Source: a phage
Sequence record: PZ386980.1
Direction: 5' to 3' (one strand)
Length of the DNA: 64,000 nucleotides
Below, piece after piece: positions 1 through 64,000 of the stretch. A program made the position numbers and the translations under genes. The notes under the pieces were generated by a model. The model saw nothing but the letters and a program-made list of their open reading frames with translations. It was not told where the DNA came from and did no database searches. Each line of letters begins with the position of its first letter. Position 1 is the first letter of the stretch.

Positions 1-1
1 T

Positions 2-529
2 TCTGAACCAAAATTAATCTATGCTGCTAACATGATGACAGTTTCCACGAAATACGCTAAACGTAACAATAAAACTTTCGGTTGGATTCGTCGTAAACTC
101 TGGGAAATAGAAAAGAATAAAGAATTCTCCCAGGAGACACGAAAGAAAATGTCTGATGCAGTAGCTAATAAAGCAAGACTAACTTGTCCACATTGCGGTA
201 AGTCCGGATTAAGCGGGAATATGAATCGATGGCATTTTGATAACTGCCCGAATCACCCTAATCCTAAAGTTAGACCACCGATGTCTAAAGAACACAGAAA
301 TAATATCTCAAACGGGCTTAAAGCAATCATTCTTGAAGAAACATCCTGCGAATTCTGCGGAATGATAGGCAAGAAATGCGTTATTGCAGCGCATAGAAAT
401 TTCTGCAAGAAAAATCCAAATGGACGCAAGAAAACTGAAAAGACTGGTACTTGCGTCCATTGTGGTAAAGTTACCACTTTCGGAAATTTATCAAGGTGGC
501 ATAATGATAACTGTAAGCACAAACATTAA
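2..529 (+). CDS. Partial CDS (5' end probably outside window): zinc-knuckle repeat / NUMOD3-like DNA-binding protein, possibly the C-terminal region of a homing endonuclease
   Basis: ORF track 32..529; frame stays open upstream to nt 2; three copies of C-x2-C-G-x(8-12)-H-x(2-3)-C with SxE(T/H)RxxxS-like motifs between them; only plus-strand gene in a minus-strand early block. Confidence 0.5.
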   Translation, partial: SEPKLIYAANMMTVSTKYAKRNNKTFGWIRRKLWEIEKNKEFSQETRKKMSDAVANKARLTCPHCGKSGLSGNMNRWHFDNCPNHPNPKVRPPMSKEHRNNISNGLKAIILEETSCEFCGMIGKKCVIAAHRNFCKKNPNGRKKTEKTGTCVHCGKVTTFGNLSRWHNDNCKHKH

Positions 530-2214
530 TTAATAGTGGCAACACTAAATCTACCAACTTTTTCCATTTTAATATGCTGTCCATAATCCTGCGGATCATG
601 GTCTTTATGCGAAATTATGAAGAAGTTGGTATCCTTCAAACCATCTAAAATTTTAGCTACATTTTTAATGCCTTCAGCATCAAATGCACCGTCATACACT
701 TCATCAAGAAATAAACAACTTATTTTAACACCTGAAACTTTTTCAGCAATATCACGCCAAGTAAATAAAAGAGCAATATCAATTCGCGCTTTTTCACCTT
801 GACTGAATGAAGCATAACTAAAATCTTCACGACCACGGGATTTAATTGTCTCATTAAATTCTTCATCTAATGTAAACACATAATCCGCTTCCATTATTTT
901 AAGATAATGGTTAATCTGCTTATTAAATAATGGAATGTACTTTTTAATAATAGCACCTTTAATACCAGAATCTTTGAGCATATCAGTCAAAATTCCTCGG
1001 TGGTATTTTTCCATTACTAAATTAGTTTTTGTCTTAACAATTTTATCAAGTTCTTCTTGAAGCAGTGCTATTTCATCAGCATGGTCAATAAACTCAGAAG
1101 ATGCTTTTTCTATAGCTGCTTTAACTTTTTTAGCTTTATCTACCGTCGTGATTAGAGATTGCTTTTTATTGCGAATATCATTTGCCAACGACTGCTGAGT
1201 TTTAATATTATCTCGGTATTCATCAACAAGAACTTTTAAATTATCACGGTGTGTTGAAAGCTGTTCAAACGAATGCGTACATTCAGAAACTTTATCTTTA
1301 ATTTTAGAAACAACTTTATCACCGGAACTTAATTGTGACAAACAGGTTGGACATAATCCACCTTCGTGATACATATTAATGACTTTATTATACGAGTCAA
1401 TTTTTGATTTAATTAAAACTGCTTCTTGACCGATTTTATTAAACGCATCAGTCGGATCTTCATCCAAAACAATATTAACTAATCTTTCATTAGCTTCTTC
1501 TATTTCCGATTTTAGCGTTCTAGCTTCTTTTGCCAAATCATCATACATATTTTGCAGACGAGTAAGATTGTCACCCGTTAATTTTTTCTGGCGTTCAACG
1601 TTATCATTATATATTTTAATTTGTTGGATAATACTATCTTTTTTAACATCAAGCACTTGGTTCTGCGAATTTAATTCACGTATTAGTGCTTTATTAAGCT
1701 TATCCATTTCAGCTAATGTTCCTACCTCAAGCAGGTCTTCCACAAGCTTTCTTCGTGCAGGGGTCGACAAACCCATGAAAGGGGTATACCCTGCTGTACC
1801 AAGGACAACAATCTGCTTGAAACTGGCATATGACATTCCGATAAGCTGTTCAAATTCTGCTTGGAAATCTTTACTGCTGGCAGATTCATTAAGACGTGTA
1901 CCGTTAACGGTGATTTCGAAAACGTTTGGTTTTTGTCCTCTTTTGATATAGTACTTTTTCTCATCATATTCCATCCACAGTTCAACTAAAAGTTCTTTCT
2001 TATTTGTGCTGTTTATTAATTGACCTTTCTTTACATCACGAAATGGCTTACCAAAAAGCCCAAATGTGATGGCTTCTAACATAGTAGACTTACCACCGCC
2101 ATTTCGTCCAGTAATAAGAGTTTTTTGAACCTTATCTAATTGAATGTCAACTCCATTTTGACCAACTGACATTATATTTTTATATTTTACTCTATTAAGT
2201 TTAAATGATTTCAT
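526..2214 (-). CDS. 46: Recombination endonuclease subunit gp46 (Rad50/SbcC-like ATPase)
   Basis: 562 aa; N-terminal Walker A GRNGGGKST, long central coiled coil; matches recalled T4 gp46; directly downstream of gene 47. Confidence 0.92.
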   Translation of the reverse strand: MKSFKLNRVKYKNIMSVGQNGVDIQLDKVQKTLITGRNGGGKSTMLEAITFGLFGKPFRDVKKGQLINSTNKKELLVELWMEYDEKKYYIKRGQKPNVFEITVNGTRLNESASSKDFQAEFEQLIGMSYASFKQIVVLGTAGYTPFMGLSTPARRKLVEDLLEVGTLAEMDKLNKALIRELNSQNQVLDVKKDSIIQQIKIYNDNVERQKKLTGDNLTRLQNMYDDLAKEARTLKSEIEEANERLVNIVLDEDPTDAFNKIGQEAVLIKSKIDSYNKVINMYHEGGLCPTCLSQLSSGDKVVSKIKDKVSECTHSFEQLSTHRDNLKVLVDEYRDNIKTQQSLANDIRNKKQSLITTVDKAKKVKAAIEKASSEFIDHADEIALLQEELDKIVKTKTNLVMEKYHRGILTDMLKDSGIKGAIIKKYIPLFNKQINHYLKIMEADYVFTLDEEFNETIKSRGREDFSYASFSQGEKARIDIALLFTWRDIAEKVSGVKISCLFLDEVYDGAFDAEGIKNVAKILDGLKDTNFFIISHKDHDPQDYGQHIKMEKVGRFSVATIN

Positions 2215-2229
2215 TTTGTATCCAATTGT

Positions 2230-2550
2230 TCACAATGAAGAAAATTCTTTAACTAAAGCCTGTAATGAAGCCTCTATTGGATATCCATTCTTAACTAACA
2301 TTTTCCTAAACATTACATGTTTAGGACGATTATATGATATCCACAATTCATACAATTTATCTTTATTATCCCAATGATAGCCTTTTCGTCGAGATGCTAT
2401 ATGAGCTTTTCTAATCTCCGGATTTTTCCAACTAGCAGCTACTGAATTTGATATAGCTATTTTATATTCAGGTTTTGATAAAGCAGCACGAACAGCCTTT
2501 TGGTGTTTAATTTTATTTTCTTCGTTATTAAACCATTCCCTTGAAGCCAT
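2230..2550 (-). CDS. HNH homing endonuclease, C-terminal DNA-binding portion (second ORF overlapping the catalytic ORF; possible frameshift or decayed gene)
   Basis: 106-aa ORF overlapping 2457..2550 of the upstream HNH ORF in another frame; basic, NUMOD-like repeats (KIKHQKAVRAALSKPEYKIAISNSVAASWKNPEIRKAH). Confidence 0.45.
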   Translation of the reverse strand: MASREWFNNEENKIKHQKAVRAALSKPEYKIAISNSVAASWKNPEIRKAHIASRRKGYHWDNKDKLYELWISYNRPKHVMFRKMLVKNGYPIEASLQALVKEFSSL

Positions 2551-3083
2551 TGAAATTTTTGTTTTGTTTTAAAATTATTTAATCTTTCTTTATTATCTTT
2601 CCTATTTTTTGCTACTGAAAAATATTTTAATGCCCTTTCTCTAGCAGCATTTCTATTTTGCGGATTTGAATAATACTGTTGAAGCCTTTTTGATATTGTG
2701 TCACTTACATCTTGTTTTATAAAACTATATTCAGCAGCTATTAAATCAACTTCGGCTAAAGATAAATTTTTATATGTTTTTCCTGACATCATTCTATTTA
2801 AAGCATTTAGCATTTTTCCATTTTTACCTTTTGCTAATAAGAAGTGTGCTTTAAAATGATTAAAATGACTTAAATTAACTAAATTCCATGTAGATTTTAA
2901 ATATTCAGGAAATATTGATTTAGGAAGCACGTGGTGTGCTTCCGTTTTACCTGGAGTTTTAACAGTTGAATTCACAGAAATAAAATTAATGTAAGACTTG
3001 GCGTCTTCTTCACTCAACGCTAATTTTTCAACTAATTCCTTTATTAAAAATTCATCATTAATGTCAAGTTTAAAATTCTTCAC
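2457..3083 (-). CDS. Freestanding HNH homing endonuclease (mob-like), N-terminal catalytic portion
   Basis: 208 aa; motif EAHHVLPKS...NLVNLSHFNHFKAH fits HNH (HH...N...N...H); GTG start overlapping TGA stop of the upstream ORF; basic C-terminal half. Confidence 0.6.
   Translation of the reverse strand: MKNFKLDINDEFLIKELVEKLALSEEDAKSYINFISVNSTVKTPGKTEAHHVLPKSIFPEYLKSTWNLVNLSHFNHFKAHFLLAKGKNGKMLNALNRMMSGKTYKNLSLAEVDLIAAEYSFIKQDVSDTISKRLQQYYSNPQNRNAARERALKYFSVAKNRKDNKERLNNFKTKQKFQWLQGNGLITKKIKLNTKRLFVLLYQNLNIK
3048..3067. repeat. Direct repeat copy A (aaattcatcattaatgtcaa) at the 5' end of the HNH ORF
   Basis: 20-nt perfect match to 3251..3270, similarity extends about 16 nt further; gives both ORFs a shared DINDEF N-terminal peptide. 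Confidence 0.8.
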
Positions 3084-3343
3084 AAAAGATTCCTTTTAAT
3101 GTATCTTTTAGACCATTCTATCATATCATCATAATCTAAAAAGTATTCATCAAATTCAGCCATGCAAACAACGCCTTGTGCTGTTTTTGATGTAATATAA
3201 ATTATTCCAACATATCTAGAATCTTCTTCGGTATAATCAATATTTGCTATAAATTCATCATTAATGTCAAATGTCGAAAACTTCACAGTATGCATCCTTA
3301 ATACAAGATACAGCCATATCTCGTAATGATTTAGGTGTGTCAT
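3080..3343 (-). CDS. Hypothetical protein (start uncertain; internal ATG at 3295)
   Basis: ORF track; contains FSTFDINDEF peptide duplicated at the start of the HNH ORF; overlaps neighbours. Confidence 0.4.
   Translation of the reverse strand: MTHLNHYEIWLYLVLRMHTVKFSTFDINDEFIANIDYTEEDSRYVGIIYITSKTAQGVVCMAEFDEYFLDYDDMIEWSKRYIKRNLL
3251..3270. repeat. Direct repeat copy B (aaattcatcattaatgtcaa)
   Basis: Perfect 20-nt match to 3048..3067 on the same strand. Confidence 0.8.
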
Positions 3344-3530
3344 TATCTAAAATGTTGAAGTTAAAAGATACAGCCCAGTCAGTGCAGACCGTAACCTTTT
3401 TAATACAATTATCTTCAACCTCTAACGGTTCAAACCAATATTCAATAATTTCTTTATGCCCAATATCATCTTTTACTTCGCATTCAAAATGCTGACTCAT
3501 CATAACATTTTTAAATTCATCAAAAGTCAT
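3267..3530 (-). CDS. Hypothetical small acidic protein
   Basis: ORF track; ATGA-type overlap with gene 47 stop. Confidence 0.45.
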   Translation of the reverse strand: MTFDEFKNVMMSQHFECEVKDDIGHKEIIEYWFEPLEVEDNCIKKVTVCTDWAVSFNFNILDNDTPKSLRDMAVSCIKDAYCEVFDI

Positions 3531-4546
3531 TGTGTTGCCTCTACATATAACTGATTTGCATATTGAATAAGTGCTTCGCGGTCAGAATCAGTGATGTCTG
3601 GAATTGCATTAATGTATTCTTCCATCAACGTCTGAAGAGATTGAACTTCAACTTCTTCGCTTTCATCTGACTCGACAGAGTTATCAATTTTTGACACAAC
3701 TCGTAATGAATGCACAACTTTTTCTAGTTCAGATTCGAACTTCGTCAGATTTTTGTCTACCTCAGTTACTATAACACGTACTGATAGATTTGTAAAATCT
3801 TTATAGTCAATTTTTCCTTTAAATGGATAATGAATTCTACGATGCCAGGTAGTATTGTTTGGAATAAATTCCATTCGTTCTGTTTCTGTATCAAACATCC
3901 AGAACCCGCGAGGGTCATTCTCGTCACCTGCAGTTAGTGTCCATGGTGTCCCAATATATCTGACGTTTGCAGCCTCAGAAATAGTATGGAAGTGACCAGA
4001 CCACACTTCTTTATAAGTCTTAAGGAAATCAGGTTCAAGACCGTGAGATTTCATTCCTTTATAAAAATAAAATCCATTCAGTTCCCAGTGACCAACACAA
4101 AAAGAAGCAGATGAAGTTTTTATGTGCTCGAGAATTTCACCAGTATTTTCTTCACACATCCAAGGAATTAAATCAATTAAACATCCGTCAAAATCTACTG
4201 TAGTAGGCTTATCATATACTTTAACATTAGGATATTTAGCCAAAAGCTCAGTAGAGGCATTTGGAGTTAAAGTATTTTTAAAGTGCATATCATGGTTTCC
4301 TACAACAGTATGTAGGGTAATACCAGCATCATCAAGCATTTGAACTATTTCACGAGCGAACTCCATAGTTTTATGCGTGATTGCTTTTCGCACATCAAAA
4401 ATATCGCCATATTGAATCCAGGTAGTAATTCCATTTTTCTTAGAATATTCTATTGCTTGTTTAATTCCATCCAACTGAATGGATTGAACCCACTCGTCAT
4501 CGGCTTTAACGCCTAAATGCCAATCACCTAAATTTAAAATTTTCAT
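3527..4546 (-). CDS. 47: Recombination endonuclease subunit gp47 (Mre11-like metallophosphatase)
   Basis: 339 aa; phosphoesterase motifs GDWHLG, YGDIFD, GNHDMH; matches recalled T4 gp47 length and N-terminus. Confidence 0.92.
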   Translation of the reverse strand: MKILNLGDWHLGVKADDEWVQSIQLDGIKQAIEYSKKNGITTWIQYGDIFDVRKAITHKTMEFAREIVQMLDDAGITLHTVVGNHDMHFKNTLTPNASTELLAKYPNVKVYDKPTTVDFDGCLIDLIPWMCEENTGEILEHIKTSSASFCVGHWELNGFYFYKGMKSHGLEPDFLKTYKEVWSGHFHTISEAANVRYIGTPWTLTAGDENDPRGFWMFDTETERMEFIPNNTTWHRRIHYPFKGKIDYKDFTNLSVRVIVTEVDKNLTKFESELEKVVHSLRVVSKIDNSVESDESEEVEVQSLQTLMEEYINAIPDITDSDREALIQYANQLYVEATQ

Positions 4547-4706
4547 ATATCAAGAACCGTCATTGAAATGCAAAATAAAATTATTGAAATAAACCCATCT
4601 GGTGTGCTAAAGAACCCAATCCAACATGCTCTAGTGAATAGATAAAATGCAAGAAAAAGTATCACATATCCAAGAAATATCATTATATCAAACTCCGTAT
4701 AAAGCT

Positions 4707-4725
4707 AAAGGGCCGAAGCCCTTTA
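4707..4725 (-). terminator. GC stem-loop (GGGC-UUCG-GCCC) at the a-gt stop codon
   Basis: aaagggccgaagcccttta; UUCG tetraloop on the transcribed strand; U-run weak. Confidence 0.4.
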
Positions 4726-5925
4726 TTTTGTAATAATGTCAAACTGTTCTTTAAAGCAGAAGCTTGAATCTTGATGCTGATACAAAAATTCATAAGCTTT
4801 TTCGCGTTCGCGGTCATAAAGAGTTCGGTCAGATGACAGTTCTTTAATACGTTCAAATGTTGATTCCATGTCATTTTCATCAAACCAAATGATACCGCTA
4901 TCATGCGAGGTCAAAGGAGTATTATCAACACGGAATTTTAAATTTTCGCCAGTAGATTTCCAAAATACCGGAATTGTTCCACATGCACCAAGCTCGAGAT
5001 GAGTATATTCTAAAGAACGTTGTAGATATTTTTTATCCAACTTACTCAACTGATAACCAAAACCGGATTTACTCATACGTTCAAGCATTTCGCTATTTAC
5101 ATAACGGTCAAGAATTTGCGTTGGCAAATTAGGAGCAATTTTAATTTGGTCTACTTGATGAAGACGATAATACTCGTATGGAATTCCTTTTTCTTTAATA
5201 GGAATGAACGCTGGAGAACGTTCCAGACCTTCCATAATAGTACTTAGTCCTGCAGGTTTAAGATGTTTTTCGTGAAAATCAAACATCTGATAAAAACCTT
5301 TCCATGTAGTCGTACGACCAATCCAACGGTTGATATTCATGTTAATTTCAGAAACATCTTTCCAGTAAGTTGACCGAACCTTCGCAATATCCATAGGAGG
5401 CTGAAAGTTATATACGGTCGGTGCTTCTTCAATATCATCAAACAGAGAAACAGTTTCTGGATACCACTCTTTCATCAGAACTTTATTAAAATCACCATTA
5501 TCAGAATGGCTAAAAATAACATCAGCTCGACGAACAGTTTCTTCTAATCCCAAATTTCGACGCAAAGAAAGAGAAGAATGGTCATGCTGATAAACTACAA
5601 CACGAACAGAAGGTTTAATATTATCAATAATTTTTTTATAGTTATTAATAGTGTCTTCTTCAACCGAAGTAGCAGGAACTGAATTGATAATTAGAATATC
5701 ACAATCATTTACCAGCTTAAGTGTTTTATCGTATTCTTTTGCCAATAAAACCGGAATTGAAAATGATTTATAATCATGCGCGCAATTACGAGTAAATGAT
5801 TTATCTTTAGCATAAACCAAAGTCACTTCATGACCATTTTTAATAAACCAATCACGTTGCTCGAGTGAGAATTTTGTTACACCACAACCTTCAAGACCTC
5901 GAGCCATAAAAATACATACTTTCAT
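4723..5925 (-). CDS. a-gt: DNA alpha-glucosyltransferase
   Basis: 400 aa; matches recalled T4 AGT (MxxCIFMARGLEGCGVTKF...); located between 47 and 55 as in T4. Confidence 0.9.
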   Translation of the reverse strand: MKVCIFMARGLEGCGVTKFSLEQRDWFIKNGHEVTLVYAKDKSFTRNCAHDYKSFSIPVLLAKEYDKTLKLVNDCDILIINSVPATSVEEDTINNYKKIIDNIKPSVRVVVYQHDHSSLSLRRNLGLEETVRRADVIFSHSDNGDFNKVLMKEWYPETVSLFDDIEEAPTVYNFQPPMDIAKVRSTYWKDVSEINMNINRWIGRTTTWKGFYQMFDFHEKHLKPAGLSTIMEGLERSPAFIPIKEKGIPYEYYRLHQVDQIKIAPNLPTQILDRYVNSEMLERMSKSGFGYQLSKLDKKYLQRSLEYTHLELGACGTIPVFWKSTGENLKFRVDNTPLTSHDSGIIWFDENDMESTFERIKELSSDRTLYDREREKAYEFLYQHQDSSFCFKEQFDIITK

Positions 5926-5974
5926 TTAATATCCTCTTTGTTTTGGTTTATTTTACCAAAAATTTATAAAGCAA

Positions 5975-5994
5975 TATAGGAGCCGAAGCTCCTA
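5975..5994 (-). other. Intergenic stem-loop with UUCG tetraloop upstream of a-gt
   Basis: ataggagccgaagctcctat; followed on minus strand by TATAAATT-like sequence. Confidence 0.4.
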
Positions 5995-6168
5995 TCCACA
6001 TAATACGCCATACAGAGGCTCATTAGAACTTTTAAATTTTATACGCTTATATGTTATAGTTCCTTCTGCTTTAGCTTTATCATGAGACTCTTTAAAGCGT
6101 CTCATCATTTCCTCTTTAGAGGAACGAATTTTATTATAATCTATTTCAGAAGTCTGGATGTTCATCTT

Positions 6169-6375
6169 TCATAACTGCCACCATTTTTTGACTTGATAAG
6201 AATCAACCCACACTTTCATATTAGGGTCTGCTCTTACAATAGGAGGATTAACTTCTTTAATTGAACTATCATGGTATTCTTTTTCAGAAATTTTCACACA
6301 AAGATGACCATTCAAAGATTCAGTAAATCCTGCATTAATTTTAAGACGCTTGAATTTTACGTGTGTAAGCATCAA
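6169..6375 (-). CDS. Hypothetical protein
   Basis: ORF track; start overlaps upstream ORF, so boundaries uncertain. Confidence 0.3.
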   Translation of the reverse strand: MMLTHVKFKRLKINAGFTESLNGHLCVKISEKEYHDSSIKEVNPPIVRADPNMKVWVDSYQVKKWWQL

Positions 6376-6658
6376 TCATATCCTCAATCTGCGATCTAGT
6401 AGTCTTCCAAAGAATACTGATAAGTTCATCGTTATATGGCTGTTTTAGAATATCCCGACTTTTCTTGATAGCATATTCGTATTGAGCAAAATTATTATTT
6501 TCAGCCGCAATCTGAGCATGCTTATAAAGACGATTCAGTTCGCGTTTGTTTTTAGACAATAACTTATTTGCTTTTCTTTCTGCTTCAAGACGGTTCTTTT
6601 CTTCAATAGAAGAAATAAGCTTTTCCACTTCATCATTAATTTCGGGTTTATCAGTCAT
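6341..6658 (-). CDS. Hypothetical charged/coiled protein
   Basis: ORF track; tiles with neighbours. Confidence 0.5.
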   Translation of the reverse strand: MTDKPEINDEVEKLISSIEEKNRLEAERKANKLLSKNKRELNRLYKHAQIAAENNNFAQYEYAIKKSRDILKQPYNDELISILWKTTRSQIEDMIDAYTRKIQAS

Positions 6659-6659
6659 A

Positions 6660-6878
6660 TTATTTCTCTAATATAAAATAAAAATCATCATCTGTTAAAT
6701 GATACCGATAGTTTAATTCTACACCATTAGATTTAAAAGCGGTATCATACGGATTTTCTGGATCAATATCAATGTCAAGAGCTAAAACTTCCCTGAGATA
6801 CATTTTAAGTAAATAGGGAATAGCTTCAACTTCAGGTATTTCTTCCAAGAATCCGGAGAGGTTAATCGTTAGCCTCAT
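6660..6878 (-). CDS. Hypothetical acidic protein
   Basis: ORF track; overlaps gene 55 stop. Confidence 0.5.
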
Positions 6879-7419
6879 ATAAAAAATCCAAACTAGGAGA
6901 ATCGTCTACAACACTTTTCTTTTCAGCCCCCGGTGTTCTATAGGTTGATTCTTCGTAATGCGTCATTTTATCATAGATGTCTTGAATAAAAGTTTCATCT
7001 ACTAACGCAACCATATCGTCGTCACGACTGTCATAGACATTGTGAACGAAGTAACTATATTTCTTTGCAACTTCCTTACGTTCTTTTTTAATACGTTGGA
7101 CGAATGCATTAAAACAAGCTTGAGTTATATACGCATGTGGGTTTTTATATTTCGTTTCATCAAAATTGTGAAGCCCCTTAATAGAAGCTTCTATACCATC
7201 TGCAATCATTTCTTGTTTCCAAGACTGGGTGTATCCTGAAAAGTTGAAACGTTTAGATAAGCCTTCTGCAATAAGCATAATGGCTAATCCGATAGTATCA
7301 TTCTGACGAACTACTTTATTTGGGTCTTTATTATTTGCTAATTCTGTTTTCCAATCAATAATAGCTTGTAAAAGCTCTTTATTGTTTACGTAATTATATT
7401 TAGGCTTAGTTTCTGACAT
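6862..7419 (-). CDS. 55: Late-transcription sigma factor gp55
   Basis: 185 aa from ATG at 7419 (track start is GTG two codons upstream); [17 protein letters not shown] matches recalled T4 gp55; GAGGTG Shine-Dalgarno. Confidence 0.9.
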
Positions 7420-7497
7420 TTTCACCTCTTAGCTCAATTCATAGATCTATTATATCATAATATTTGAAGATCTATCTTAAAGCATAGAGGATATCAG

Positions 7498-7767
7498 TTA
7501 TCTAAGTAAACAGTATGCTTGGAACACTTTCTCCATCATCTTTTTAAATTCATGAATATCTATGTAATGACTAGTTAGTTCAGCATGATATAAAAAGTCT
7601 AAAAACTTTTCATGTGTACTAACATATTCACTTTCATTTAATTCAGAAACATGGCTTTCCCAGTATCCAACACCAGTCTTATTTGGGAAAAATGAAATTT
7701 TCATGTATTGGTCAACATAGAAAATGCCATAATTTTCAATAGTAATAGAAATATTAATAAATTTCAT
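7498..7767 (-). CDS. Hypothetical protein
   Basis: ORF track; stop/start overlap with neighbour. Confidence 0.45.
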   Translation of the reverse strand: MKFINISITIENYGIFYVDQYMKISFFPNKTGVGYWESHVSELNESEYVSTHEKFLDFLYHAELTSHYIDIHEFKKMMEKVFQAYCLLR

Positions 7768-7979
7768 ACATTCATCAACTTAGCCGCTTCAAGAGCTGCA
7801 TCTAGTGAATCAAATTGGTCAACGTATTCAATCAATTCGCCGTAATTGGCATATAACCACCATTGGCTAAATTCATACTCAAGGATGAATCCATTTCCTT
7901 CAATTTGAGTTAAACCATTGCCGTTTGTATTTACTTCATATCCGGCAAGACGCAAATCGTTAATAAGAGCTTCGTTCAT
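7764..7979 (-). CDS. Hypothetical acidic protein
   Basis: ORF track. Confidence 0.45.
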   Translation of the reverse strand: MNEALINDLRLAGYEVNTNGNGLTQIEGNGFILEYEFSQWWLYANYGELIEYVDQFDSLDAALEAAKLMNV

Positions 7980-7981
7980 AA

Positions 7982-8308
7982 TTATACCTTAGTAATTTTC
8001 AGGTCTGCAAATTTTTTCTTGCGTTGATTTTTCATGCGACGAATAGTTTTATCGGAAATTTCATGCTTTTGATAAGCTTTAGATTCTACACCAAAAGCTT
8101 TAACATCAAATTCTGACAAGATATATTGAACCAACAATTCACGGACAGTATTGCGTCCAATTTTCTGATCATTCTGTTTCATCGTCTGATGAAGTTCTTT
8201 TTCCCATTTATCCAAAATTTGAGGAGTTACAATATCGCCTTTTTCTAGCAAAGAAACTACTTTATCATATGCATAAGAATTAATGACGTTTTTAATCTGA
8301 ATAGTCAT
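7982..8308 (-). CDS. Hypothetical protein with basic C-terminus
   Basis: ORF track. Confidence 0.5.
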   Translation of the reverse strand: MTIQIKNVINSYAYDKVVSLLEKGDIVTPQILDKWEKELHQTMKQNDQKIGRNTVRELLVQYILSEFDVKAFGVESKAYQKHEISDKTIRRMKNQRKKKFADLKITKV

Positions 8309-8348
8309 ACATTATCCTCAATTACGTTAAAATTTTATTATCCAAAAA

Positions 8349-8360
8349 GGGCCGAAGCCC
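8349..8360 (-). terminator. Stem-loop GGGC-UUCG-GCCC followed by U-run
   Basis: gggccgaagccc directly after the stop of ORF 8361..8561, then UUUUUGG on the transcript. Confidence 0.5.
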
Positions 8361-8561
8361 TTAGCTAAACTTTTTGGCACCCTTCCAGCCTTCATACATC
8401 ATTGCGGCTGATATTAATATTGCTCCTGAGCAACTTGAATATTTGTGATTCCAAAACCAGTTTAGAAAAACTTCGTCATCAATACCTTGGGCTATCATAT
8501 TTTCAAAGAACTGACGACGAGCTTCGGCAATTCGCTGCGATAATTTAGATTCAGGATTCAT
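8361..8561 (-). CDS. Hypothetical protein
   Basis: ORF track. Confidence 0.45.
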   Translation of the reverse strand: MNPESKLSQRIAEARRQFFENMIAQGIDDEVFLNWFWNHKYSSCSGAILISAAMMYEGWKGAKKFS

Positions 8562-8777
8562 TTAAATTTCCCAATTGCCATTTTCATCAATAAATTTAAT
8601 CCAGTCATTTACTGACCACTTAGTTGTATCGCCTTTTGGAGTAACATTTAAAGTGTATAACCCCTGCTTAAAAAGCATTCGTTTAATATTCATATTTTCC
8701 TCAGCTGTAACGATAACATTCGTTTGATTTGCGCTTAGCAACTCGTTGAGATGTATTATAATCAAAATCATCGTCAA
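8562..8777 (-). CDS. Hypothetical protein (start uncertain)
   Basis: ORF track; N-terminal part overlaps upstream ORF. Confidence 0.3.
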   Translation of the reverse strand: MTMILIIIHLNELLSANQTNVIVTAEENMNIKRMLFKQGLYTLNVTPKGDTTKWSVNDWIKFIDENGNWEI

Positions 8778-8994
8778 TGTAAACTGATTTTTTCAACTTT
8801 CTTACTTCACCACGCAGTTGACGATTCAATTCATTCTTAACCTCTGAATCAACACCTCGCATACGTCGCCATTTATCTGAACGAAAAATGTTTTCAACCA
8901 TATCTTTATGACTTACCCCATCAGGAGCTTTACGCTTTCCGAAATAGTCATAATCACGAACTTTCAAGTCTTTACGACGATACGTTTTACCCAT
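8701..8994 (-). CDS. Hypothetical basic protein
   Basis: Track ORF 8701..9039 trimmed to internal Met (MGKTYRRKDL...); Lys/Arg-rich. Confidence 0.4.
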   Translation of the reverse strand: MGKTYRRKDLKVRDYDYFGKRKAPDGVSHKDMVENIFRSDKWRRMRGVDSEVKNELNRQLRGEVRKLKKSVYIDDDFDYNTSQRVAKRKSNECYRYS

Positions 8995-9169
8995 GGAGTT
9001 TAATTTCCTTAGCAACTGAACTAAATACAGCACGATCACAAATCATGTGTTTATGTAACTTAAGTATAAGATAATAAACATCATAACCATTTACGTAAGT
9101 AACACGAACAACATTACCATTAATAAAATAATATTGTCCCTTTTTAATTTCTTTATCAATCATAACCAT
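8987..9169 (-). CDS. Hypothetical protein
   Basis: ORF track; GAGGA Shine-Dalgarno; early promoter about 30 nt upstream. Confidence 0.45.
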   Translation of the reverse strand: MVMIDKEIKKGQYYFINGNVVRVTYVNGYDVYYLILKLHKHMICDRAVFSSVAKEIKLHG

Positions 9170-9196
9170 ATCAATTCCTCAAAGGCAATTCATGTG

Positions 9197-9250
9197 TTAA
9201 TAATACCACAGTTTGAGCTTGTTGTAAACAACTTTGTGAAAATTATTTTA
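9197..9250 (-). promoter_or_regulatory. T4-type early promoter
   Basis: Minus strand: A/T-rich UP region, -35 GTTTAC, ~18 nt spacer, -10 TATTAT. Confidence 0.5.
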
Positions 9251-9310
9251 GGGAATGATAAGAAGGGAACGATAGCTTAGAATGGTAATATACAGAATGT
9301 GAGAAAGAAA

Positions 9311-9324
9311 GGCCCAGAGGGCCC
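9311..9324 (-). terminator. GC stem-loop + U-rich tract after nrdH
   Basis: ggcccagagggccc directly after nrdH stop, followed by UUUCUUUCUC on the transcript. Confidence 0.5.
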
Positions 9325-9327
9325 GTC

Positions 9328-9651
9328 TTAGTCTTCTATGATATCTCTATCATATCCAAGTGAAATGAGAGTTTCTTTGAAGTGTTTAATGTTCTTTTGT
9401 CTAGAATCATTAATGAAAATGACTGGATAACGAATGTTAAGAGATGTGAATCCAGCGCGTTTAGCAAGAGATACAATCAGTGGGCGATCATACTCAATCT
9501 TACCATTATTTGTAAGAACTTTATAGAAAGTAAAAGGAGCATTAAGCTCCTTTAGAAGTTTTGTAACTGATTGACATCCAGGACAACGACCTACTTCATC
9601 TGGAATTCCATAGACTTCAATCTTATTCTTTAAGTTCGAGTTTTGTTCCAC
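9328..9651 (-). CDS. nrdH: Glutaredoxin-like protein NrdH
   Basis: About 107 aa from probable GTG start (AAGGA Shine-Dalgarno); CPGC redox motif; adjacent to nrdG/nrdD; track ORF extends further upstream only for lack of a stop. Confidence 0.75.
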   Translation of the reverse strand: MEQNSNLKNKIEVYGIPDEVGRCPGCQSVTKLLKELNAPFTFYKVLTNNGKIEYDRPLIVSLAKRAGFTSLNIRYPVIFINDSRQKNIKHFKETLISLGYDRDIIED

Positions 9652-9934
9652 GAGAAATAATTCCTTGGTAAGCCCAATAAGGAGGATTAACAGAATCCTC
9701 ACCAGAGTTTTCTTCAGGAAAATAAACCTGGATAACGAAGCCGGATTCATCAAAGGTGAAATAAGTAGTAGGCAGTTCACCTAACAAATCGGCACGAGCG
9801 TTGATTTCTTCGAGGTCTTGTTCACGTCCAGCCCAGAAGCTTGGGTTCAGACTACATTCATAGAAATAATAGTCATTACCGAACATATCAAAACCATTCC
9901 AACTCTCTACTACATACCGCTCAAAACTAATCAT
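9623..9934 (-). CDS. Hypothetical acidic protein
   Basis: ORF track. Confidence 0.5.
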   Translation of the reverse strand: MISFERYVVESWNGFDMFGNDYYFYECSLNPSFWAGREQDLEEINARADLLGELPTTYFTFDESGFVIQVYFPEENSGEDSVNPPYWAYQGIISRGTKLELKE

Positions 9935-9936
9935 AA

Positions 9937-10152
9937 TTAAGCCTTTTTATCAAGAACAGCATTCAGCTTGTTAGTAATTTTATCCAGACGCTTATTGAAC
10001 TCACTAGAAGATAAGCCCTTTTCTGGAGAAATTAAACTAATCACGAAAAATATAGCAATAAAAGGAATAAGGAAAATAGCTCCAACTGCCATAAACAGAA
10101 AGAATGTTACAGTTGTAAGAAAATCAGCTAAACCTTTACGAAATTTATACAT
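9937..10152 (-). CDS. Small membrane protein
   Basis: ORF track; hydrophobic helix LTTVTFFLFMAVGAIFLIPFIAIFFVISLI. Confidence 0.5.
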   Translation of the reverse strand: MYKFRKGLADFLTTVTFFLFMAVGAIFLIPFIAIFFVISLISPEKGLSSSEFNKRLDKITNKLNAVLDKKA

Positions 10153-10267
10153 ATTTTACCCTTAATTGATTAACCAAGCATTGATAAGCACTAAACTATA
10201 TTGCGAATAAAATTCTGGACCAAAATGAAAAATCATATCATTTATAGTATCCATAATGTAATTCAAT

Positions 10268-10738
10268 TTAATCATGTGTCCACACCCCATCGGTATTTGA
10301 CCAAAGTCGCTGATTATCTGATCCTCGCCACAGCTTTTTGGTCGGAAGATTTTTCTCATACTTCCCATCAATAATAACATCAACATATTTAAGCATTTCT
10401 AGTTGTTTAATATCTTCAAACTTATATCCTGTCCACAACCAAATGCTTTTATTGGGATAAAGATTTTTAATAGTTTGAACCACAGAGTGAATCACGTCTC
10501 TGTTATCAGGATAAAGAGGGTCACCTCCGGTTATAGTTAATCCTTCTATATAATCATTATTCAAACATTCAATCAATTGTTCTAGTGTTTCACCAGTGAA
10601 TGGAATACCATTTCTAGCATTCCATGTTGATTTATTATAACACCCTTCGCATTTATGCAAACAACCTGTAACGAAAAGAACGACCCTGCATCCAGGGCCA
10701 TTCACAAAATCACAGGGATAAAATCTATCGTAATTCAT
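10268..10738 (-). CDS. nrdG: Anaerobic ribonucleotide reductase activating protein (radical SAM)
   Basis: 156 aa; C-x3-C-x2-C cluster motif CLHKCEGC; overlaps nrdD stop. Confidence 0.92.
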   Translation of the reverse strand: MNYDRFYPCDFVNGPGCRVVLFVTGCLHKCEGCYNKSTWNARNGIPFTGETLEQLIECLNNDYIEGLTITGGDPLYPDNRDVIHSVVQTIKNLYPNKSIWLWTGYKFEDIKQLEMLKYVDVIIDGKYEKNLPTKKLWRGSDNQRLWSNTDGVWTHD

Positions 10739-12552
10739 TGGTGTTTAACCCTATGCATGATTTCTTTATTTTTACCGAGATTAAATCCGCGCTCGTTCGG
10801 ATTTCCCAAATAACCACATGTTCTTCTTATTGTGTTCATCTTTTTAGGATCAGTTTCTCCACAAATAGAACAAACAAATCCGTTTTCAGTAGGAGTCATT
10901 TCATGGGTACTTCCACATGTAAAACATTTATCTACTGGCATATTAACACCAAAATAATCTAAATGTTGTGCGGCATAATCCCATACAGCCTCAAGACCTT
11001 TTAAGTTATTTTTCATATCAGGAAGTTCAACATAAGAAATGTGACCACCTGTCGCAATGAAATGATATGGCGCTTCACGAGAAATCTTTTCAAACGGAGT
11101 AACATTTTCTTCTACTGAAACGTGGAAACTGTTAGTGTACCAGCCTTTATCAGTAACATCCTTTACACTTCCATATTTTTCTGTATCAAGTTTACAGAAG
11201 CGATAGCAAAGGTTTTCAGCAGGAGTAGAATACAAACTAAAAGCAAACCCAGTTCTTTCAGTCCACTGTTTAAGATGAGCATTCATTTTAGTTAAAATTT
11301 CTTGTCCAATATCACGACCGATAAGAATATTCAATTCGTGAATACCAATGTATCCTAAAGACACTGAACTTCTACCGTTTTTAAATAACTCAATTATATC
11401 GTCATCGGGTTTAAGACGAACCCCGAATGCACCTTCTTGGTAAAGAATAGGAGCAACAGTAGCTTTAACTCCTTTTAAGGAACTAATTCTACACATCAAA
11501 GCTTCAAAACATAAATCCATTCGTTCATTGAACAATTCGATAAATTTCTGTTCATTGAGCTGTGTTCCAATATAAGAATCTAATGCGATACGAGGAAGAT
11601 TCAGTGTTACAACACCGAGATTATTACGTCCATCAAGAATTTCATTGCCAGTCGAATCTTTCCATACGCTCAAGAAACTACGACAACCCATTGGAGAAAC
11701 AGGAACAGATGAACCAGTGATAGCTTTATTGTTCTTAGCTGAAATAATATCAGGATACATCCTTTTGCTTGCACACTCTAAAGCAAGCTGCTTAATATCA
11801 TAGTTCGGATCGTCTTTATAAAGATTAACACCTTCTTCAACAAACATAACAAGCTTAGGGAAAATAGGAGTTATCCCATCACGACCAAGACCTTTAATAC
11901 GATTTTTCAGAATTGCTTTCTGAATCATTCGTTCAGTCCAGTCAGTTCCTGTACCAAATGTAATTGTTACAAAAGGTGTTTGTCCGTTTGAACTAAAGAG
12001 AGTATTTACTTCATATTCATAAGCTTGGAATGCATCGTATACATCTTTTTCTGTTTTAGATTGAGCATAATTTAACGCATCAGCGATTTGCCATTTTTCT
12101 GCATCCTCAATATGTTTTGCATAGGTGCGTTTAACATAAGGAGAAAGTACTTTATCTACATTAGCAAAAGTCGTTCCGCCGTATTGATGGGAAGCAACCT
12201 GTGCAGTAATTTGTGCCATAATTGCAGTAGCAACACCGATTGATTTAGGAGTTTCAATCTGTGCATTACCAAGCTTAAATCCGTTCTCAAGCATTCCTTT
12301 TAAATCTACTAAACAACAATTAGTAAATGGAAGAGCAGGGGAATAATCAATATCATGGAAATGAATAATTCCGCTTTCATGCGCTTTCATAATAAAAGAC
12401 GGGACCATATTTTTGGCAATGTGTTTAGACACAATACCAGCCATAAGGTCCCGTTGAGTTGGAAAAACACGAGAATCTTTATTAGCATTCTCGTTTAAAA
12501 GGTCTTTATTAGTTTTATGAATCAATCCTTCAATTTCTTTTTCAATTGTCAT
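10735..12552 (-). CDS. nrdD: Anaerobic ribonucleoside-triphosphate reductase (class III, glycyl radical)
   Basis: 605 aa continuous ORF; C-terminal zinc ribbon CFTCGS...CSICG and glycyl-radical motif RRTCGYLG; matches recalled T4 NrdD. Confidence 0.95.
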   Translation of the reverse strand: MTIEKEIEGLIHKTNKDLLNENANKDSRVFPTQRDLMAGIVSKHIAKNMVPSFIMKAHESGIIHFHDIDYSPALPFTNCCLVDLKGMLENGFKLGNAQIETPKSIGVATAIMAQITAQVASHQYGGTTFANVDKVLSPYVKRTYAKHIEDAEKWQIADALNYAQSKTEKDVYDAFQAYEYEVNTLFSSNGQTPFVTITFGTGTDWTERMIQKAILKNRIKGLGRDGITPIFPKLVMFVEEGVNLYKDDPNYDIKQLALECASKRMYPDIISAKNNKAITGSSVPVSPMGCRSFLSVWKDSTGNEILDGRNNLGVVTLNLPRIALDSYIGTQLNEQKFIELFNERMDLCFEALMCRISSLKGVKATVAPILYQEGAFGVRLKPDDDIIELFKNGRSSVSLGYIGIHELNILIGRDIGQEILTKMNAHLKQWTERTGFAFSLYSTPAENLCYRFCKLDTEKYGSVKDVTDKGWYTNSFHVSVEENVTPFEKISREAPYHFIATGGHISYVELPDMKNNLKGLEAVWDYAAQHLDYFGVNMPVDKCFTCGSTHEMTPTENGFVCSICGETDPKKMNTIRRTCGYLGNPNERGFNLGKNKEIMHRVKHQ

Positions 12553-13022
12553 TTTAAACTCTTTCTAAGCTGCTTCTTAAATGAAGCTATTAATTGTGTT
12601 TTAGTGTCAGATTCATTATATTCAAATCCTCTTTGAAGCATCTCAGCCATCATTTCCTCTTTTCCTAAACGAGAAAATTCCTTTGATTTATCTCCAACAA
12701 AGTTAGGGTGAATATTATTTTGGGTGTAATCGGATTTTAAATAAGTAAGTAAATTTTCTAACCATTCAAGATAATCAACACCCTGTCCCTTTAAGCCAGA
12801 ACGATTAAATTTATGCTTCATTTGACCTTCTGCGGCATTGCAGAGATTACAAAGCAATCCACGTACCTTTCCTGCTTTTGGTCCATTTAATTCATGGTCA
12901 TGATCAAGATGATTAGCTTGAACATCAGGATTTAGTTCTCGTTGGCAAATTAAACATTTACCATTTTGTGCATCATAAAATTTCTGTTTTTCTTCTTTAT
13001 ATAATTTGCCAGTCAATAACAT
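12549..13022 (-). CDS. 49: Endonuclease VII (Holliday junction resolvase)
   Basis: 157 aa; MLLTGKLYKEEKQKFYDAQNGKCLICQREL...HLDHDHE...CNLCN matches recalled T4 gp49. Confidence 0.93.
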   Translation of the reverse strand: MLLTGKLYKEEKQKFYDAQNGKCLICQRELNPDVQANHLDHDHELNGPKAGKVRGLLCNLCNAAEGQMKHKFNRSGLKGQGVDYLEWLENLLTYLKSDYTQNNIHPNFVGDKSKEFSRLGKEEMMAEMLQRGFEYNESDTKTQLIASFKKQLRKSLK

Positions 13023-13063
13023 AATAAACCCTTACCTTAAATAGATAAGGGTATTTATTATTT

Positions 13064-13567
13064 TCAAGTATTGTAAAACATTTGATTCAATCGCTTATAT
13101 TGCCGAATCTTTTGGTCAGAAAAAGAAATTTGGGTTTCAAGCCATTCAATATATTCTGCCGCAGCTTGCATCAAATTTCCTTCATAGCCATCGTTATTTT
13201 CTTGTGCAGCTAATTTAGCTAATGCGTATGAAATACGTTCACCTTGAAAATCAGCTTTAGGCTTCTGAACAACTTGATTAGTTCTCTCTACAACTTCTTC
13301 AATTTCGCCATTTTCTACTGATTCAGTATTCCACAAGCACCAATACGTAATTGGCTTATCGTAGATGTTAATAATCTTTCCATCAGAAAGTTCAATTTCA
13401 ATAATTCCAGTATCAGGCTCTATATCATCTTCACATTCTTTTGCAAGTTCACGAACTTTAAAGACAGTACCTGCACTAAGTTCCGGCCAGTAATTACACA
13501 GCCCTATATCAGCACGATTAATTCTAAACCACTTATCTACTGTAATCATGTCCCATCTCCATATCAA
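13064..13567 (-). CDS. Hypothetical protein; possible pin (protease inhibitor) homologue
   Basis: 167 aa (161 aa from internal Met); only ORF of that size between 49 and nrdC; identity by position and length only. Confidence 0.4.
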   Translation of the reverse strand: MIWRWDMITVDKWFRINRADIGLCNYWPELSAGTVFKVRELAKECEDDIEPDTGIIEIELSDGKIINIYDKPITYWCLWNTESVENGEIEEVVERTNQVVQKPKADFQGERISYALAKLAAQENNDGYEGNLMQAAAEYIEWLETQISFSDQKIRQYKRLNQMFYNT

Positions 13568-13672
13568 TTAAGTCATTTATCGTCGGTTCATTATATATTG
13601 TTTCTTCATCAGTGTAAACCGGTTCTTCCGGCTCTGGCTCTACAGTTTCCCATCTAGCCGCCCACCAAGGTT

Positions 13673-13993
13673 TTATAGCGTAATCCATTCTCGTACTGTC
13701 TGAGTTACTACACGTTCATGGGGCTCGACTAGTTCAACAGTCGGAACTGCATAATACCAGTCAGAATGATAAGAACCTGACCGAGATTCATTTACCGCTA
13801 CATGTACATTATGTTTTGGACTAAAGTAAACACACTGACGATATTGACATTTACCATCTTGCACCCAGTCTTCTATTTCGACAGGTTTAAGATAATCGGA
13901 AAAATCGAAATCATAGTTTTCCGAAAATGCATCATGGTCTTCAATGATTTCGCTCAGAACTGCATCAACATCTAATTTATTTTCAATAGTCAT
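13673..13993 (-). CDS. Hypothetical acidic protein
   Basis: ORF track. Confidence 0.5.
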   Translation of the reverse strand: MTIENKLDVDAVLSEIIEDHDAFSENYDFDFSDYLKPVEIEDWVQDGKCQYRQCVYFSPKHNVHVAVNESRSGSYHSDWYYAVPTVELVEPHERVVTQTVREWITL

Positions 13994-14176
13994 TTTTCAC
14001 CAATTAATTTCGCAATTTATTAAGTTCTTCATCATCAATCCAGGATTCTAGTCCTGATGGCAGGGCACATTCAATTTCCCAAAGAAGTTCTTCAATTTTC
14101 TGAAGACGATCTAGTTCTTCGGCTGGAATAGTAACCATTGACGGAGCTCGTGATACATTAATATCGTAAATCATAT

Positions 14177-14392
14177 TTACCCCAATTTAACCATACAATC
14201 GCCGTATTTCCACTTAGAAATAGACTTTTCACCATTAGAATAATAAACTTCGAGTTTAGCACGATTATTTTTAATTTGAATAACCTTGGCTGTCATCAAA
14301 GTTCCATACCCATAATAAACTGCAACTTCATCACCTACATATACCGCGCTTCCGCGGTAATCATGAATATAGTCAGTTCCTTCGAGCATCAT
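14177..14392 (-). CDS. Hypothetical protein
   Basis: ORF track; overlaps nrdC stop. Confidence 0.45.
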   Translation of the reverse strand: MMLEGTDYIHDYRGSAVYVGDEVAVYYGYGTLMTAKVIQIKNNRAKLEVYYSNGEKSISKWKYGDCMVKLG

Positions 14393-14652
14393 TTAAAATA
14401 TTCTCGCAGTTGGTCAAATCCACCAATATGACTTCCATCAGGAGCAAATACCTGGGGCATTGTCAAGCCGATTTGAGTATCACGACCTAGTTTAGTCAGA
14501 AGCTCAGCGATTTTCTCATCATCAAAAACACCTTTTTCCGGCATAATGTTGATAAATTCAAACGGCTGTTTCTTCACGGTCAAAAGACGTTTTGCATTAT
14601 CGCAATACACACATTTATGAATGTTGCTATCATAACCATATACTTTAAACAT
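14389..14652 (-). CDS. nrdC: Glutaredoxin (phage thioredoxin)
   Basis: 87 aa; MFKVYGYDSNIHKCVYCDNAKRLL with CVYC active site; matches recalled T4 glutaredoxin. Confidence 0.93.
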   Translation of the reverse strand: MFKVYGYDSNIHKCVYCDNAKRLLTVKKQPFEFINIMPEKGVFDDEKIAELLTKLGRDTQIGLTMPQVFAPDGSHIGGFDQLREYFK

Positions 14653-14653
14653 A

Positions 14654-14896
14654 TTATTCCTTAATTCCTAGTACTTGTTTAAAAGTCTCGTCGTAATCAA
14701 GACTTTGGCCTGTTTGTTCTTTATGTTTGTATATAATATCACTTACTTCTGATAGCATATTTTTATATGAACGAGTTAAAGCAGATTTAAGTACGCTGTA
14801 CCTATCAGGAAATTTACCATGTTCATTATAATAAGCTATTGCTAATTCACGGACTGCCTTTTCAGCAGCCTCCATATATTCTTTACGCTTGGTCAT
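14654..14896 (-). CDS. Hypothetical protein
   Basis: ORF track. Confidence 0.5.
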
Positions 14897-14898
14897 TT

Positions 14899-15288
14899 TT
14901 AATCCAAAATATTATTAGGCATTGGTTGAACACTCACAAGTTCTTTAAAGAACTCAGTAGAGTCAGGCAATTTAACCATTTCCGGAGCATGCTTACTGAA
15001 TTTATGTTTACATTGACGGCATTTATATTCAAGCTCTGGTTTACGCCAGTTAATCAATTGAACTTGTTCAGTACCGCATTCAGGGCAATTAGGAACGTTT
15101 TTAGAAGCTCTTTCACGTCGTTCAACCATAGCCATAATAGCATCCCATGCTGGAGGTTTAAAATCTAAATCGTCGCAGCCGTGAATCTTTCCACGCATTT
15201 CCAAATCGTCTTCTTCACCAGCCATAATAATTTTAATTAGACTAGAATTACTTGAAGCTGCAATGTCTTCTAATAAACGCTTTTTCAT
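14899..15288 (-). CDS. Zinc-ribbon protein
   Basis: 129 aa; CPECG...x16...CRQCKHKF four-Cys ribbon. Confidence 0.55.
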
Positions 15289-16211
15289 TTCAATACCTCA
15301 ATAGCATTACGTAAACCATTTGCTTTGGCGGTTAAAGCCTTAAGAACTTTAGTATGCTCTTCAATCTGTTTTTCAACTTCAATCAAACGGGCACTGAGAT
15401 ATTCGCGTTCTTCTTTCATAGTATCATTTCCATGATTGGATTTTGGTGTAGGTTTAAATTCACTAGGGTCCTTTAATTTAATAACAAATTTAGTTTCAAA
15501 CAGTGAAAGACCATAATTCGTATTATCATCAAAGGATTTGACTACATCCATATCAGATAATAACACGCGCAAATTATAAGCCAAAGAACTAATAGTTTCA
15601 TTGTGTTTATTAGCTTCGCGTGGTTTCATATACGGAAGATTTTTATATATCTCATGCGGAGCGCAAACGATAATTGACAATTCAAATTGTCCATTCTGGG
15701 ACGATGGAGTGAATTTAGCCGTAACCCAGTCTTTTACATTCACATTAATAGTACGGTTATCACCATGACAAAACAGTCTACGAGAATGCTTAAAAAGCAT
15801 ATTCACGTTATTATTGAATTCGTGTGAAAATTCACTAGCAAATTTTTCTTTACTATCTTTAGAAAACCATTCTTCTAAATAAGTTCTTTTCACGTCGTTA
15901 ATAATATTAAATGTAACAACACTAGCATTTGATACATTAGTCTCAATGTAGCTTGGATACATAAATTTTTTAATATTATTAACAGCTATCACAGAAGATA
16001 GTAATCGGGAACGTTTGAACCACTCGAGCAAAGAACCAAGAGAATGTGAATACGCATTTTGTGTATCTTTACAAATATGGTTTTCCCATCCAATATAGTC
16101 TAAAAAATCACGAAGAATATTATTGATTACTTCTCTATGTCCTTTCTGATAATCACGATGTTTAGTAATAAGACTGTCAAAATAATCAATATAATGTTTA
16201 CGAGTTTTCAT
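15285..16211 (-). CDS. Uncharacterised protein, tandem paralog family member 1 (C-terminal coiled coil)
   Basis: 308 aa; N-terminus MKTRKHYIDYF resembles the two downstream paralogs; heptad-rich last ~45 aa. Confidence 0.6.
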   Translation of the reverse strand: MKTRKHYIDYFDSLITKHRDYQKGHREVINNILRDFLDYIGWENHICKDTQNAYSHSLGSLLEWFKRSRLLSSVIAVNNIKKFMYPSYIETNVSNASVVTFNIINDVKRTYLEEWFSKDSKEKFASEFSHEFNNNVNMLFKHSRRLFCHGDNRTINVNVKDWVTAKFTPSSQNGQFELSIIVCAPHEIYKNLPYMKPREANKHNETISSLAYNLRVLLSDMDVVKSFDDNTNYGLSLFETKFVIKLKDPSEFKPTPKSNHGNDTMKEEREYLSARLIEVEKQIEEHTKVLKALTAKANGLRNAIEVLK

Positions 16212-16265
16212 GTTCTTCTCACTTGGTTAATGATTTATACTCCGAGCCATCCTTGGCTTTAAATT

Positions 16266-17267
16266 TTACTTAATTAACTGTAAAGCTTGTTCCAGACGAT
16301 CAAGACGATTAACAGATTCTTCCCAAATCCTTTTAGCCTGCTCATATTCTTTCTGTGCTTTATTAGAAATTTCTAGAACTTCTTTATAAGCTTTTTCTAG
16401 TGCAATAACTTCTGGACGAATTTCTATCGGTTCAGGTGAATCATCAAGATTATCCATTAGTTCCTCAAGGGTAGTTTCTTCTTTAGGAGTATTCACAATT
16501 TCATCACATTTTTGTTGATAAATTTCTTTATCAGTAGGTGAGTACGCGCACTTTACTTCACGAAGACTAATTACAATTTTATATCCTTCCCAACCACCCA
16601 TATTTTTGAAAGGATATGTATGAATACTTTTTACAGTTTCCATACAATCCAAAGCCGTCTCTAATTGATGAGTTATAGTGCTAGCAATTGAGAAAAATTT
16701 ATTAATATTCTTTTGGTTAGCTTCTGGTGTAAAAAATTCGTAATTCACAAAAATAGCTACTTTATTTTTATCAAGCTCATATTCTTTTACGATAATCATA
16801 TCAGAAGCCAAAGGATGAATTTGACGATAATCGCCATAACATAATTTAGAAGCTGATTTTAGAATTTGTCCTTTAAAAAGTCTGAAATTGCTAATCCAAC
16901 GACGAGTAAAAATATTCTTAGGGTCTTCTTTGATATTAAGATGATAAGAATTAACATCACCGAACCAATTGTATCCTATTACACCTTTAGTTCGTTTAAT
17001 TTCTTTCCCAAAATTACCAAGAATATCCCGATTAACCAAATATGAAAGAAGACGAGACCCTTTAAAGATTATCTTAATATCATCTTTATCTACACGGCTA
17101 GAAATTTCACGAACTTCATGAATAAATTTACTGGAAGAAACAATACTTGCATCAATACTGCTGAGCCATTGATTGATAATAGAAAGAACAGCGTTCTGAC
17201 TAGACATGGGTTTAACTTTATCATCAATAACACTATTGAATGATTTGATATATTCGTTACGAGTCAT
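16266..17267 (-). CDS. Uncharacterised protein, tandem paralog family member 2
   Basis: Start moved to ATG at 17267 (GAGGAG Shine-Dalgarno; upstream ATG lies inside the promoter -10); MTRNEYIKSF N-terminus; C-terminal coiled coil. Confidence 0.6.
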   Translation of the reverse strand: MTRNEYIKSFNSVIDDKVKPMSSQNAVLSIINQWLSSIDASIVSSSKFIHEVREISSRVDKDDIKIIFKGSRLLSYLVNRDILGNFGKEIKRTKGVIGYNWFGDVNSYHLNIKEDPKNIFTRRWISNFRLFKGQILKSASKLCYGDYRQIHPLASDMIIVKEYELDKNKVAIFVNYEFFTPEANQKNINKFFSIASTITHQLETALDCMETVKSIHTYPFKNMGGWEGYKIVISLREVKCAYSPTDKEIYQQKCDEIVNTPKEETTLEELMDNLDDSPEPIEIRPEVIALEKAYKEVLEISNKAQKEYEQAKRIWEESVNRLDRLEQALQLIK

Positions 17268-17295
17268 AATAATCTCCTCAGTAGAAAGTAAGAAC

Positions 17296-17330
17296 ATTAT
17301 ACCACATCCTTGTGGTAAAGTAAACTAGTT
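17296..17330 (-). promoter_or_regulatory. T4-type early promoter
   Basis: Minus strand -35 GTTTAC, 17 nt spacer, -10 TATAAT; ~25 nt upstream of ATG 17267. Confidence 0.55.
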
Positions 17331-18350
17331 CAGTGCATTTAATGCATTGTTCAGTTTAGAACGTTGCTTCGTGAGATTTTTGACTTTTTCTTGTGCTTTT
17401 TCTAGCATCTTTTCAGCTTCTAACACTTCATTGGTCGCTTTAACGAGTTCATCATCTACTGCCTTGATAGACTTCTCAATCGCATCCGCGTGCCATTTTT
17501 CAACAGGTTTAAGACTCGGATTTTCAATAGGAAGAAAATTCACTTTATTGAATTTCCATGCATCCTTATTACCTGAACTATACATCCAAAATTTAGGATC
17601 GTTTGATGAGTAATTGGATAAATTTAAATTTAAGTTATCTTGCACTTCCTGCTTCTTCTCTTGCGTGACTTCGTCCTTTCTCAAAAAATCATATTTAAAT
17701 GAAACAATCATATCAAGTTCATATGTTGTTGTGTCTAATTTAAATCGTTCGAAATGCTGTGAAATCTTAGACTGAACAGCGGCAACAACATCCATATACT
17801 TAAATGCTTCTGTCAACTGTGATTTAAGGCATTCACAAATTGAAAGAGAATTTTTTGTATTAGGTTTAAAGCTAATTCGTGCAGTTCTATTATTTTCTTT
17901 TAATGGTCTTACTTCCATCTGAAGAGTATAACCATCAAATTTCAAGTTCTTTAAGTTAATATCAGAACCTTTTAATCGACTAGCAGTTGATAAAATTTGC
18001 TTTAATTGTCTACGGAACAGAGCAATAAATCTCCATTCAATACGATAATGATTTGGATTGAAAAATCCAGATGATAAATCGACCTTACTCTGACCAACAC
18101 CTTGAACAAATAGAGGATTTTTATAATCAATAGTTTTACAGAAATCGGTGAGCTGCTCACGAGCAGTCATTTGTGTAATATATCCCGCTTTACTAAAATG
18201 ACGTAACCATTCACTGCTATTCATATACTTAAAGTGAATGGAACTATTAACTCTATCAGGGTCTAAATTATTTTGGCACAAAAATGTCATAACATCACGA
18301 GTATAGCTGGCATTACGAACCATATCTTCAATTTGAGAACGAGTTTTCAT
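17325..18350 (-). CDS. Uncharacterised protein, tandem paralog family member 3
   Basis: 341 aa; MKTRSQIEDMV N-terminus; C-terminal coiled coil. Confidence 0.6.
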   Translation of the reverse strand: MKTRSQIEDMVRNASYTRDVMTFLCQNNLDPDRVNSSIHFKYMNSSEWLRHFSKAGYITQMTAREQLTDFCKTIDYKNPLFVQGVGQSKVDLSSGFFNPNHYRIEWRFIALFRRQLKQILSTASRLKGSDINLKNLKFDGYTLQMEVRPLKENNRTARISFKPNTKNSLSICECLKSQLTEAFKYMDVVAAVQSKISQHFERFKLDTTTYELDMIVSFKYDFLRKDEVTQEKKQEVQDNLNLNLSNYSSNDPKFWMYSSGNKDAWKFNKVNFLPIENPSLKPVEKWHADAIEKSIKAVDDELVKATNEVLEAEKMLEKAQEKVKNLTKQRSKLNNALNALN

Positions 18351-18358
18351 AGTGTTCC

Positions 18359-19264
18359 TTAAGATTTAAGTAAATCAACAATTTTAATTAATTTTTCACG
18401 CTCAGATTTAGCTTTATTACTCAATCCAGATAGTCTGAAAATTTCATCGTCATACTGTTGAATAGAAATATTCAGCTCTTCAATTTGCTTATTAAAATAA
18501 TCAATTTGCTCAGAATGTTTTTCGTTACTACGAACTGGTACAGGGTTTGTAGGCAATTTAGTTAAACTGGATTCATCCGGGCGATAAATTAAAATGCAAT
18601 TTGAACCAATCGGGCATTTAGCACCAGATGAATATTCTAACGTTCCAGCTTCTTTTAAAACTTCAAAAGCTAAACAGAGATGATGCCCCATATTAACATA
18701 ATCTGTAGAGTGAGCTCTGACGTAATAATCATCTCCACGAGTACTAAATTTAAAGCATTTAAGGTCTTCTGTATTATTAGTTTTAAAAATCATTTGTTTA
18801 TCTAGACCTTTAGCCAATCGAGCACCTAATGCTAATAATCGTCGTTGATTTTCCCACAAATCCGCAATCATTTGATCGAATGACAATTTCGGCATTAGTC
18901 GACCATAAAGGTCATATCCTTTATTATAATTGCGAAGAATTTCACTCGCGTTAATGCGAGACAATGCTCCAATTTTATTAAGGGCTTTCATGATGCGATT
19001 AGATAAACTCATTCCAGACCCATTTGTTCGCTGTAAATGTTTTTCTAATCCAAACCCAATATCAACTTTAAATTTATCTAAAATTTCAGCATGAACATCT
19101 CTGTCAATAACATTCAAATCCAAAGTTGGGTTAAATCTATGAAAAAATTTATCTGGCTCTCCACGACGAAATACAGTCCATTCATTCATCATTTTTTTAT
19201 TAACTAAAGATTTAATTACTGCATTGACATTATTAATTACTACTGACATATTTTTCTCACTCAA
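18359..19264 (-). CDS. Uncharacterised protein, tandem paralog family member 4 (more divergent)
   Basis: 301 aa; similar size and C-terminal coiled coil (EQIDYFNKQIEELNISIQQYDDEIFRL). Confidence 0.55.
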   Translation of the reverse strand: MSEKNMSVVINNVNAVIKSLVNKKMMNEWTVFRRGEPDKFFHRFNPTLDLNVIDRDVHAEILDKFKVDIGFGLEKHLQRTNGSGMSLSNRIMKALNKIGALSRINASEILRNYNKGYDLYGRLMPKLSFDQMIADLWENQRRLLALGARLAKGLDKQMIFKTNNTEDLKCFKFSTRGDDYYVRAHSTDYVNMGHHLCLAFEVLKEAGTLEYSSGAKCPIGSNCILIYRPDESSLTKLPTNPVPVRSNEKHSEQIDYFNKQIEELNISIQQYDDEIFRLSGLSNKAKSEREKLIKIVDLLKS

Positions 19265-19665
19265 TTTTCAATTTTACTAAATACACAGAATATGATGGAA
19301 AAGACTATATAAGCACCGCACACAGATTGAACTAATACCATTCCAAAGAACCAAATAATATTATCAAACAGTGTCTGTTTTACGTCGAAAGGACGTAAAC
19401 TTACAGTAATATTATCACCTTTTTCTATTGAAGAATACATCTCTGGTGAAATATATTCACTAAATCTATAACCGTCTTTGAGTTCATATACAGCAATAAA
19501 CGATAAACTAGACCCCTTTCCTTGAGTTCCTGTAAGGGTATTAACTACAGTAACATCATAATCTTTATAATGCATATAATCATTAATTGCGTAATAACCA
19601 TATGCAACTACTACACATAAACAACATATCAATAAATTCAATCTTTTAATTATCAACTGTTTCAT
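19261..19665 (-). CDS. Membrane protein with N- and C-terminal hydrophobic helices
   Basis: 134 aa; LNLLICCLCVVVAYGYYAI and IIWFFGMVLVQSVCGAYIVFSIIFCVF. Confidence 0.55.
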   Translation of the reverse strand: MKQLIIKRLNLLICCLCVVVAYGYYAINDYMHYKDYDVTVVNTLTGTQGKGSSLSFIAVYELKDGYRFSEYISPEMYSSIEKGDNITVSLRPFDVKQTLFDNIIWFFGMVLVQSVCGAYIVFSIIFCVFSKIEN

Positions 19666-19720
19666 AATAATCTCAATTAAAAGGGCTTAGAACCATTATA
19701 CCATCCTTGGTATAAAGCGG

Positions 19721-20248
19721 TTATGCGAGTACCGTCTTTAACCGTTCTTCAAACTTCCGAAGAGTATTCTGGCGTTCAGCTCTTTGCTTTTTGTAAGTTT
19801 CAATACGCTCTGAAATGAGATTGTATCGTTCATTTACTGTTTCTTTCATAAAATCAGGAATTTCACGAGAAGCTTTAATCTCGTCAAATTTATCAATAAC
19901 AGCTTGCTCTTCAGCAATTAAGTTATCATACATCAAAATATCTTTCTTGATGAACTCAATATCTTCTTGAGTTACACGAGATAACTTAGATGCTTTATCC
20001 TTTTTGTACTGTTCGTTAGTATCACGAGACCAGTGTAATGTACGATTTTTATTCGTATTCTTGTAAATTTCTACAATACCAATCTCATCGATAATAACGA
20101 TCCAATTCCAACGGGATTTGTAAATTTGTCCTCCATCAACAGTGATTTCACCACCGATTGAGACATCATTAAAGAACTTGCTTTGAGCTTCAGATTTAAA
20201 TTTACCATCATTGTAGTTTACCAAGTTGAAAATATCTTTAGCATTCAT
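19721..20248 (-). CDS. Hypothetical protein with charged C-terminal coiled coil
   Basis: 175 aa; GGAGGA Shine-Dalgarno; downstream of early promoter. Confidence 0.55.
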   Translation of the reverse strand: MNAKDIFNLVNYNDGKFKSEAQSKFFNDVSIGGEITVDGGQIYKSRWNWIVIIDEIGIVEIYKNTNKNRTLHWSRDTNEQYKKDKASKLSRVTQEDIEFIKKDILMYDNLIAEEQAVIDKFDEIKASREIPDFMKETVNERYNLISERIETYKKQRAERQNTLRKFEERLKTVLA

Positions 20249-20269
20249 TTTCTGTTCCTCCGTAGTTGA

Positions 20270-20320
20270 TAGTTGTATAGTATCACAGAGGAACAGTCTT
20301 GTAAACCACTAAAAGAAACT
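20270..20320 (-). promoter_or_regulatory. T4-type early promoter with conserved leader
   Basis: -35 GTTTAC, 18 nt spacer, -10 TACTAT, then ACAACTATCAACTAC shared with promoters at 22410, 25980, 37672. Confidence 0.5.
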
Positions 20321-20623
20321 TCTTTCACAATTTTTTCCACTGAACCACGCGCTCACTGCTTTCTTAGTCTCAGGAGCAGTGTTATCCATAAACCATTCAA
20401 AGGCAGCCTTTTTATGATTCTGGAGGGCTTCTCGGGCTTTAATCTGCTCACGGTCTATTAACACTAACATATGAGCCTTTCTTGTCACCAGGGGCTTCTT
20501 ATGATTTTTTGAATATTCCCAATCATTTGTCCATCGCATTGTTGTTGCGAACTGAAATACTGCTTCTTTAATTTTAGTTTCATAAATTTCACGAGCCTTT
20601 GAGTATAACATCATTACCTCCAT
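20309..20623 (-). CDS. Hypothetical protein
   Basis: ORF track (104 aa). Confidence 0.45.
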   Translation of the reverse strand: MEVMMLYSKAREIYETKIKEAVFQFATTMRWTNDWEYSKNHKKPLVTRKAHMLVLIDREQIKAREALQNHKKAAFEWFMDNTAPETKKAVSAWFSGKNCERSFF

Positions 20624-20693
20624 TTACCAGTTTAATTCTAGTCATCTTTTTGATGGCAGTCCATATAATCTATTTCTGAACTGCCTTTTTGTC

Positions 20694-21413
20694 TTAGGAT
20701 TCTTCTAAATGTCTTTTCTGAAAAGTTGATACCATACTACGATACGGTTCATTTGGATATCCGTGTTTTATAGCTTCCTTTGTAAATTTTCTCCATCCAT
20801 ATTTAGTTTCTTTCCAAAGCTCGAATAATTCATCTTCATATTGCCATATAGTTAAATGAGAACGCTTTGCAGCTTTAATTCCATTAATATGCTTTTCTTT
20901 TACTACAGGATTGCTTAGTTTCTTTTTAATAATATTACTAACTTTTCTAACAAAAACTGGGTCCTTATATCGTTGCGAAGTTTTTATTGAAGTGTTTAAT
21001 TTAGCTTCCGGCGTGGATGTGACCTCTTTCATCTTTTTCTTCATATGCTGTATATGATTAGGATTTTTCCATAAATTTATAGAATGCTTTTTGCATTTTA
21101 TCCTAGTTTCATCTGCAACCTTTCCTCCTTCACCCCCGTATGACAGGTTAACACAGTTTTTTCCATATTTCAATTTACCTGCCATGATATATAATATTTC
21201 AGCTTGTACCATTTTATCATAATTATCAAAAACTTCTAAAACCGTTTTTGATAATATGTGGTCATTTGACACTTTTACACGTTCTATATAATTTCCACTA
21301 CCAACATACGAATCATTGATGTTATTAGTTATATGTCGACCATAATAGTATTTCTTAATACCTGTCTTTAAATTTAATATTTCAGTTTTATAGATAGTAA
21401 AATATTTTTTCAT
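20694..21413 (-). CDS. GIY-YIG homing endonuclease (Seg-like)
   Basis: 239 aa; N-terminal FTIYKTE...KKYYYGRH...SYVGSG GIY-YIG motifs; basic C-terminal half; ATGA overlap with upstream AAA ATPase gene. Confidence 0.7.
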   Translation of the reverse strand: MKKYFTIYKTEILNLKTGIKKYYYGRHITNNINDSYVGSGNYIERVKVSNDHILSKTVLEVFDNYDKMVQAEILYIMAGKLKYGKNCVNLSYGGEGGKVADETRIKCKKHSINLWKNPNHIQHMKKKMKEVTSTPEAKLNTSIKTSQRYKDPVFVRKVSNIIKKKLSNPVVKEKHINGIKAAKRSHLTIWQYEDELFELWKETKYGWRKFTKEAIKHGYPNEPYRSMVSTFQKRHLEES

Positions 21414-22378
21414 TTTAATAATACCGTTTCAGCGATTTCTTCCCAACCGTTTTTGTCGGTCATAATAAAGTCAGCAAGATAAAGTGCAGTACGCAGTGAA
21501 ACATTACGTAAACGATTAACATTGACTTTCATCCATGATAATGCTTTATAAGTTTCTTCATCAGAAAGACCGCGCTTTTGCATCATGTCGGTTGAAAGAA
21601 TAACATCTTCAACCCTGACCATAATTTCTTCATTAGTGTGAACACCCAAATCCAAATAAACTGAGCGGGACACTAATGCTTGTAAATGTGGAGCAAGTTT
21701 AGTACCACGGTCTAATTCGCGGTCAATGTCAACGTTTGTGATAAAAACAATCGTTCCTTTAAATTCAAACTCACGCTCAATGCCTTTTTCTTCTAAGTAA
21801 GAAGATGCGGTGCTCCAGCAGACTTTACGGGTCTCTCCAGTGTCCAGAGCAGCTTTCAGAAGATTAAGAATGTCCATATCAGAGAAAACATCCACATCAT
21901 CAATCAAAAGGACAGAATTCTCTTCACGATTATTCCAAAGCTGTTCATAAAGACCAATACCAGAGATTTTACCATTAATGCTTTTATACTCAATGTATCC
22001 AATATCATTTGCTTTATTTAAAGCTTTATCTAAAGAATACGTTTTACCAATACCTGCTGCTCCCGAGATAATTAATGAACGAATGTTTCCGTTAATAATA
22101 CCATTCGTCATCATTCCCATAACATTAAATCTTTTATTAATGCGGGTTTTCATATCTTCATACGATTCTTTAACTTCTTCAACTTTTACACCATCATATG
22201 AAATGTCTGATTTGTAAACCCAAACACCGCGACGCTTACCGTCAATTTCAACAAAAACTTTACCATCTCCTTGTGCATCTACCGGAGCATTATCTGGGAA
22301 CCATTCGCCTAAGAGCTCAAAAGTTCCAGAGATTTCTTTACCGAAGTAGATACCCTTATTGATAGTTACAGTTTTCAT
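21410..22378 (-). CDS. AAA-type P-loop ATPase
   Basis: Start moved to ATG 22378 (GGAG Shine-Dalgarno; track start is TTG inside the promoter); Walker A GAAGIGKTY, Walker B VLLIDDVD. Confidence 0.7.
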   Translation of the reverse strand: MKTVTINKGIYFGKEISGTFELLGEWFPDNAPVDAQGDGKVFVEIDGKRRGVWVYKSDISYDGVKVEEVKESYEDMKTRINKRFNVMGMMTNGIINGNIRSLIISGAAGIGKTYSLDKALNKANDIGYIEYKSINGKISGIGLYEQLWNNREENSVLLIDDVDVFSDMDILNLLKAALDTGETRKVCWSTASSYLEEKGIEREFEFKGTIVFITNVDIDRELDRGTKLAPHLQALVSRSVYLDLGVHTNEEIMVRVEDVILSTDMMQKRGLSDEETYKALSWMKVNVNRLRNVSLRTALYLADFIMTDKNGWEEIAETVLLK

Positions 22379-22409
22379 TTTATTCTCCAAATCTGTATCA
22401 GTTGATAGT

Positions 22410-22465
22410 TGTATAGTACCATAAAGCTTTATGCTTGTAAACAACTTTGTGAAAAATTTTTGAAA
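22410..22465 (-). promoter_or_regulatory. T4-type early promoter (promoter part of a stem-loop/promoter cassette)
   Basis: UP element, -35 GTTTAC, TGg extended -10 TACTAT, conserved ACAACTATCAAC leader; directly downstream of hairpin 22473..22490. Confidence 0.55.
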
Positions 22466-22472
22466 TAAAAAA

Positions 22473-22490
22473 GGGAGCCCGAAGGCTCCC
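22473..22490 (-). terminator. Rho-independent terminator
   Basis: gggagcccgaaggctccc (UUCG loop on transcript) followed by UUUUUUAUUU. Confidence 0.6.
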
Positions 22491-22492
22491 TA

Positions 22493-23506
22493 TCATTTAT
22501 AATAACTTCGATGGTTTTCGAGATACACCTTCTCAAGGAAGTCATCCCAGAAACCCATGTCTACTTTTTGCTGCATACCGTTCTTAGAAGCTTCAGTAGA
22601 TGCTGCTTCTACTTGATCGACCACATCTTCCAAAAACTCTTGAACTGTTTTAAATGGATGTTTACCCAACTTCACGTCGAGAATAAATGGAGCATCTTGG
22701 AGTGGATAAATCAAGTCGCCAGTTTTGTAAATTTCCAATAGTTGAAGTCCACCACGACAAGCATGACTTAGTGCTTTCCAATCAATGCCTTCATTGGCTT
22801 CGGCCTTACGAGCACGTTCACCATATTCAGCATCTAATTTGTTCAGTGACTGCTTAAGCTCAATAAGAGAAAGCGTTGTCTGATATTTACGACCCAACAC
22901 AGTGTAGAACGTTTGCGGGCCTGTTTTCTCGTGATTATGGAACACCCATTCACAGAATTCGTTTTCTGGAAGACGATGCTTAATATCTTCAATTTTAGTG
23001 CGACGTTGTCCTTGTGTTCCATCTTCTCGGTAGACATTCCGTTGATCAGGAATTTGATTAACTACTTTCAATACATCACGTAATGCAGCCAAACGAGAAC
23101 CCTTGACACCGTATTTAGAAGCTTGCTTGCGAACATATCCTAAATAGGATTTCATGTTAGTCGTATAAAAACGAGAACGGTTGTCTTGAATAAACTTCCA
23201 CACATCAGGCAAATCTGATTTAACTACTAGCTCAGGTGGAGTGTGAAGCATATCCAATGCTACGGTTTCACCATCTGCTGCTAATTTAAAGAAATATTTA
23301 AGACTGTATAGTTCATGGTCAATATCATCTTTAGTGTTTTTAGATGATGTGTTGTTAGTGTTTTTACTCATGTGCTCTTTGACATTTCCGATAAGAATAT
23401 CACGAGCAGGAGGAACAAAGATTTCTTTAAAATCTACATCAGATTCTGGGGTAGAAGTTCCATAAAGATGACTACCAAAATAGCTTTTCATTACTGTTTT
23501 CATCAT
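22493..23506 (-). CDS. Predicted nucleotidyltransferase (Pol-beta superfamily) with C-terminal helical domain
   Basis: 337 aa; N-terminal GSHLYGTSTPESDVDF fits the G[SG]x9-13D[hx]D NTase motif. Confidence 0.65.
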   Translation of the reverse strand: MMKTVMKSYFGSHLYGTSTPESDVDFKEIFVPPARDILIGNVKEHMSKNTNNTSSKNTKDDIDHELYSLKYFFKLAADGETVALDMLHTPPELVVKSDLPDVWKFIQDNRSRFYTTNMKSYLGYVRKQASKYGVKGSRLAALRDVLKVVNQIPDQRNVYREDGTQGQRRTKIEDIKHRLPENEFCEWVFHNHEKTGPQTFYTVLGRKYQTTLSLIELKQSLNKLDAEYGERARKAEANEGIDWKALSHACRGGLQLLEIYKTGDLIYPLQDAPFILDVKLGKHPFKTVQEFLEDVVDQVEAASTEASKNGMQQKVDMGFWDDFLEKVYLENHRSYYK

Positions 23507-23964
23507 TCAGCCTTATATTCAATAACAGGACATACTTTAGCTTTACGAGCTTTTAAAAATTCAACGATAATCGATTTCTTGGGTTGAATAGGAGGTAAAC
23601 CTTTATACGCCCTATCAATATTTTCTACGTGTAAAGCATAATCCTTTTTCCATTTATAATCTTTATATTTTTCACGCAAATGTGCAGGAATAACAAATGA
23701 ACCGATAATAAGTAAAACAACCAAAAGCGCAAGTATAAATGCTGATGGAAGCAAAGTCCATAAACTACCGAAAATAAGCCAACGTTGTAGGCTTTCTGCA
23801 CAAATAATTGTTAACCCTACGAGTATAGCACACCCAAAAATAGAAACGAAAAATGTAGGTATGGCAATAGACCAAAAATATGCGCATAGTGTCTTAGGTC
23901 GTTGCCATTCGTCGTTAAACAATTTGAATAATTTATAATGCCAAGAGTTTTCATTAATAATCAT
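23503..23964 (-). CDS. Membrane protein (2-3 predicted TM helices)
   Basis: 153 aa; long hydrophobic stretches. Confidence 0.55.
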   Translation of the reverse strand: MIINENSWHYKLFKLFNDEWQRPKTLCAYFWSIAIPTFFVSIFGCAILVGLTIICAESLQRWLIFGSLWTLLPSAFILALLVVLLIIGSFVIPAHLREKYKDYKWKKDYALHVENIDRAYKGLPPIQPKKSIIVEFLKARKAKVCPVIEYKAE

Positions 23965-23966
23965 AA

Positions 23967-24488
23967 TTATCCTTTCATTGAAGGCGTAACGGTTGTTAAA
24001 TACTTAATCATAGCTTCAGCTTCTGATTTTGATAATGAAATTTCTCCATTGCTTTGACGAATAGAAATAAAATCCGGATGACGGTCACCACCAGCTTTTA
24101 AAACACACATATAAGTATCAACTTCGCCTTCAATATTTGAAATGATTGAAGCAGTTCCACATGAATGCGGTTTTTGATAAATCAATACAGCTTTTCTTCC
24201 ACCATTTGACTGTTCATAGGCTTTTAATACATCAAACAAATCAGTTCTTTTATCAATAGCTAAAATGTTATTTTCATCTTCAATGTTAAATCCTTCGGAT
24301 ACTTCATAAAGCGTTACCCATAAATCACCGATGTCAATAACAGCATTTACTTTTCCACAGCTTTCAAGAGTATGACAAATTTTCTTGATTTCGTCATAAC
24401 TCATTTTAATAATATCATCTCCTTGGCTAAGAAAGATGTCATTTTTAAATTCAACACGAATTAAACCACTTCCACTTGAAATAAACAT
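23967..24488 (-). CDS. Uncharacterised protein, paralog pair member A
   Basis: 173 aa; shares GFNIE... and C-terminal SKSEAEAMIKYLTTVTPSM motif with 24495..25040. Confidence 0.55.
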   Translation of the reverse strand: MFISSGSGLIRVEFKNDIFLSQGDDIIKMSYDEIKKICHTLESCGKVNAVIDIGDLWVTLYEVSEGFNIEDENNILAIDKRTDLFDVLKAYEQSNGGRKAVLIYQKPHSCGTASIISNIEGEVDTYMCVLKAGGDRHPDFISIRQSNGEISLSKSEAEAMIKYLTTVTPSMKG

Positions 24489-24494
24489 ATTTCC

Positions 24495-25040
24495 TCACTT
24501 TGAAATCATAGTTGGAATAACAGAATCAAGATAAGTCTTTAGTGCAATAGCTTCGTCTTTGGTAAATGTAATGATATGTGATCGAAAATCGTCAATTTGA
24601 CGAATAGATACTACATCTCCCTCTTCATAGCATTTTGACACATTTAAAATAGTTTCATCATTCTGATTGCAAGCGTTAGTAATAATAGCATTGCAATTTT
24701 TAAACCATTTTAAACTATGTTTTCTTTCATTAGAATAATAAAAATATTTAATCTTATCTATAAAACTATCCCAATGGATAACTGATAAGCATATTGACTC
24801 GCTTTCAATATTAAATCCTGGGCATGAAGAATAAAAATGAATTTTATGCTCATCATTAATGCTTACAATTTTATCAGTATAAGGATTTTCAATTTTGGTT
24901 AAATGAATGATTTCACTAGGCGTAAAATACAGCATATCGTCTTCTTGTGTCAAACGATACATATTATTTACTTTTTCTATAGCCAATTCACCAAAAAGTG
25001 AACTAACTTCTAATACTAATCGTTTCGCCTCGCTCATCAT
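24495..25040 (-). CDS. Uncharacterised protein, paralog pair member B
   Basis: 181 aa; C-terminal TKDEAIALKTYLDSVIPTM matches the paralog. Confidence 0.55.
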   Translation of the reverse strand: MMSEAKRLVLEVSSLFGELAIEKVNNMYRLTQEDDMLYFTPSEIIHLTKIENPYTDKIVSINDEHKIHFYSSCPGFNIESESICLSVIHWDSFIDKIKYFYYSNERKHSLKWFKNCNAIITNACNQNDETILNVSKCYEEGDVVSIRQIDDFRSHIITFTKDEAIALKTYLDSVIPTMISK

Positions 25041-25169
25041 TACATACTCCTTTGAACCATATCAATAATGTTATTCACCAGATTATAAGTAAACATTGGG
25101 TAATTATATTGAATCATCACATACACAACAAACAAAACTTTCATTCTCTTCTCCTTGGCAGTTGACAAG

Positions 25170-25215
25170 ATTACTATACCATAACCTTGCCAACTTGTAA
25201 ACCATTAAATGGCGT
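25170..25215 (-). promoter_or_regulatory. Possible early promoter
   Basis: -35 GTTTAC with -10 TATAGT-like. Confidence 0.45.
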
Positions 25216-25367
25216 TTTCAATAAAATTCTGAAGCTTTGTGTGAGCATCAACCATGATTTTCATTTCTTCTTTGGCGAAAGCTGTACCTCTTTCCCGAGA
25301 AGAACATTCATAGTCAGAAACTGCATTAGCATATTCTTCGATTAGTTTCATTAAAAACATCTGTTTT

Positions 25368-25562
25368 TCAGTTTTCATTATTCCACCTAATCATTTCAAG
25401 ATATTGAACTAACTTAGCTTTAGATTTATCCAAATCCTTTTTAGCTGCTTCTATACCGTCGTATGAATATCCTTCACAATGCTCAACTGCTAATTGATAT
25501 GAATCTATTTCAATATCACGTGCTAATTTAATGATTTTTTCAAACTGTTCGCGTGTTAGCAT
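25368..25562 (-). CDS. Hypothetical small protein
   Basis: ORF track. Confidence 0.45.
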   Translation of the reverse strand: MLTREQFEKIIKLARDIEIDSYQLAVEHCEGYSYDGIEAAKKDLDKSKAKLVQYLEMIRWNNEN

Positions 25563-25564
25563 AC

Positions 25565-25804
25565 TTACACTCTCGTATTATGATCGATAATTTCATCAAG
25601 AAACATATCTAACGCTTCTATAGCATTATCCACTTTAGTTTCAAAGTCTTTAATGCCTTTATTCGAAATACCCGATGAATACCAAGCAAAGTCAATCAGC
25701 TCTTCATCTGCTTTACGAATTGAAGCCACTAATTCCTTGATTTTATCTGCTTGCTCTATACTAATCATTATTCCACCACATATGACAGAGAGAATATTGC
25801 ACAC
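25565..25804 (-). CDS. Hypothetical small protein
   Basis: ORF track. Confidence 0.45.
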
Positions 25805-25956
25805 GCCATGTGAGTTGCAACTTCATCACACATATTATAACGTTTCTTAAGAAGTTCTACAAGTTCTTCACTAGTAACTTCATCCATGTCGACGAAAAAA
25901 TCACCATTAATGATGACGTAGATATTTCCTTCTTGATTGAGTGCTTCAATTTTCAT
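25768..25956 (-). CDS. Hypothetical small acidic protein
   Basis: Track ORF trimmed to first ATG with GAGGAG Shine-Dalgarno. Confidence 0.4.
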
Positions 25957-25979
25957 GATGTTCTCCTCTTTATCTGATA

Positions 25980-26030
25980 GTTGTATAGTATCACAGCTCA
26001 AACGGAAAGTAAACCGGTAAAATGAAAAAA
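25980..26030 (-). promoter_or_regulatory. T4-type early promoter (promoter part of a stem-loop/promoter cassette)
   Basis: -35 GGTTTAC, -10 TACTAT, conserved ACAACTATCA leader; directly downstream of hairpin 26031..26046. Confidence 0.5.
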
Positions 26031-26046
26031 GTCTCCCGAAGGAGAC
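26031..26046 (-). terminator. Rho-independent terminator
   Basis: gtctcccgaaggagac followed by UUUUUUCAUUUU. Confidence 0.6.
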
Positions 26047-26051
26047 TAATG

Positions 26052-26438
26052 TTATTCGAGGGAAAGAAGATACTTACTCTGGTAAAACATTCCAGTAATA
26101 TCATCTATCGTGCTTTGAATGGCTGGAGGCATTTCTTTATAAATGCTGTTAGATTGGTCTAGTATGCGATCAATCATTTTAATTGTGTCGGTAGGAAGTT
26201 TACTGGCATCTGGAATTGAAGGTGTGTATTTTCTACCAGAATACCCCAAATATTGCTCACCAAATTTATCAATCAAATCTGGCAACTCGGAGAAAATAAA
26301 ATCGTATGCTTTGTGTCTAGCATAACTTTTAGTTTCAAAATGTGCAGAATGAAAATAAGCTTGTGCAGCCATTAATAAACCTAAGTATTCATCTGCCTTT
26401 GAAGGTTTTCCACTTTGTGAAAAGTCGCTGAATTTCAT
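26052..26438 (-). CDS. Hypothetical protein upstream of rI (rI.-1 position)
   Basis: 128 aa; overlaps rI stop. Confidence 0.5.
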
Positions 26439-26728
26439 TCAGTCTCCAATTTAATGTTCATAATTCTAGCGTATGATTGTGCCATCTCCGCGCCTCGTTC
26501 TATACATTCAAAATCAGAAGAGCACGGGTCATTTTTATAGGTCGTTCTCATAAAACTATAGAACTGTTCAGATGATTCTACGCTTTTATTTTCAAAAAGC
26601 ATATAAACATGTCTAATACCAGATTCCATAAATTTATCAAAATGAGGATCGACATTCGCTTCAATTGGTGGAGATAAAGCAAATGACAATCCTAGCATGG
26701 CAAAAAGTGCCGTTGCTTTTAAGGCCAT
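26435..26728 (-). CDS. rI: Lysis-inhibition regulator rI
   Basis: 97 aa; MALKATALFAMLGLSF signal anchor; matches recalled T4 RI; sits just before tk. Confidence 0.85.
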   Translation of the reverse strand: MALKATALFAMLGLSFALSPPIEANVDPHFDKFMESGIRHVYMLFENKSVESSEQFYSFMRTTYKNDPCSSDFECIERGAEMAQSYARIMNIKLETE

Positions 26729-26740
26729 AAAGGCCTCCTA

Positions 26741-26953
26741 TCATTTTTGTCCTGTATTTACTTTATGCCGATGCACGGCCTTAACTTTATCAAGGTATTT
26801 TTCAAAATTTCGCAATCTAGTATAGTCTGCCGGAGATTGGTTGAGTGATACTTCTCGACGCAAAGCTGAAATGATATTTCCAACTTCCCTACGAATTTCA
26901 TCTAATTGAAGCACAGTAAGATTGCGAAGTTGCTTTTCAGTTAATTGTAGCAT
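26741..26953 (-). CDS. Hypothetical protein
   Basis: ORF track (70 aa). Confidence 0.5.
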
Positions 26954-26995
26954 ATATACCCCTTTAGTTAGATAAACCTATTTATAACTTTTGCA

Positions 26996-27577
26996 CTAAC
27001 CGAGCTTTTTAGTTAATTCATTCCAATGTTTTCTACACAAAGAAACATAAATTTCATCACCAATACAGATTTGATTACCTTCTTTAACTGGTGTTCCATC
27101 TTCCATTAATCGAGCTGTCATAATCGCTTTTTTGCCGCAATGACAAACTGCCTTTAGTTCAATAAGTTTATCTGCAATCGCTAAAAGTTCTTTAGAACCT
27201 TCAAACAATTTTCCAGCGAAATCAGTCCTTAATCCATAAGCCATAACAGGAACATTATATGTATCAACAATTCGGCTCAATTGATGCACTTGTTCAGTTT
27301 TTAAAAACTGAGCTTCATCTACAAATACACAATGAATATCTTTTTGTGCTTCAGCCCATTTATAGAACTCGAAAATATCCATATCATCTGTAATAATATT
27401 CGCTTCCTGTTTAATTCCAATGCGAGAAACAACTTCACAGACAGAATCGCGAGTATCAATAGCAGGCTTAAGAACTAATACACTCATTCCACGTTCTTTA
27501 TAATTATGTGCAGCAGTCAAAAGAGAAGCAGATTTTCCAGCATTCATTGCTGCATAAGTAAAAATTAAACTCGCCAT
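26996..27577 (-). CDS. tk: Thymidine kinase
   Basis: 193 aa; P-loop AAMNAGKS, C-terminal Cys cluster CHCGKKA...C; matches recalled T4 Tk. Confidence 0.93.
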   Translation of the reverse strand: MASLIFTYAAMNAGKSASLLTAAHNYKERGMSVLVLKPAIDTRDSVCEVVSRIGIKQEANIITDDMDIFEFYKWAEAQKDIHCVFVDEAQFLKTEQVHQLSRIVDTYNVPVMAYGLRTDFAGKLFEGSKELLAIADKLIELKAVCHCGKKAIMTARLMEDGTPVKEGNQICIGDEIYVSLCRKHWNELTKKLG

Positions 27578-27586
27578 ATCACCTTC

Positions 27587-27772
27587 TTAAAGCGTATTCA
27601 CATAAGCTATTAATTCATTTTCTTTCTTATCAAACCGATCAGCAAATTCTTCCTGCTGTTCAGGAGATAGCGGGCCGTATTCATCATAAAAGGTGTTTGC
27701 TTCTGTATGCTCATCTAGAAGTTCATGGATAAGCTCAAACAATTTATCTTTTTGTTCTTTACTCAGACTCAT
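27587..27772 (-). CDS. Hypothetical small acidic protein
   Basis: ORF track. Confidence 0.5.
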   Translation of the reverse strand: MSLSKEQKDKLFELIHELLDEHTEANTFYDEYGPLSPEQQEEFADRFDKKENELIAYVNTL

Positions 27773-27942
27773 ATATTAATTTCCAGGAGTTTTAAAATAA
27801 TTCGCTTTTGCTTAAATATTTCCATAGTTAAATGACTAGTATCTTTTTGACCGATTCCAATGGCAAAACCTTTATTAACAGCGAGTTCAATTAAATTATC
27901 AAGCTCACGTAACACTTCGTATTGTAACTCAAAACTATTCAT
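27769..27942 (-). CDS. Hypothetical small protein (57 aa, below track cutoff)
   Basis: Hand-translated MNSFELQYEVLRELDNLIELAVNKGF...; ATGA overlaps at both ends. Confidence 0.45.
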   Translation of the reverse strand: MNSFELQYEVLRELDNLIELAVNKGFAIGIGQKDTSHLTMEIFKQKRIILKLLEINI

Positions 27943-28166
27943 TTTGGTTTACCTTCTTTAACGAAATCAGGATAAGGATAAAATCCTGAATAAAATCCTT
28001 CACCTTTATGATTGATGCATCCTTTATTAGAACAATAGCACCAATAATCGAAATCACAAGCCATTTCATCATTACATAAAGCAAAAACAACCGGCCACTT
28101 ACACTTTTCACAATGGGCATTTTTAAGAATACTAGTTTGGCTCATAACCATGTCACCTTCAAGCAA
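27939..28166 (-). CDS. Cys-rich small protein (probable zinc binding)
   Basis: 75 aa; HCEKCKW...C...C..C.CSNKGC. Confidence 0.5.
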   Translation of the reverse strand: MLEGDMVMSQTSILKNAHCEKCKWPVVFALCNDEMACDFDYWCYCSNKGCINHKGEGFYSGFYPYPDFVKEGKPK

Positions 28167-28369
28167 TATTCTTCTACATGCTGTTTACGACCTTTCTTAT
28201 CAATAAAGGTATATTCAACGAATGTTCCAATGTAGTCTTTATCTACATCATGTGGACTATTAATTGGGCATTTAGTACGACAAATGCGTTCCCATTGACG
28301 AATAATTACTGCTTTGTTTTTAGGATCAAATGGATGTGGGTAATGTACTTTCATAATAATGGTTCCCAA
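28142..28369 (-). CDS. Hypothetical small protein
   Basis: ORF track. Confidence 0.45.
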   Translation of the reverse strand: MGTIIMKVHYPHPFDPKNKAVIIRQWERICRTKCPINSPHDVDKDYIGTFVEYTFIDKKGRKQHVEEYCLKVTWL

Positions 28370-28818
28370 TCAACAATCACAATTTCTAATTTAGAGGAAT
28401 ATGTATCTAAAATCCCCTCAATAATATCCCAGTTCCCTTTACCTATGCCTGCACCAATCCTAGGCATATAGATTGTAGGTTTAATCAGTTTATTTTCACC
28501 AAACTCATTTAATTCTAACATACAATTCATTAAAGCGGAATACTCAAAATTTGGCCCTGGTTGAAATTGAGTATAAAGATTAAAGCAGTAAGCTTTATGA
28601 GTCCTAAAGTATTTTTCATAAACTGAATAAGAACCAAGTTTAGTTACATCACCCCATTCAGTCTGTAATTTATCAGCTTCCAAAATTTTAGGAAAAGCTT
28701 TAGTTAATTGACCTGCGACTCCAGCTTTCATCGTATGAAAACAATTGCATCCATGCGCAATATTTTTACCTTCAGCGAAAAGGGCGACAATATCGCCCTT
28801 GATATATTTTACAATCAT
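28351..28818 (-). CDS. Macro-domain-like protein (putative ADP-ribose binding/hydrolysing)
   Basis: 155 aa; IKGDIVALFAEGKNIAHGCNCFHTMKAGVAGQL resembles the GDIT...NAAN...GGGVdgAI pattern of macro domains; by eye only. Confidence 0.45.
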   Translation of the reverse strand: MIVKYIKGDIVALFAEGKNIAHGCNCFHTMKAGVAGQLTKAFPKILEADKLQTEWGDVTKLGSYSVYEKYFRTHKAYCFNLYTQFQPGPNFEYSALMNCMLELNEFGENKLIKPTIYMPRIGAGIGKGNWDIIEGILDTYSSKLEIVIVDWEPLL

Positions 28819-29156
28819 CTAGTACTCAATCCTCGATTATAAGAATCTACCAAACGGTCAACCATTGAATGACAAGCGGCTTTATCTTTCTCCTCCGCAA
28901 CTGAACATTCTAAAGTATTCCACTTTTTAGCATATCGTTTTAATAATGTATCGTTTTTGTATCTGCTTGATTTATCTCTTTCTCCGTCTTTGTATGCATA
29001 TATTAATTTCTGTGCAAATTCAGCTTGGCATGCTTTATTTTTCCCACAATAATCTGCCGCAGTGCGGTTTACATACTCTCTAATTTCAGTATATGATGTA
29101 TCTGCTAACGCAGAAAATGAAATTAATCCTATACATAAAACCAAAATTTTAGTCAT
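28815..29156 (-). CDS. Secreted Cys-containing small protein
   Basis: 113 aa; signal peptide MTKILVLCIGLISFSALA. Confidence 0.5.
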   Translation of the reverse strand: MTKILVLCIGLISFSALADTSYTEIREYVNRTAADYCGKNKACQAEFAQKLIYAYKDGERDKSSRYKNDTLLKRYAKKWNTLECSVAEEKDKAACHSMVDRLVDSYNRGLSTR

Positions 29157-29694
29157 TTACTATTTCCAAAAGTTTATTATTTTTAAGGTAATTAGCCTTT
29201 TCTAGGACTTCAGAAGCATATTTAGAACCTGCTTTAACATTCCATCCCGAATTATAAGAGGATATTGCTTTTCTTATATCGCCCTTATGTATATTTAACC
29301 AATAAGAAAGTTCAATGTACGCCCAGGAAGCTGAATTGGACCGTTTATTCAACATTCTTTTTATTTCAGCATCGGTCATATTATAACCAAGTTCCTTAAC
29401 TCTTGCTCGCATAGTAGGCAAATAATTTTGGAACATTCCATAAGCGTGATGCTTTGGTTTAGATTTTAAATTAACTCCGCCAGAGCTTTCTTGCCATAAA
29501 ATAGCAGCCATTATATGACCTAATCCACTCTTGTGGATGTTTTTGTGTGTTTTATATTTTCCATCCTTAGAAAATTGTTCCCCGAATTGATACGCGTAAC
29601 GCATGTTATCGAGTTGGACATTACTGAAAGTATGCTCGGAGCTATGTGCCATCATTGAAATGGCCAATAGACCAGCGAGTAGTGCTTTTCTCAT
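29149..29694 (-). CDS. Secreted lytic-transglycosylase-like protein
   Basis: 181 aa; signal peptide MRKALLAGLLAISMMAHS; SLT-type motifs WQESSGG and AYGMFQ. Confidence 0.6.
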   Translation of the reverse strand: MRKALLAGLLAISMMAHSSEHTFSNVQLDNMRYAYQFGEQFSKDGKYKTHKNIHKSGLGHIMAAILWQESSGGVNLKSKPKHHAYGMFQNYLPTMRARVKELGYNMTDAEIKRMLNKRSNSASWAYIELSYWLNIHKGDIRKAISSYNSGWNVKAGSKYASEVLEKANYLKNNKLLEIVND

Positions 29695-29701
29695 GCTTAC
29701 C

Positions 29702-30163
29702 TCATTGAGTTTTAATTACTGCTTTAGAAGCCTTTCCTGGTAAACGACGACTGTTAATAATTGCCATCCTACATTGGAGTGACGGGTCTTTGAACTTCTC
29801 ATTAGGTTTACAAACCGTAAATCCAAGCCAAAGATTTCCATCTGTGATTTCTAAACGTCCAGGACGATATTCAACCCCATCAATAAAATCCTCGTCAATG
29901 TCAGGACGCGGAGGCATACTCAGAAATTCATTAACTTCTAAAACATGGTCTTTTATTTTATGGAATAATTCAAAAACGTATGTCTCATCAATCTCCCGTT
30001 GAATTGCGCGATCAAGAAGATGCTGAGAATATTTTAGATGAAACGATGAGACCCCTGCTGCTTTTGATGCCTCACGAATCTCATTGTTAATTTGACGAAA
30101 CTCCGACTCAAAGTGACGACGAAGCTTATTTCGACGGATAAAAACTTCTGTATTGATAGTCAT
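29702..30163 (-). CDS. regB: Endoribonuclease RegB
   Basis: 153 aa; same length and position (after tk block, before denV) as T4 RegB; early promoter directly upstream. Confidence 0.8.
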   Translation of the reverse strand: MTINTEVFIRRNKLRRHFESEFRQINNEIREASKAAGVSSFHLKYSQHLLDRAIQREIDETYVFELFHKIKDHVLEVNEFLSMPPRPDIDEDFIDGVEYRPGRLEITDGNLWLGFTVCKPNEKFKDPSLQCRMAIINSRRLPGKASKAVIKTQ

Positions 30164-30188
30164 GTTATTCTCCTCTTAACTGATAGAA

Positions 30189-30236
30189 AAATTATACCAC
30201 AGTCAAGAGGAAAAGTAAACAGTTATTCTTTAAATC
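30189..30236 (-). promoter_or_regulatory. T4-type early promoter
   Basis: -35 GTTTAC, 18 nt spacer, -10 TATAAT; ~28 nt upstream of regB ATG. Confidence 0.55.
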
Positions 30237-30543
30237 TAATCAATTTATTCATAGACTTTGAAACTTCTGCACGAACCTCATGTAAGTTTTTAAGCTGTTC
30301 AAGACGCTGCGTATAGTAAGCAATTTCATCTTCTTCGAGACAGTCCTGTGAATCTTCTTTAAGATAACGCGCATAGTCCTGGAAAGCTTTACGGACTACT
30401 TCCTGGAAGTCATCAAGACTTTGAATTTTCTTAGGAGCGGCAGATACACGACGAGGTGCAGTATAATACTCATAACCAAACCCTGCGCTTAATTGAGCCA
30501 TTAGTATTTTTCCTCTGGTTGGAACACTGCGCGACAAGCCCAC
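30223..30543 (-). CDS. Hypothetical protein
   Basis: ORF track; probable start at internal Met. Confidence 0.45.
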
Positions 30544-30818
30544 ATACTAGCTTCTTTGAGTTTAGACTTGGCCTTTTGAATGCAGTCAATAGAATTCATA
30601 GCTTCATCTAACTTAGAGTCTGACACTTCTTCATTTCCACCTAATGTGCTGTAGATTTCAATATACTCGTCTTCTAAAGCCTTTAAAATAAGTCCTAAAC
30701 GAACTTCAGCGTCTTTGATAGCATTCACTTTACCGATTTTCTCTTCAGTATGCGGCTTATAACCTTTAATGTCTTCAATCATATTTGACTTCCTCACCAG
30801 TACATAAATCATATTCAA
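30501..30818 (-). CDS. Hypothetical small protein; speculative Acb2 (vs.4)-like cyclic-nucleotide sponge
   Basis: 94 aa from internal Met; position after regB as for T4 vs.4; no motif-level support. Confidence 0.3.
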
Positions 30819-30996
30819 CTAAACGAATAGGTTCATGAATGCCATATCCTTGAACAGAAATTTCTGTCGTAGGATAAATTCCATCAATATCACCCATATT
30901 CCAGGCTTCATTAAATTGCTGTTCGCCTGAATTACTAAACCACTCGGCGAAAGCATTTAGCACATCTTTAGAACCTTCAATAATTATCTTTGCCAT
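30775..30996 (-). CDS. Hypothetical small acidic protein
   Basis: ORF track. Confidence 0.45.
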   Translation of the reverse strand: MAKIIIEGSKDVLNAFAEWFSNSGEQQFNEAWNMGDIDGIYPTTEISVQGYGIHEPIRLVEYDLCTGEEVKYD

Positions 30997-31358
30997 TACA
31001 AACTCTCAGTAAAGGTACGAGCGATAACGTCGCGCTGCTGTTCCGGAGTCAGAGAGTTAAAGCGAACTGCATAACCGGATACACGGATGGTCAGCTGCGG
31101 ATATTTTTCCGGATGCTTAACTGCATCTTCCAGAGTTTCACGACGCAGAACGTTAACGTTCAGGTGTTGACCACCTTCAATTTTAACTGTAGGTTGTGTT
31201 TCAATTTCAATTTCACGGGCATGCAAACCGTAGAAAATTTCTGGGTCTACAAAAGAGTCCTCTTTAAAGGTTTTAGAGACAATAATTCGTGCTTGAATAC
31301 CATCTTCAAAATAAATAGTACCTTTATGTGTGCCTTCAAGAATTTGATATGCTTTCAT
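30996..31358 (-). CDS. Autonomous glycyl-radical cofactor (GrcA/YfiD-like)
   Basis: 120 aa; C-terminal ~60 aa essentially the E. coli GrcA sequence as recalled, incl. RVSGYAVRF glycine-radical motif. Confidence 0.85.
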
Positions 31359-31365
31359 ATAAACC

Positions 31366-31695
31366 TCAATTAGAAAATAAATTTATCCAAGATTGTTCTT
31401 TAATTAAAAATGGCTCAGAATCATATGCCATTAAACTTTGGGTGATTAGTCCTTTAAAAGGTCCATCAATAAATTCCATGGTAAAATATGGAATTTTATT
31501 CATTAACTGCGCGTTAGGAGCAGTGCACAAAACTCTGCATCCTTTGAATACGCCTTTTTGTAATTTGTATTGCTTGGGATAAAATTCGCTCAAAATGTTA
31601 TTATTTGCCAAAATTTCAAAATGATTCACCAATTTATTTTTAATAGTTTTTGGCGAAAAATAAAGATATTCGAAAAGCTGTGTGTCTGTCATCAT
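31366..31695 (-). CDS. Hypothetical protein
   Basis: ORF track (109 aa). Confidence 0.5.
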
Positions 31696-32282
31696 TGCAT
31701 TCCAATCACAAAAAATTGAGGACGAACTGTTTCACCTGTTTCAGCATTATAGCTTCGACAACAGTGTTGTACCGTTTTAATATGGATATTGTAAATCTTA
31801 TCCATATCAGGAGCTTTAATAGGTTCGTCAATTATGTACAAGATACGAGAAAGCGATAACCCACGGAATTTATGACCTTCATTACCGATAAAACTACGGA
31901 CAGAATCAGTAAATAAACGGAATCGAATATCATCGCTAGAATAACGAGAAAATTCTTTTTCAATGTTGCCAGCAGAAATTTTAGCGTAAGCTGAAGTATT
32001 AGAAAGAACAATAACTGTTCCGCCATCATACAGCCAATTAGCAGCAAAGTTAGTCACAGCAATTGATTTACCGGATTGACGTCCACCATCTATACGAAGT
32101 GTGCAGTACTGTTTGAGCACATCTTCCATTGGTGGAAGATAATCATTCTTACAAATTTCTTCTACTCTAGCATCAGAATGGTGTGTAAAAGCATTCATCA
32201 GGGATAGATAAGGACCAGTTAAAAATGTTCTCATTTTATTCTCTCTAAGTTTGGGCCATTCCGTGGCGCATGAATTGTCCAT
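31692..32282 (-). CDS. Small P-loop NTPase
   Basis: Walker A GGRQSGKS and Walker B ILYIIDE. Confidence 0.55.
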   Translation of the reverse strand: MDNSCATEWPKLRENKMRTFLTGPYLSLMNAFTHHSDARVEEICKNDYLPPMEDVLKQYCTLRIDGGRQSGKSIAVTNFAANWLYDGGTVIVLSNTSAYAKISAGNIEKEFSRYSSDDIRFRLFTDSVRSFIGNEGHKFRGLSLSRILYIIDEPIKAPDMDKIYNIHIKTVQHCCRSYNAETGETVRPQFFVIGMQ

Positions 32283-32375
32283 TTCTGTATTTACCCATTA
32301 CCGCACTTGGGCTCGACCTTATCACAGGTTGGCGGGAATCCCTCATAGAATCATGAGGTCCAGGTTGTTCCCATA

Positions 32376-32849
32376 TTATTTGAACGATTTAACGTACTGA
32401 ATAGAACCCTTACTATTCACAAAGGCAATTTTACCATTTTTATTATACATGGTAGCAGTACGCTGATAACCATAGGTTTGTTTACCAGATTGATAACCAA
32501 CTAATGCAAAATTATCTTCACCCATTTTATTCTGTTTAGCGCGAATGCGTTCATGACCATGTGCCATAAGAACCTTAGCATCACCAGTTGCAATGGATCG
32601 ACGAGTTTTTTCATCTTCAACTGCATTAACAAAGTCGTCAAATGAATCAAATTTAGCATGAGATTTATTATACAATTTTCCATCTACTGCATAATTATAT
32701 CCCTGTACATCCATCTCAACTTCTGTACCATCATCCAATACAGCAGTAATTTTTTGACCTTTTTTAAATTTCAAAAGATCAGTAAAAGATTCAGCAATAA
32801 TTTGAGAATTAATAGCTGCTTCAGTGATAAATTCTTGATATGTTTTCAT
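32376..32849 (-). CDS. Internal (head-packaged) protein with capsid-targeting sequence
   Basis: 157 aa; N-terminus MKTYQEFITEA matches the T4 internal-protein targeting pattern; lies upstream of denV rather than between denV and e. Confidence 0.7.
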   Translation of the reverse strand: MKTYQEFITEAAINSQIIAESFTDLLKFKKGQKITAVLDDGTEVEMDVQGYNYAVDGKLYNKSHAKFDSFDDFVNAVEDEKTRRSIATGDAKVLMAHGHERIRAKQNKMGEDNFALVGYQSGKQTYGYQRTATMYNKNGKIAFVNSKGSIQYVKSFK

Positions 32850-32858
32850 GGGTTTCCT

Positions 32859-33275
32859 TTAAATGTAAATATTTTTACCGTAATACTTATACCAATGTGG
32901 TTTCATTAAAATTTTTTCATCAAGTCGTTGTTGACTCAATTTAATAGCTGATTTGCATGGATTATAATCATTTTTCCATTCTATTGGAATATCGCTGATG
33001 TCAGGAACTTCAGTATCTTTTATACTGAACCCGCGTTTTAAGCATTCCGTTATAATGTCTAATTGACGCTTTCGCAAAAATTCTAACTTATCGTAAAAGA
33101 ACGTAACATGACCAGAACCTAAAATAAACTCGGAAGATATTTTAAAATCTTTAACGCGCTTACCGTTTGCCACATGCTTACGAACTATACCAAAAACACG
33201 CGGCAATTCACGGTATTCTGCGATTAAATGTTGATCAGCAAGTTCAGATACTAAAGTCAAATTAATACGAGTCAT
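32859..33275 (-). CDS. denV: Endonuclease V (pyrimidine-dimer DNA glycosylase)
   Basis: 138 aa; [29 protein letters not shown] matches recalled T4 DenV. Confidence 0.93.
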
Positions 33276-33297
33276 TTTATCCCTCCAAGTAACTGTG

Positions 33298-34303
<1,006 letters not shown>

Positions 34304-34322
<19 letters not shown>

Positions 34323-34792
34323 TCAGTGATAAAGTTATTTAAATTTTGAGTATATTTCTTTTCATCAAAAATCTTTTGTTGTCTGCGTAGCCGCCATGGC
34401 ATTTCAATGAACGTGTACCATATCCCAGATAATATTGCTGCAGTAAAAATATTAACAAGTATGGTTAAAAGAATCCAATCTCCTATTCTGTCCATTGGAT
34501 TTTTTATAAAAAAGTAAAATACGAATGATGTCACAGGAAGACTAATAATATACCACAGAATCATAATTTTATCTGTGAACCAATCAGCGTTCGTTAACTT
34601 AGCGCGACCATTATGAATACACACGAATTTATCATCTGTTATAATAGATGGCTTAGCTGCTTGATATCCCATTCTAAACTCCCTAATCAACAAATTTTTC
34701 ATATCTTCGGAACAACCATTCCAGTCAACTCTATCAACTGAAATGCCATCATCCCCATCATCTAAATCATACCAGCGAGTTTTTAAAATCAT
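34304..34792 (-). CDS. Membrane protein, CRK-tail family member
   Basis: 162 aa; two hydrophobic helices; ends FITECRKLK. Confidence 0.55.
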
Positions 34793-35163
34793 TTAATTTT
34801 CCTACAATCACTCACAAACTCTTCCATTGATTCTTTTTCAATATAAGACATGTAGCTATTATATTCCTTTAATTGTATTTTGTAATCTTTTTTTCTTTGC
34901 CAATTTATTTTAAAATTATCATAATGAAAATATAACATGGTACCAAAGAATGAAAATAATGAAATCGCTATAGTATAATGAAGTTCACTCCAAACTTCTA
35001 TTATATCTATTATACCGCTGACGTTACTACGGATGTTTAAAATAAGACAGTCAATTAACAATCCAAAAAGACTACCCGCAAGAGCTGCAGCCAACGCTAC
35101 AGCAAAAATTAAAAATGACTCAGGAAGAGAATATTTGACTTTATTTAGTTTTGGCTTTTGCAT
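34789..35163 (-). CDS. Membrane protein, CRK-tail family member
   Basis: 124 aa; two hydrophobic helices; ends FVSDCRKIK. Confidence 0.55.
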   Translation of the reverse strand: MQKPKLNKVKYSLPESFLIFAVALAAALAGSLFGLLIDCLILNIRSNVSGIIDIIEVWSELHYTIAISLFSFFGTMLYFHYDNFKINWQRKKDYKIQLKEYNSYMSYIEKESMEEFVSDCRKIK

Positions 35164-35558
35164 CGCGATTCCTTAACAAATTTCATAATTTCATCAAATT
35201 CATGCGCAGCAAGTTTAAGCTGATGTTCCTTTTTAATCTTTTTACACTGAGCTTTCCAATCACGTACACGTTTACGATAGTGTCTTCCTTGATACCAATA
35301 TCCTATCCAATTTATAGGTACTAATAAAAGCGGAACTACCAACGGAAGAATTAGTGTTGCTCCAAATATTGCACCAGATTCAATATCAGTCATAACGTCT
35401 ATAACCATTCCAGCAATCACCAGAATCACAAATGATACAACTACCACAGGACCTATTAACACATCAGTAGAAATTATCTGACGCTTTAATTCATACTTCA
35501 ACGGTTTACTTGGAAGGTATAGTGATGGTTTTGACATATTCTCTACATTCCTTAACAA
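35145..35558 (-). CDS. Membrane protein, CRK-tail family member
   Basis: 137 aa; two hydrophobic helices; ends KFVKESRCKSQN. Confidence 0.55.
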   Translation of the reverse strand: MLRNVENMSKPSLYLPSKPLKYELKRQIISTDVLIGPVVVVSFVILVIAGMVIDVMTDIESGAIFGATLILPLVVPLLLVPINWIGYWYQGRHYRKRVRDWKAQCKKIKKEHQLKLAAHEFDEIMKFVKESRCKSQN

Positions 35559-36114
35559 ATTTTTCTAATAATAAATCGCTTTCAAAATTGGGATTTTCTA
35601 CGAATTTATCAAAAAGATCATCGACAATAGTTAAGATATTCTTTTTACTAAGAATACGTTTATTTTCATATTTTGTTTCAGAGTCAACTATAAGAGTAAA
35701 GAAATATTTCTTGCCCTGAAATTTTACAGTAGTATCAATATAGAATAAATTTGACTTTTGTAAATTACGTTTAAACCATGCATCACTTAAACTATAAACG
35801 CCAAGATAATCATAATCGTCGTTTAAATAACAGACCGTCCATTCAGGAGAAACAAAATCAGTAAATTCAACGTCAAAATCGCATGTTAATAAATGAATTG
35901 ATTCAATACTGTTAATAAGTATTCCAGGACGTATTAAAGACTTTTTACCTCTAAAAAATCTTCCAGAAAGACTTTCAACAGTTTCATATGAAGAACCCCA
36001 ATAATAATTACGTCCTTCTGCCATACGTTTAAGAGCATTTAATAATTGGTCTGGAACATCAACCTGTCTTTGGAACTCTTCAAACATTGAATTGAAATCA
36101 CTTTGCATTTTCAT
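35506..36114 (-). CDS. Hypothetical soluble protein with related C-terminal motif
   Basis: 202 aa; C-terminal region EKFVKECREYVK. Confidence 0.5.
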   Translation of the reverse strand: MKMQSDFNSMFEEFQRQVDVPDQLLNALKRMAEGRNYYWGSSYETVESLSGRFFRGKKSLIRPGILINSIESIHLLTCDFDVEFTDFVSPEWTVCYLNDDYDYLGVYSLSDAWFKRNLQKSNLFYIDTTVKFQGKKYFFTLIVDSETKYENKRILSKKNILTIVDDLFDKFVENPNFESDLLLEKFVKECREYVKTITIPSK

Positions 36115-36134
36115 TCCTACTTACTCCAAGTAAT

Positions 36135-36150
36135 AGGGGCCGAAGCCCCT
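36135..36150 (-). terminator. Stem-loop GGGGC-UUCG-GCCCC after PspA-like gene
   Basis: aggggccgaagcccct directly after stop; no clear U-run. Confidence 0.4.
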
Positions 36151-36155
36151 TATCA

Positions 36156-36749
36156 TTATTTCAGAGAATTAATATATTCCTGAACATCGGCAGAGGTAGT
36201 TTCAACCCCAGAAATATTACCATTAAAGGTTTCAACTCGAGCAAGAGTATCTTCAATATCAACCTTAGTCAGTGCTGCAATTTCAACTACATCATCAGCA
36301 GTACTAATTCCAAGGGCATTCGCGGCGCGAGTTTCACGGATATATTCCAATTTAACTGCAAGTTCTTGGCGAGCATCATCTAACTCAACTACTTTCTTGG
36401 CAATTTCAATTCGCATTTCAGCATAACCATCAGCTTTAGTAGTCAACTGCTCAGCTGTTCGACGATATAGTAAACCAAGTTTAGCATGCATTGTTACATC
36501 TTGACCTTCCGAAAGGAGCTTGCGAATTTCACGCTCTTTTGATTCGGCCTGCTTATTCTTTTCGACAATAAGTTCACGAATACGCTTTTCTTCATTAATA
36601 GATTTAACAGAAGCAGTTTTTAGATCTTTAATTTTATCAAGCAATTTTGCTGCTGCGGCAGTATACTGCTCTTCAACAGATAGATTTTTAGCCATAGCAG
36701 AACCAAGTTTAGTGCGAATAAACTCAACAATTTTCTTCAGTGTGTTCAT
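36156..36749 (-). CDS. PspA/IM30-like coiled-coil protein (tentative)
   Basis: 197 aa, almost entirely heptad-like charged helix; pattern resembles phage-shock protein A; by eye only. Confidence 0.4.
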
Positions 36750-36792
36750 AGTATTTCCTTAGGTTGATTAGAAATTAAAATCTGCAGAAGAA

Positions 36793-37326
36793 TTATATCA
36801 TGCTACTTAAGAGATGTAAACTATTTTTAATTTTACAAATTCGTTCAGCTTCTTCAACAGCGGCAGTGATAATGCTTTTAGCTATAGGAGTACTAATATT
36901 AGTAGCTTTTACACTTAACACGATTTCTTTATCTTTACCAGGCCAACCCCACGATTTTTCACCATGAGTGCCTTTAATTACAGCAGACACCTCAAGTGAG
37001 CATCCATTATCGCATGTTTTTACATTAACAACCCAAGTGTCACTTTTCTCAACCGGTTTATCCCAGTAAATATTAAGAATACGTGGGACATCAAATTTAG
37101 CAGGGCAAATCTTAACCGTAAGACCTTCGCTTTCTAGCCAATTAATAAGAGGGCGTTCATACATGCGGCGATGTGGGCTTTGAACTCGACAAGCTTTGTA
37201 CCCATTGCTTGCGGCTTCACTAAGCTCTTCTAATACATGCTTTTGCATTATTGATAAGATACCATCAAAAGATTTTTCGGAAGTTTCATTCAGTTCGGTA
37301 TAAAGAGACATAACAGTTTTCCTCAA
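36793..37326 (-). CDS. Hypothetical protein
   Basis: ORF track (177 aa). Confidence 0.5.
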   Translation of the reverse strand: MRKTVMSLYTELNETSEKSFDGILSIMQKHVLEELSEAASNGYKACRVQSPHRRMYERPLINWLESEGLTVKICPAKFDVPRILNIYWDKPVEKSDTWVVNVKTCDNGCSLEVSAVIKGTHGEKSWGWPGKDKEIVLSVKATNISTPIAKSIITAAVEEAERICKIKNSLHLLSSMI

Positions 37327-37367
37327 ATTATAGGCTCATAATATCTCAATCATGAGCCTATGTAAAC

Positions 37368-37631
37368 TTATTTCATATTATTGAAATATTCTTCTGCGAT
37401 TTCGTCGTTATCATGGTAAACTTTAGAAGACAGTTTAACATAACCTTCAGCAGTGAACATGTTAATCACAACCTTTACAGTATACCACTGACCATCTTCA
37501 TTACCCATTACTGCGTAAGTTTCAAACATCGGATGATCAGGACCGATAACTTTAATATCATTCACTGTACGACCAAAATCTTCTGAAACACATTTCATAA
37601 AGAAGTTGAACAGTTCACCGTAATTATCCAT
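37368..37631 (-). CDS. Hypothetical small protein
   Basis: Trimmed to first ATG (GGAGAA Shine-Dalgarno); downstream of early promoter. Confidence 0.5.
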   Translation of the reverse strand: MDNYGELFNFFMKCVSEDFGRTVNDIKVIGPDHPMFETYAVMGNEDGQWYTVKVVINMFTAEGYVKLSSKVYHDNDEIAEEYFNNMK

Positions 37632-37671
37632 TTCATTCTCCAAGTTGTTTTCTGTATCAGTAGTTGATAGT

Positions 37672-37730
37672 TGTATAGTACCATAGAAGAACAGGGATGT
37701 AAACAGTTTTGTGAAAAAATTTTTAAAAAG
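37672..37730 (-). promoter_or_regulatory. T4-type early promoter with conserved leader
   Basis: UP element, -35 GTTTAC, -10 TACTAT, ACAACTATCAACTAC leader. Confidence 0.55.
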
Positions 37731-37833
37731 TTTTGGGGAATTCTAGGGCAGGGAGGGGAAATCAAAGGATAGGATAATATATTATAAAGGGTAGAAACTA
37801 AATGATGTCTAGAGAGGCCTGGAAAGGCCTAGA

Positions 37834-37868
37834 TACCAAAAAGCCCCAACCTTTCGGCTAGGGCTAAG
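37834..37868. repeat. 35-nt direct repeat, copy 1 (hairpin-forming) just 3' of ip gene
   Basis: taccaaaaagccccaacctttcggctagggctaag; 32/35 identical to 38393..38427. Confidence 0.75.
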
Positions 37869-37872
37869 AATG

Positions 37873-38346
37873 TTATTTGATTTGTTTAGCAGACCAAATG
37901 CGGTCTTTAATAATTTTTTGAATGTCTTCAACATACTCAAGAGAGTGAGCATGTGGGTTATCTTTGAAACTATAAGCACGAGCTAGTTTTTGGCCTTCAG
38001 TTTTGATTACTAAAAGCTCTTTAAGGATAGCTTCATATTTGGAGATAATTCCTTTAACAATATTTTTCTCTTGTGCGACTTTAGGATCTGCTTTAGGAGC
38101 AGGTTTACCCGAAGCCTTTGCAAAAGCAGCGCCAGTAGCAACTAAACTTTTCCAGGCCATACTAACTGCATTTCCCGTAAATCCTTCCGCTTTCATGTCG
38201 CGTGCGAACTGGAATCGCGATTCATCAGAAGCATCTTTGTAAGAATATTTACCCGCTGCAATGGCTGCTTTTGCGACAGCTTGAATTTCGGTGCTAGATG
38301 CTTCATTTAACACCGCTTCATTTAAAAATTGAGTATATGATTTCAT
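37873..38346 (-). CDS. Internal (head-packaged) protein with capsid-targeting sequence
   Basis: 157 aa; N-terminus MKSYTQFLNEA; Ala/Lys-rich; flanked by direct repeats; TATAAATA late promoter upstream. Confidence 0.7.
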   Translation of the reverse strand: MKSYTQFLNEAVLNEASSTEIQAVAKAAIAAGKYSYKDASDESRFQFARDMKAEGFTGNAVSMAWKSLVATGAAFAKASGKPAPKADPKVAQEKNIVKGIISKYEAILKELLVIKTEGQKLARAYSFKDNPHAHSLEYVEDIQKIIKDRIWSAKQIK

Positions 38347-38386
38347 CTTATTTCCTGTTTTAATTCGTGGATTTAATATACTACTA

Positions 38387-38394
38387 TATTTATA
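38387..38394 (-). promoter_or_regulatory. Late promoter TATAAATA for ip gene
   Basis: Exact TATAAATA on minus strand ~40 nt upstream of start. Confidence 0.5.
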
Positions 38395-38427
38395 CCAAAA
38401 AGCCCCAACCTTTCGGTCGGGGCTAAG
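38393..38427. repeat. 35-nt direct repeat, copy 2, 5' of ip gene
   Basis: taccaaaaagccccaacctttcggtcggggctaag. Confidence 0.75.
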
Positions 38428-38439
38428 CCTTGCGGCAAC

Positions 38440-38730
38440 CTTGTCGGGGTTCCACCTGCTAAGGCAAGTGTTTGTACGAAACGCCGGGATTCGAACCCGG
38501 TTATCAAGCAGTTGACGCTACTCAATATTTTTAAAAGGCCATATCTCGACCATATCCGAACGTTCCGTCAAAAACGCTACTCGGCTTACGGCAAAGATAT
38601 TTCCTCGAATCGATAATTCGGTGCGCCGTTTCTGCTGTGATATAAGGGGCATTAACAAAACATAAAGATTTATTAATGCCAGTCCTTAAACAGGGAACAT
38701 CAGTCCGACGACTTACCGGTAGCGACCCGG
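38440..38730 (-). ncRNA. Candidate stable RNA region (tRNA-like T-arm, several hairpins)
   Basis: Non-coding, GC-richer than surroundings; CCGGGTTCGAATCCCGG T-arm-like element at 38482..38500 without a full cloverleaf; position resembles T4 species 1/2 RNA genes. Confidence 0.25.
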
Positions 38731-38734
38731 TTTC

Positions 38735-39085
38735 TTAATATTCTTTTAAAGCATCAATTTGTTCACGGCGTTTACGCCATAAATCAATTGCTTCATAAGC
38801 AGATTCAGCATTTCGAATTAGCCGACATTTATGTAAAGACTTATGATTTTGATATTGTGTAGATAACGGAATTTTATCTAAAAGGTCTTTACGTTCAAAA
38901 TATTCGTAACCATCTAAACCAAATGAACGATTTTTGAGAAATTGCCAATGACCAAATTCGTTTTCGACATAAACATAATCTGCATGCTGATAAAGCAAAT
39001 TAATTACACGTTCAGAAATAACAGTATCATTATGATTAAAATAGAATGTTAAATCATGAACTACTAAATAAACATTGCCTTTCAT
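38735..39085 (-). CDS. Hypothetical protein between stable-RNA region and tRNA-Arg
   Basis: Trimmed to first ATG (track TTG start would overlap tRNA-Arg); 116 aa. Confidence 0.4.
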   Translation of the reverse strand: MKGNVYLVVHDLTFYFNHNDTVISERVINLLYQHADYVYVENEFGHWQFLKNRSFGLDGYEYFERKDLLDKIPLSTQYQNHKSLHKCRLIRNAESAYEAIDLWRKRREQIDALKEY

Positions 39086-39103
39086 ATTTTCCTCACTTAT
39101 AAT

Positions 39104-39180
<77 letters not shown>

Positions 39181-39184
39181 TATT

Positions 39185-39259
39185 TGGCGGACATGCATGG
39201 ATTCGAACCATGGACCAATTGATTAACAGTCAACTGCTCTACCACTGAGCTACACATCC
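39185..39259 (-). tRNA. tRNA-Asn (anticodon GTT)
   Basis: Manual cloverleaf: anticodon loop CTGTTAA, T-arm CATGG-TTCGAAT-CCATG, encoded CCA; acceptor stem has two G-U pairs. Confidence 0.7.
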
Positions 39260-39263
39260 AAAT

Positions 39264-39350
39264 TGGTGGGGAGTGATGGAGTCGAACCACCCGAGTCGCA
39301 ATGACAATGAATTTACAGTCCACACCGCTACCTCTACGGGATAACTCCCC
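39264..39350 (-). tRNA. tRNA-Tyr (anticodon GTA), class II with long variable arm
   Basis: 87 nt; perfect 7-bp acceptor stem GGGGAGT/ACTCCCC, anticodon loop CTGTAAA, 15-nt variable arm, encoded CCA. Confidence 0.7.
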
Positions 39351-39362
39351 TAATTCATAATT

Positions 39363-39437
39363 TGGTGGCCCTGGGTGGAATTGAACCACCATCTGGCGAT
39401 TATGAGTCGCTTGCTTGAACCTTCCAGCTACAGGGCC
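39363..39437 (-). tRNA. tRNA with CAT anticodon (Met, or Ile if lysidine-modified)
   Basis: Acceptor GGCCCTG/CAGGGCC, anticodon loop CTCATAA, T-loop TTCAATT, encoded CCA. Confidence 0.75.
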
Positions 39438-39438
39438 T

Positions 39439-39514
39439 TGGTGCTGATTGACGGAATCGAACCGCCGACCTTCTCATTACAAGTGAGTTGCTCTACCTAC
39501 TGAGCTAAATCAGC
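39439..39514 (-). tRNA. tRNA-Thr (anticodon TGT)
   Basis: Acceptor GCTGATT/AATCAGC, anticodon loop CTTGTAA, T-loop TTCGATT, encoded CCA. Confidence 0.85.
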
Positions 39515-39519
39515 AAAAC

Positions 39520-39609
39520 TGGCGGAGGTGATAGGATTCGAACCTATGAATCGCCGGAGCGACTGCCGGTTTTCAAGACCGGTGCATTCAACCACTCTGC
39601 CACACCTCC
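39520..39609 (-). tRNA. tRNA-Ser (anticodon TGA), class II
   Basis: 90 nt; anticodon arm CCGGT-CTTGAAA-ACCGG, long variable arm, T-loop TTCGAAT, encoded CCA. Confidence 0.85.
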
Positions 39610-39615
39610 AAATAT

Positions 39616-40266
39616 TTATATATTGTTAATTTGATTTAGAATTCTTTTTGCTTGAGTATGACTTACGCCAATATGCTTAGCATATTTAGATAATTCACCA
39701 CGCTTAGAAAAATCATATAATTTAGAAATTTCTATTCTTCTTTTTCTTTCATCCGCAGAAACTTTTGCTTCGTTTGCTTTTGCTATTTTACGTTTAGCTT
39801 CTTGAGAATGAGTTTTACCAGCAAAGCCATTCTTCATTAATCCATTTGAAGACCATCCTTTTAATTTTCCGTTAGAATGTGCCTTTTTAACACCCAATGA
39901 AATTAATTCGCGCTGCTGATCTGTCATAGGATAATTATTTATATGATCCCATCCACCTTCACCGCCAAGTTTTAAATTATACACATCTGGTCTATTTAAA
40001 AACTCTTCTGTAACAATATTTTTCTCGGCTTCAAGCATAGATTCTTTATCATCAAAATACTCTAATATTTCTTTAGAAAAATTTTCTATACCATATTTAT
40101 CTTGGGCTCTTTTTAATAATTTACCAGAACCCATATATCCATCATCTAAATTTTCGGTAGAATGCACACCAATATAAATTTTATTATTAATTTTATTTGT
40201 TATTTTATAAAGATAAAAATGCATATCAGTCCCTAATAAAGAACTGAGCGTCTCACGACGAGTCAT
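39616..40266 (-). CDS. segB: GIY-YIG homing endonuclease (SegB-like) inside the tRNA cluster
   Basis: 216 aa; FYLYKIT...KIYIGVHS...GYMGSG GIY-YIG motifs, basic C-terminal half; sits between tRNA-Gly and tRNA-Ser. Confidence 0.7.
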   Translation of the reverse strand: MTRRETLSSLLGTDMHFYLYKITNKINNKIYIGVHSTENLDDGYMGSGKLLKRAQDKYGIENFSKEILEYFDDKESMLEAEKNIVTEEFLNRPDVYNLKLGGEGGWDHINNYPMTDQQRELISLGVKKAHSNGKLKGWSSNGLMKNGFAGKTHSQEAKRKIAKANEAKVSADERKRRIEISKLYDFSKRGELSKYAKHIGVSHTQAKRILNQINNI

Positions 40267-40270
40267 AAAT

Positions 40271-40344
<74 letters not shown>

Positions 40345-40349
40345 AAATT

Positions 40350-40436
40350 TGGTGCGAGAAGTGGGACTCGAACCCACAAGGAAATCATTCCGCAGCATTT
40401 TAAGTGCTGTGCCTTTACCAATTTGACCATTCTCGC
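40350..40436 (-). tRNA. tRNA-Leu (anticodon TAA), class II
   Basis: 87 nt; anticodon arm CAGCA-CTTAAAA-TGCTG, long variable arm, encoded CCA. Confidence 0.85.
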
Positions 40437-40437
40437 G

Positions 40438-40510
40438 CTGGGAATAAAGGACTCGAACCTTTGCATCCTGGAATCAAAATCCAGTGCCTTACCAACTTGG
40501 CTAATTCCCA
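40438..40510 (-). tRNA. tRNA-Gln (anticodon TTG); 3' CCA not encoded
   Basis: Acceptor TGGGAAT/ATTCCCA, anticodon arm CTGGA-TTTTGAT-TCCAG, T-loop TTCGAGT; only 2 nt separate it from tRNA-Leu. Confidence 0.8.
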
Positions 40511-40607
40511 ATTATTAACAAAGGCTCTCAAGCAAGAACCCTTGATGATAGAGGGTATTAATCAGTGCGGTATGAGTTAATAATAACAAATAATTCTTAA
40601 AGCATAT

Positions 40608-40895
40608 TTACCATTTATGATAATACATATTTACGATGCACTCAAGACCCAAAGGATTCTTGAAAATATCATATTCAAGAGGACCTTTTTCTGTTTCAAT
40701 AAAGAAATCAAAATTTACTGTATTAAATTTATGGTCTTCCTTCACTAATTTAACTTGAGAAGATGAACGGTCAATGTAAACTTTTTCAACTTCAAAACAT
40801 GTTAAAATACCATAATCATCAATCAAGGCTTTAGCTGCTTCTTGATCATATTTATATCCATTTTCAATGGATGATACTTTTGCATAAAGAATCAT
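40608..40895 (-). CDS. Hypothetical protein
   Basis: ORF track (95 aa). Confidence 0.5.
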   Translation of the reverse strand: MILYAKVSSIENGYKYDQEAAKALIDDYGILTCFEVEKVYIDRSSSQVKLVKEDHKFNTVNFDFFIETEKGPLEYDIFKNPLGLECIVNMYYHKW

Positions 40896-40898
40896 TAT

Positions 40899-41318
40899 TT
40901 ACCCTTCATCAACAATAGTATGAGTGTGGGCATTTACAATTTGCCACCAATCAAAGCGATTAGAACCATACATTGGTTTGTTCTCATTTTCTTTGATAAT
41001 GTCACGGAGTTCATCTTCGGTAGCGGCTTTCGCGATTAAATCAGCATATCCACCGCGAGGATAATAATTATCACCTGCAAAAAGTAAAAAGTTTGGTTTA
41101 ATGTTATTGAACTCTTCAAGAGTAATAACTGTTCCACCAGGTTGAACAATATCTACATAACTATATCCTAATTTTTGAGCAGCATCTACTGCTTCAAGCA
41201 GGGTATCATGAGCCCATCCAATTTGGCAATCTGGCTTTTCAGATGGATTAGCCTGATAATCTGCATATACTTTATACATTCTACTCACCTTTAGAAATTT
41301 TATCCATAACGATAGCAA
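40899..41318 (-). CDS. Hypothetical protein (start probably at an internal Met)
   Basis: ORF track (139 aa); N-terminus overlaps upstream ORF. Confidence 0.5.
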   Translation of the reverse strand: MLSLWIKFLKVSRMYKVYADYQANPSEKPDCQIGWAHDTLLEAVDAAQKLGYSYVDIVQPGGTVITLEEFNNIKPNFLLFAGDNYYPRGGYADLIAKAATEDELRDIIKENENKPMYGSNRFDWWQIVNAHTHTIVDEG

Positions 41319-41466
41319 TTAAACCAATTAAAAATGCTACTACAAGTGAAAATACATTTTCTGCTGTAGTTAATAATCCGCATATAAATCCAACAAACAT
41401 TGAAAAACTAAAAGCGGAAGCAGAAATTGCAATAGCAACATTTCGAATTAATTCACAACGTTTCAT
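41281..41466 (-). CDS. Small membrane protein
   Basis: 61 aa, two hydrophobic helices; early promoter directly upstream. Confidence 0.45.
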   Translation of the reverse strand: MKRCELIRNVAIAISASAFSFSMFVGFICGLLTTAENVFSLVVAFLIGLIAIVMDKISKGE

Positions 41467-41492
41467 TTTATTCTCCTCAGTAGTTGATAGGG

Positions 41493-41550
41493 TAATAGTA
41501 TCACAACTAAAACCCTATGTAAACAACTTTGTGAAATTATTTTAAATCTT
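41493..41550 (-). promoter_or_regulatory. T4-type early promoter
   Basis: UP element, -35 GTTTAC, -10 TACTAT. Confidence 0.5.
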
Positions 41551-41794
41551 CTAATCGTTTCTTCATCTTAGAACCATTTTTAGCGATTTCTCCTGCGTCA
41601 GAGCATAATGCTAAAAGTGCTTTAACTTTAGTTTGGTCTCCTTTAAAAGACGAAGGATCGACTGCAGCAGCAAGTTCTTTAATACGAGAGAAAAGACGCT
41701 CAGCTTCAGCTAAAGCCATTCCAAGCTTTACTTCCATACCATGAGAAGATTCAGTGATAATAGTTTCTGTAGCAAACTCTTTATAAGTTTTCAT
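41537..41794 (-). CDS. ipI: Internal protein I-like (capsid-targeted, candidate anti-restriction)
   Basis: 85 aa; N-terminus MKTYKEFATE; position between tRNA cluster and 57B as for T4 ipI. Confidence 0.7.
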   Translation of the reverse strand: MKTYKEFATETIITESSHGMEVKLGMALAEAERLFSRIKELAAAVDPSSFKGDQTKVKALLALCSDAGEIAKNGSKMKKRLEDLK

Positions 41795-41821
41795 TTTATT
41801 TTTCCTAATTAATTTTGATGA

Positions 41822-42564
<743 letters not shown>

Positions 42565-42565
<1 letters not shown>

Positions 42566-43290
42566 TATAGTACCTTTAGTGTATTTTTAATTTTAGAAAA
42601 AAGTTCTTCAAGAGAACCATCGTTTGTAATTACTAAATCACCATCACGAATTGGCAATCCAGCTTCTGTAATATGTGTATCATTGGATTTTTGACCAGGA
42701 CGAACTACATGAATTACTGTAGCACCCATCGCCCTAGCCGCATCCATTTCATGATCTTGACGAGTATCAGAAACGATATAATAATCATAACCTGAGTTAA
42801 ATTTATCAAGATAATCTAAAGCAAATAATTTTACCCAGTACATGCGGTCGAAGTTATTAACAATCAAATCCGTACCTAGGGCTTGCATCAGACGACGGAC
42901 TGACCATTGATCTTCAATATTATTTATAACGTCAATAATCTTGTTAAATGCTACGGAATTAACTGATTCTTTTCCTTCGTCATCAAAAACAAACACACCT
43001 TTAATTGGGCTTTTACCATTAAGATAGCAAAATGCTTGTTCCATAATCGTGATTACTTCTAATTTAGTCAGATTTAAATTAGTCTCACGATCATAGTCAA
43101 TTCCTTCAAACTCTTTACGGGTTAAGCAAGGATAGTCAGTGTTTGCCGCAAATACTCCCCATGCATAAGCCAATGCATCCTTAATAGGACCAGCAAGTTG
43201 GTATTTAACTGCAGAATAATTGCTCATGATAAAATCAGCAGTAGTATCTTTTCCACTACGCTTTACACCGCTTAAAAAGATTAGTTTCAT
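42565..43290 (-). CDS. 1: Deoxynucleoside monophosphate kinase gp1
   Basis: 241 aa from ATG 43290 (GAGGAG Shine-Dalgarno; track start is an upstream TTG); P-loop GVKRSGKDT; matches recalled T4 gp1. Confidence 0.9.
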
Positions 43291-43339
43291 GTGTTTCTCC
43301 TCAAATTTAATTAAGATTATAACACACAAAACTGAAGCA

Positions 43340-43870
43340 TTAAACTTCCGCTATAATTTTTCCATCTTTTTCTACTTGAAAATAGGTGTAAGGAATCGTT
43401 GCAGTACATACTAAAGCCGGGTCTGAATCTTCTGTGTAGCTAAATTCTACTTCAGATAGGTCAGAAACCCAAGGCTTATAAAAATTTATTGACATCACTA
43501 TTTCAGTTTTGCTATTATCTAAGATGTAAAGCGTAATGTACTCAGGACCTGTTTTTTGGGCAGTATTTTCACCTGTAAGATAGTTGCTAGTTCCTAGCAT
43601 CCATTCATACATTCCTATCCACGACTTAAGTTCTTCATCAACTATAAATCTCACAATGAGTGGATCATACTCAAATGTAACACCTGGACGTTGTGCTCGG
43701 CCCAGTCCAAACGGCCCAGTCACGGTATCAGTAACAGGTATTCTAATTCCTGGAATAGGAACTGACTGAGCATTTAAAGTAAAAGCAGATGTAGTATTAC
43801 TATGTGGTATTGATACTACAAAGTTAGTTGTATTTGCTTGGTTAAAAATTTGTTGCAGAGCTTGCGACAT
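43340..43870 (-). CDS. 3: Tail completion / sheath stabiliser protein gp3
   Basis: 176 aa from internal Met (recalled T4 gp3 length); track ORF continues 27 codons upstream to 43951; start not certain. Confidence 0.75.
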   Translation of the reverse strand: MSQALQQIFNQANTTNFVVSIPHSNTTSAFTLNAQSVPIPGIRIPVTDTVTGPFGLGRAQRPGVTFEYDPLIVRFIVDEELKSWIGMYEWMLGTSNYLTGENTAQKTGPEYITLYILDNSKTEIVMSINFYKPWVSDLSEVEFSYTEDSDPALVCTATIPYTYFQVEKDGKIIAEV

Positions 43871-43976
43871 ATATTCCTCATAATGCTTTATAACTGTTGG
43901 TGGTATAATGGGTCTAAGTCCCTTCCATTCAATTTCATTTAGAACAAACAACAGAAAAGAATGGAAGATAATAGAA

Positions 43977-44801
43977 TTAGATATTTGACCAGACTTTGTT
44001 TGCAGAGAAACGTTTTCCTTTTGAAACGAACTGCTGAAGTGGCATTAACACAACGTTCGCCCAGTCTTTCGGGGCGATTTCAACAAGGCTACCCATAATA
44101 TTACCGGGTATATATGCCTTAATCATTTGATCTGCACCCCTAAATCCTTTCACTTGACTCCAATCAATTTTTAATTTCGTTTTATTAGTAATAGTAGGTG
44201 TATTTGCATATTGCTTTAAAAGCTCTTCTAGGAATTGCTGACGAGCTTTAGGTGGAATATAGTGCAAGTTTAATCCGTACATTAAATTATGCTTACCTAA
44301 ACCAAGGTAAATTATCAAAGGAAATTTATCCCAGTAAGGAAGAGTTTCCTTGTGTTTAGCATCATAAGCAAAAGCATATATTCGCCCCGGCTGCGGGCGA
44401 ACAACTTTATGTCCTTTTACTTGCTTAATAGTTTCGGCAAACCATTTTCTGGTTTTATTATTAATTGCTGCACCTTCATTACGAATTTTATCGCGCAATG
44501 TTTGTCTGAATGAATTTATCATAAGCAGTTGTCTTTCTTGCTTATTGAGCTTATTCATTGGTTTTGATTCAAGCTTTTGAATCTTTTCAGCCGTTTTAAT
44601 TCCTGAAGCATATTTTGACATTGCTGAAGTAAACGTAGAGTATTTGATTCCTCTTTCTTCAGCAAATTGCTTTCCTGTCATTCCTTTTGCTTTGGCCTTT
44701 TTATATTCAAGACCTATCTGAATCCATTTCTTTTCGTTTAATGATTGCTTAACCTTTGGAACTTGGGGTGTGCTTTCATTAATTATTTGAAAAATAGCCA
44801 T
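43977..44801 (-). CDS. 2: DNA end-protector protein gp2
   Basis: 274 aa; [11 protein letters not shown]...; TAATG overlap with gene 4. Confidence 0.85.
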
Positions 44802-45253
44802 TATGCCCCCTTAAAGCCAAGAGCTCGTAATCCATCTTCTGTTAGAATTCTAAATTTTATTCCACGCTTTTCAGCTAAAGATTGTGCTGCTTTCCATTTG
44901 TCAGTGTTCACAGACCAGGTATAAATTTCATTCATAAATCTTTTCTTCGCTGCAGTTGTTAGATGTGCTGGTTTAACTGGTGGTTGTGTTTCTTTTTTAG
45001 GTTTTATTTCAATAAAAAATTCTTGTCCAGAAGAATCTTTCATCCAAATATCCATGAAGTATCTACGTTTTTTCCCTTCGGCATTACAAAAATAAGGAAT
45101 TACTGCTGTTTCACTACCCCATGCAATAATTTCTGGATTTTTATCTAACCATTCAAAAAAGAATTTTTCCCAATTTGATCTATACGTAATTTTTTTAGGG
45201 TCACCTCTATATTTTGATATATTTTTAGGAACCCATTTTCCAGAATATGCCAT
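44801..45253 (-). CDS. 4: Head completion protein gp4
   Basis: 150 aa; first gene of the minus-strand 4-2-3 late unit; late promoter upstream. Confidence 0.85.
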
Positions 45254-45264
45254 TGGATTCTCCT

Positions 45265-45272
45265 TATAAATA
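45265..45272 (+). promoter_or_regulatory. Late promoter TATAAATA for gene 53
   Basis: Exact TATAAATA ~28 nt upstream of gene 53 ATG. Confidence 0.55.
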
Positions 45273-45279
45273 GATAATA

Positions 45280-45287
45280 TATTTATA
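45280..45287 (-). promoter_or_regulatory. Late promoter TATAAATA for gene 4 (divergent)
   Basis: Exact TATAAATA on minus strand ~27 nt upstream of gene 4 ATG. Confidence 0.55.
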
Positions 45288-45300
45288 AACAGGAGGGCCC

Positions 45301-45891
45301 ATGCTCTTTACATTTTTTGATCCGATTGAATATGCGGCCAAAACGGTGAATAAAAACGCGCCGACTATTCCTATGACAGATATTTTTAGAAACTATAAAG
45401 ACTATTTCAAACGTGCTCTTGCGGGATACCGCTTACGTACTTATTATATTAAAGGTTCACCACGCCCGGAAGAATTAGCAAATACTATATATGGAAATCC
45501 GCAGTTGTATTGGGTTTTATTGATGTGTAATGATAATTATGACCCGTATTATGGATGGATTACTTCACAAGAAGCTGCTTATCAAGCATCTATACAAAAA
45601 TACAAAAACGTAGGTGGAGACCAAATAGTATATCATGTGAATGAAAACGGTGAAAAATTTTATAATTTAGTATCATACGATGATAATCCATATGTTTGGT
45701 ATGATAAAGGCGATAAAGCTAAAAAATATCCTCAATATGAAGGAGCGCTTGCTGCGGTCGATACGTATGAAGCTGCTGTTCTTGAAAATGAAAAACTTCG
45801 TCAAATAAAAATAATAGCAAAATCAGACATCAATTCATTTATGAACGACCTTATACGTATAATGGAGAAATCTTATGGAAATGATAAGTAA
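45301..45891 (+). CDS. 53: Baseplate wedge protein gp53
   Basis: 196 aa; MLFTFFDPIEYAAKTVNKNAPTIPMTDIF matches recalled T4 gp53. Confidence 0.9.
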   Translation: MLFTFFDPIEYAAKTVNKNAPTIPMTDIFRNYKDYFKRALAGYRLRTYYIKGSPRPEELANTIYGNPQLYWVLLMCNDNYDPYYGWITSQEAAYQASIQKYKNVGGDQIVYHVNENGEKFYNLVSYDDNPYVWYDKGDKAKKYPQYEGALAAVDTYEAAVLENEKLRQIKIIAKSDINSFMNDLIRIMEKSYGNDK

Positions 45892-47602
45892 TAACCTTAA
45901 TTGGTTTGTTGGTGTTGTTGAAGATAGAATGGACCCATTAAAATTAGGTCGTGTTCGTGTTCGTGTGGTTGGTCTGCATCCACCTCAAAGAGCACAAGGT
46001 GATGTAATGGGTATTCCAACTGAAAAATTACCATGGATGTCAGTTATTCAACCTATAACTTCTGCAGCAATGTCTGGAATTGGAGGCTCCGTTACTGGAC
46101 CGGTAGAAGGAACTAGAGTTTATGGTCATTTTTTAGACAAATGGAAAACCAACGGAATTGTCCTTGGCACGTATGGTGGAATAGTTCGCGAAAAACCGAA
46201 TAGACTTGAAGGATTTTCTGATCCAACTGGACAATATCCTAGACGTTTAGGAAATGATACTAACGTACTAAACCAAGGCGGTGATGTAGGATATGATTCC
46301 TCTTCTAATGTTATTCAAGATAGTAACTTAGACACTGCAATAAATCCTGATGATAGACCACTATCAGAGATTCCAACTGATGATAATCCAAACATGTCAA
46401 TGGCTGAAATGCTTCGCCGTGATGAAGGATTAAGACTAAAAGTTTATTGGGATACTGAAGGATATCCGACAATTGGTATTGGTCATCTTATCATGAAGCA
46501 GCCAGTTCGTGATATGGCTCAAATTAATAAAGTTTTATCAAAACAAGTTGGTCGTGAAATTACAGGAAATCCAGGTTCTATTACAATGGAAGAAGCGACG
46601 ACTTTATTTGAGCGTGATTTGGCTGATATGCAACGTGACATTAAATCACATTCTAAAGTAGGACCAGTCTGGCAAGCTGTCAACCGTTCTCGTCAAATGG
46701 CATTAGAAAATATGGCATTTCAGATGGGTGTTGGCGGTGTAGCTAAATTTAACACAATGTTAACTGCTATGTTAGCAGGAGATTGGGAAAAAGCATATAA
46801 AGCCGGTCGTGATTCATTGTGGTATCAACAAACAAAAGGCCGTGCATCCCGTGTTACCATGATTATTCTTACGGGGAATTTGGAATCATATGGTGTTGAA
46901 GTGAAAACTCCAGCTAGGTCTTTATCGGCAATGGCTGCGACTGTAGCTAAATCTTCTGACCCTGCTGACCCTCCTATTCCAAATGACTCGAGAATTTTAT
47001 TCAAAGAACCAGTTTCTTCATATAAAGGCGAATATCCGTATGTTCACACAATGGAAACTGAAAGCGGTCATATTCAGGAATTTGATGATACCCCTGGGCA
47101 AGAACGATACAGATTAGTTCATCCAACTGGAACTTATGAAGAAGTATCACCGTCAGGAAGAAGAACAAGAAAAACTGTTGATAATTTGTATGATATAACA
47201 AATGCTGATGGTAATTTTTTGGTAGCCGGCGATAAAAAGACTAACGTCGGTGGATCAGAAATTTATTACAACATGGATAATCGTCTTCACCAAATAGATG
47301 GAAGCAATACGATATTTGTGCGTGGAGATGAAACTAAGACAGTTGAAGGTAATGGAACTATCCTAGTTAAAGGTAATGTTACTATTGTAGTTGAAGGTAA
47401 TGCTGACATTACAGTTAAAGGAGATGCTACCACTTTAGTTGAAGGAAATCAAACTAATACAGTAAATGGAAATCTTTCTTGGAAAGTTGCTGGGACAGTT
47501 GATTGGGACGTTGGTGGTGATTGGACAGAAAAAATGGCATCTATGAGTTCTATTTCATCTGGTCAATACACAATTGATGGATCGAGGATTGACATTGGCT
47601 AA
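45875..47602 (+). CDS. 5: Baseplate hub / tail lysozyme (cell-puncturing device) gp5
   Basis: 575 aa; OB-fold N-terminus, central lysozyme domain (MAEMLRRDEGLRLKVYWDTEGYPTIGIGH), C-terminal VxGxxxxx beta-helix repeats. Confidence 0.95.
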   Translation: MEMISNNLNWFVGVVEDRMDPLKLGRVRVRVVGLHPPQRAQGDVMGIPTEKLPWMSVIQPITSAAMSGIGGSVTGPVEGTRVYGHFLDKWKTNGIVLGTYGGIVREKPNRLEGFSDPTGQYPRRLGNDTNVLNQGGDVGYDSSSNVIQDSNLDTAINPDDRPLSEIPTDDNPNMSMAEMLRRDEGLRLKVYWDTEGYPTIGIGHLIMKQPVRDMAQINKVLSKQVGREITGNPGSITMEEATTLFERDLADMQRDIKSHSKVGPVWQAVNRSRQMALENMAFQMGVGGVAKFNTMLTAMLAGDWEKAYKAGRDSLWYQQTKGRASRVTMIILTGNLESYGVEVKTPARSLSAMAATVAKSSDPADPPIPNDSRILFKEPVSSYKGEYPYVHTMETESGHIQEFDDTPGQERYRLVHPTGTYEEVSPSGRRTRKTVDNLYDITNADGNFLVAGDKKTNVGGSEIYYNMDNRLHQIDGSNTIFVRGDETKTVEGNGTILVKGNVTIVVEGNADITVKGDATTLVEGNQTNTVNGNLSWKVAGTVDWDVGGDWTEKMASMSSISSGQYTIDGSRIDIG

Positions 47603-47636
47603 TATACTTCCAATGAGCGCTGATTTAGGAGAATCC

Positions 47637-48131
47637 ATGGAAGGTTCTTCTATCGACGTCACCTTTACCGCTCAATTAGAAACGGGTGAAACGTTAGTAT
47701 CTATAAATATAACTAGTTACGAAGAAACTCCTGGGGTTTTAGTAGAAGAAAATCGCTTATATGGAACATATGAATCTGTATTTGGTTTCGGAAATGACGC
47801 GTTGAAATATCGTTTAGGCGATGAATTTAAAACTGCTGCTTCATGGGAAGAACTTCCTACTGATTCTGATACTCAGTTGTATTTGTGGAAAGCTCCTCAA
47901 AATCTCCAGAAGACATTCACTTACGAAGTAACATTAATATATGACTACCAAGAACAAAGTGAATCTGGAGGTTCTGGCAGTAATTCTAGGTCATCTTCTG
48001 ATGCTACTGAACCAACCGATCCTCCAGCTCCAATAAGAAAAACTCTTGTTAAAAATTACACAAAAACTATAGTTGGAAATTGGAGCCGTTGGGCTAATAA
48101 ATTGAGAAGCTACGTATATGAGAGGCAATAA
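47637..48131 (+). CDS. 5.1: gp5.1-like protein
   Basis: Track ORF 47574..48131 trimmed to ATG after gene 5 stop with GGAG Shine-Dalgarno; Ser/Gly-rich. Confidence 0.55.
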
Positions 48132-48424
48132 TGTCAGGATTAAGTTATGATAAATGTGTTACTGCTGGTCATGAAGCGTGGCCTCCAACAGTTGTGAATG
48201 CTACACAAAGTAAAGTATTCACTGGAGGAATTGCTGTTCTAGTAGCAGGCGATCCAATTACAGAACATACAGAAATTAAAAAGCCATATGAAACACATGG
48301 CGGAGTGACACAACCCAGAACTTCTAAGGTATATGTCACTGGAAAGAAAGCTGTTCAAATGGCTGATCCAATATCATGCGGTGATACTGTGGCTCAGGCA
48401 TCATCTAAAGTATTCATTAAATAG
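48131..48424 (+). CDS. 5.4: PAAR-repeat spike-tip protein gp5.4
   Basis: 97 aa; position after 5/5.1; small beta-rich PAAR-like protein. Confidence 0.8.
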
Positions 48425-48432
48425 GATTTAAA

Positions 48433-50415
48433 ATGGCAAATACCCCTGTAAATTATCAATTAACAAGAACAGCAAATGCTATTCCCGAGATATTCGTCGG
48501 GGGTACGTTTGCTGAAATAAAACAAAACCTCATTGAATGGCTTAATGGCCAAAATGAATTTTTGGATTATGATTTTGAAGGCTCAAGATTAAACGTTCTG
48601 TGTGACCTTTTAGCTTATAATACATTATACATTCAGCAGTTTGGTAATGCTGCTGTGTATGAAAGCTTTATGCGTACTGCTAACTTACGAAGTTCAGTTG
48701 TTCAAGCTGCACAAGATAACGGATATTTACCTACTTCAAAATCCGCTGCGCAGACCGAAATTATGTTAACATGCACCGACGCATTGAATAGGAATTACAT
48801 TACAATTCCTCGCGGAACTCGCTTTTTAGCATATGCAAAAGATACTTCTGTTAATCCATACAACTTCGTTTCTACCGAAGACGTTATTGCTATTCGTGAT
48901 AAAAATAACCAATATTTTCCGCGTTTAAAATTGGCCCAGGGACGTATAGTAAGAACTGAAATCATTTATGATAAATTAACACCTATTATCATTTATGATA
49001 AAAATATTGATAGAAACCAGGTTAAATTATATGTTGATGGAGCGGAATGGATTAACTGGACGAGAAAGTCAATGGTTCATGCTGGTTCAACATCAACGAT
49101 TTACTATATGCGTGAAACTATTGATGGAAACACTGAATTCTATTTTGGCGAAGGTGAAATTTCTGTTAATGCTTCTGAAGGAGCTTTGACCGCTAATTAT
49201 ATCGGAGGTCTTAAACCTACCCAGAACTCTACGATTGTTATTGAGTACATCAGTACTAACGGTGCAGATGCGAATGGCGCAGTCGGATTTTCATATGCAG
49301 ATACATTAACAAATATAACTGTCATCAATATTAATGAAAATCCAAACGACGACCCAGATTTTGTCGGAGCAGATGGCGGCGGTGATCCAGAAGATATTGA
49401 ACGTATTCGTGAATTGGGTACTATTAAGCGTGAAACTCAGCAGCGATGTGTAACTGCGACAGATTATGATACATTTGTCTCAGAAAGATTTGGTTCTATT
49501 ATTCAAGCCGTTCAGACTTTCACTGATTCTACTAAACCTGGTTATGCATTTATTGCTGCTAAACCTAAATCAGGATTGTATTTAACTACTGTGCAGCGTG
49601 AAGATATTAAAAATTATCTCAAAGATTATAATTTAGCACCTATTACACCATCAATTATTTCTCCTAATTATCTTTTTATTAAGACTAATTTAAAAGTCAC
49701 ATATGCTTTAAATAAGCTGCAAGAATCTGAACAGTGGCTTGAAGGTCAAATAATTGATAAAATTGACCGCTATTATACTGAAGATGTAGAAATTTTTAAC
49801 TCATCTTTCGCTAAGTCTAAGATGTTAACTTATGTAGATGATGCAGATCATTCTATCATTGGTTCATCAGCGACAATTCAAATTGTTCGTGAAGTACAAA
49901 ACTTCTATAAAACGCCTGAAGCAGGTATTAAATACAATAATCAAATAAAAGATCGTTCTATGGAATCTAATACGTTTTCATTTAATTCTGGACGAAAGGT
50001 TGTAAATCCTGATACTGGTTTAGAAGAAGATGTATTATACGATGTTCGTATAGTATCAACTGACAGAGATTCTAAAGGAATTGGTAAAGTTATTATCGGT
50101 CCATTTGCTCCTGGCGATGTTACAGAAAATGAAAACATTCAGCCGTATACAGGCAACGATTTTAACAAATTAATAAACTCCACCGGACGCGACAAATACT
50201 ATGTTATCGGTGAAATAAACTATCCAGCCGATACAATTTATTGGAATATCGCTAAAATTAATTTAACATCTGAAAAATTTGAAGTTCAGACTATTGAATT
50301 ATATTCTGACCCAACCGATGATGTTATCTTTACTCGCGATGGTTCACTGATTGTATTTGAAAATGACTTACGTCCACAATACTTAACTATCGATTTGGAG
50401 CCTATATCACAATGA
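48433..50415 (+). CDS. 6: Baseplate wedge protein gp6
   Basis: 660 aa; size and synteny. Confidence 0.93.
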   Translation: MANTPVNYQLTRTANAIPEIFVGGTFAEIKQNLIEWLNGQNEFLDYDFEGSRLNVLCDLLAYNTLYIQQFGNAAVYESFMRTANLRSSVVQAAQDNGYLPTSKSAAQTEIMLTCTDALNRNYITIPRGTRFLAYAKDTSVNPYNFVSTEDVIAIRDKNNQYFPRLKLAQGRIVRTEIIYDKLTPIIIYDKNIDRNQVKLYVDGAEWINWTRKSMVHAGSTSTIYYMRETIDGNTEFYFGEGEISVNASEGALTANYIGGLKPTQNSTIVIEYISTNGADANGAVGFSYADTLTNITVININENPNDDPDFVGADGGGDPEDIERIRELGTIKRETQQRCVTATDYDTFVSERFGSIIQAVQTFTDSTKPGYAFIAAKPKSGLYLTTVQREDIKNYLKDYNLAPITPSIISPNYLFIKTNLKVTYALNKLQESEQWLEGQIIDKIDRYYTEDVEIFNSSFAKSKMLTYVDDADHSIIGSSATIQIVREVQNFYKTPEAGIKYNNQIKDRSMESNTFSFNSGRKVVNPDTGLEEDVLYDVRIVSTDRDSKGIGKVIIGPFAPGDVTENENIQPYTGNDFNKLINSTGRDKYYVIGEINYPADTIYWNIAKINLTSEKFEVQTIELYSDPTDDVIFTRDGSLIVFENDLRPQYLTIDLEPISQ

Positions 50416-53400
50416 CAGTAAAAGCACCTTCAGTCACTAGTCTCAGAATTTCCAAGTTATCCGCAAATCAGGTGCAAGTACGCTGGGATGACGTTGGTGC
50501 TAATTTCTACTACTTTGTAGAAATCGCTGAGACAAAATCAAACTCGGGAGAAAATCTCCCGAGTAATCAATATCGTTGGATTAATTTAGGATATACAGCA
50601 AATAATAGTTTCTTTTTTGATGATGCTGATCCATTGACATCATACATTATCAGAGTAGCTACAGCTGCGCAAGATTTTGAGCAGTCTGATTGGATTTATA
50701 CAGAAGAGTTTGAAACTTTTGCTACAAATGCTTATACATTTCAAAACATGATTGAAATGCAATTAGCTAATAAATTCATTCAGGAAAAGTTCACTCTTAA
50801 TAATTCTAATTATGTCAATTTCAATAATGACACAATAATGGCTGCGTTGATGAATGAATCATTTCAGTTTAGCCCATCGTATGCTGATGTCTCATCAATC
50901 AGTAATTTTATTATTGGTGAAAACGAGTATCATGAAATACAAGGTTCTATTCAGCAAGTATGTAAGGATATTAACCGAGTTTATTTGATGGAATCAGAAG
51001 GGATTCTATATCTTTTTGAGCGTTATCAACCCGTAGTTAAAGTATCAAATGATAAAGGACAAACTTGGAAAGCTGTAAAGCTCTTCAATGACCGTGTAGG
51101 ATATCCTTTATCTAAGACTGTATATTACCAATCTGCAAACACAACATACGTTCTAGGATACGACAAGATTTTCTATGGTCGCAAATCTACTGATGTTAGA
51201 TGGTCAGCAGATGATGTCAGATTCAGTTCGCAGGATATAACATTTGCTAAATTAGGAGACCAACTTCATTTAGGATTCGATGTTGAAATCTTCGCTACTT
51301 ATGCGACTTTACCAGCGAATGTATATCGTATAGCTGAAGCCATTACTTGTACGGATGATTATATCTATGTTGTTGCCAGAGATAAAGTTAGATATATAAA
51401 AACGAGTAATGCACCTATAGATTCTGACCCATTATCACCAACATACTCGGAAAGACTTTTTGAACCTGATACAATGACTATAACTGGAAATCCTAAAGCT
51501 GTATGCTATAAAATGGATTCTATTGGTGATAAAGTTTTTGCTCTTATTATTGGTGAAGTTGAAACATTAAATGCTAATCCTAGAACATCAAAAATAATTG
51601 ATTCCGCTGATAAAGGAATATATGTTTTAAATCAAGACACAAAAACATGGAAAAGAGTTTTCGGTAATACCGAAGAAGAAAGAAGACGTATTCAACCTGG
51701 ATACGCAAACATGTCAACTGATGGTAAATTAGTTTCTCTGTCTTCGAGTAATTTTAAATTTTTAAGTGATAACGTTGTTAATGACCCTGAAACTGCTGTA
51801 AAATACCAGTTAATCGGTGCTGTTAAATATGAATTTCCTCGCGAATGGTTAGCTGATAAACATTATCATATGATGGCGTTTATAGCGGATGAAAAATCTG
51901 ATTGGGAGACTTTTACTCCTCAACCGATGAAATACTACGCAGAACCGTTCTTTAATTGGTCTAAAAAATCTAACACTCGTTGTTGGATAAACAACTCTGA
52001 TAAAGCTGTTGTAGTTTATGCAGATTTGAAATACACCAAAGTTATTGAAAATATTCCAGAAACGTCACCAGATAGATTAGTGCATGAATACTGGGATGAT
52101 GGCGATTGCACTATAGTAATGCCAAATGTTAAATTCACCGGATTTAAAAAATACGCATCAGGAATGCTTTTCTACAAATCTTCTGGCGAAATAATTTCTT
52201 ATTATGATTTTAACTATCGTGTGAGAGATACAGTAGAAATTATTTGGAAACCAACTGAAGTATTTTTAAAAGCATTTTTACAAAACCAAGAGCGCGAAAC
52301 TCCTTGGTCACCAGAAGAAGAACGTGGATTAGCTGACCCTGATTTAAGACCATTAATTGGCACAATGATGCCTGATTCTTATTTGTTACAAGATTCTAAT
52401 TTTGAGGCATTTTGTGAAGCATATATTCAATATCTTTCTGACGGATATGGAACTCAGTATAACAATTTACGAAATTTAATTCGTAACCAATATCCGCGAG
52501 AAGAGCATGCGTGGGAATATTTATGGTCAGAAATATATAAAAGAAACATTTATTTAAATGCTGACAAACGCGATGCTGTTGCAAGATTTTTTGAATCACG
52601 TAGCTATGATTTTTATTCTACTAAAGGAATTGAAGCATCATATAAATTTCTTTTTAAAGTTCTTTATAATGAAGAAGTTGAAATTGAAATTGAATCGGGA
52701 GCAGGTACTGAATATGATGTAATCATTCAATCTGATTCTCTTACAGAAGATTTAGTAGGACAAACGATTTATACAGCTACAGGAAGATGTAATGTTACTT
52801 ATATAGAAAGAAGCTATTCTAATGGTAAATTGCAATGGACCGTGACTATTCATAATCTTTTGGGGCGGTTAATAGCAGGACAAGAAGTTAAAGCAGAAAG
52901 ACTTCCAGGTTTTGAAGGCGAAATTATTCGCGGGGTTAAAGGAAAGGATTTGCTTCAAAATAATATAGACTATATTAATAGAAGTCGATCATATTATGTA
53001 ATGAAAATTAAATCCAATTTACCTTCTTCTCGTTGGAAATCTGACGTTATTCGTTTTGTTCATCCAGTAGGATTTGGATTTATAGCAATTACACTTTTAA
53101 CGATGTTTATTAATGTTGGTTTAACTCTTAAACACACAGAGACTATAATTAATAAATACAAAAACTATAAATGGGATTCTGGATTGCCTACTGAATATGC
53201 TGATAGAGTAGCTAAATTGACTCCAACTGGTGAAATTGAGCATGATTCGGTAACAGGCGAAGCAATTTATGAGCCTGGCCCAATGGCTGGTGTAGAATAT
53301 CCTCTTCCTGATGACTATAATGCTGAAAATAACAATTCAATATTTCAAGGTCAATTGCCATCTGAACGACGTAAATTAATGAGTCCTTTATTTGATGCAT

Positions 53401-53510
53401 CTGGAACAACATTTGCGCAATTTAGAGATTTAGTTAATAAACGTCTAAAAGACAATATAGGAAATCCAAGAGACCCTGAAAATCCAACACAGGTTAAAAT
53501 AGATGAATGA
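50412..53510 (+). CDS. 7: Baseplate wedge initiator gp7
   Basis: 1032 aa; size and synteny. Confidence 0.93.
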   Translation: MTVKAPSVTSLRISKLSANQVQVRWDDVGANFYYFVEIAETKSNSGENLPSNQYRWINLGYTANNSFFFDDADPLTSYIIRVATAAQDFEQSDWIYTEEFETFATNAYTFQNMIEMQLANKFIQEKFTLNNSNYVNFNNDTIMAALMNESFQFSPSYADVSSISNFIIGENEYHEIQGSIQQVCKDINRVYLMESEGILYLFERYQPVVKVSNDKGQTWKAVKLFNDRVGYPLSKTVYYQSANTTYVLGYDKIFYGRKSTDVRWSADDVRFSSQDITFAKLGDQLHLGFDVEIFATYATLPANVYRIAEAITCTDDYIYVVARDKVRYIKTSNAPIDSDPLSPTYSERLFEPDTMTITGNPKAVCYKMDSIGDKVFALIIGEVETLNANPRTSKIIDSADKGIYVLNQDTKTWKRVFGNTEEERRRIQPGYANMSTDGKLVSLSSSNFKFLSDNVVNDPETAVKYQLIGAVKYEFPREWLADKHYHMMAFIADEKSDWETFTPQPMKYYAEPFFNWSKKSNTRCWINNSDKAVVVYADLKYTKVIENIPETSPDRLVHEYWDDGDCTIVMPNVKFTGFKKYASGMLFYKSSGEIISYYDFNYRVRDTVEIIWKPTEVFLKAFLQNQERETPWSPEEERGLADPDLRPLIGTMMPDSYLLQDSNFEAFCEAYIQYLSDGYGTQYNNLRNLIRNQYPREEHAWEYLWSEIYKRNIYLNADKRDAVARFFESRSYDFYSTKGIEASYKFLFKVLYNEEVEIEIESGAGTEYDVIIQSDSLTEDLVGQTIYTATGRCNVTYIERSYSNGKLQWTVTIHNLLGRLIAGQEVKAERLPGFEGEIIRGVKGKDLLQNNIDYINRSRSYYVMKIKSNLPSSRWKSDVIRFVHPVGFGFIAITLLTMFINVGLTLKHTETIINKYKNYKWDSGLPTEYADRVAKLTPTGEIEHDSVTGEAIYEPGPMAGVEYPLPDDYNAENNNSIFQGQLPSERRKLMSPLFDASGTTFAQFRDLVNKRLKDNIGNPRDPENPTQVKIDE

Positions 53511-54507
53511 TTCAAGTGTTATCTATCGTGCGATAGTTACTTCAAAATTTAGAACAGAAAAAATGTTGAATTTTTATAATTCAATTGGAAGTGGTCCGGA
53601 TAAAAACACTATCTTTATCACATTTGGAAGATCAGAACCGTGGTCATCAAATGAAAATGAGGTGGGCTTTGCCCCACCTTATCCTACCGATTCTGTATTA
53701 GGTGTAACTGACATGTGGACTCATATGATGGGAACAGTAAAAGTTCTTCCATCTATGCTTGATGCAGTTATTCCTCGTCGAGATTGGGGAGATACTAGAT
53801 ATCCGGATCCATACACATTTAGAATTAACGATATTGTAGTGTGCAACTCAGCTCCTTACAACGCTACTGAATCAGGCGCGGGATGGTTAGTGTATCGCTG
53901 TTTAGATGTTCCTGATACTGGAATGTGCTCAATAGCATCTTTAACTAATAAGGATGAATGCCTTAAATTAGGTGGAAAATGGACTCCTTCTGCTAGGTCA
54001 ATGACTCCTCCTGAAGGCCGAGGAGATGCTGAAGGAACAATTGAACCCGGCGATGGATATGTATGGGAATATCTTTTTGAGATTCCGCCTGATGTATCTA
54101 TAAATAGATGCACGAATGAGTATATTGTAGTTCCTTGGCCTGAGGAATTAAAAGAAGACCCGACTAGATGGGGGTATGAAGATAATCTCACTTGGCAGCA
54201 AGATGATTTTGGGTTAATTTATCGTGTTAAAGCTAATACAATTCGTTTTAAAGCATATTTAGATTCAGTTTATTTTCCTGAAGCTGCATTGCCGGGAAAT
54301 AAAGGATTTAGACAAATATCGATAATTACAAATCCTCTTGAAGCTAAAGTTCATCCAAATGATCCAAACGTTAAAGCTGAAAAGGATTATTATGATCCTG
54401 AAGATTTAATGAGGCATTCGGGTGAAATGATTTATATGGAAAATAGGCCACCTATTATTATGGCAATGGATCAGACAGAAGAAATCAATATTCTGTTTAC
54501 ATTTTAA
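53503..54507 (+). CDS. 8: Baseplate wedge protein gp8
   Basis: 334 aa; size and synteny. Confidence 0.93.
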   Translation: MNDSSVIYRAIVTSKFRTEKMLNFYNSIGSGPDKNTIFITFGRSEPWSSNENEVGFAPPYPTDSVLGVTDMWTHMMGTVKVLPSMLDAVIPRRDWGDTRYPDPYTFRINDIVVCNSAPYNATESGAGWLVYRCLDVPDTGMCSIASLTNKDECLKLGGKWTPSARSMTPPEGRGDAEGTIEPGDGYVWEYLFEIPPDVSINRCTNEYIVVPWPEELKEDPTRWGYEDNLTWQQDDFGLIYRVKANTIRFKAYLDSVYFPEAALPGNKGFRQISIITNPLEAKVHPNDPNVKAEKDYYDPEDLMRHSGEMIYMENRPPIIMAMDQTEEINILFTF

Positions 54508-54512
54508 ATTAA

Positions 54513-54535
54513 GGGAGCCCATGGGCTCCCTTTTT
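54513..54535 (+). terminator. Rho-independent terminator after gene 8
   Basis: gggagcccatgggctccc (perfect 7-bp stem) followed by TTTTT. Confidence 0.65.
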
Positions 54536-54538
54536 CTT

Positions 54539-54546
54539 TATAAATA
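54539..54546 (+). promoter_or_regulatory. Late promoter TATAAATA for gene 9
   Basis: Exact TATAAATA ~25 nt upstream of gene 9 ATG. Confidence 0.6.
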
Positions 54547-54570
54547 CTATAAACTCATAAGGAAACCGCT

Positions 54571-55437
54571 ATGTTCATTCAAGAACCAAAGAAATTGATT
54601 GATACCGGCGAAATTGGTAACGCTTCTACTGGTGATATCTTATTCGACGGTGGTAATAAAATTAATAGTGATTTTAACGCAATTTATAACGCGTTTGGCG
54701 ATCAACGTAAAATGGCAGTAGCAAATGGCACTGGAGCTGATGGTCAAATTATCCATGCTACTGGATATTATCAAAAACACTCTATCGCGGAGTACGCAAC
54801 TCCAGTAAAAGTTGGCACTAGACATGATATTGATACTTCTACCGTAGGTGTTAAAGTTATCATTGAAAGAGGCGAACTTGGCGACTGCGTTGAATTTATT
54901 AACTCGAATGGATCAATATCAGTTACTAATCCTTTAACGATTCAAGCTATTGATTCAATTAAAGGCGTTTCAGGTAATTTAGTAGTAACTAGTCCATATA
55001 GTAAAGTTACTTTACGTTGTATTTCATCTGATAATTCTACGTCAGTTTGGAATTATTCTATTGAAAGTATGTTTGGGCAAAAGGAATCACCAGCTGAAGG
55101 TACATGGAATATTTCTACATCTGGATCAGTTGACATTCCACTATTTCATCGCACTGAATACAATATGGCTAAATTGCTAGTTACGTGCCAATCAGTAGAT
55201 GGAAGAAAAATTAAAACAGCAGAAATAAATATTCTTGTGGATACTGTTAATTCAGAGGTCATTTCTTCTGAATATGCTGTCATGCGAGTTGGGAATGAAA
55301 CCGAAGAAGACGAAATCGCTAATATTGCATTTAGTATTAAAGAAAATTACGTAACGGCGACTATAAGTTCTTCAACTGTCGGTATGAGAGCAGCAGTTAA
55401 AGTTATCGCTACGCAGAAAATCGGGGTGGCTCAATAA
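54571..55437 (+). CDS. 9: Baseplate protein gp9 (long-tail-fibre socket)
   Basis: 288 aa; MFIQEPKKLIDTGEIGNASTGDILFDGGNKINSDFNAIYNAFGD matches recalled T4 gp9. Confidence 0.93.
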   Translation: MFIQEPKKLIDTGEIGNASTGDILFDGGNKINSDFNAIYNAFGDQRKMAVANGTGADGQIIHATGYYQKHSIAEYATPVKVGTRHDIDTSTVGVKVIIERGELGDCVEFINSNGSISVTNPLTIQAIDSIKGVSGNLVVTSPYSKVTLRCISSDNSTSVWNYSIESMFGQKESPAEGTWNISTSGSVDIPLFHRTEYNMAKLLVTCQSVDGRKIKTAEINILVDTVNSEVISSEYAVMRVGNETEEDEIANIAFSIKENYVTATISSSTVGMRAAVKVIATQKIGVAQ

Positions 55438-57242
55438 TGAAACAAAATATTAATATCGGTAATGTTGTAGATGATGGTACAGGTGACTACCTGCGTAAAG
55501 GTGGTATAAAAATAAATGAAAACTTTGATGAGCTTTATTATGAACTCGGTGATGGTAATGTTCCATATTCAGCCGGTGCTTGGAAAACTTATAATGCTTC
55601 ATCTGGGCAAACATTAAAAGCTGAATGGGGAAAATCATACACTATTAATACTTCGTCTGGAAGAGTAACACTGCAACTTCCTAAAGGAACTGTTAATGAT
55701 TATAATAAAGTAATTAGAGCTAGGGATGTATTTGCAACATGGAATGTTAATCCAGTTACTTTAGTAGCCGCTTCTGGTGATACTATCAAAGGATCATCGT
55801 CATCGGTTGAAATTAACGTTCAATTTAGTGATTTAGAGCTAGTTTATTGCGCTCCGGGCCGTTGGGAATATGTCAAAAATAAACAAATTGACAAAATTAT
55901 TAGTTCAGACATTAGCAATGTAGCTCGTAAAGAATTTTTAGTCGAAGTTCAAGGACAAACAGACTTTTTAGATATTTTCCGTGGAACTAGTTATAATGTT
56001 AATAACATCAGAGTAAAACACCGCGGTAATGAATTGTATTACGGCGATGTTTTTAGCGAAAACAGTGACTTTGGCTCTCCAGGGGAAAATGAAGGAGAAT
56101 TGGTTCCTCTTGATGGATTTAATATTAGATTAAGACAGCCTTGTAATGTTGGTGACACTGTTCAAATTGAAACATTTATGGATGGTGTATCGCAGTGGAG
56201 AAGTTCATACACAAGACGTCAAATAAAAATATTAGATTCAAAATTAACATCAAAAACTTCTTTGGAAGGAAGTATTTACGTTACTGATTTATCGGCAATG
56301 AAATCAATTCCATTCTCCGCATTTGGATTAATTCCAGGAGAACCTATTAATCCTAATTCTCTTGAAGTTCGTTTTAATGGAATTTTACAACAACAAGCTG
56401 GAACAGCCGGATATCCTCTGTTTTTATGTGAAGGTGCTAATTCAGATACGCAAGAAGGATGTATATCTCTTGGCGGTGAATGGAAAGAATCAAACACAGA
56501 TTATTCTATAGAATATGAAGATGGAAAACCGATCAGTCTTTTATTTGATAGAAAATTTGAATCAGGCGATATAATCGTTATAACGTGGTTCAATAATGAT
56601 TTAGGAACTCTTTTGGAAAAAGATGACATTATTGAATTAACTGATGAACGCTATGTTAGCAAAGGATCATCTACTGAAGTTACTGGTGATGTAGCCTTAA
56701 CTGATTTTGATAAAATCGGTTGGCCAAATGTTGAAAAAGTTGATTCTTATACTAGAACGTATAATTCAATATCATCTATTTTCGATAGCATTTATCCCAT
56801 TGGTTCAATTTATGAAAATGCTATAAACCCAAATAATCCAGTAACTTATATGGGATTTGGTTCATGGAAATTATTTGGTAAAGGGCAGGTTTTAGTAGGA
56901 TGGAATGATGATGTCACAGATCCAAACTTTGCATTAAACAATAATGATTTAGATTCTAGCGGAAATCCTTCACATACCGCCGGTGGAACAGTTGGTACAA
57001 CATCAGTAACGCTTGAAAACGCAAATCTTCCTGCGACTAAAACTGATGAAAGAGTTTTAATTGAAGACGAAAATGGATCAGTTATTATTGGAGGATGTCA
57101 ATATGACCCAGACGAAACTGGTCCTATATATACAAAATATCGTGAAGACTACGCAACAACAAACTCTTCACATACTCCTCCTGCTAATATTAGTAATATT
57201 CAACCGTCTATTACTGTATACCGTTGGATAAGGATTGCATAA
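55437..57242 (+). CDS. 10: Baseplate wedge protein gp10
   Basis: 601 aa; size and synteny. Confidence 0.93.
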
Positions 57243-57901
57243 TGAGTTTACTTAATAATAAAGCGGGAGTTATTTCCCGCTTAGCAGATTTTCTTGGTTT
57301 TAGAACTAAGAAAAATGATATTTCGGTTATGAATAATCAGCCAGTAGGTGCTGTAACAATTTCACAAATAGCAAAAGGTTTTTATGACCCAAATGTAGAA
57401 TCTGCTATCAATGATGTTAGAAATATGGCAGAGCAACAGGTTGGAGCTGTATTAGTTAATATAAGTGGCGTATCTCCTACTGGCGTGCAGCAAACAGACT
57501 ATTGGTCATTTGAAGGAACTGTTACTGATACTTCAGCCAAACCAGGTGACCCAGTTATTGTTAATATGTTTGGCATTCCTGTTAAAGCTACTAATGGAAT
57601 GACTTCAATCGAATTTACCAGTGCCGTTAGAACAGCTCTGCAGGAAATGGTTGCAAAATTTATTGCAATTGATTCATTTGAAGACCATCCTACCATAGGA
57701 AATAAAATACAAGTTAAGTATTTAGATAACCAAGAACATATCTTAGAACAATACTCTGATAAAGGAATTACTTTCAAACAAGAAATAATTTCTCCTTCTA
57801 AACCTGGATACGGAACTTGGCAATTATTAGGTGCGCAAACTGTCACGCTAGATAGTCACACACAACCTACGGTATTTTATTATTTTGAGAGAATAGCATG
57901 A
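57242..57901 (+). CDS. 11: Baseplate wedge protein gp11 (short-tail-fibre attachment)
   Basis: 219 aa from ATG 57242 (TAATG overlap with gene 10 stop); [21 protein letters not shown] matches recalled T4 gp11. Confidence 0.9.
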
Positions 57902-59454
57902 GTAACAATACATATCAGCACGTATCAAATGAATCAAAATATGTTAAATTCGATCCAGTAGGATCGAATTTTCCTGACACTGTCACGACAGTGCAGTCTG
58001 CATTATCAAAAATAAGTAATATCGGCGTAAATGGTATTCCTGATGCAACTATGGAAGTTAAAGGAATAGCAATGATTGCGTCAGAGCAAGAGGTTTTAGA
58101 TGGAACTAATAATTCTAAAATCGTTACACCAGCTACATTAGCAACAAGATTATTGTATCCAAATGCTACTGAAACTAAGTATGGTTTAACGCGCTATTCA
58201 ACAAATGAAGAAACATTAGAAGGCTCAGATAATAATTCATCAATAACGCCGCAAAAACTGAAATACCATACTGACGATGTGTTCCAAAATAGATATTCGT
58301 CTGAGTCATCAAACGGGGTTATTAAAATATCATCTACACCTGCAGCTTTAGCTGGAGTTGATGATACTACGGCAATGACTCCATTAAAAACGCAAAAACT
58401 TGCAATAAAATTAATTTCACAAATAGCTCCTTCCGAAGATACTGCATCAGAATCTGTGAGAGGTGTAGTTCAATTATCTACTGTTGCGCAAACTCGTCAA
58501 GGAACTCTCCGCGAAGGATATGCAATTTCTCCGTATACCTTTATGAATTCTGTTGCAACACAAGAATATAAGGGTGTTATACGTTTAGGAACACAATCGG
58601 AAATTAACAGTAATTTGGGAGATGTTGCAGTAACGGGTGAAACGCTAAATGGTCGAGGAGCTACTGGTTCTATGCGTGGAGTAGTTAAATTAACGACGCA
58701 AGCCGGTATTGCCCCTGAAGGTGATAGCTCTGGTGCATTAGCATGGAACGCAGATGTAATTAATACTCGTGGTGGACAAACTATTAATGGTTCTTTAAAT
58801 TTAGACCATCTTACAGCAAACGGAATTTGGTCGCGCGGCGGAATGTGGAAAAATGGCGATCAACCTGTTGCCACTGAAAGATACGCGTCCGAAAGGGTTC
58901 CAGTTGGAACTATTATGATGTTTGCTGGAGATTCAGCACCTCCGGGTTGGATTATGTGCCACGGCGGAACCGTGTCAGGAGATCAATATCCTGATTATAG
59001 AAACACAGTTGGAACGAGATTTGGTGGCGATTGGAATAATCCTGGCATTCCTGATATGCGAGGTCTTTTTGTTAGAGGAGCGGGCACCGGCGGTCATATT
59101 TTAAATCAACGAGGACAAGATGGTTATGGGAAGGATAGACTTGGTGTAGGATGTGATGGAATGCATGTTGGTGGTGTTCAAGCACAACAAATATCATACC
59201 ATAAACATGCTGGTGCCTGGGGGGAAAATGGAAATAACAGAGGTTATGCACCGTTTGGCGCATCTAATGGCAATGGATATTTGGGCAATGGTAAAAGCGC
59301 CGACTGGGACAACCATTTGTTCTTTACTAATGACGGATTTGAAATGGGTGGTCCTCGTGACTCGTTCGGCACGTTAAATCGCGAAGGATTAATTGGTTAT
59401 GAAACTAGACCATGGAATATATCATTAAACTATATTATTAAAATTCATTACTAA
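57898..59454 (+). CDS. 12: Short tail fibre gp12
   Basis: 518 aa (recalled T4 gp12 is 527 aa); position after gene 11. Confidence 0.9.
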
Positions 59455-59463
59455 GGATTACAA

Positions 59464-60921
59464 ATGATTGAATTAAAAGAGTTACCTTTTGTTGATAGCG
59501 TTCCTGGCGAAGGTCAGGAACGTATTTCATGGATTAAAAATGGTGAAGAAATACTAGGAGCTAGTACTAAGTATGGAAACGATGGATCAATGAATAGACC
59601 AACTGTTTCCGTGTTTAAAAACGTCGAAGTTCTTGATGAAAATGTGGGAATTCTTAAAACTGCTGTTGAAACATCACAGGAAGATATTAAAACAATTCAA
59701 GGCATTTTAGATGTATCAGGAGATATAGAAGCGCTATCACAAATCAGCGTTAATAAAAATGACATATCAAATTTAAAAACGCTTACGAGTGAACATACTG
59801 ATATATTAAATGGTACAAATACTACGGTTGATAATATTCTTTCTGATATTGGTCCATTTAATTCGCAAGCAAATTCAGTTTATAGAACGATTAGAAATGA
59901 TTTGTTATGGATTAAAAGGGAATTAGGACAATATGCTGGGCAAGATATTAATGGTCTTCCTGTTGTAGGAAATAGCAGCACGGGGATGAAGCACCGTATC
60001 ATTAATAATACAGATGCTATAACTTCCCAAGGAATACGTCTAAGTGATTTGGAAGAAAAATTTATTGAATCTGATGTAGGTTCACTGACAATTGAAGTTG
60101 GAAATCTTAGACAAGAACTTGGACAAAGACCATCTTCATTTAGTGAAAGCATATATTCACGTATGCATAATTTAGATCAATCGCAGATTAATCTTAGTTC
60201 CGAAATTAAATCTATCAAAACTTCTATTGGATATCCAGGAAATACTTCAATAATCACAGATGTCAATGTCAATAGTCAAGAAATTTCAGCTTTAAATGAT
60301 GAACTAAATAAAAGTGGCGGCGTTAAACAGCGATTAACTGTTATTGAAACATCGATTGGTTCAGATGATATTCCTTCTAGTATTAAAGGTCAAATTAAAG
60401 ATAATACCACTTCTATTGAATCTTTAAATGGAATTGTAGGTGAAAACACCTCGTCCGGTTTAAGAGCTAACGTTTCATGGCTAAATCAGATAGTTGGAAC
60501 TGATTCTAGCGGAGGTCAGCCTTCTCCTCCTGGGTCTCTTTTAAATAGGGTTTCAACTGTTGAAACCTCTGTTAATAGACTTAACAATGATGTTCAAAAC
60601 TTACAGGTTGAAATTGGTAATAACAATTCCGGAATTAAAGGGCAAGTTGTAACACTAAATAAATTAGTAAATGGAACAAATCCGAATGGTTCAACTGTCG
60701 AAGAACGCGGATTGACTAATTCAATAAAAGCTAATGAGACTAACATTTCTTCAATTAATCAAGAGATTCGTAGTATTAAAGGTAATGTGTCCTCATTACA
60801 GAGGGATGTCCAGACTTTACAAGAAGCTGGTTATATTCCTGAAGCTCCAAAAGATGGTCAAGCTTACGTTCGTAAAGACGGCGAATGGGTATTGCTTTCT
60901 ACCTTTTTATCACCAGCATAA
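59464..60921 (+). CDS. wac: Fibritin (whisker antigen control) with C-terminal foldon
   Basis: 485 aa; coiled-coil body; C-terminal [27 protein letters not shown] foldon; N-terminal and central parts diverge from T4 as recalled. Confidence 0.92.
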
Positions 60922-60924
60922 CAT

Positions 60925-60939
60925 GGGGCCGCAAGGCCC
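60925..60939 (+). terminator. Stem-loop (GGGCC-GCAA-GGCCC) after wac
   Basis: GNRA-loop hairpin immediately after wac stop; weak T-run. Confidence 0.4.
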
Positions 60940-60952
60940 TAAAGGATTTTAA

Positions 60953-62654
<1,702 letters not shown>

Positions 62655-62695
62655 TAAATATTATAAACTAATTAAAGCCCAGATTAGGAGAAATC

Positions 62696-64000
<1,305 letters not shown>

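Follow-up and report, generated by a model that had tools for sequence, protein, structure and literature searches.

e.6 of T4-type phages, most likely a strongly diverged PspA/IM30/Vipp1-type protein within the ESCRT-III superfamily

The closest described relatives of the phage protein e.6 are found in the PspA/IM30/Vipp1/LiaH family (PF04012; structures 4WHE, 7ABK, 6ZVR, 7O3W). PspA owes its name to phage shock and is transcribed from a stress-induced sigma-54 promoter. For gp163 of the Klebsiella phage Metamorpho, a homologue of T4 e.6 from the same gene family, a 2021 genome announcement (PMC7862958) reports an HHpred probability of 99.9% with E. coli PspA (4WHE_A). The similarity of e.6 and PspA is thus already known; the announcement devotes one sentence to it and does not go into architecture, distribution, expression cassette or function. 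Beyond PMC7862958, our literature search found no mention of e.6 as PspA-like, no functional or other experimental study of e.6 and likewise none of a PspA encoded by a phage. Here, we add (i) a reversed-profile coiled-coil control showing that the match is specific, (ii) a bridge to the Pfam threshold via family members from Ackermannviridae, (iii) a helix-by-helix comparison of the architecture including a shortened alpha5 region and a putatively shared C-terminal motif, and (iv) the structure of the expression cassette, i.e., a 3' hairpin conserved by position but not by sequence, with Psp partners absent.

We studied the gene within a window of 64,000 nt of phage DNA (sequence record PZ386980.1); the coordinates of all features are compiled in Table 1. 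The initial annotation had described a charged, helical 197-aa product. The respective ORF is found on the minus strand, and its product contains 33 K+R and 34 D+E residues (34% charged) and is predicted by AlphaFold2 (AF2) to be helical at 169 of its 197 positions (86%). T4 e.6 (UniProt P39224), a gene on record since the early 1990s, encodes a product that is 100% identical (tblastn); it is listed as msp3 in the old T4 record L13089.1. The window bases 35000-38500 are 100% identical to the phages RB51 and RB68 (Tequatrovirus), where the same CDS is annotated as 'e.6 hypothetical protein' within the gene order e, nudE, e.2, e.3, e.4, e.5, e.6, followed by tRNA genes. The ORF is a genuine conserved gene. 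By tblastn, we find it in 1107 phage records, and the hosts of the respective phages include Escherichia, Klebsiella, Shigella, Aeromonas, Enterobacter, Yersinia and others.

Table 1. Features of the e.6 locus and of related loci. Positions refer to the window unless another locus or record is named.
Feature	Position	Strand	Basis or remark
e.6 CDS	36156..36749	minus	ATG-to-TAA ORF, 197 aa + stop; most likely a divergent PspA/IM30-like protein
Residues 2-22, amphipathic helix, predicted equivalent of PspA/Vipp1 alpha0	36684..36746	minus	AF2; aligns to PspA 1-22
Residues 25-145, predicted alpha1/alpha2-3 hairpin, ESCRT-III/PspA core	36315..36677	minus	AF2 and alignments
Residues 152-175, predicted helix alpha4, ends in conserved xVxTFxG	36225..36296	minus	AF2, pLDDT 50-65
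Residues 187-197, predicted short C-terminal helix, motif [DE]-phi-x-x-Y-[LIM]-x-x-L-K	36159..36191	minus	Family alignment
Early (sigma-70 type) promoter of e.6	36792..36820	minus	Scored 11/12 with TG
-35 element TTTACA	36820-36815	minus	Sequence
-10 element TATAAT	36797-36792	minus	Sequence
Shine-Dalgarno AAGGA of e.6	36756..36760	minus	6 nt before ATG, read from sequence
C(UUCG)G-type hairpin GGGGC-UUCG-GCCCC	36135..36150	minus	Begins 5 nt past the e.6 stop
Ribosome-binding site GGAG of e.5	36121-36124	minus	Just 3' of the hairpin
e.5	35506-36114	minus	Directly downstream of e.6
e.4	35145-35537	minus	
e.3	34789-35163	minus	
e.2	34304-34792	minus	
Array e.5-e.2	34304-36114	minus	Genes overlap start-to-stop
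Upstream gene, 177-aa ORF RB32ORF130c (phrog_6869)	36793-37326	minus	Occupies the place of T4 e.7
Terminator-like hairpins flanking RB32ORF132c	37842-37865 and 38401-38424	minus	Near-identical
RB32ORF132c, 157 aa	37873-38346		Between the two hairpins
Regions with hairpin 3' of e.6 homologues	36111-36158	minus	Window
	L088 3586-3632; L089 3445-3485; L087 4107-4150		
	L005 6610-6665; L003 6607-6655		
RB43 e.6 in reference NC_007023.1 (L089)	2860-3447		Annotated as 294 nt only
Ackermannviridae genes downstream of the PspA-like gene	L003 6650-7210; L005 6661-8293; L087 4147-4722		

On the level of the single sequence, PF04012 is absent from the hmmscan matches of e.6 (Pfam, E <= 10), which comprise only six weak coiled-coil families, i.e., the protein's own score does not reach the gathering threshold of 33.9 bits. 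Likewise, phmmer yields no PDB match for the single sequence, and there is no NCBIfam match, that is, the cut-offs of the PspA/LiaH equivalogs are not reached. We searched 1.84e9 representative proteins with a profile of the e.6 family and obtained 45 clusters, of which nearly all full-length members are ~200 aa long. Profile comparisons are based on a close alignment (A1) of 31 sequences and a broad alignment (A2) of 39 sequences, the latter reaching down to 18% identity. Searching the PDB with A1 reports Vipp1 entries at E ~1 only. For A2, the top seven chains are all Vipp1 or PspA (E from 1.1e-4 to 9.4e-4), and the alignments are collinear from residue 1 to ~146 in both proteins.

A link to the Pfam family is also given by individual sequences, since 5/39 members of A2 match PF04012 on their own. 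P0188 (39.0 bits) and P0186 (35.1 bits), which both belong to the e.6 family and come from phages of the Ackermannviridae, lie above the PF04012 gathering score and match the close e.6 profile with E values of 3e-20 and 3e-21, respectively, in the search of 1.84e9 proteins. With the NCBIfam model of LiaH, P0188 scores 16.5 bits (cut-off 380).

Next to these searches, A2 was aligned by hhalign to a joint alignment of enterobacterial PspA (all at least 80% identical) and Synechocystis Vipp1, which results in a probability of 92% (91.9%; E 7e-7, 171 columns). A global alignment pairs e.6 1-197 with PspA 1-214 at 92.6%. The signal needs both A2 and the PspA+Vipp1 template, i.e., A1 versus a single PspA sequence reaches a probability of only 0.6%. 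Searches for more diverse PspA sequences brought up Enterobacterales only. Given that the template profile is thus shallow (Neff ~1.8) and that the published HHpred value is 99.9%, the true probability is probably higher than computed here. As a control, we reversed either profile, which preserves composition and periodicity. The probability drops to ~1% (0.9-1.1%, score 18), and the match is thus not a product of generic coiled-coil composition or heptad periodicity.

The lack of any PspA-family match, or a similarity limited to generic coiled-coil composition, is what the initial annotation had named as refuting its own proposal of a PspA/IM30-like pattern; neither applies. The proposal itself is borne out by the top PDB profile matches, the hhalign probability and the structural matches given below. 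The profile comparison with the PspA family, which had been suggested as a check, does give a PspA-family match, namely P0188 and P0186 above the PF04012 threshold, in agreement with the published HHpred result. Identity to the PspA/IM30/Vipp1/LiaH family is 13-18% (~13-14% to host PspA), and homology with PspA/Vipp1 is visible at profile level only; at this level, we are highly confident of it. We conclude that e.6 most likely belongs to the ESCRT-III superfamily as a far-diverged representative of its PspA/IM30/Vipp1 branch.

The architecture was assessed with an AlphaFold2 model built on A2 (pLDDT 81.8, pTM 0.65), which places helices at residues 2-22, 25-80, 86-145, 152-175 and 187-194. 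In this model, the helix order is that of alpha0, alpha1, alpha2-3, alpha4 and alpha5 of PspA/Vipp1 with nearly equal lengths. That is, e.6 and the PspA family share a length of ~200 aa and are collinear end to end. The first helix is amphipathic in both, and on its sequence it is presumed to be the membrane anchor. Its hydrophobic moment is 0.45 (E. coli PspA 0.42, Vipp1 0.57, e.6 family mean 0.40) with a net charge of +3, and it is followed in the model by a helix break at residues 23-24, again as in PspA/Vipp1. Also in common is a hairpin of two ~58-residue helices with its tip around residue 82. In e.6, it consists of helices 25-80 and 86-145 with the tip at 81-85, and it is collinear with Vipp1 1-147 and PspA 1-145. 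Confidence is high here, with pLDDT values of 90-98 across residues 31-130 and in the 80s toward either hairpin end. The 'EDP' hinge of the PspA family is replaced by N-x-S-x-E.

Toward the C-terminus, e.6 and PspA/Vipp1 appear to share an ARxExF-like end of alpha4 (hhalign pairs ARVETFN of e.6 with ARFESFE of PspA) and a final phi-x-x-x-L-x-x-L-K. In between, the two differ, since ~20 residues of PspA's alpha5 region are absent in e.6 between ARVETFN and the C-terminal motif, which is preceded by a disordered linker. The motif of the C-terminal helix is the best-conserved one of the family, with Y192 among five nearly invariant positions. In the global hhalign alignment, it stands opposite the C-terminal D-x-I-S-E-Q-L-A-x-L-K of PspA/Vipp1 (in PspA, D-D-A-I-S-E-Q-L-A-Q-L-K), with a stretch of 12 residues of e.6 opposite DDAISEQLAQLK; taken alone, the C-terminal region is not significant in hhalign, and AF2 confidence there is low. 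We also considered the C-terminal D-V-x-E-Y-I-x-S-L-K as an MIM1-like peptide for an AAA+ partner, a reading that was dropped because PspA and Vipp1 themselves appear to end in the same motif.

The conservation of Y192 behind a disordered linker, the alpha5 region ~20 residues shorter than that of PspA and a knockdown without phenotype (see below) would also fit a protein of drifted function, i.e., a soluble, non-membrane coiled-coil scaffold or adaptor whose C-terminal Y-L-x-S-L-K helix docks a partner. We consider this quite unlikely, given that family members as distant as 18% identity still have the cationic amphipathic helix at the N-terminus and hairpins of exactly these lengths, and that the C-terminal motif is aligned with the corresponding motif of PspA.

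Structural comparison supports the assignment to the PspA branch. When searched with Foldseek against the PDB, the top 13 matches of the e.6 model are all Vipp1/PspA chains, six of them at E < 1e-3, and an earlier, weaker model results in the same ordering. ESCRT-III proper (Snf7/CHMP, archaeal CdvB) has the helical-hairpin core in common with e.6, and CdvB2, CHMP1B and Snf7 are among the weaker structural matches (Foldseek E ~0.1 or worse). No significant sequence match of e.6 to ESCRT-III proper was found. In contrast to the latter, alpha2 and alpha3 are fused in e.6, as they are in PspA, and a Vps4-type partner is absent. The differences to the PspA family, besides hinge and alpha5, are scores below the Pfam and NCBIfam thresholds, transcription from a phage early sigma-70 promoter instead of a sigma-54 promoter, and carriage by virulent phages that are without PspBC, PspF or LiaI partners.

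Nearly all inspected records label the gene as 'hypothetical' or 'host specificity protein', and its PHROGs family (phrog_1203) is listed with function unknown. The label 'host specificity protein' is found for e.6 homologues in several GenBank/UniRef records. Taken literally, e.6 would be a virion protein. Besides the annotation strings of some records, nothing speaks for this reading, whereas both promoter and RNA of e.6 are early and the protein is without similarity to tail or fibre proteins (Pfam, PHROGs, PDB). We regard its chance as practically negligible, and the label appears to be a propagated mis-annotation without support from sequence, expression timing or homology.

The genomic position of e.6 varies. 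In T4-type phages, the gene is located between e and the tRNA genes. It adjoins nrdH in Aeromonas phage 44RR2.8t and is found between nrdD and nrdG in RB43. Ackermannviridae harbour the divergent branch with scores above the Pfam threshold, e.g., as ORF51 of Kuttervirus SJ3, which sits between a gp41-like helicase and a DNA ligase. Since promoter and 3' hairpin are kept across these differing neighbourhoods (T4-type, 44RR, RB43, Kuttervirus), e.6 behaves, as far as can be read from the sequences, as an autonomous cassette in which the gene is enclosed by an early promoter of its own and a hairpin on the 3' side. For RB43, the reference record annotates e.6 as 294 nt only, and the N-terminal half can be read in another frame. 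The resequenced HE858210.2 aligns in one piece over residues 6-200. The reference NC_007023.1 may thus contain either a frameshift or an error of sequencing.

With regard to expression, the placement in an early region made by the initial annotation holds for both promoter and transcript. The promoter (TTTACA-17-TGaTATAAT) is a strong one, has a 17 nt spacer with extended TG and lies 42 nt upstream of the ATG; its -10 element overlaps the stop codon of the preceding gene. The same promoter, GTTTACA...TGATATTAT, is annotated upstream of T4 msp3/e.6, despite the different upstream gene there. That is, the early promoter is retained at the junction although RB32ORF130c replaces e.7. In published T4 omics data (PMC9697503 supplement), the e.6 transcript belongs to the early class and the protein, which was detected, to the 'middle' class.

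Also the UUCG stem-loop noted behind the gene is present, namely as GGGGC-UUCG-GCCCC 5 nt past the stop codon. The record L13089.1 already annotates it as a putative stem_loop, and PMC5931544 gives it as a predicted terminator. The 51 nt around the hairpin have an MFE of -14.5 kcal/mol (z = -2.1). A U-tract is missing, and the GGAG ribosome-binding site of e.5 comes directly after. Among the six e.6 loci inspected from Straboviridae and Ackermannviridae, all (6/6) show a GC-rich hairpin 4-12 nt past the stop; the hairpin sequences differ, folding energies of the short downstream regions range from -14.5 to -20.2 kcal/mol, and only the hairpin of RB43 is followed by a U-tract. No Rfam match was found in window positions 35900-38700. 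Because the hairpin is conserved in position without being conserved in sequence, it may well be a functional element, with mRNA stability or read-through attenuation as suggested roles. The GGAG of e.5 is a motif that the T4 endoribonuclease RegB cleaves in early mRNAs. The e.6 ribosome-binding site AAGGA is without GGAG, such that the mRNAs of the two genes could face different fates.

We also studied the genes around e.6. Apart from one chance-level match, e.2-e.5, the 177-aa upstream ORF and e.8 match no Pfam family at E <= 0.01, and none of them has a Psp- or Lia-type domain. Downstream, e.5-e.2 overlap start-to-stop and share the tail motif F-[IV]-x-[ED]-[CS]-R (e.5 EKFVKECREYV, e.4 MKFVKESRCK, e.3 EEFVSDCRKIK; also present in e.2). 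Outside this motif, their pairwise similarity is marginal. One or two TM-like segments are found in each of e.2, e.3 and e.4 and none in e.5. Judged by sequence, the four genes appear to be paralogues that are arranged in an array and encode small membrane proteins. The candidate of an e.5-like partner that travels with e.6 is unsupported, given that the downstream genes are non-homologous across T4-type phages, 44RR, RB43 and Kuttervirus (BLAST, phmmer, PHROGs). They fall into four different PHROGs and have only a short C-terminal motif in common; several of them encode small membrane proteins.

Behind the PspA-like gene of Ackermannviridae come a gene for a protein of 186-197 aa with an N-terminal membrane anchor (phrog_11433, 'membrane protein') and genes for smaller paralogues, which have a C-terminal ...SI[LV]xRAR... 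motif in common. Homology of these downstream proteins to T4 e.5-e.2 is not detectable. Further upstream of e.6 in the window, two near-identical terminator-like hairpins (AGCCC..GACCGAAAGGTTGGGGCT, then TTTTTGG) flank the ORF of RB32ORF132c. The RB51 record describes this ORF as 'flanked by 34 bp imperfect direct repeat'; in RB68, the region carries the annotation of rnaC. Judging from its sequence context, RB32ORF132c appears to have been inserted between two copies of a small-RNA 3' end.

T4 shuts off host transcription. In addition, the host psp operon is activated by T4 only weakly or partially, unlike by PhiX174 (transcriptome, PMC12795941). Because of both effects, the host would be unable to mount its Psp response, and the phage would thus supply its own effector, e.6. 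From this, we infer a functional model of e.6 as a phage-supplied stabiliser of the inner membrane, to which we give an even chance of being right. Here, e.6 would be expressed soon after infection and bind to the cytoplasmic face of the inner membrane via helix alpha0. Once membrane-bound, it would polymerise by hairpin packing and by means of its C-terminal helix, like PspA and Vipp1, and the polymer would seal proton leaks and preserve the proton-motive force. In doing so, e.6 would stand in for the sigma-54/PspF-dependent Psp response of the host. It may protect against tail puncture, superinfection, overload with phage membrane proteins and depolarising host defences, and may prevent premature triggering of the holin.

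Within a CRISPRi-ART screen, T4 e.6 (listed with unknown function) is scored 'Not Fit' (PMC11879866 supplement), which we read as no measurable fitness cost of e.6 knockdown under laboratory conditions. The role of e.6 would therefore be an accessory and probably conditional one, i.e., of benefit at high multiplicity, during lysis inhibition, under envelope stress or in the presence of membrane-acting defences. Such a conditional benefit fits the gene's dispensability in the laboratory.

The link to the Psp response could also be regulatory. E. coli PspA itself acts as anti-activator of PspF, and e.6 retains the hairpin region aligned with PspA 25-145. A mimic or decoy that binds PspF, PspB/C or PspA and that way blocks or hijacks the host response is thus conceivable. 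However, ~13-14% identity to host PspA makes specific co-assembly or PspF binding unlikely, host transcription is in any case shut off by T4, which activates psp only weakly, and the whole family has kept the amphipathic alpha0, which PspA requires as an effector but not as a regulator. We thus consider such a role very unlikely. Altogether, the available data disfavour the decoy, the drifted scaffold and the 'host specificity protein'.

A further alternative keeps the PspA-like membrane activity but changes what it was selected for, i.e., e.6 would be a counter-defence specialist against abortive-infection effectors that depolarise or perforate the membrane, and not a means of general upkeep. 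An early, dispensable, accessory gene at variable positions within hyperplastic regions, which is typical of host-interaction genes, agrees with this, as does its wide spread in two virulent phage families of Enterobacterales and Aeromonas. On the other hand, e.6 matches no PADLOC or anti-defence family, no host-range phenotype has been reported, and its presence in 1107 phage records is a broad conservation unlike that of most, narrowly distributed anti-defence genes. As a sole explanation, we rate it as unlikely. Taken jointly, the membrane stabiliser and this counter-defence variant of the same activity are a good deal more probable than otherwise.

More tentatively, and as a reading that we hold to be rather less likely than not, the stabiliser model can be extended to both phage families. 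Straboviridae (T4-type) and Ackermannviridae (ViI-type) would carry an ESCRT-III-superfamily repair polymer as an autonomous early cassette that replaces the Psp response disabled by the phage and keeps the cell energised. The latter might be achieved by avoiding premature holin firing, by sustaining lysis inhibition and by blunting abortive-infection effectors that depolarise the membrane. The e.6 polymer might thereby cooperate with the small membrane proteins whose genes directly follow its own.

The immediate practical value of this study is a corrected annotation of e.6. If e.6 is a working repair polymer, T4, the best-studied virulent phage, would have carried an unrecognised ESCRT-III-superfamily protein for decades. 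With its 197 aa, it would then be a compact variant of PspA for structural studies and provide a simple genetic system to investigate how phages keep the inner membrane energised after host shut-off.

What the first reader, a model, noticed from the sequence alone, without database searches (positions are those of the whole stretch)
37834..38427. ip gene cassette bracketed by 35-nt hairpin-forming direct repeats
Near-identical 35-nt sequences (taccaaaaagccccaacctttcggNNNgggctaag; 32/35 identical) lie immediately 3' (37834..37868) and 5' (38393..38427) of the 157-aa ip gene, the upstream copy next to a TATAAATA late promoter. Direct repeats flanking a highly variable injected-protein gene suggest cassette exchange or deletion by homologous recombination, and each copy can fold into a GC hairpin that may also act as a terminator or RNA stabiliser.
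Basis: seen in the sequence. Interest (0 to 1): 0.6.

Follow-up and report, generated by a model that had tools for sequence, protein, structure and literature searches.

The report
Duplicated terminator brackets phage gene cassette
In this T4-like phage (RB51/RB68), two near-identical copies of a transcription terminator flank an optional late gene; related phages have one copy and no gene, or other genes joined at the same spot, so this is a clear but ordinary case of gene-module shuffling, and the gene looks like an unrecognised injected "internal protein".

Summary
The repeat is real: 36 nt, 33/36 identical, at 37833-37868 and 38392-38427. There are two copies in the window and two in the whole RB51 genome. 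On the transcribed (minus) strand each copy is a canonical intrinsic terminator: 10-bp stem, GAAA loop, U5.

The upstream copy ends the tRNA-rnaD-rnaC unit and overlaps a TATAAATA late promoter. The downstream copy ends a 157-codon ORF.

T4 and T6 have one copy and no ORF, and the length difference is exactly one repeat period (559 bp). About 800 related genomes show four states of the rnaC/e.8 gap: empty, ORF157, ORF187, or both. Every module junction falls at the end of a terminator U-tract.

Both cargo genes start with an internal-protein-like capsid-targeting leader (MKSYTQFLNEA, MKTYAEFLTEA) followed by L-x-E sites. No database record sampled names them ip genes.

- The ip label is inference.
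- The gene is conserved, not highly variable.
- The repeat's first job is termination.

The RB51 GenBank record already notes the flanking repeat. Shuffling through regulatory elements is published for T4-like phages (PeSLs, IP loci). The new part is a candidate third IP locus.

The parts
38392..38427 (-). Terminator copy A (rnaC-proximal). Hairpin 38424-38401 (AGCCCCGACC GAAA GGUUGGGGCU), then a U-tract and GGUAU. It ends the tRNA-rnaD-rnaC transcription unit.
   Evidence: The orthologous single copy in T4 is 35/36 identical.
38387..38394 (-). TATAAATA, the T4-type late promoter box. Its first 3 nt lie inside repeat copy A. It sits about 40 nt upstream of the ORF start.
   Evidence: The same terminator-TATAAATA arrangement is conserved upstream of homologues in Jiaodavirus and Mosigvirus phages. 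Promoter definition from PMC2988020.
37873..38346 (-). ORF157 (RB32ORF132c / RB51ORF140 / RB68_138). A candidate internal (injected) protein: leader MKSYTQFLNEAVLNEA with two L-N-E|A sites. It is predicted to be basic and all-helical.
37833..37868 (-). Terminator copy B (e.8-proximal). Hairpin 37865-37842 (AGCCCUAGCC GAAA GGUUGGGGCU), then a U-tract and GGUAU. It ends the ORF157 transcript.
37869..38427 (-). One repeat period (559 bp): copy A, late promoter, leader and ORF157. This is exactly the segment absent from T4 and T6.
37816..37832 (-). Second small hairpin (GGCCUUUCCAGGCC) just downstream of copy B. It has no U-tract. It belongs to the e.8-side flank and is present in T4 in weaker form.
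   Evidence: (I3).
37675..37703 (-). Early promoter of e.8 (TTTACA-17-TACTAT, TG-extended). It marks the start of the next module.
38475..38738 (-). Stable RNA genes rnaC (38475-38613) and rnaD (38619-38738), the upstream neighbours whose unit copy A terminates.
   Evidence: RB68 and T4 annotations mapped onto the window. Rfam has no family for them.

Best explanation
The 36-nt repeat is the Rho-independent terminator of the tRNA/rnaD/rnaC transcription unit, and it is present twice. One copy stays at the end of rnaC. The second closes a self-contained late-gene module (TATAAATA late promoter, ribosome-binding site, ORF157, terminator) that sits between rnaC and e.8.

Each copy works first of all as a terminator and 3'-end stabiliser. 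This insulates the late module from the early/middle tRNA transcripts upstream and from the early e.8 promoter downstream.

Because the two copies are direct repeats, homologous recombination between them removes or adds exactly one 559-bp period. That recombination could be unequal crossover, or loop-out and re-integration of a circle as in the PeSL mini-circle model. Recombination at terminator ends also joins this module to others. This generates the four states seen in nature: empty, ORF157, ORF187, and both.

ORF157 and its neighbour module ORF187 are most likely prohead-targeted, gp21-processed internal proteins injected with the DNA. That would make rnaC/e.8 a third IP-type locus.

Shown: the repeat, the hairpin/U-tract anatomy, the exact one-period indel, the population polymorphism, the junction positions, and the leader similarity.

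Inferred: termination activity, late transcription, recombination at the repeats as the cause, and packaging and injection of the protein.
For: (1) Anatomy: a 10-bp GC-rich stem, GAAA loop and U5 on the coding strand for both copies. The same sites are annotated as terminators in G4507 and PhAPEC2.

(2) Structure conservation across 20 distinct copies: 91% of cells are paired, against 28-69% for slid controls. One pair shows a two-sided C-G to G-C change, and several changes are wobble-compatible and one-sided.

(3) T4 has one copy. Its left flank matches the e.8 side of the window and its right flank matches the rnaC side. The gap is 284 bp in T4 and 843 bp here, a difference of 559 bp, which is the repeat spacing.

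(4) A second independent one-period indel: RB14 and RB69 (rnaC-terminator-ORF187) differ from a15 and Phaginator (rnaC-terminator-ORF157-terminator-ORF187) by one period.

(5) Copy number tracks the gene. The 36-mer hits 815 records at 1287 places. After removing about 103 single Klebsiella hits, 472 extra places remain. That compares with 470 records holding a full-length ORF157-family gene. T4, T2, T6 and RB59 have one copy.

(6) All three downstream modules are found directly after GGGGCUUUUU: GGTATAAATA (ORF157), AGTTTGAATCAC (ORF187) and GGTATCTAGGCC (e.8). All combinations occur.

(7) A Mosigvirus-type contig has two identical copies of its own variant (GGCCC...GGGCC), and they flank a different, two-gene cargo.

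(8) Rough frequencies in the phage collection, derived: about 270 ORF157 only, 128 both, about 35 ORF187 only, about 80 empty.

(9) Evidence that the cargo is IP-like:
- The ORF157 leader ranks third of 617 Met-initiated frames in the window, directly after the annotated Ip4 and Ip5. Its score is 30.6, against a next best of 19.8 and a mean of -1.9 (sd 6.8).
- The leader is conserved in homologues from three genera.
- ORF187 starts MKTYAEFLTEA.
- The L-x-E sites match the gp21 motifs ITE and LTE (PMC5694885).
- Both proteins are lysine-rich, with pI about 9.5.
- The late promoters are consensus or the common A(-13) variant.

(10) Precedent: recombination at composite promoter/terminator elements shuffles ORFs in T4-like phages, and the known IP loci have analogous flanking elements.
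Against: - No experiment here shows termination, late transcription, packaging or recombination at the repeat.
- TATAAATA is not enriched in the window as a whole: 12 found against 11 expected. The promoter call therefore rests on position and cross-genus conservation.
- Homologues in Jiaodavirus and in QL01-type Mosigvirus have a different downstream terminator directly after the gene. The repeat is thus not intrinsic to the gene.
- The ORF187 module is bounded by only about 9-12 nt of shared sequence (GGGCTTTTTxGT), not by the 36-mer.
- The flanks (rnaC, e.8) are more than 90% identical over hundreds of bp between phages. Ordinary double crossover in mixed infection would move the cassette without using the repeats.
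- ORF157 gives no hit to PHROG or Pfam internal-protein families. It matches only phrog_2280, of unknown function. It has no informative fold match.
- Published statements place ip genes in only two loci.
Confidence: 0.75

Rival explanations
1. The repeats are passive. Each module simply needs a terminator, and the two copies are a historical by-product. The cassette moves between phages by ordinary double crossover in the long homologous flanks, possibly boosted by co-conversion from the SegB-like homing endonuclease about 1.2 kb away. It does not move by recombination within the 36-mer.
For: - The flanks are more than 90% identical over hundreds of bp across hundreds of genomes.
- A SegB-like GIY-YIG gene lies in the adjacent tRNA cluster.
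- Transfer of DNA next to homing endonucleases is recognised in these phages.
- Homologues in other genera lack the downstream repeat.
Against: - Two independent indels are each exactly one repeat period.
- Both copies in one genome share lineage-specific variants: CGA/CGA, CUU/CUU, and GGCCC/GGCCC. This implies exchange between the copies.
- This rival explains spread between phages but not how the clean empty and filled alleles arose. It is compatible with the main explanation rather than exclusive of it.
Confidence: 0.3
2. The repeats are a target-site duplication or att-like core left by a transposon or by site-specific integration of a mobile cassette.
For: The formal pattern fits: one copy at empty sites and two flanking copies at filled sites.
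Against: - The cargo holds only a 157-aa ORF with no recombinase, transposase or nuclease signature.
- The unit has no terminal inverted repeats other than the hairpin itself.
- 36 bp is far longer than typical target duplications.
- The duplicated sequence is a functional-looking terminator.
- The neighbouring ORF187 module uses a different 3' hairpin.
Confidence: 0.04
3. ORF157 is a late non-virion protein. The N-terminal resemblance to IP leaders is coincidental or reflects a shared translation-initiation region, so this is not an ip cassette.
For: - Every record calls it hypothetical.
- It has no profile hit to IP families.
- Only 6 of 11 leader residues are identical to MKTYQEFIAEA.
- The literature lists two IP loci.
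Against: - The leader score is a clear outlier, third of 617 frames behind the two annotated IPs.
- A second, otherwise dissimilar cargo gene at the same locus has an even closer leader.
- The leader and L-x-E site persist in homologues that are only 35-55% identical.
- The gene has a late promoter and a basic, lysine-rich composition.
Confidence: 0.35
4. The two hairpins are independent, convergent terminators that are similar by chance.
For: GC-rich hairpins with GNRA loops are common terminator designs. An 88%-similar 33-mer occurs in unrelated Klebsiella phages next to a baseplate gene.
Against: - Identity is 33/36 and includes the unpaired flanks (CUUAG before the stem, GGUAU after the U-tract).
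- There were 0 matches in 100 shuffles.
- Copy number correlates with the ORF across about 700 genomes.
Confidence: 0.01

Closest known systems
PeSL / PmSL elements (promoter-early or promoter-middle stem-loops) of T4-like phages: Arbiol et al. 2010 (PMC2839356), Comeau et al. 2014 (PMC4122927)
   Same: These are short composite regulatory sequences (terminator stem-loop plus promoter) in intergenic spaces that flank optional ORFs. A related phage carries a single element in place of element-ORF-element. The proposed mechanism is homologous recombination between elements, including excision and integration of mini-circles, and it carries the ORF with its own expression signals.
   Different: - The repeated part here is only the intrinsic terminator plus 3 nt of a late (gp55-type TATAAATA) promoter. 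There is no sigma70-like -35/-10 early or Mot-box middle promoter.
- Only two copies exist per genome, rather than a dispersed family.
- The hairpin is a strong 10-bp GC stem with a GNRA loop.
- Mini-circles were not tested.
Conserved elements flanking the two known IP loci of T-even phages (Repoila et al. 1994, as described in PMC2839356 and PMC12373910)
   Same: The cargo genes are unrelated to each other but share an N-terminal capsid-targeting leader. The loci vary in number and identity of genes between phages, and repeated regulatory sequences sit at gene boundaries. The window's own Ip5 gene shows this pattern.
   Different: - Those elements are built on early promoters with weak AT-rich stem-loops. 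Here the element is a GC-rich terminator with a late promoter.
- The locus (rnaC/e.8) is not one of the two described.
- Neither ORF157 nor ORF187 is named as an IP in any record or paper consulted here. I could not read Repoila 1994 or Comeau 2007.
T4 internal proteins IPI, IPII and IPIII, and Ip4-Ip10
   Same: - An MK(T/S)Y.(E/Q)F(I/L).E leader followed by an L/I-x-E gp21 site.
- Small, basic, non-essential proteins.
- Variable presence between phages.
   Different: - No sequence or fold similarity beyond the leader.
- Packaging, cleavage and injection are untested.
- A target such as a GmrSD-type restriction enzyme is unknown.
Morons of lambdoid phages
   Same: A single accessory gene with its own promoter and terminator, inserted between two resident genes.
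   Different: Morons are thought to insert by illegitimate recombination without conserved flanking sequence. Here the flanks are a duplicated resident terminator.
T4 deletions at GGGC/GCCC motifs (Mosig et al. 1998, as cited in PMC2839356)
   Same: The breakpoints of the ORF187 module fall in GGGCUUUUU at the 3' arm of GCCC...GGGC hairpins.
   Different: Those were laboratory deletion mutants in another region. No link was tested here.

Membership tests
Intrinsic (Rho-independent) terminator | A GC-rich hairpin immediately followed by a U-tract on the transcribed strand | tested here: met
   Both copies have a 10-bp stem (6-7 G-C pairs), a GAAA loop and U5, with energies of -19.8 and -17.8 kcal/mol. 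Pairing is kept in 91% of cells across 20 variants.
Intrinsic (Rho-independent) terminator | Transcripts end at the U-tract in vivo or in vitro | not testable with these tools
   This needs Term-seq, 3'-RACE or in vitro transcription.
PeSL (promoter-early stem-loop) element | A strong sigma70-like early promoter (-35/-10 with an AT-rich upstream region) within the repeated element | tested here: not met
   The 36-mer holds no -35/-10 pair. The adjacent promoter is the late TATAAATA box. The nearest early promoter (37703-37675) is outside the repeat.
PeSL (promoter-early stem-loop) element | A stem-loop acting as a terminator or attenuator within the element | tested here: met
   (predicted only).
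PeSL (promoter-early stem-loop) element | Elements flank ORFs that are inserted, deleted or replaced between close relatives, and a single element sits at the empty site | tested here: met
   T4 and T6 have a single copy, RB51 has a double copy, and the difference is exactly one period. Four configurations exist.
PeSL (promoter-early stem-loop) element | Circular excision products (mini-circles) are detectable | not testable with these tools
   This needs inverse PCR on phage lysates.
T4-type internal (injected) protein | An N-terminal capsid-targeting leader resembling MKTYQEFIAE | tested here: met
   MKSYTQFLNEA scores 30.6 against five known leaders. It ranks third of 617 frames, after Ip4 and Ip5, and lies about 4.8 sd above the mean. 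The leader is conserved in homologues.
T4-type internal (injected) protein | A prohead-protease (gp21) site, L/I-x-E, at the end of the leader | tested here: met
   ORF157 has FLNE|A (residue 10) and VLNE|A (residue 15). ORF187 has FLTE|A. The motif is taken from ITE and LTE in T4 Alt. Cleavage itself was not tested.
T4-type internal (injected) protein | Present in the mature head and injected with the DNA | not testable with these tools
   This needs virion proteomics and injection assays.
T4-type internal (injected) protein | Sequence-profile membership in a family annotated as an internal protein | tested here: not met
   The only match is phrog_2280 (unknown function), with no Pfam family. 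Ip4 and Ip5 from the same window hit 'internal virion/head protein' PHROGs. IP families are unrelated to one another beyond the leader, so this is a weak criterion.
T4-type internal (injected) protein | Encoded in one of the two described IP loci (next to 57B, or the denV/e region) | tested here: not met
   The gene lies between rnaC and e.8. The known loci of this phage hold Ip5 and Ip4.
Transposon or site-specific mobile element with target duplication | Cargo encodes a recombinase or transposase, and the element has defined terminal inverted repeats | tested here: not met
   The only cargo is ORF157, with no such domain. No terminal inverted repeats were found.

The most novel reading that the evidence does not exclude
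The gap between rnaC and e.8 is a third, so far unrecognised internal-protein locus of T-even-type phages. Its two cargo genes, ORF157 (about 470 phage records) and ORF187 (about 165 records), would be new prohead-targeted, injected proteins. By analogy with Ip1-3 they would probably act as inhibitors of host defences. They would be shuffled as late-promoter/terminator modules whose linker is the duplicated rnaC terminator, a 'late' counterpart of PeSL elements.
Probability: 0.45. Interest if true: 0.6.

Novelty: new member of a known kind. Interest (0 to 1): 0.4.

Why it matters
Internal proteins of T-even phages are injected anti-defence factors. Ip1, Ip2 and Ip3 each block a different GmrSD-type restriction enzyme (PMC12373910), and only about ten families in two loci are on record. 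Two widespread genes with the same targeting leader at a third locus would be ready-made candidates for new defence inhibitors. They could also serve as natural tags for packaging foreign proteins.

The locus is also a clean natural example of terminators serving as recombination linkers between gene modules. All four allelic states are common in sequenced phages, so the PeSL-type shuffling model can be tested directly by PCR in a well-behaved laboratory phage.

The repeat itself is not surprising. It is already noted in GenBank and fits published models.

Tried and rejected
- Exact-pattern scan of IMG/VR for the 22-nt core gave only 3 contigs, too few for a survey. I used the INPHARED phage collection instead.
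- AlphaFold model of ORF157: all-helical, mean pLDDT 74, pTM 0.41. Foldseek against BFVD and PDB gave only its own homologue and nothing else with E <= 0.001. There is no functional clue.
- Pfam: no significant family for ORF157 or ORF187.
- PHROGs: both fall in phrog_2280. Pairwise BLASTP aligns only the 11-aa leader, so paralogy is unproven.
- Rfam scan of 37300-40700 found only tRNAs and nothing for the repeat or for rnaC/rnaD.
- TATAAATA as stand-alone evidence: rejected, because it is not enriched in the window (12 against 11 expected).
- An apparent extra 436-bp configuration (two pieces, 717-bp span) turned out to be the normal two-gene arrangement, with the second terminator copy joined in by the tool.
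- Repoila et al. 1994 and Miller et al. 2003 are not held in the library, and Comeau et al. 2007 has no PMC id in the reference list I saw, so I did not read it. I could not check whether they list these ORFs as IPs.
- A search for the ORF names in the literature found nothing relevant. The supplements of the 2025 IP paper do not contain these sequences.
- Target-site duplication and chance convergence were considered and rejected (see rival explanations).
Full report
Origin and layout. The window is 100% identical to phages RB51 and RB68 (Tequatrovirus) over the region examined. Window position equals RB51 position minus 32145. All genes around the finding are on the minus strand. In the direction of transcription the order is: tRNA.4-tRNA.2, a tRNA cluster interrupted by a SegB-like GIY-YIG gene, a small ORF, the stable RNAs rnaD and rnaC, the 157-codon ORF, then e.8, an e.7 replacement, and e.6 onward toward lysozyme e.

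The observation. They extend to 36 nt: ATACCAAAAAGCCCCAACCTTTCGG[CTA/TCG]GGGCTAAG, at 37833-37868 and 38392-38427, with 33/36 identity and 559 nt start-to-start. With up to three mismatches allowed there are no other copies in the 64 kb, and none appeared in 100 shuffles. The complete RB51 genome also has just two.

What the repeat is. Read on the gene's strand, each copy is CUUAG-AGCCCNNNCC-GAAA-GGUUGGGGCU-UUUU-GGUAU. That is a 10-bp GC-rich stem, a GNRA tetraloop and a U-tract, which is a canonical intrinsic terminator. The consensus scan ranks them as the two best terminators in 10 kb. The hairpins fold at -19.8 and -17.8 kcal/mol. The three differences between the copies (CGA versus UAG in the 5' arm) all preserve pairing with the unchanged 3' arm through G-U or A-U. 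That only makes sense for RNA on this strand.

I collected 20 distinct copies from 15 phages or contigs. Across them, 91% of cells are paired, against 28-69% when the partner is slid by 1-3 columns. One pair switches C-G to G-C on both sides. The Mosigvirus 'UU' variant opens two central pairs. Independent annotators marked the same sites as terminators in G4507 and PhAPEC2.

Copy A therefore ends the tRNA-rnaD-rnaC unit. Its last three bases are the first three of a perfect TATAAATA box (38394-38387), which sits about 40 nt upstream of the ORF start, with an AGGAAA ribosome-binding site in between. Copy B ends the ORF. The octamer alone is not significant: 12 occur in the window against 11 expected. 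However, the terminator-UUUUU-(A/G)GUAUAAAUA arrangement is conserved upstream of homologues in Jiaodavirus (Klebsiella phage phiKp_22) and QL01-type Mosigvirus. PhAPEC2 has AATAAATA, the commonest natural variant of the T4 late promoter.

Comparison with relatives. T4 has e.8 and rnaC in the same order with a 284-bp gap instead of 843 bp. The 559-bp difference equals the repeat period. In the alignment, T4's single terminator is joined on the left to the e.8-side flank of the window and on the right to the rnaC-side flank. This is exactly what recombination between the two copies would leave, or what insertion at the resident terminator would start from.

Using T4's empty site as a query against 50,697 phage records gave discrete classes:
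- A 491-bp span: empty (T4, T6, ACG-C40 and others).
- A span of about 1046-1050 bp: this cassette.
- A span of about 1175-1180 bp: RB14, FL12, ECO07P1.
- A class in which the two flanks are too far apart to be joined.

Fetching examples showed that the third class carries a different gene, ORF187 (RB14ncORF136c). The fourth class carries both genes, in the order rnaC, ORF157, ORF187, e.8. RB69 has ORF187, frameshifted into ORF148c/149c. PhAPEC2 has both genes.

Counts:
- ORF157 DNA in 401 records.
- ORF157-family protein, full length, in 470 records.
- ORF187 in 165 records.
- The ORF157|ORF187 junction in 128 records.
- Empty, or single-cargo with joinable flanks, in 389 records.

From these I derive roughly 270 ORF157-only, 128 both, 35 ORF187-only and 80 empty. 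These numbers are approximate, because the thresholds differ and RefSeq and GenBank duplicates are included. Empty sites occur at flank identities from 100% down to 92% relative to T4, interleaved with filled ones. This hints at repeated gain or loss.

The repeat tracks the gene. The 36-mer matches 815 records at 1287 places. Setting aside about 103 Klebsiella phages with one unrelated look-alike next to a baseplate gene leaves 472 'second' copies. That compares with 470 genomes holding a full-length ORF157-family gene. Every listed genome with the ORF has two copies, apart from one sampled record with three places, which I did not examine. T4, T2, T6 and RB59 have one.

Junction anatomy. Directly after GGGGCUUUUU, three continuations occur: GGTATAAATA (ORF157 module), AGTTTGAATCAC... 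(ORF187 module) and GGTATCTAGGCC... (e.8 module). All of these combinations are found in nature: rnaC followed by ORF157, ORF187 or e.8; ORF157 followed by ORF187 or e.8; and ORF187 followed by e.8.

RB14 relates to a15 exactly as T4 relates to RB51: one repeat period more or less. ORF187 ends with its own, different hairpin (CCCUAUC-UAAAU-GAUAGGG), followed by CUUUUUGGUAUCUAGG. Its indel is therefore bounded only by GGGCUUUUU(A/G)GU. This recalls the GGGC/GCCC-associated T4 deletions cited by Arbiol et al..

In a Mosigvirus-type contig (L018) the resident terminator has a compensated variant (AGGCCC...GGGCCU). Two 31-nt identical copies of that variant flank a two-gene cargo: the ORF157 homologue with its own private terminator, plus a DUF7338 membrane protein. 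Copies within one genome tend to share lineage-specific variants (CGA/CGA, CUU/CUU, GGCCC/GGCCC). This points to exchange between copies or to repeated re-creation of the duplication. RB51 (CGA/UAG), L016, L019 and phiE142 (CUU/UAG) are exceptions. The UAG allele travels with the 3' end of the ORF in both a Tequatrovirus and a Mosigvirus, so the duplication is not recent.

Is it an ip gene? ORF157 begins MKSYTQFLNEAVLNEA. I scored the first 11 residues of every Met-initiated frame of at least 40 codons in the window against the leaders of T4 IPI-III and RB51 Ip4 and Ip5. ORF157 ranks third of 617, directly behind Ip4 and Ip5 themselves. Its score is 30.6, against 19.8 for the next frame and a mean of -1.9 with sd 6.8.

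The leader, followed by an L-x-E|A/S site, is retained in homologues down to 35-55% identity from Mosigvirus, Klebsiella and Yersinia phages. The second cargo gene, ORF187, starts MKTYAEFLTEA. It shares nothing else with ORF157 by BLASTP, although both match phrog_2280. This is the hallmark of IPs as described in the literature: unrelated proteins united by a leader.

Both proteins are lysine-rich, with pI about 9.5 after the predicted cleavage. Both have a late promoter or its A(-13) variant.

Against this reading:
- No record or cluster member is named an internal protein.
- There is no profile or fold link to any IP.
- The literature consulted places ip genes in two loci only, and even remarks on their absence elsewhere.

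I put the IP reading at about 0.55-0.65.

The homologue in Jiaodavirus sits in the same place, right after the tRNA cluster and its terminator. This suggests that the gene family is old at this position and that the empty T4 state is derived. The direction of change cannot be settled from the data here.

Mechanism and rivals. The best-supported account is that the repeat is a duplicated terminator. It insulates a self-contained late module, and as a direct repeat it allows loss or gain of exactly one period. More generally, terminator ends act as the linkers at which modules of this locus are recombined. This is the logic of PeSL elements and of the elements around the classical IP loci. The window's own Ip5 gene is flanked by direct copies of an early-promoter/stem-loop element. 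The difference here is that the linker is an intrinsic terminator abutting a late promoter.

The main caveat is that transfer between co-infecting phages needs only the long homologous flanks. It may also be helped by the SegB-like homing endonuclease about 1.2 kb away. The repeats may therefore explain how the alleles arise rather than how they spread.

A transposon-type target duplication is unlikely. There is no recombinase, there are no terminal inverted repeats, the duplication is 36 bp long, and the duplicated sequence is a functional element. Chance convergence is excluded.

Verdict. It is an already-annotated repeat and belongs to a published class of phage genome plasticity. The part that appears unreported is that the cargo, and a second cargo gene at the same site, carry internal-protein leaders. 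That points to a third IP-type locus found in several hundred sequenced phages. It is a modest but testable lead, given current interest in injected anti-restriction proteins.

Noticed in passing
window 41537-41794 (-) and flanks, about 41430-41900: The annotated Ip5 gene is flanked on both sides by direct copies of an early-promoter/stem-loop element (TTTCACAAAGTTGTTTACA ... GATACTATTACC). T4 ipI has the same flanks. This matches the IP-locus elements described by Repoila 1994 and Arbiol 2010.
   Followed up: partly
window 37629-37727; also 22376-22465, 20248-20306, 41477-41546, 25975-26014: The e.8 upstream region (early promoter with an AT-rich upstream part and leader) is 71-83% similar to at least four other intergenic sites in the window. 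These form a dispersed family of conserved early-promoter regions.
   Followed up: no
window 39616-40266 (-): A 216-aa GIY-YIG SegB-like homing endonuclease gene lies inside the tRNA cluster, about 1.2 kb from the cassette. RB68 annotates it as truncated. It could drive co-conversion of the neighbouring polymorphic locus.
   Followed up: no
window 38735-39085 (-): A small ORF (RB51ncORF141c, similar to RB69ORF150c) sits between rnaD and tRNA-Arg. T4 has only 1 nt there. This is another indel in the same neighbourhood.
   Followed up: no
window 36793-37311 (-): T4 e.7 is replaced by an unrelated ORF (RB32ORF130c, similar to RB69ORF146c) between e.6 and e.8.
   Followed up: no
window 32376-32849 (-): Ip4 lies between vs.8 and denV, and there is no ip gene between denV and e. 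T4 has ipII and ipIII between denV and e. The second classical IP locus is therefore arranged differently in this phage.
   Followed up: no
window about 54510-54546 (+): A second terminator-plus-late-promoter composite: AAGGGAGCCCATGGGCTCCCTTTTTCTT followed directly by TATAAATA and a gene start. The terminator/TATAAATA design therefore recurs in the late region.
   Followed up: no
L012 (RB69) 1801-2363; L009 (RB14) 605-1168: The RB69 copy of ORF187 is split by a frameshift into ORF148c and ORF149c, yet it is 97.6% identical in protein to the RB14 copy. I did not compare that with the divergence of other RB69 genes; if it is unusually close, it suggests recent transfer of this module or region between genera.
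   Followed up: partly
L018 1998-2573: In a Mosigvirus-type contig the terminator repeats enclose a second cargo gene. It encodes a DUF7338 / phrog_2143 membrane protein with no IP-like leader. In L019 only a remnant of this gene is left.
   Followed up: partly
Klebsiella Slopekvirus phages such as KP27 (NC_020080.1 64126-64158): About 100 Klebsiella phage genomes carry a 33-nt sequence 88% identical to the terminator, next to a baseplate wedge gene. It is unrelated in context and is either convergent or an old shared terminator design.
   Followed up: no
window 37873-38346 (-) versus ORF187: ORF157 and ORF187 both match phrog_2280 over their full length (E 3e-60 and 1e-53), but pairwise BLASTP aligns only the 11-residue leader. 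Either they are very remote paralogues or the PHROG is a composite family.
   Followed up: partly
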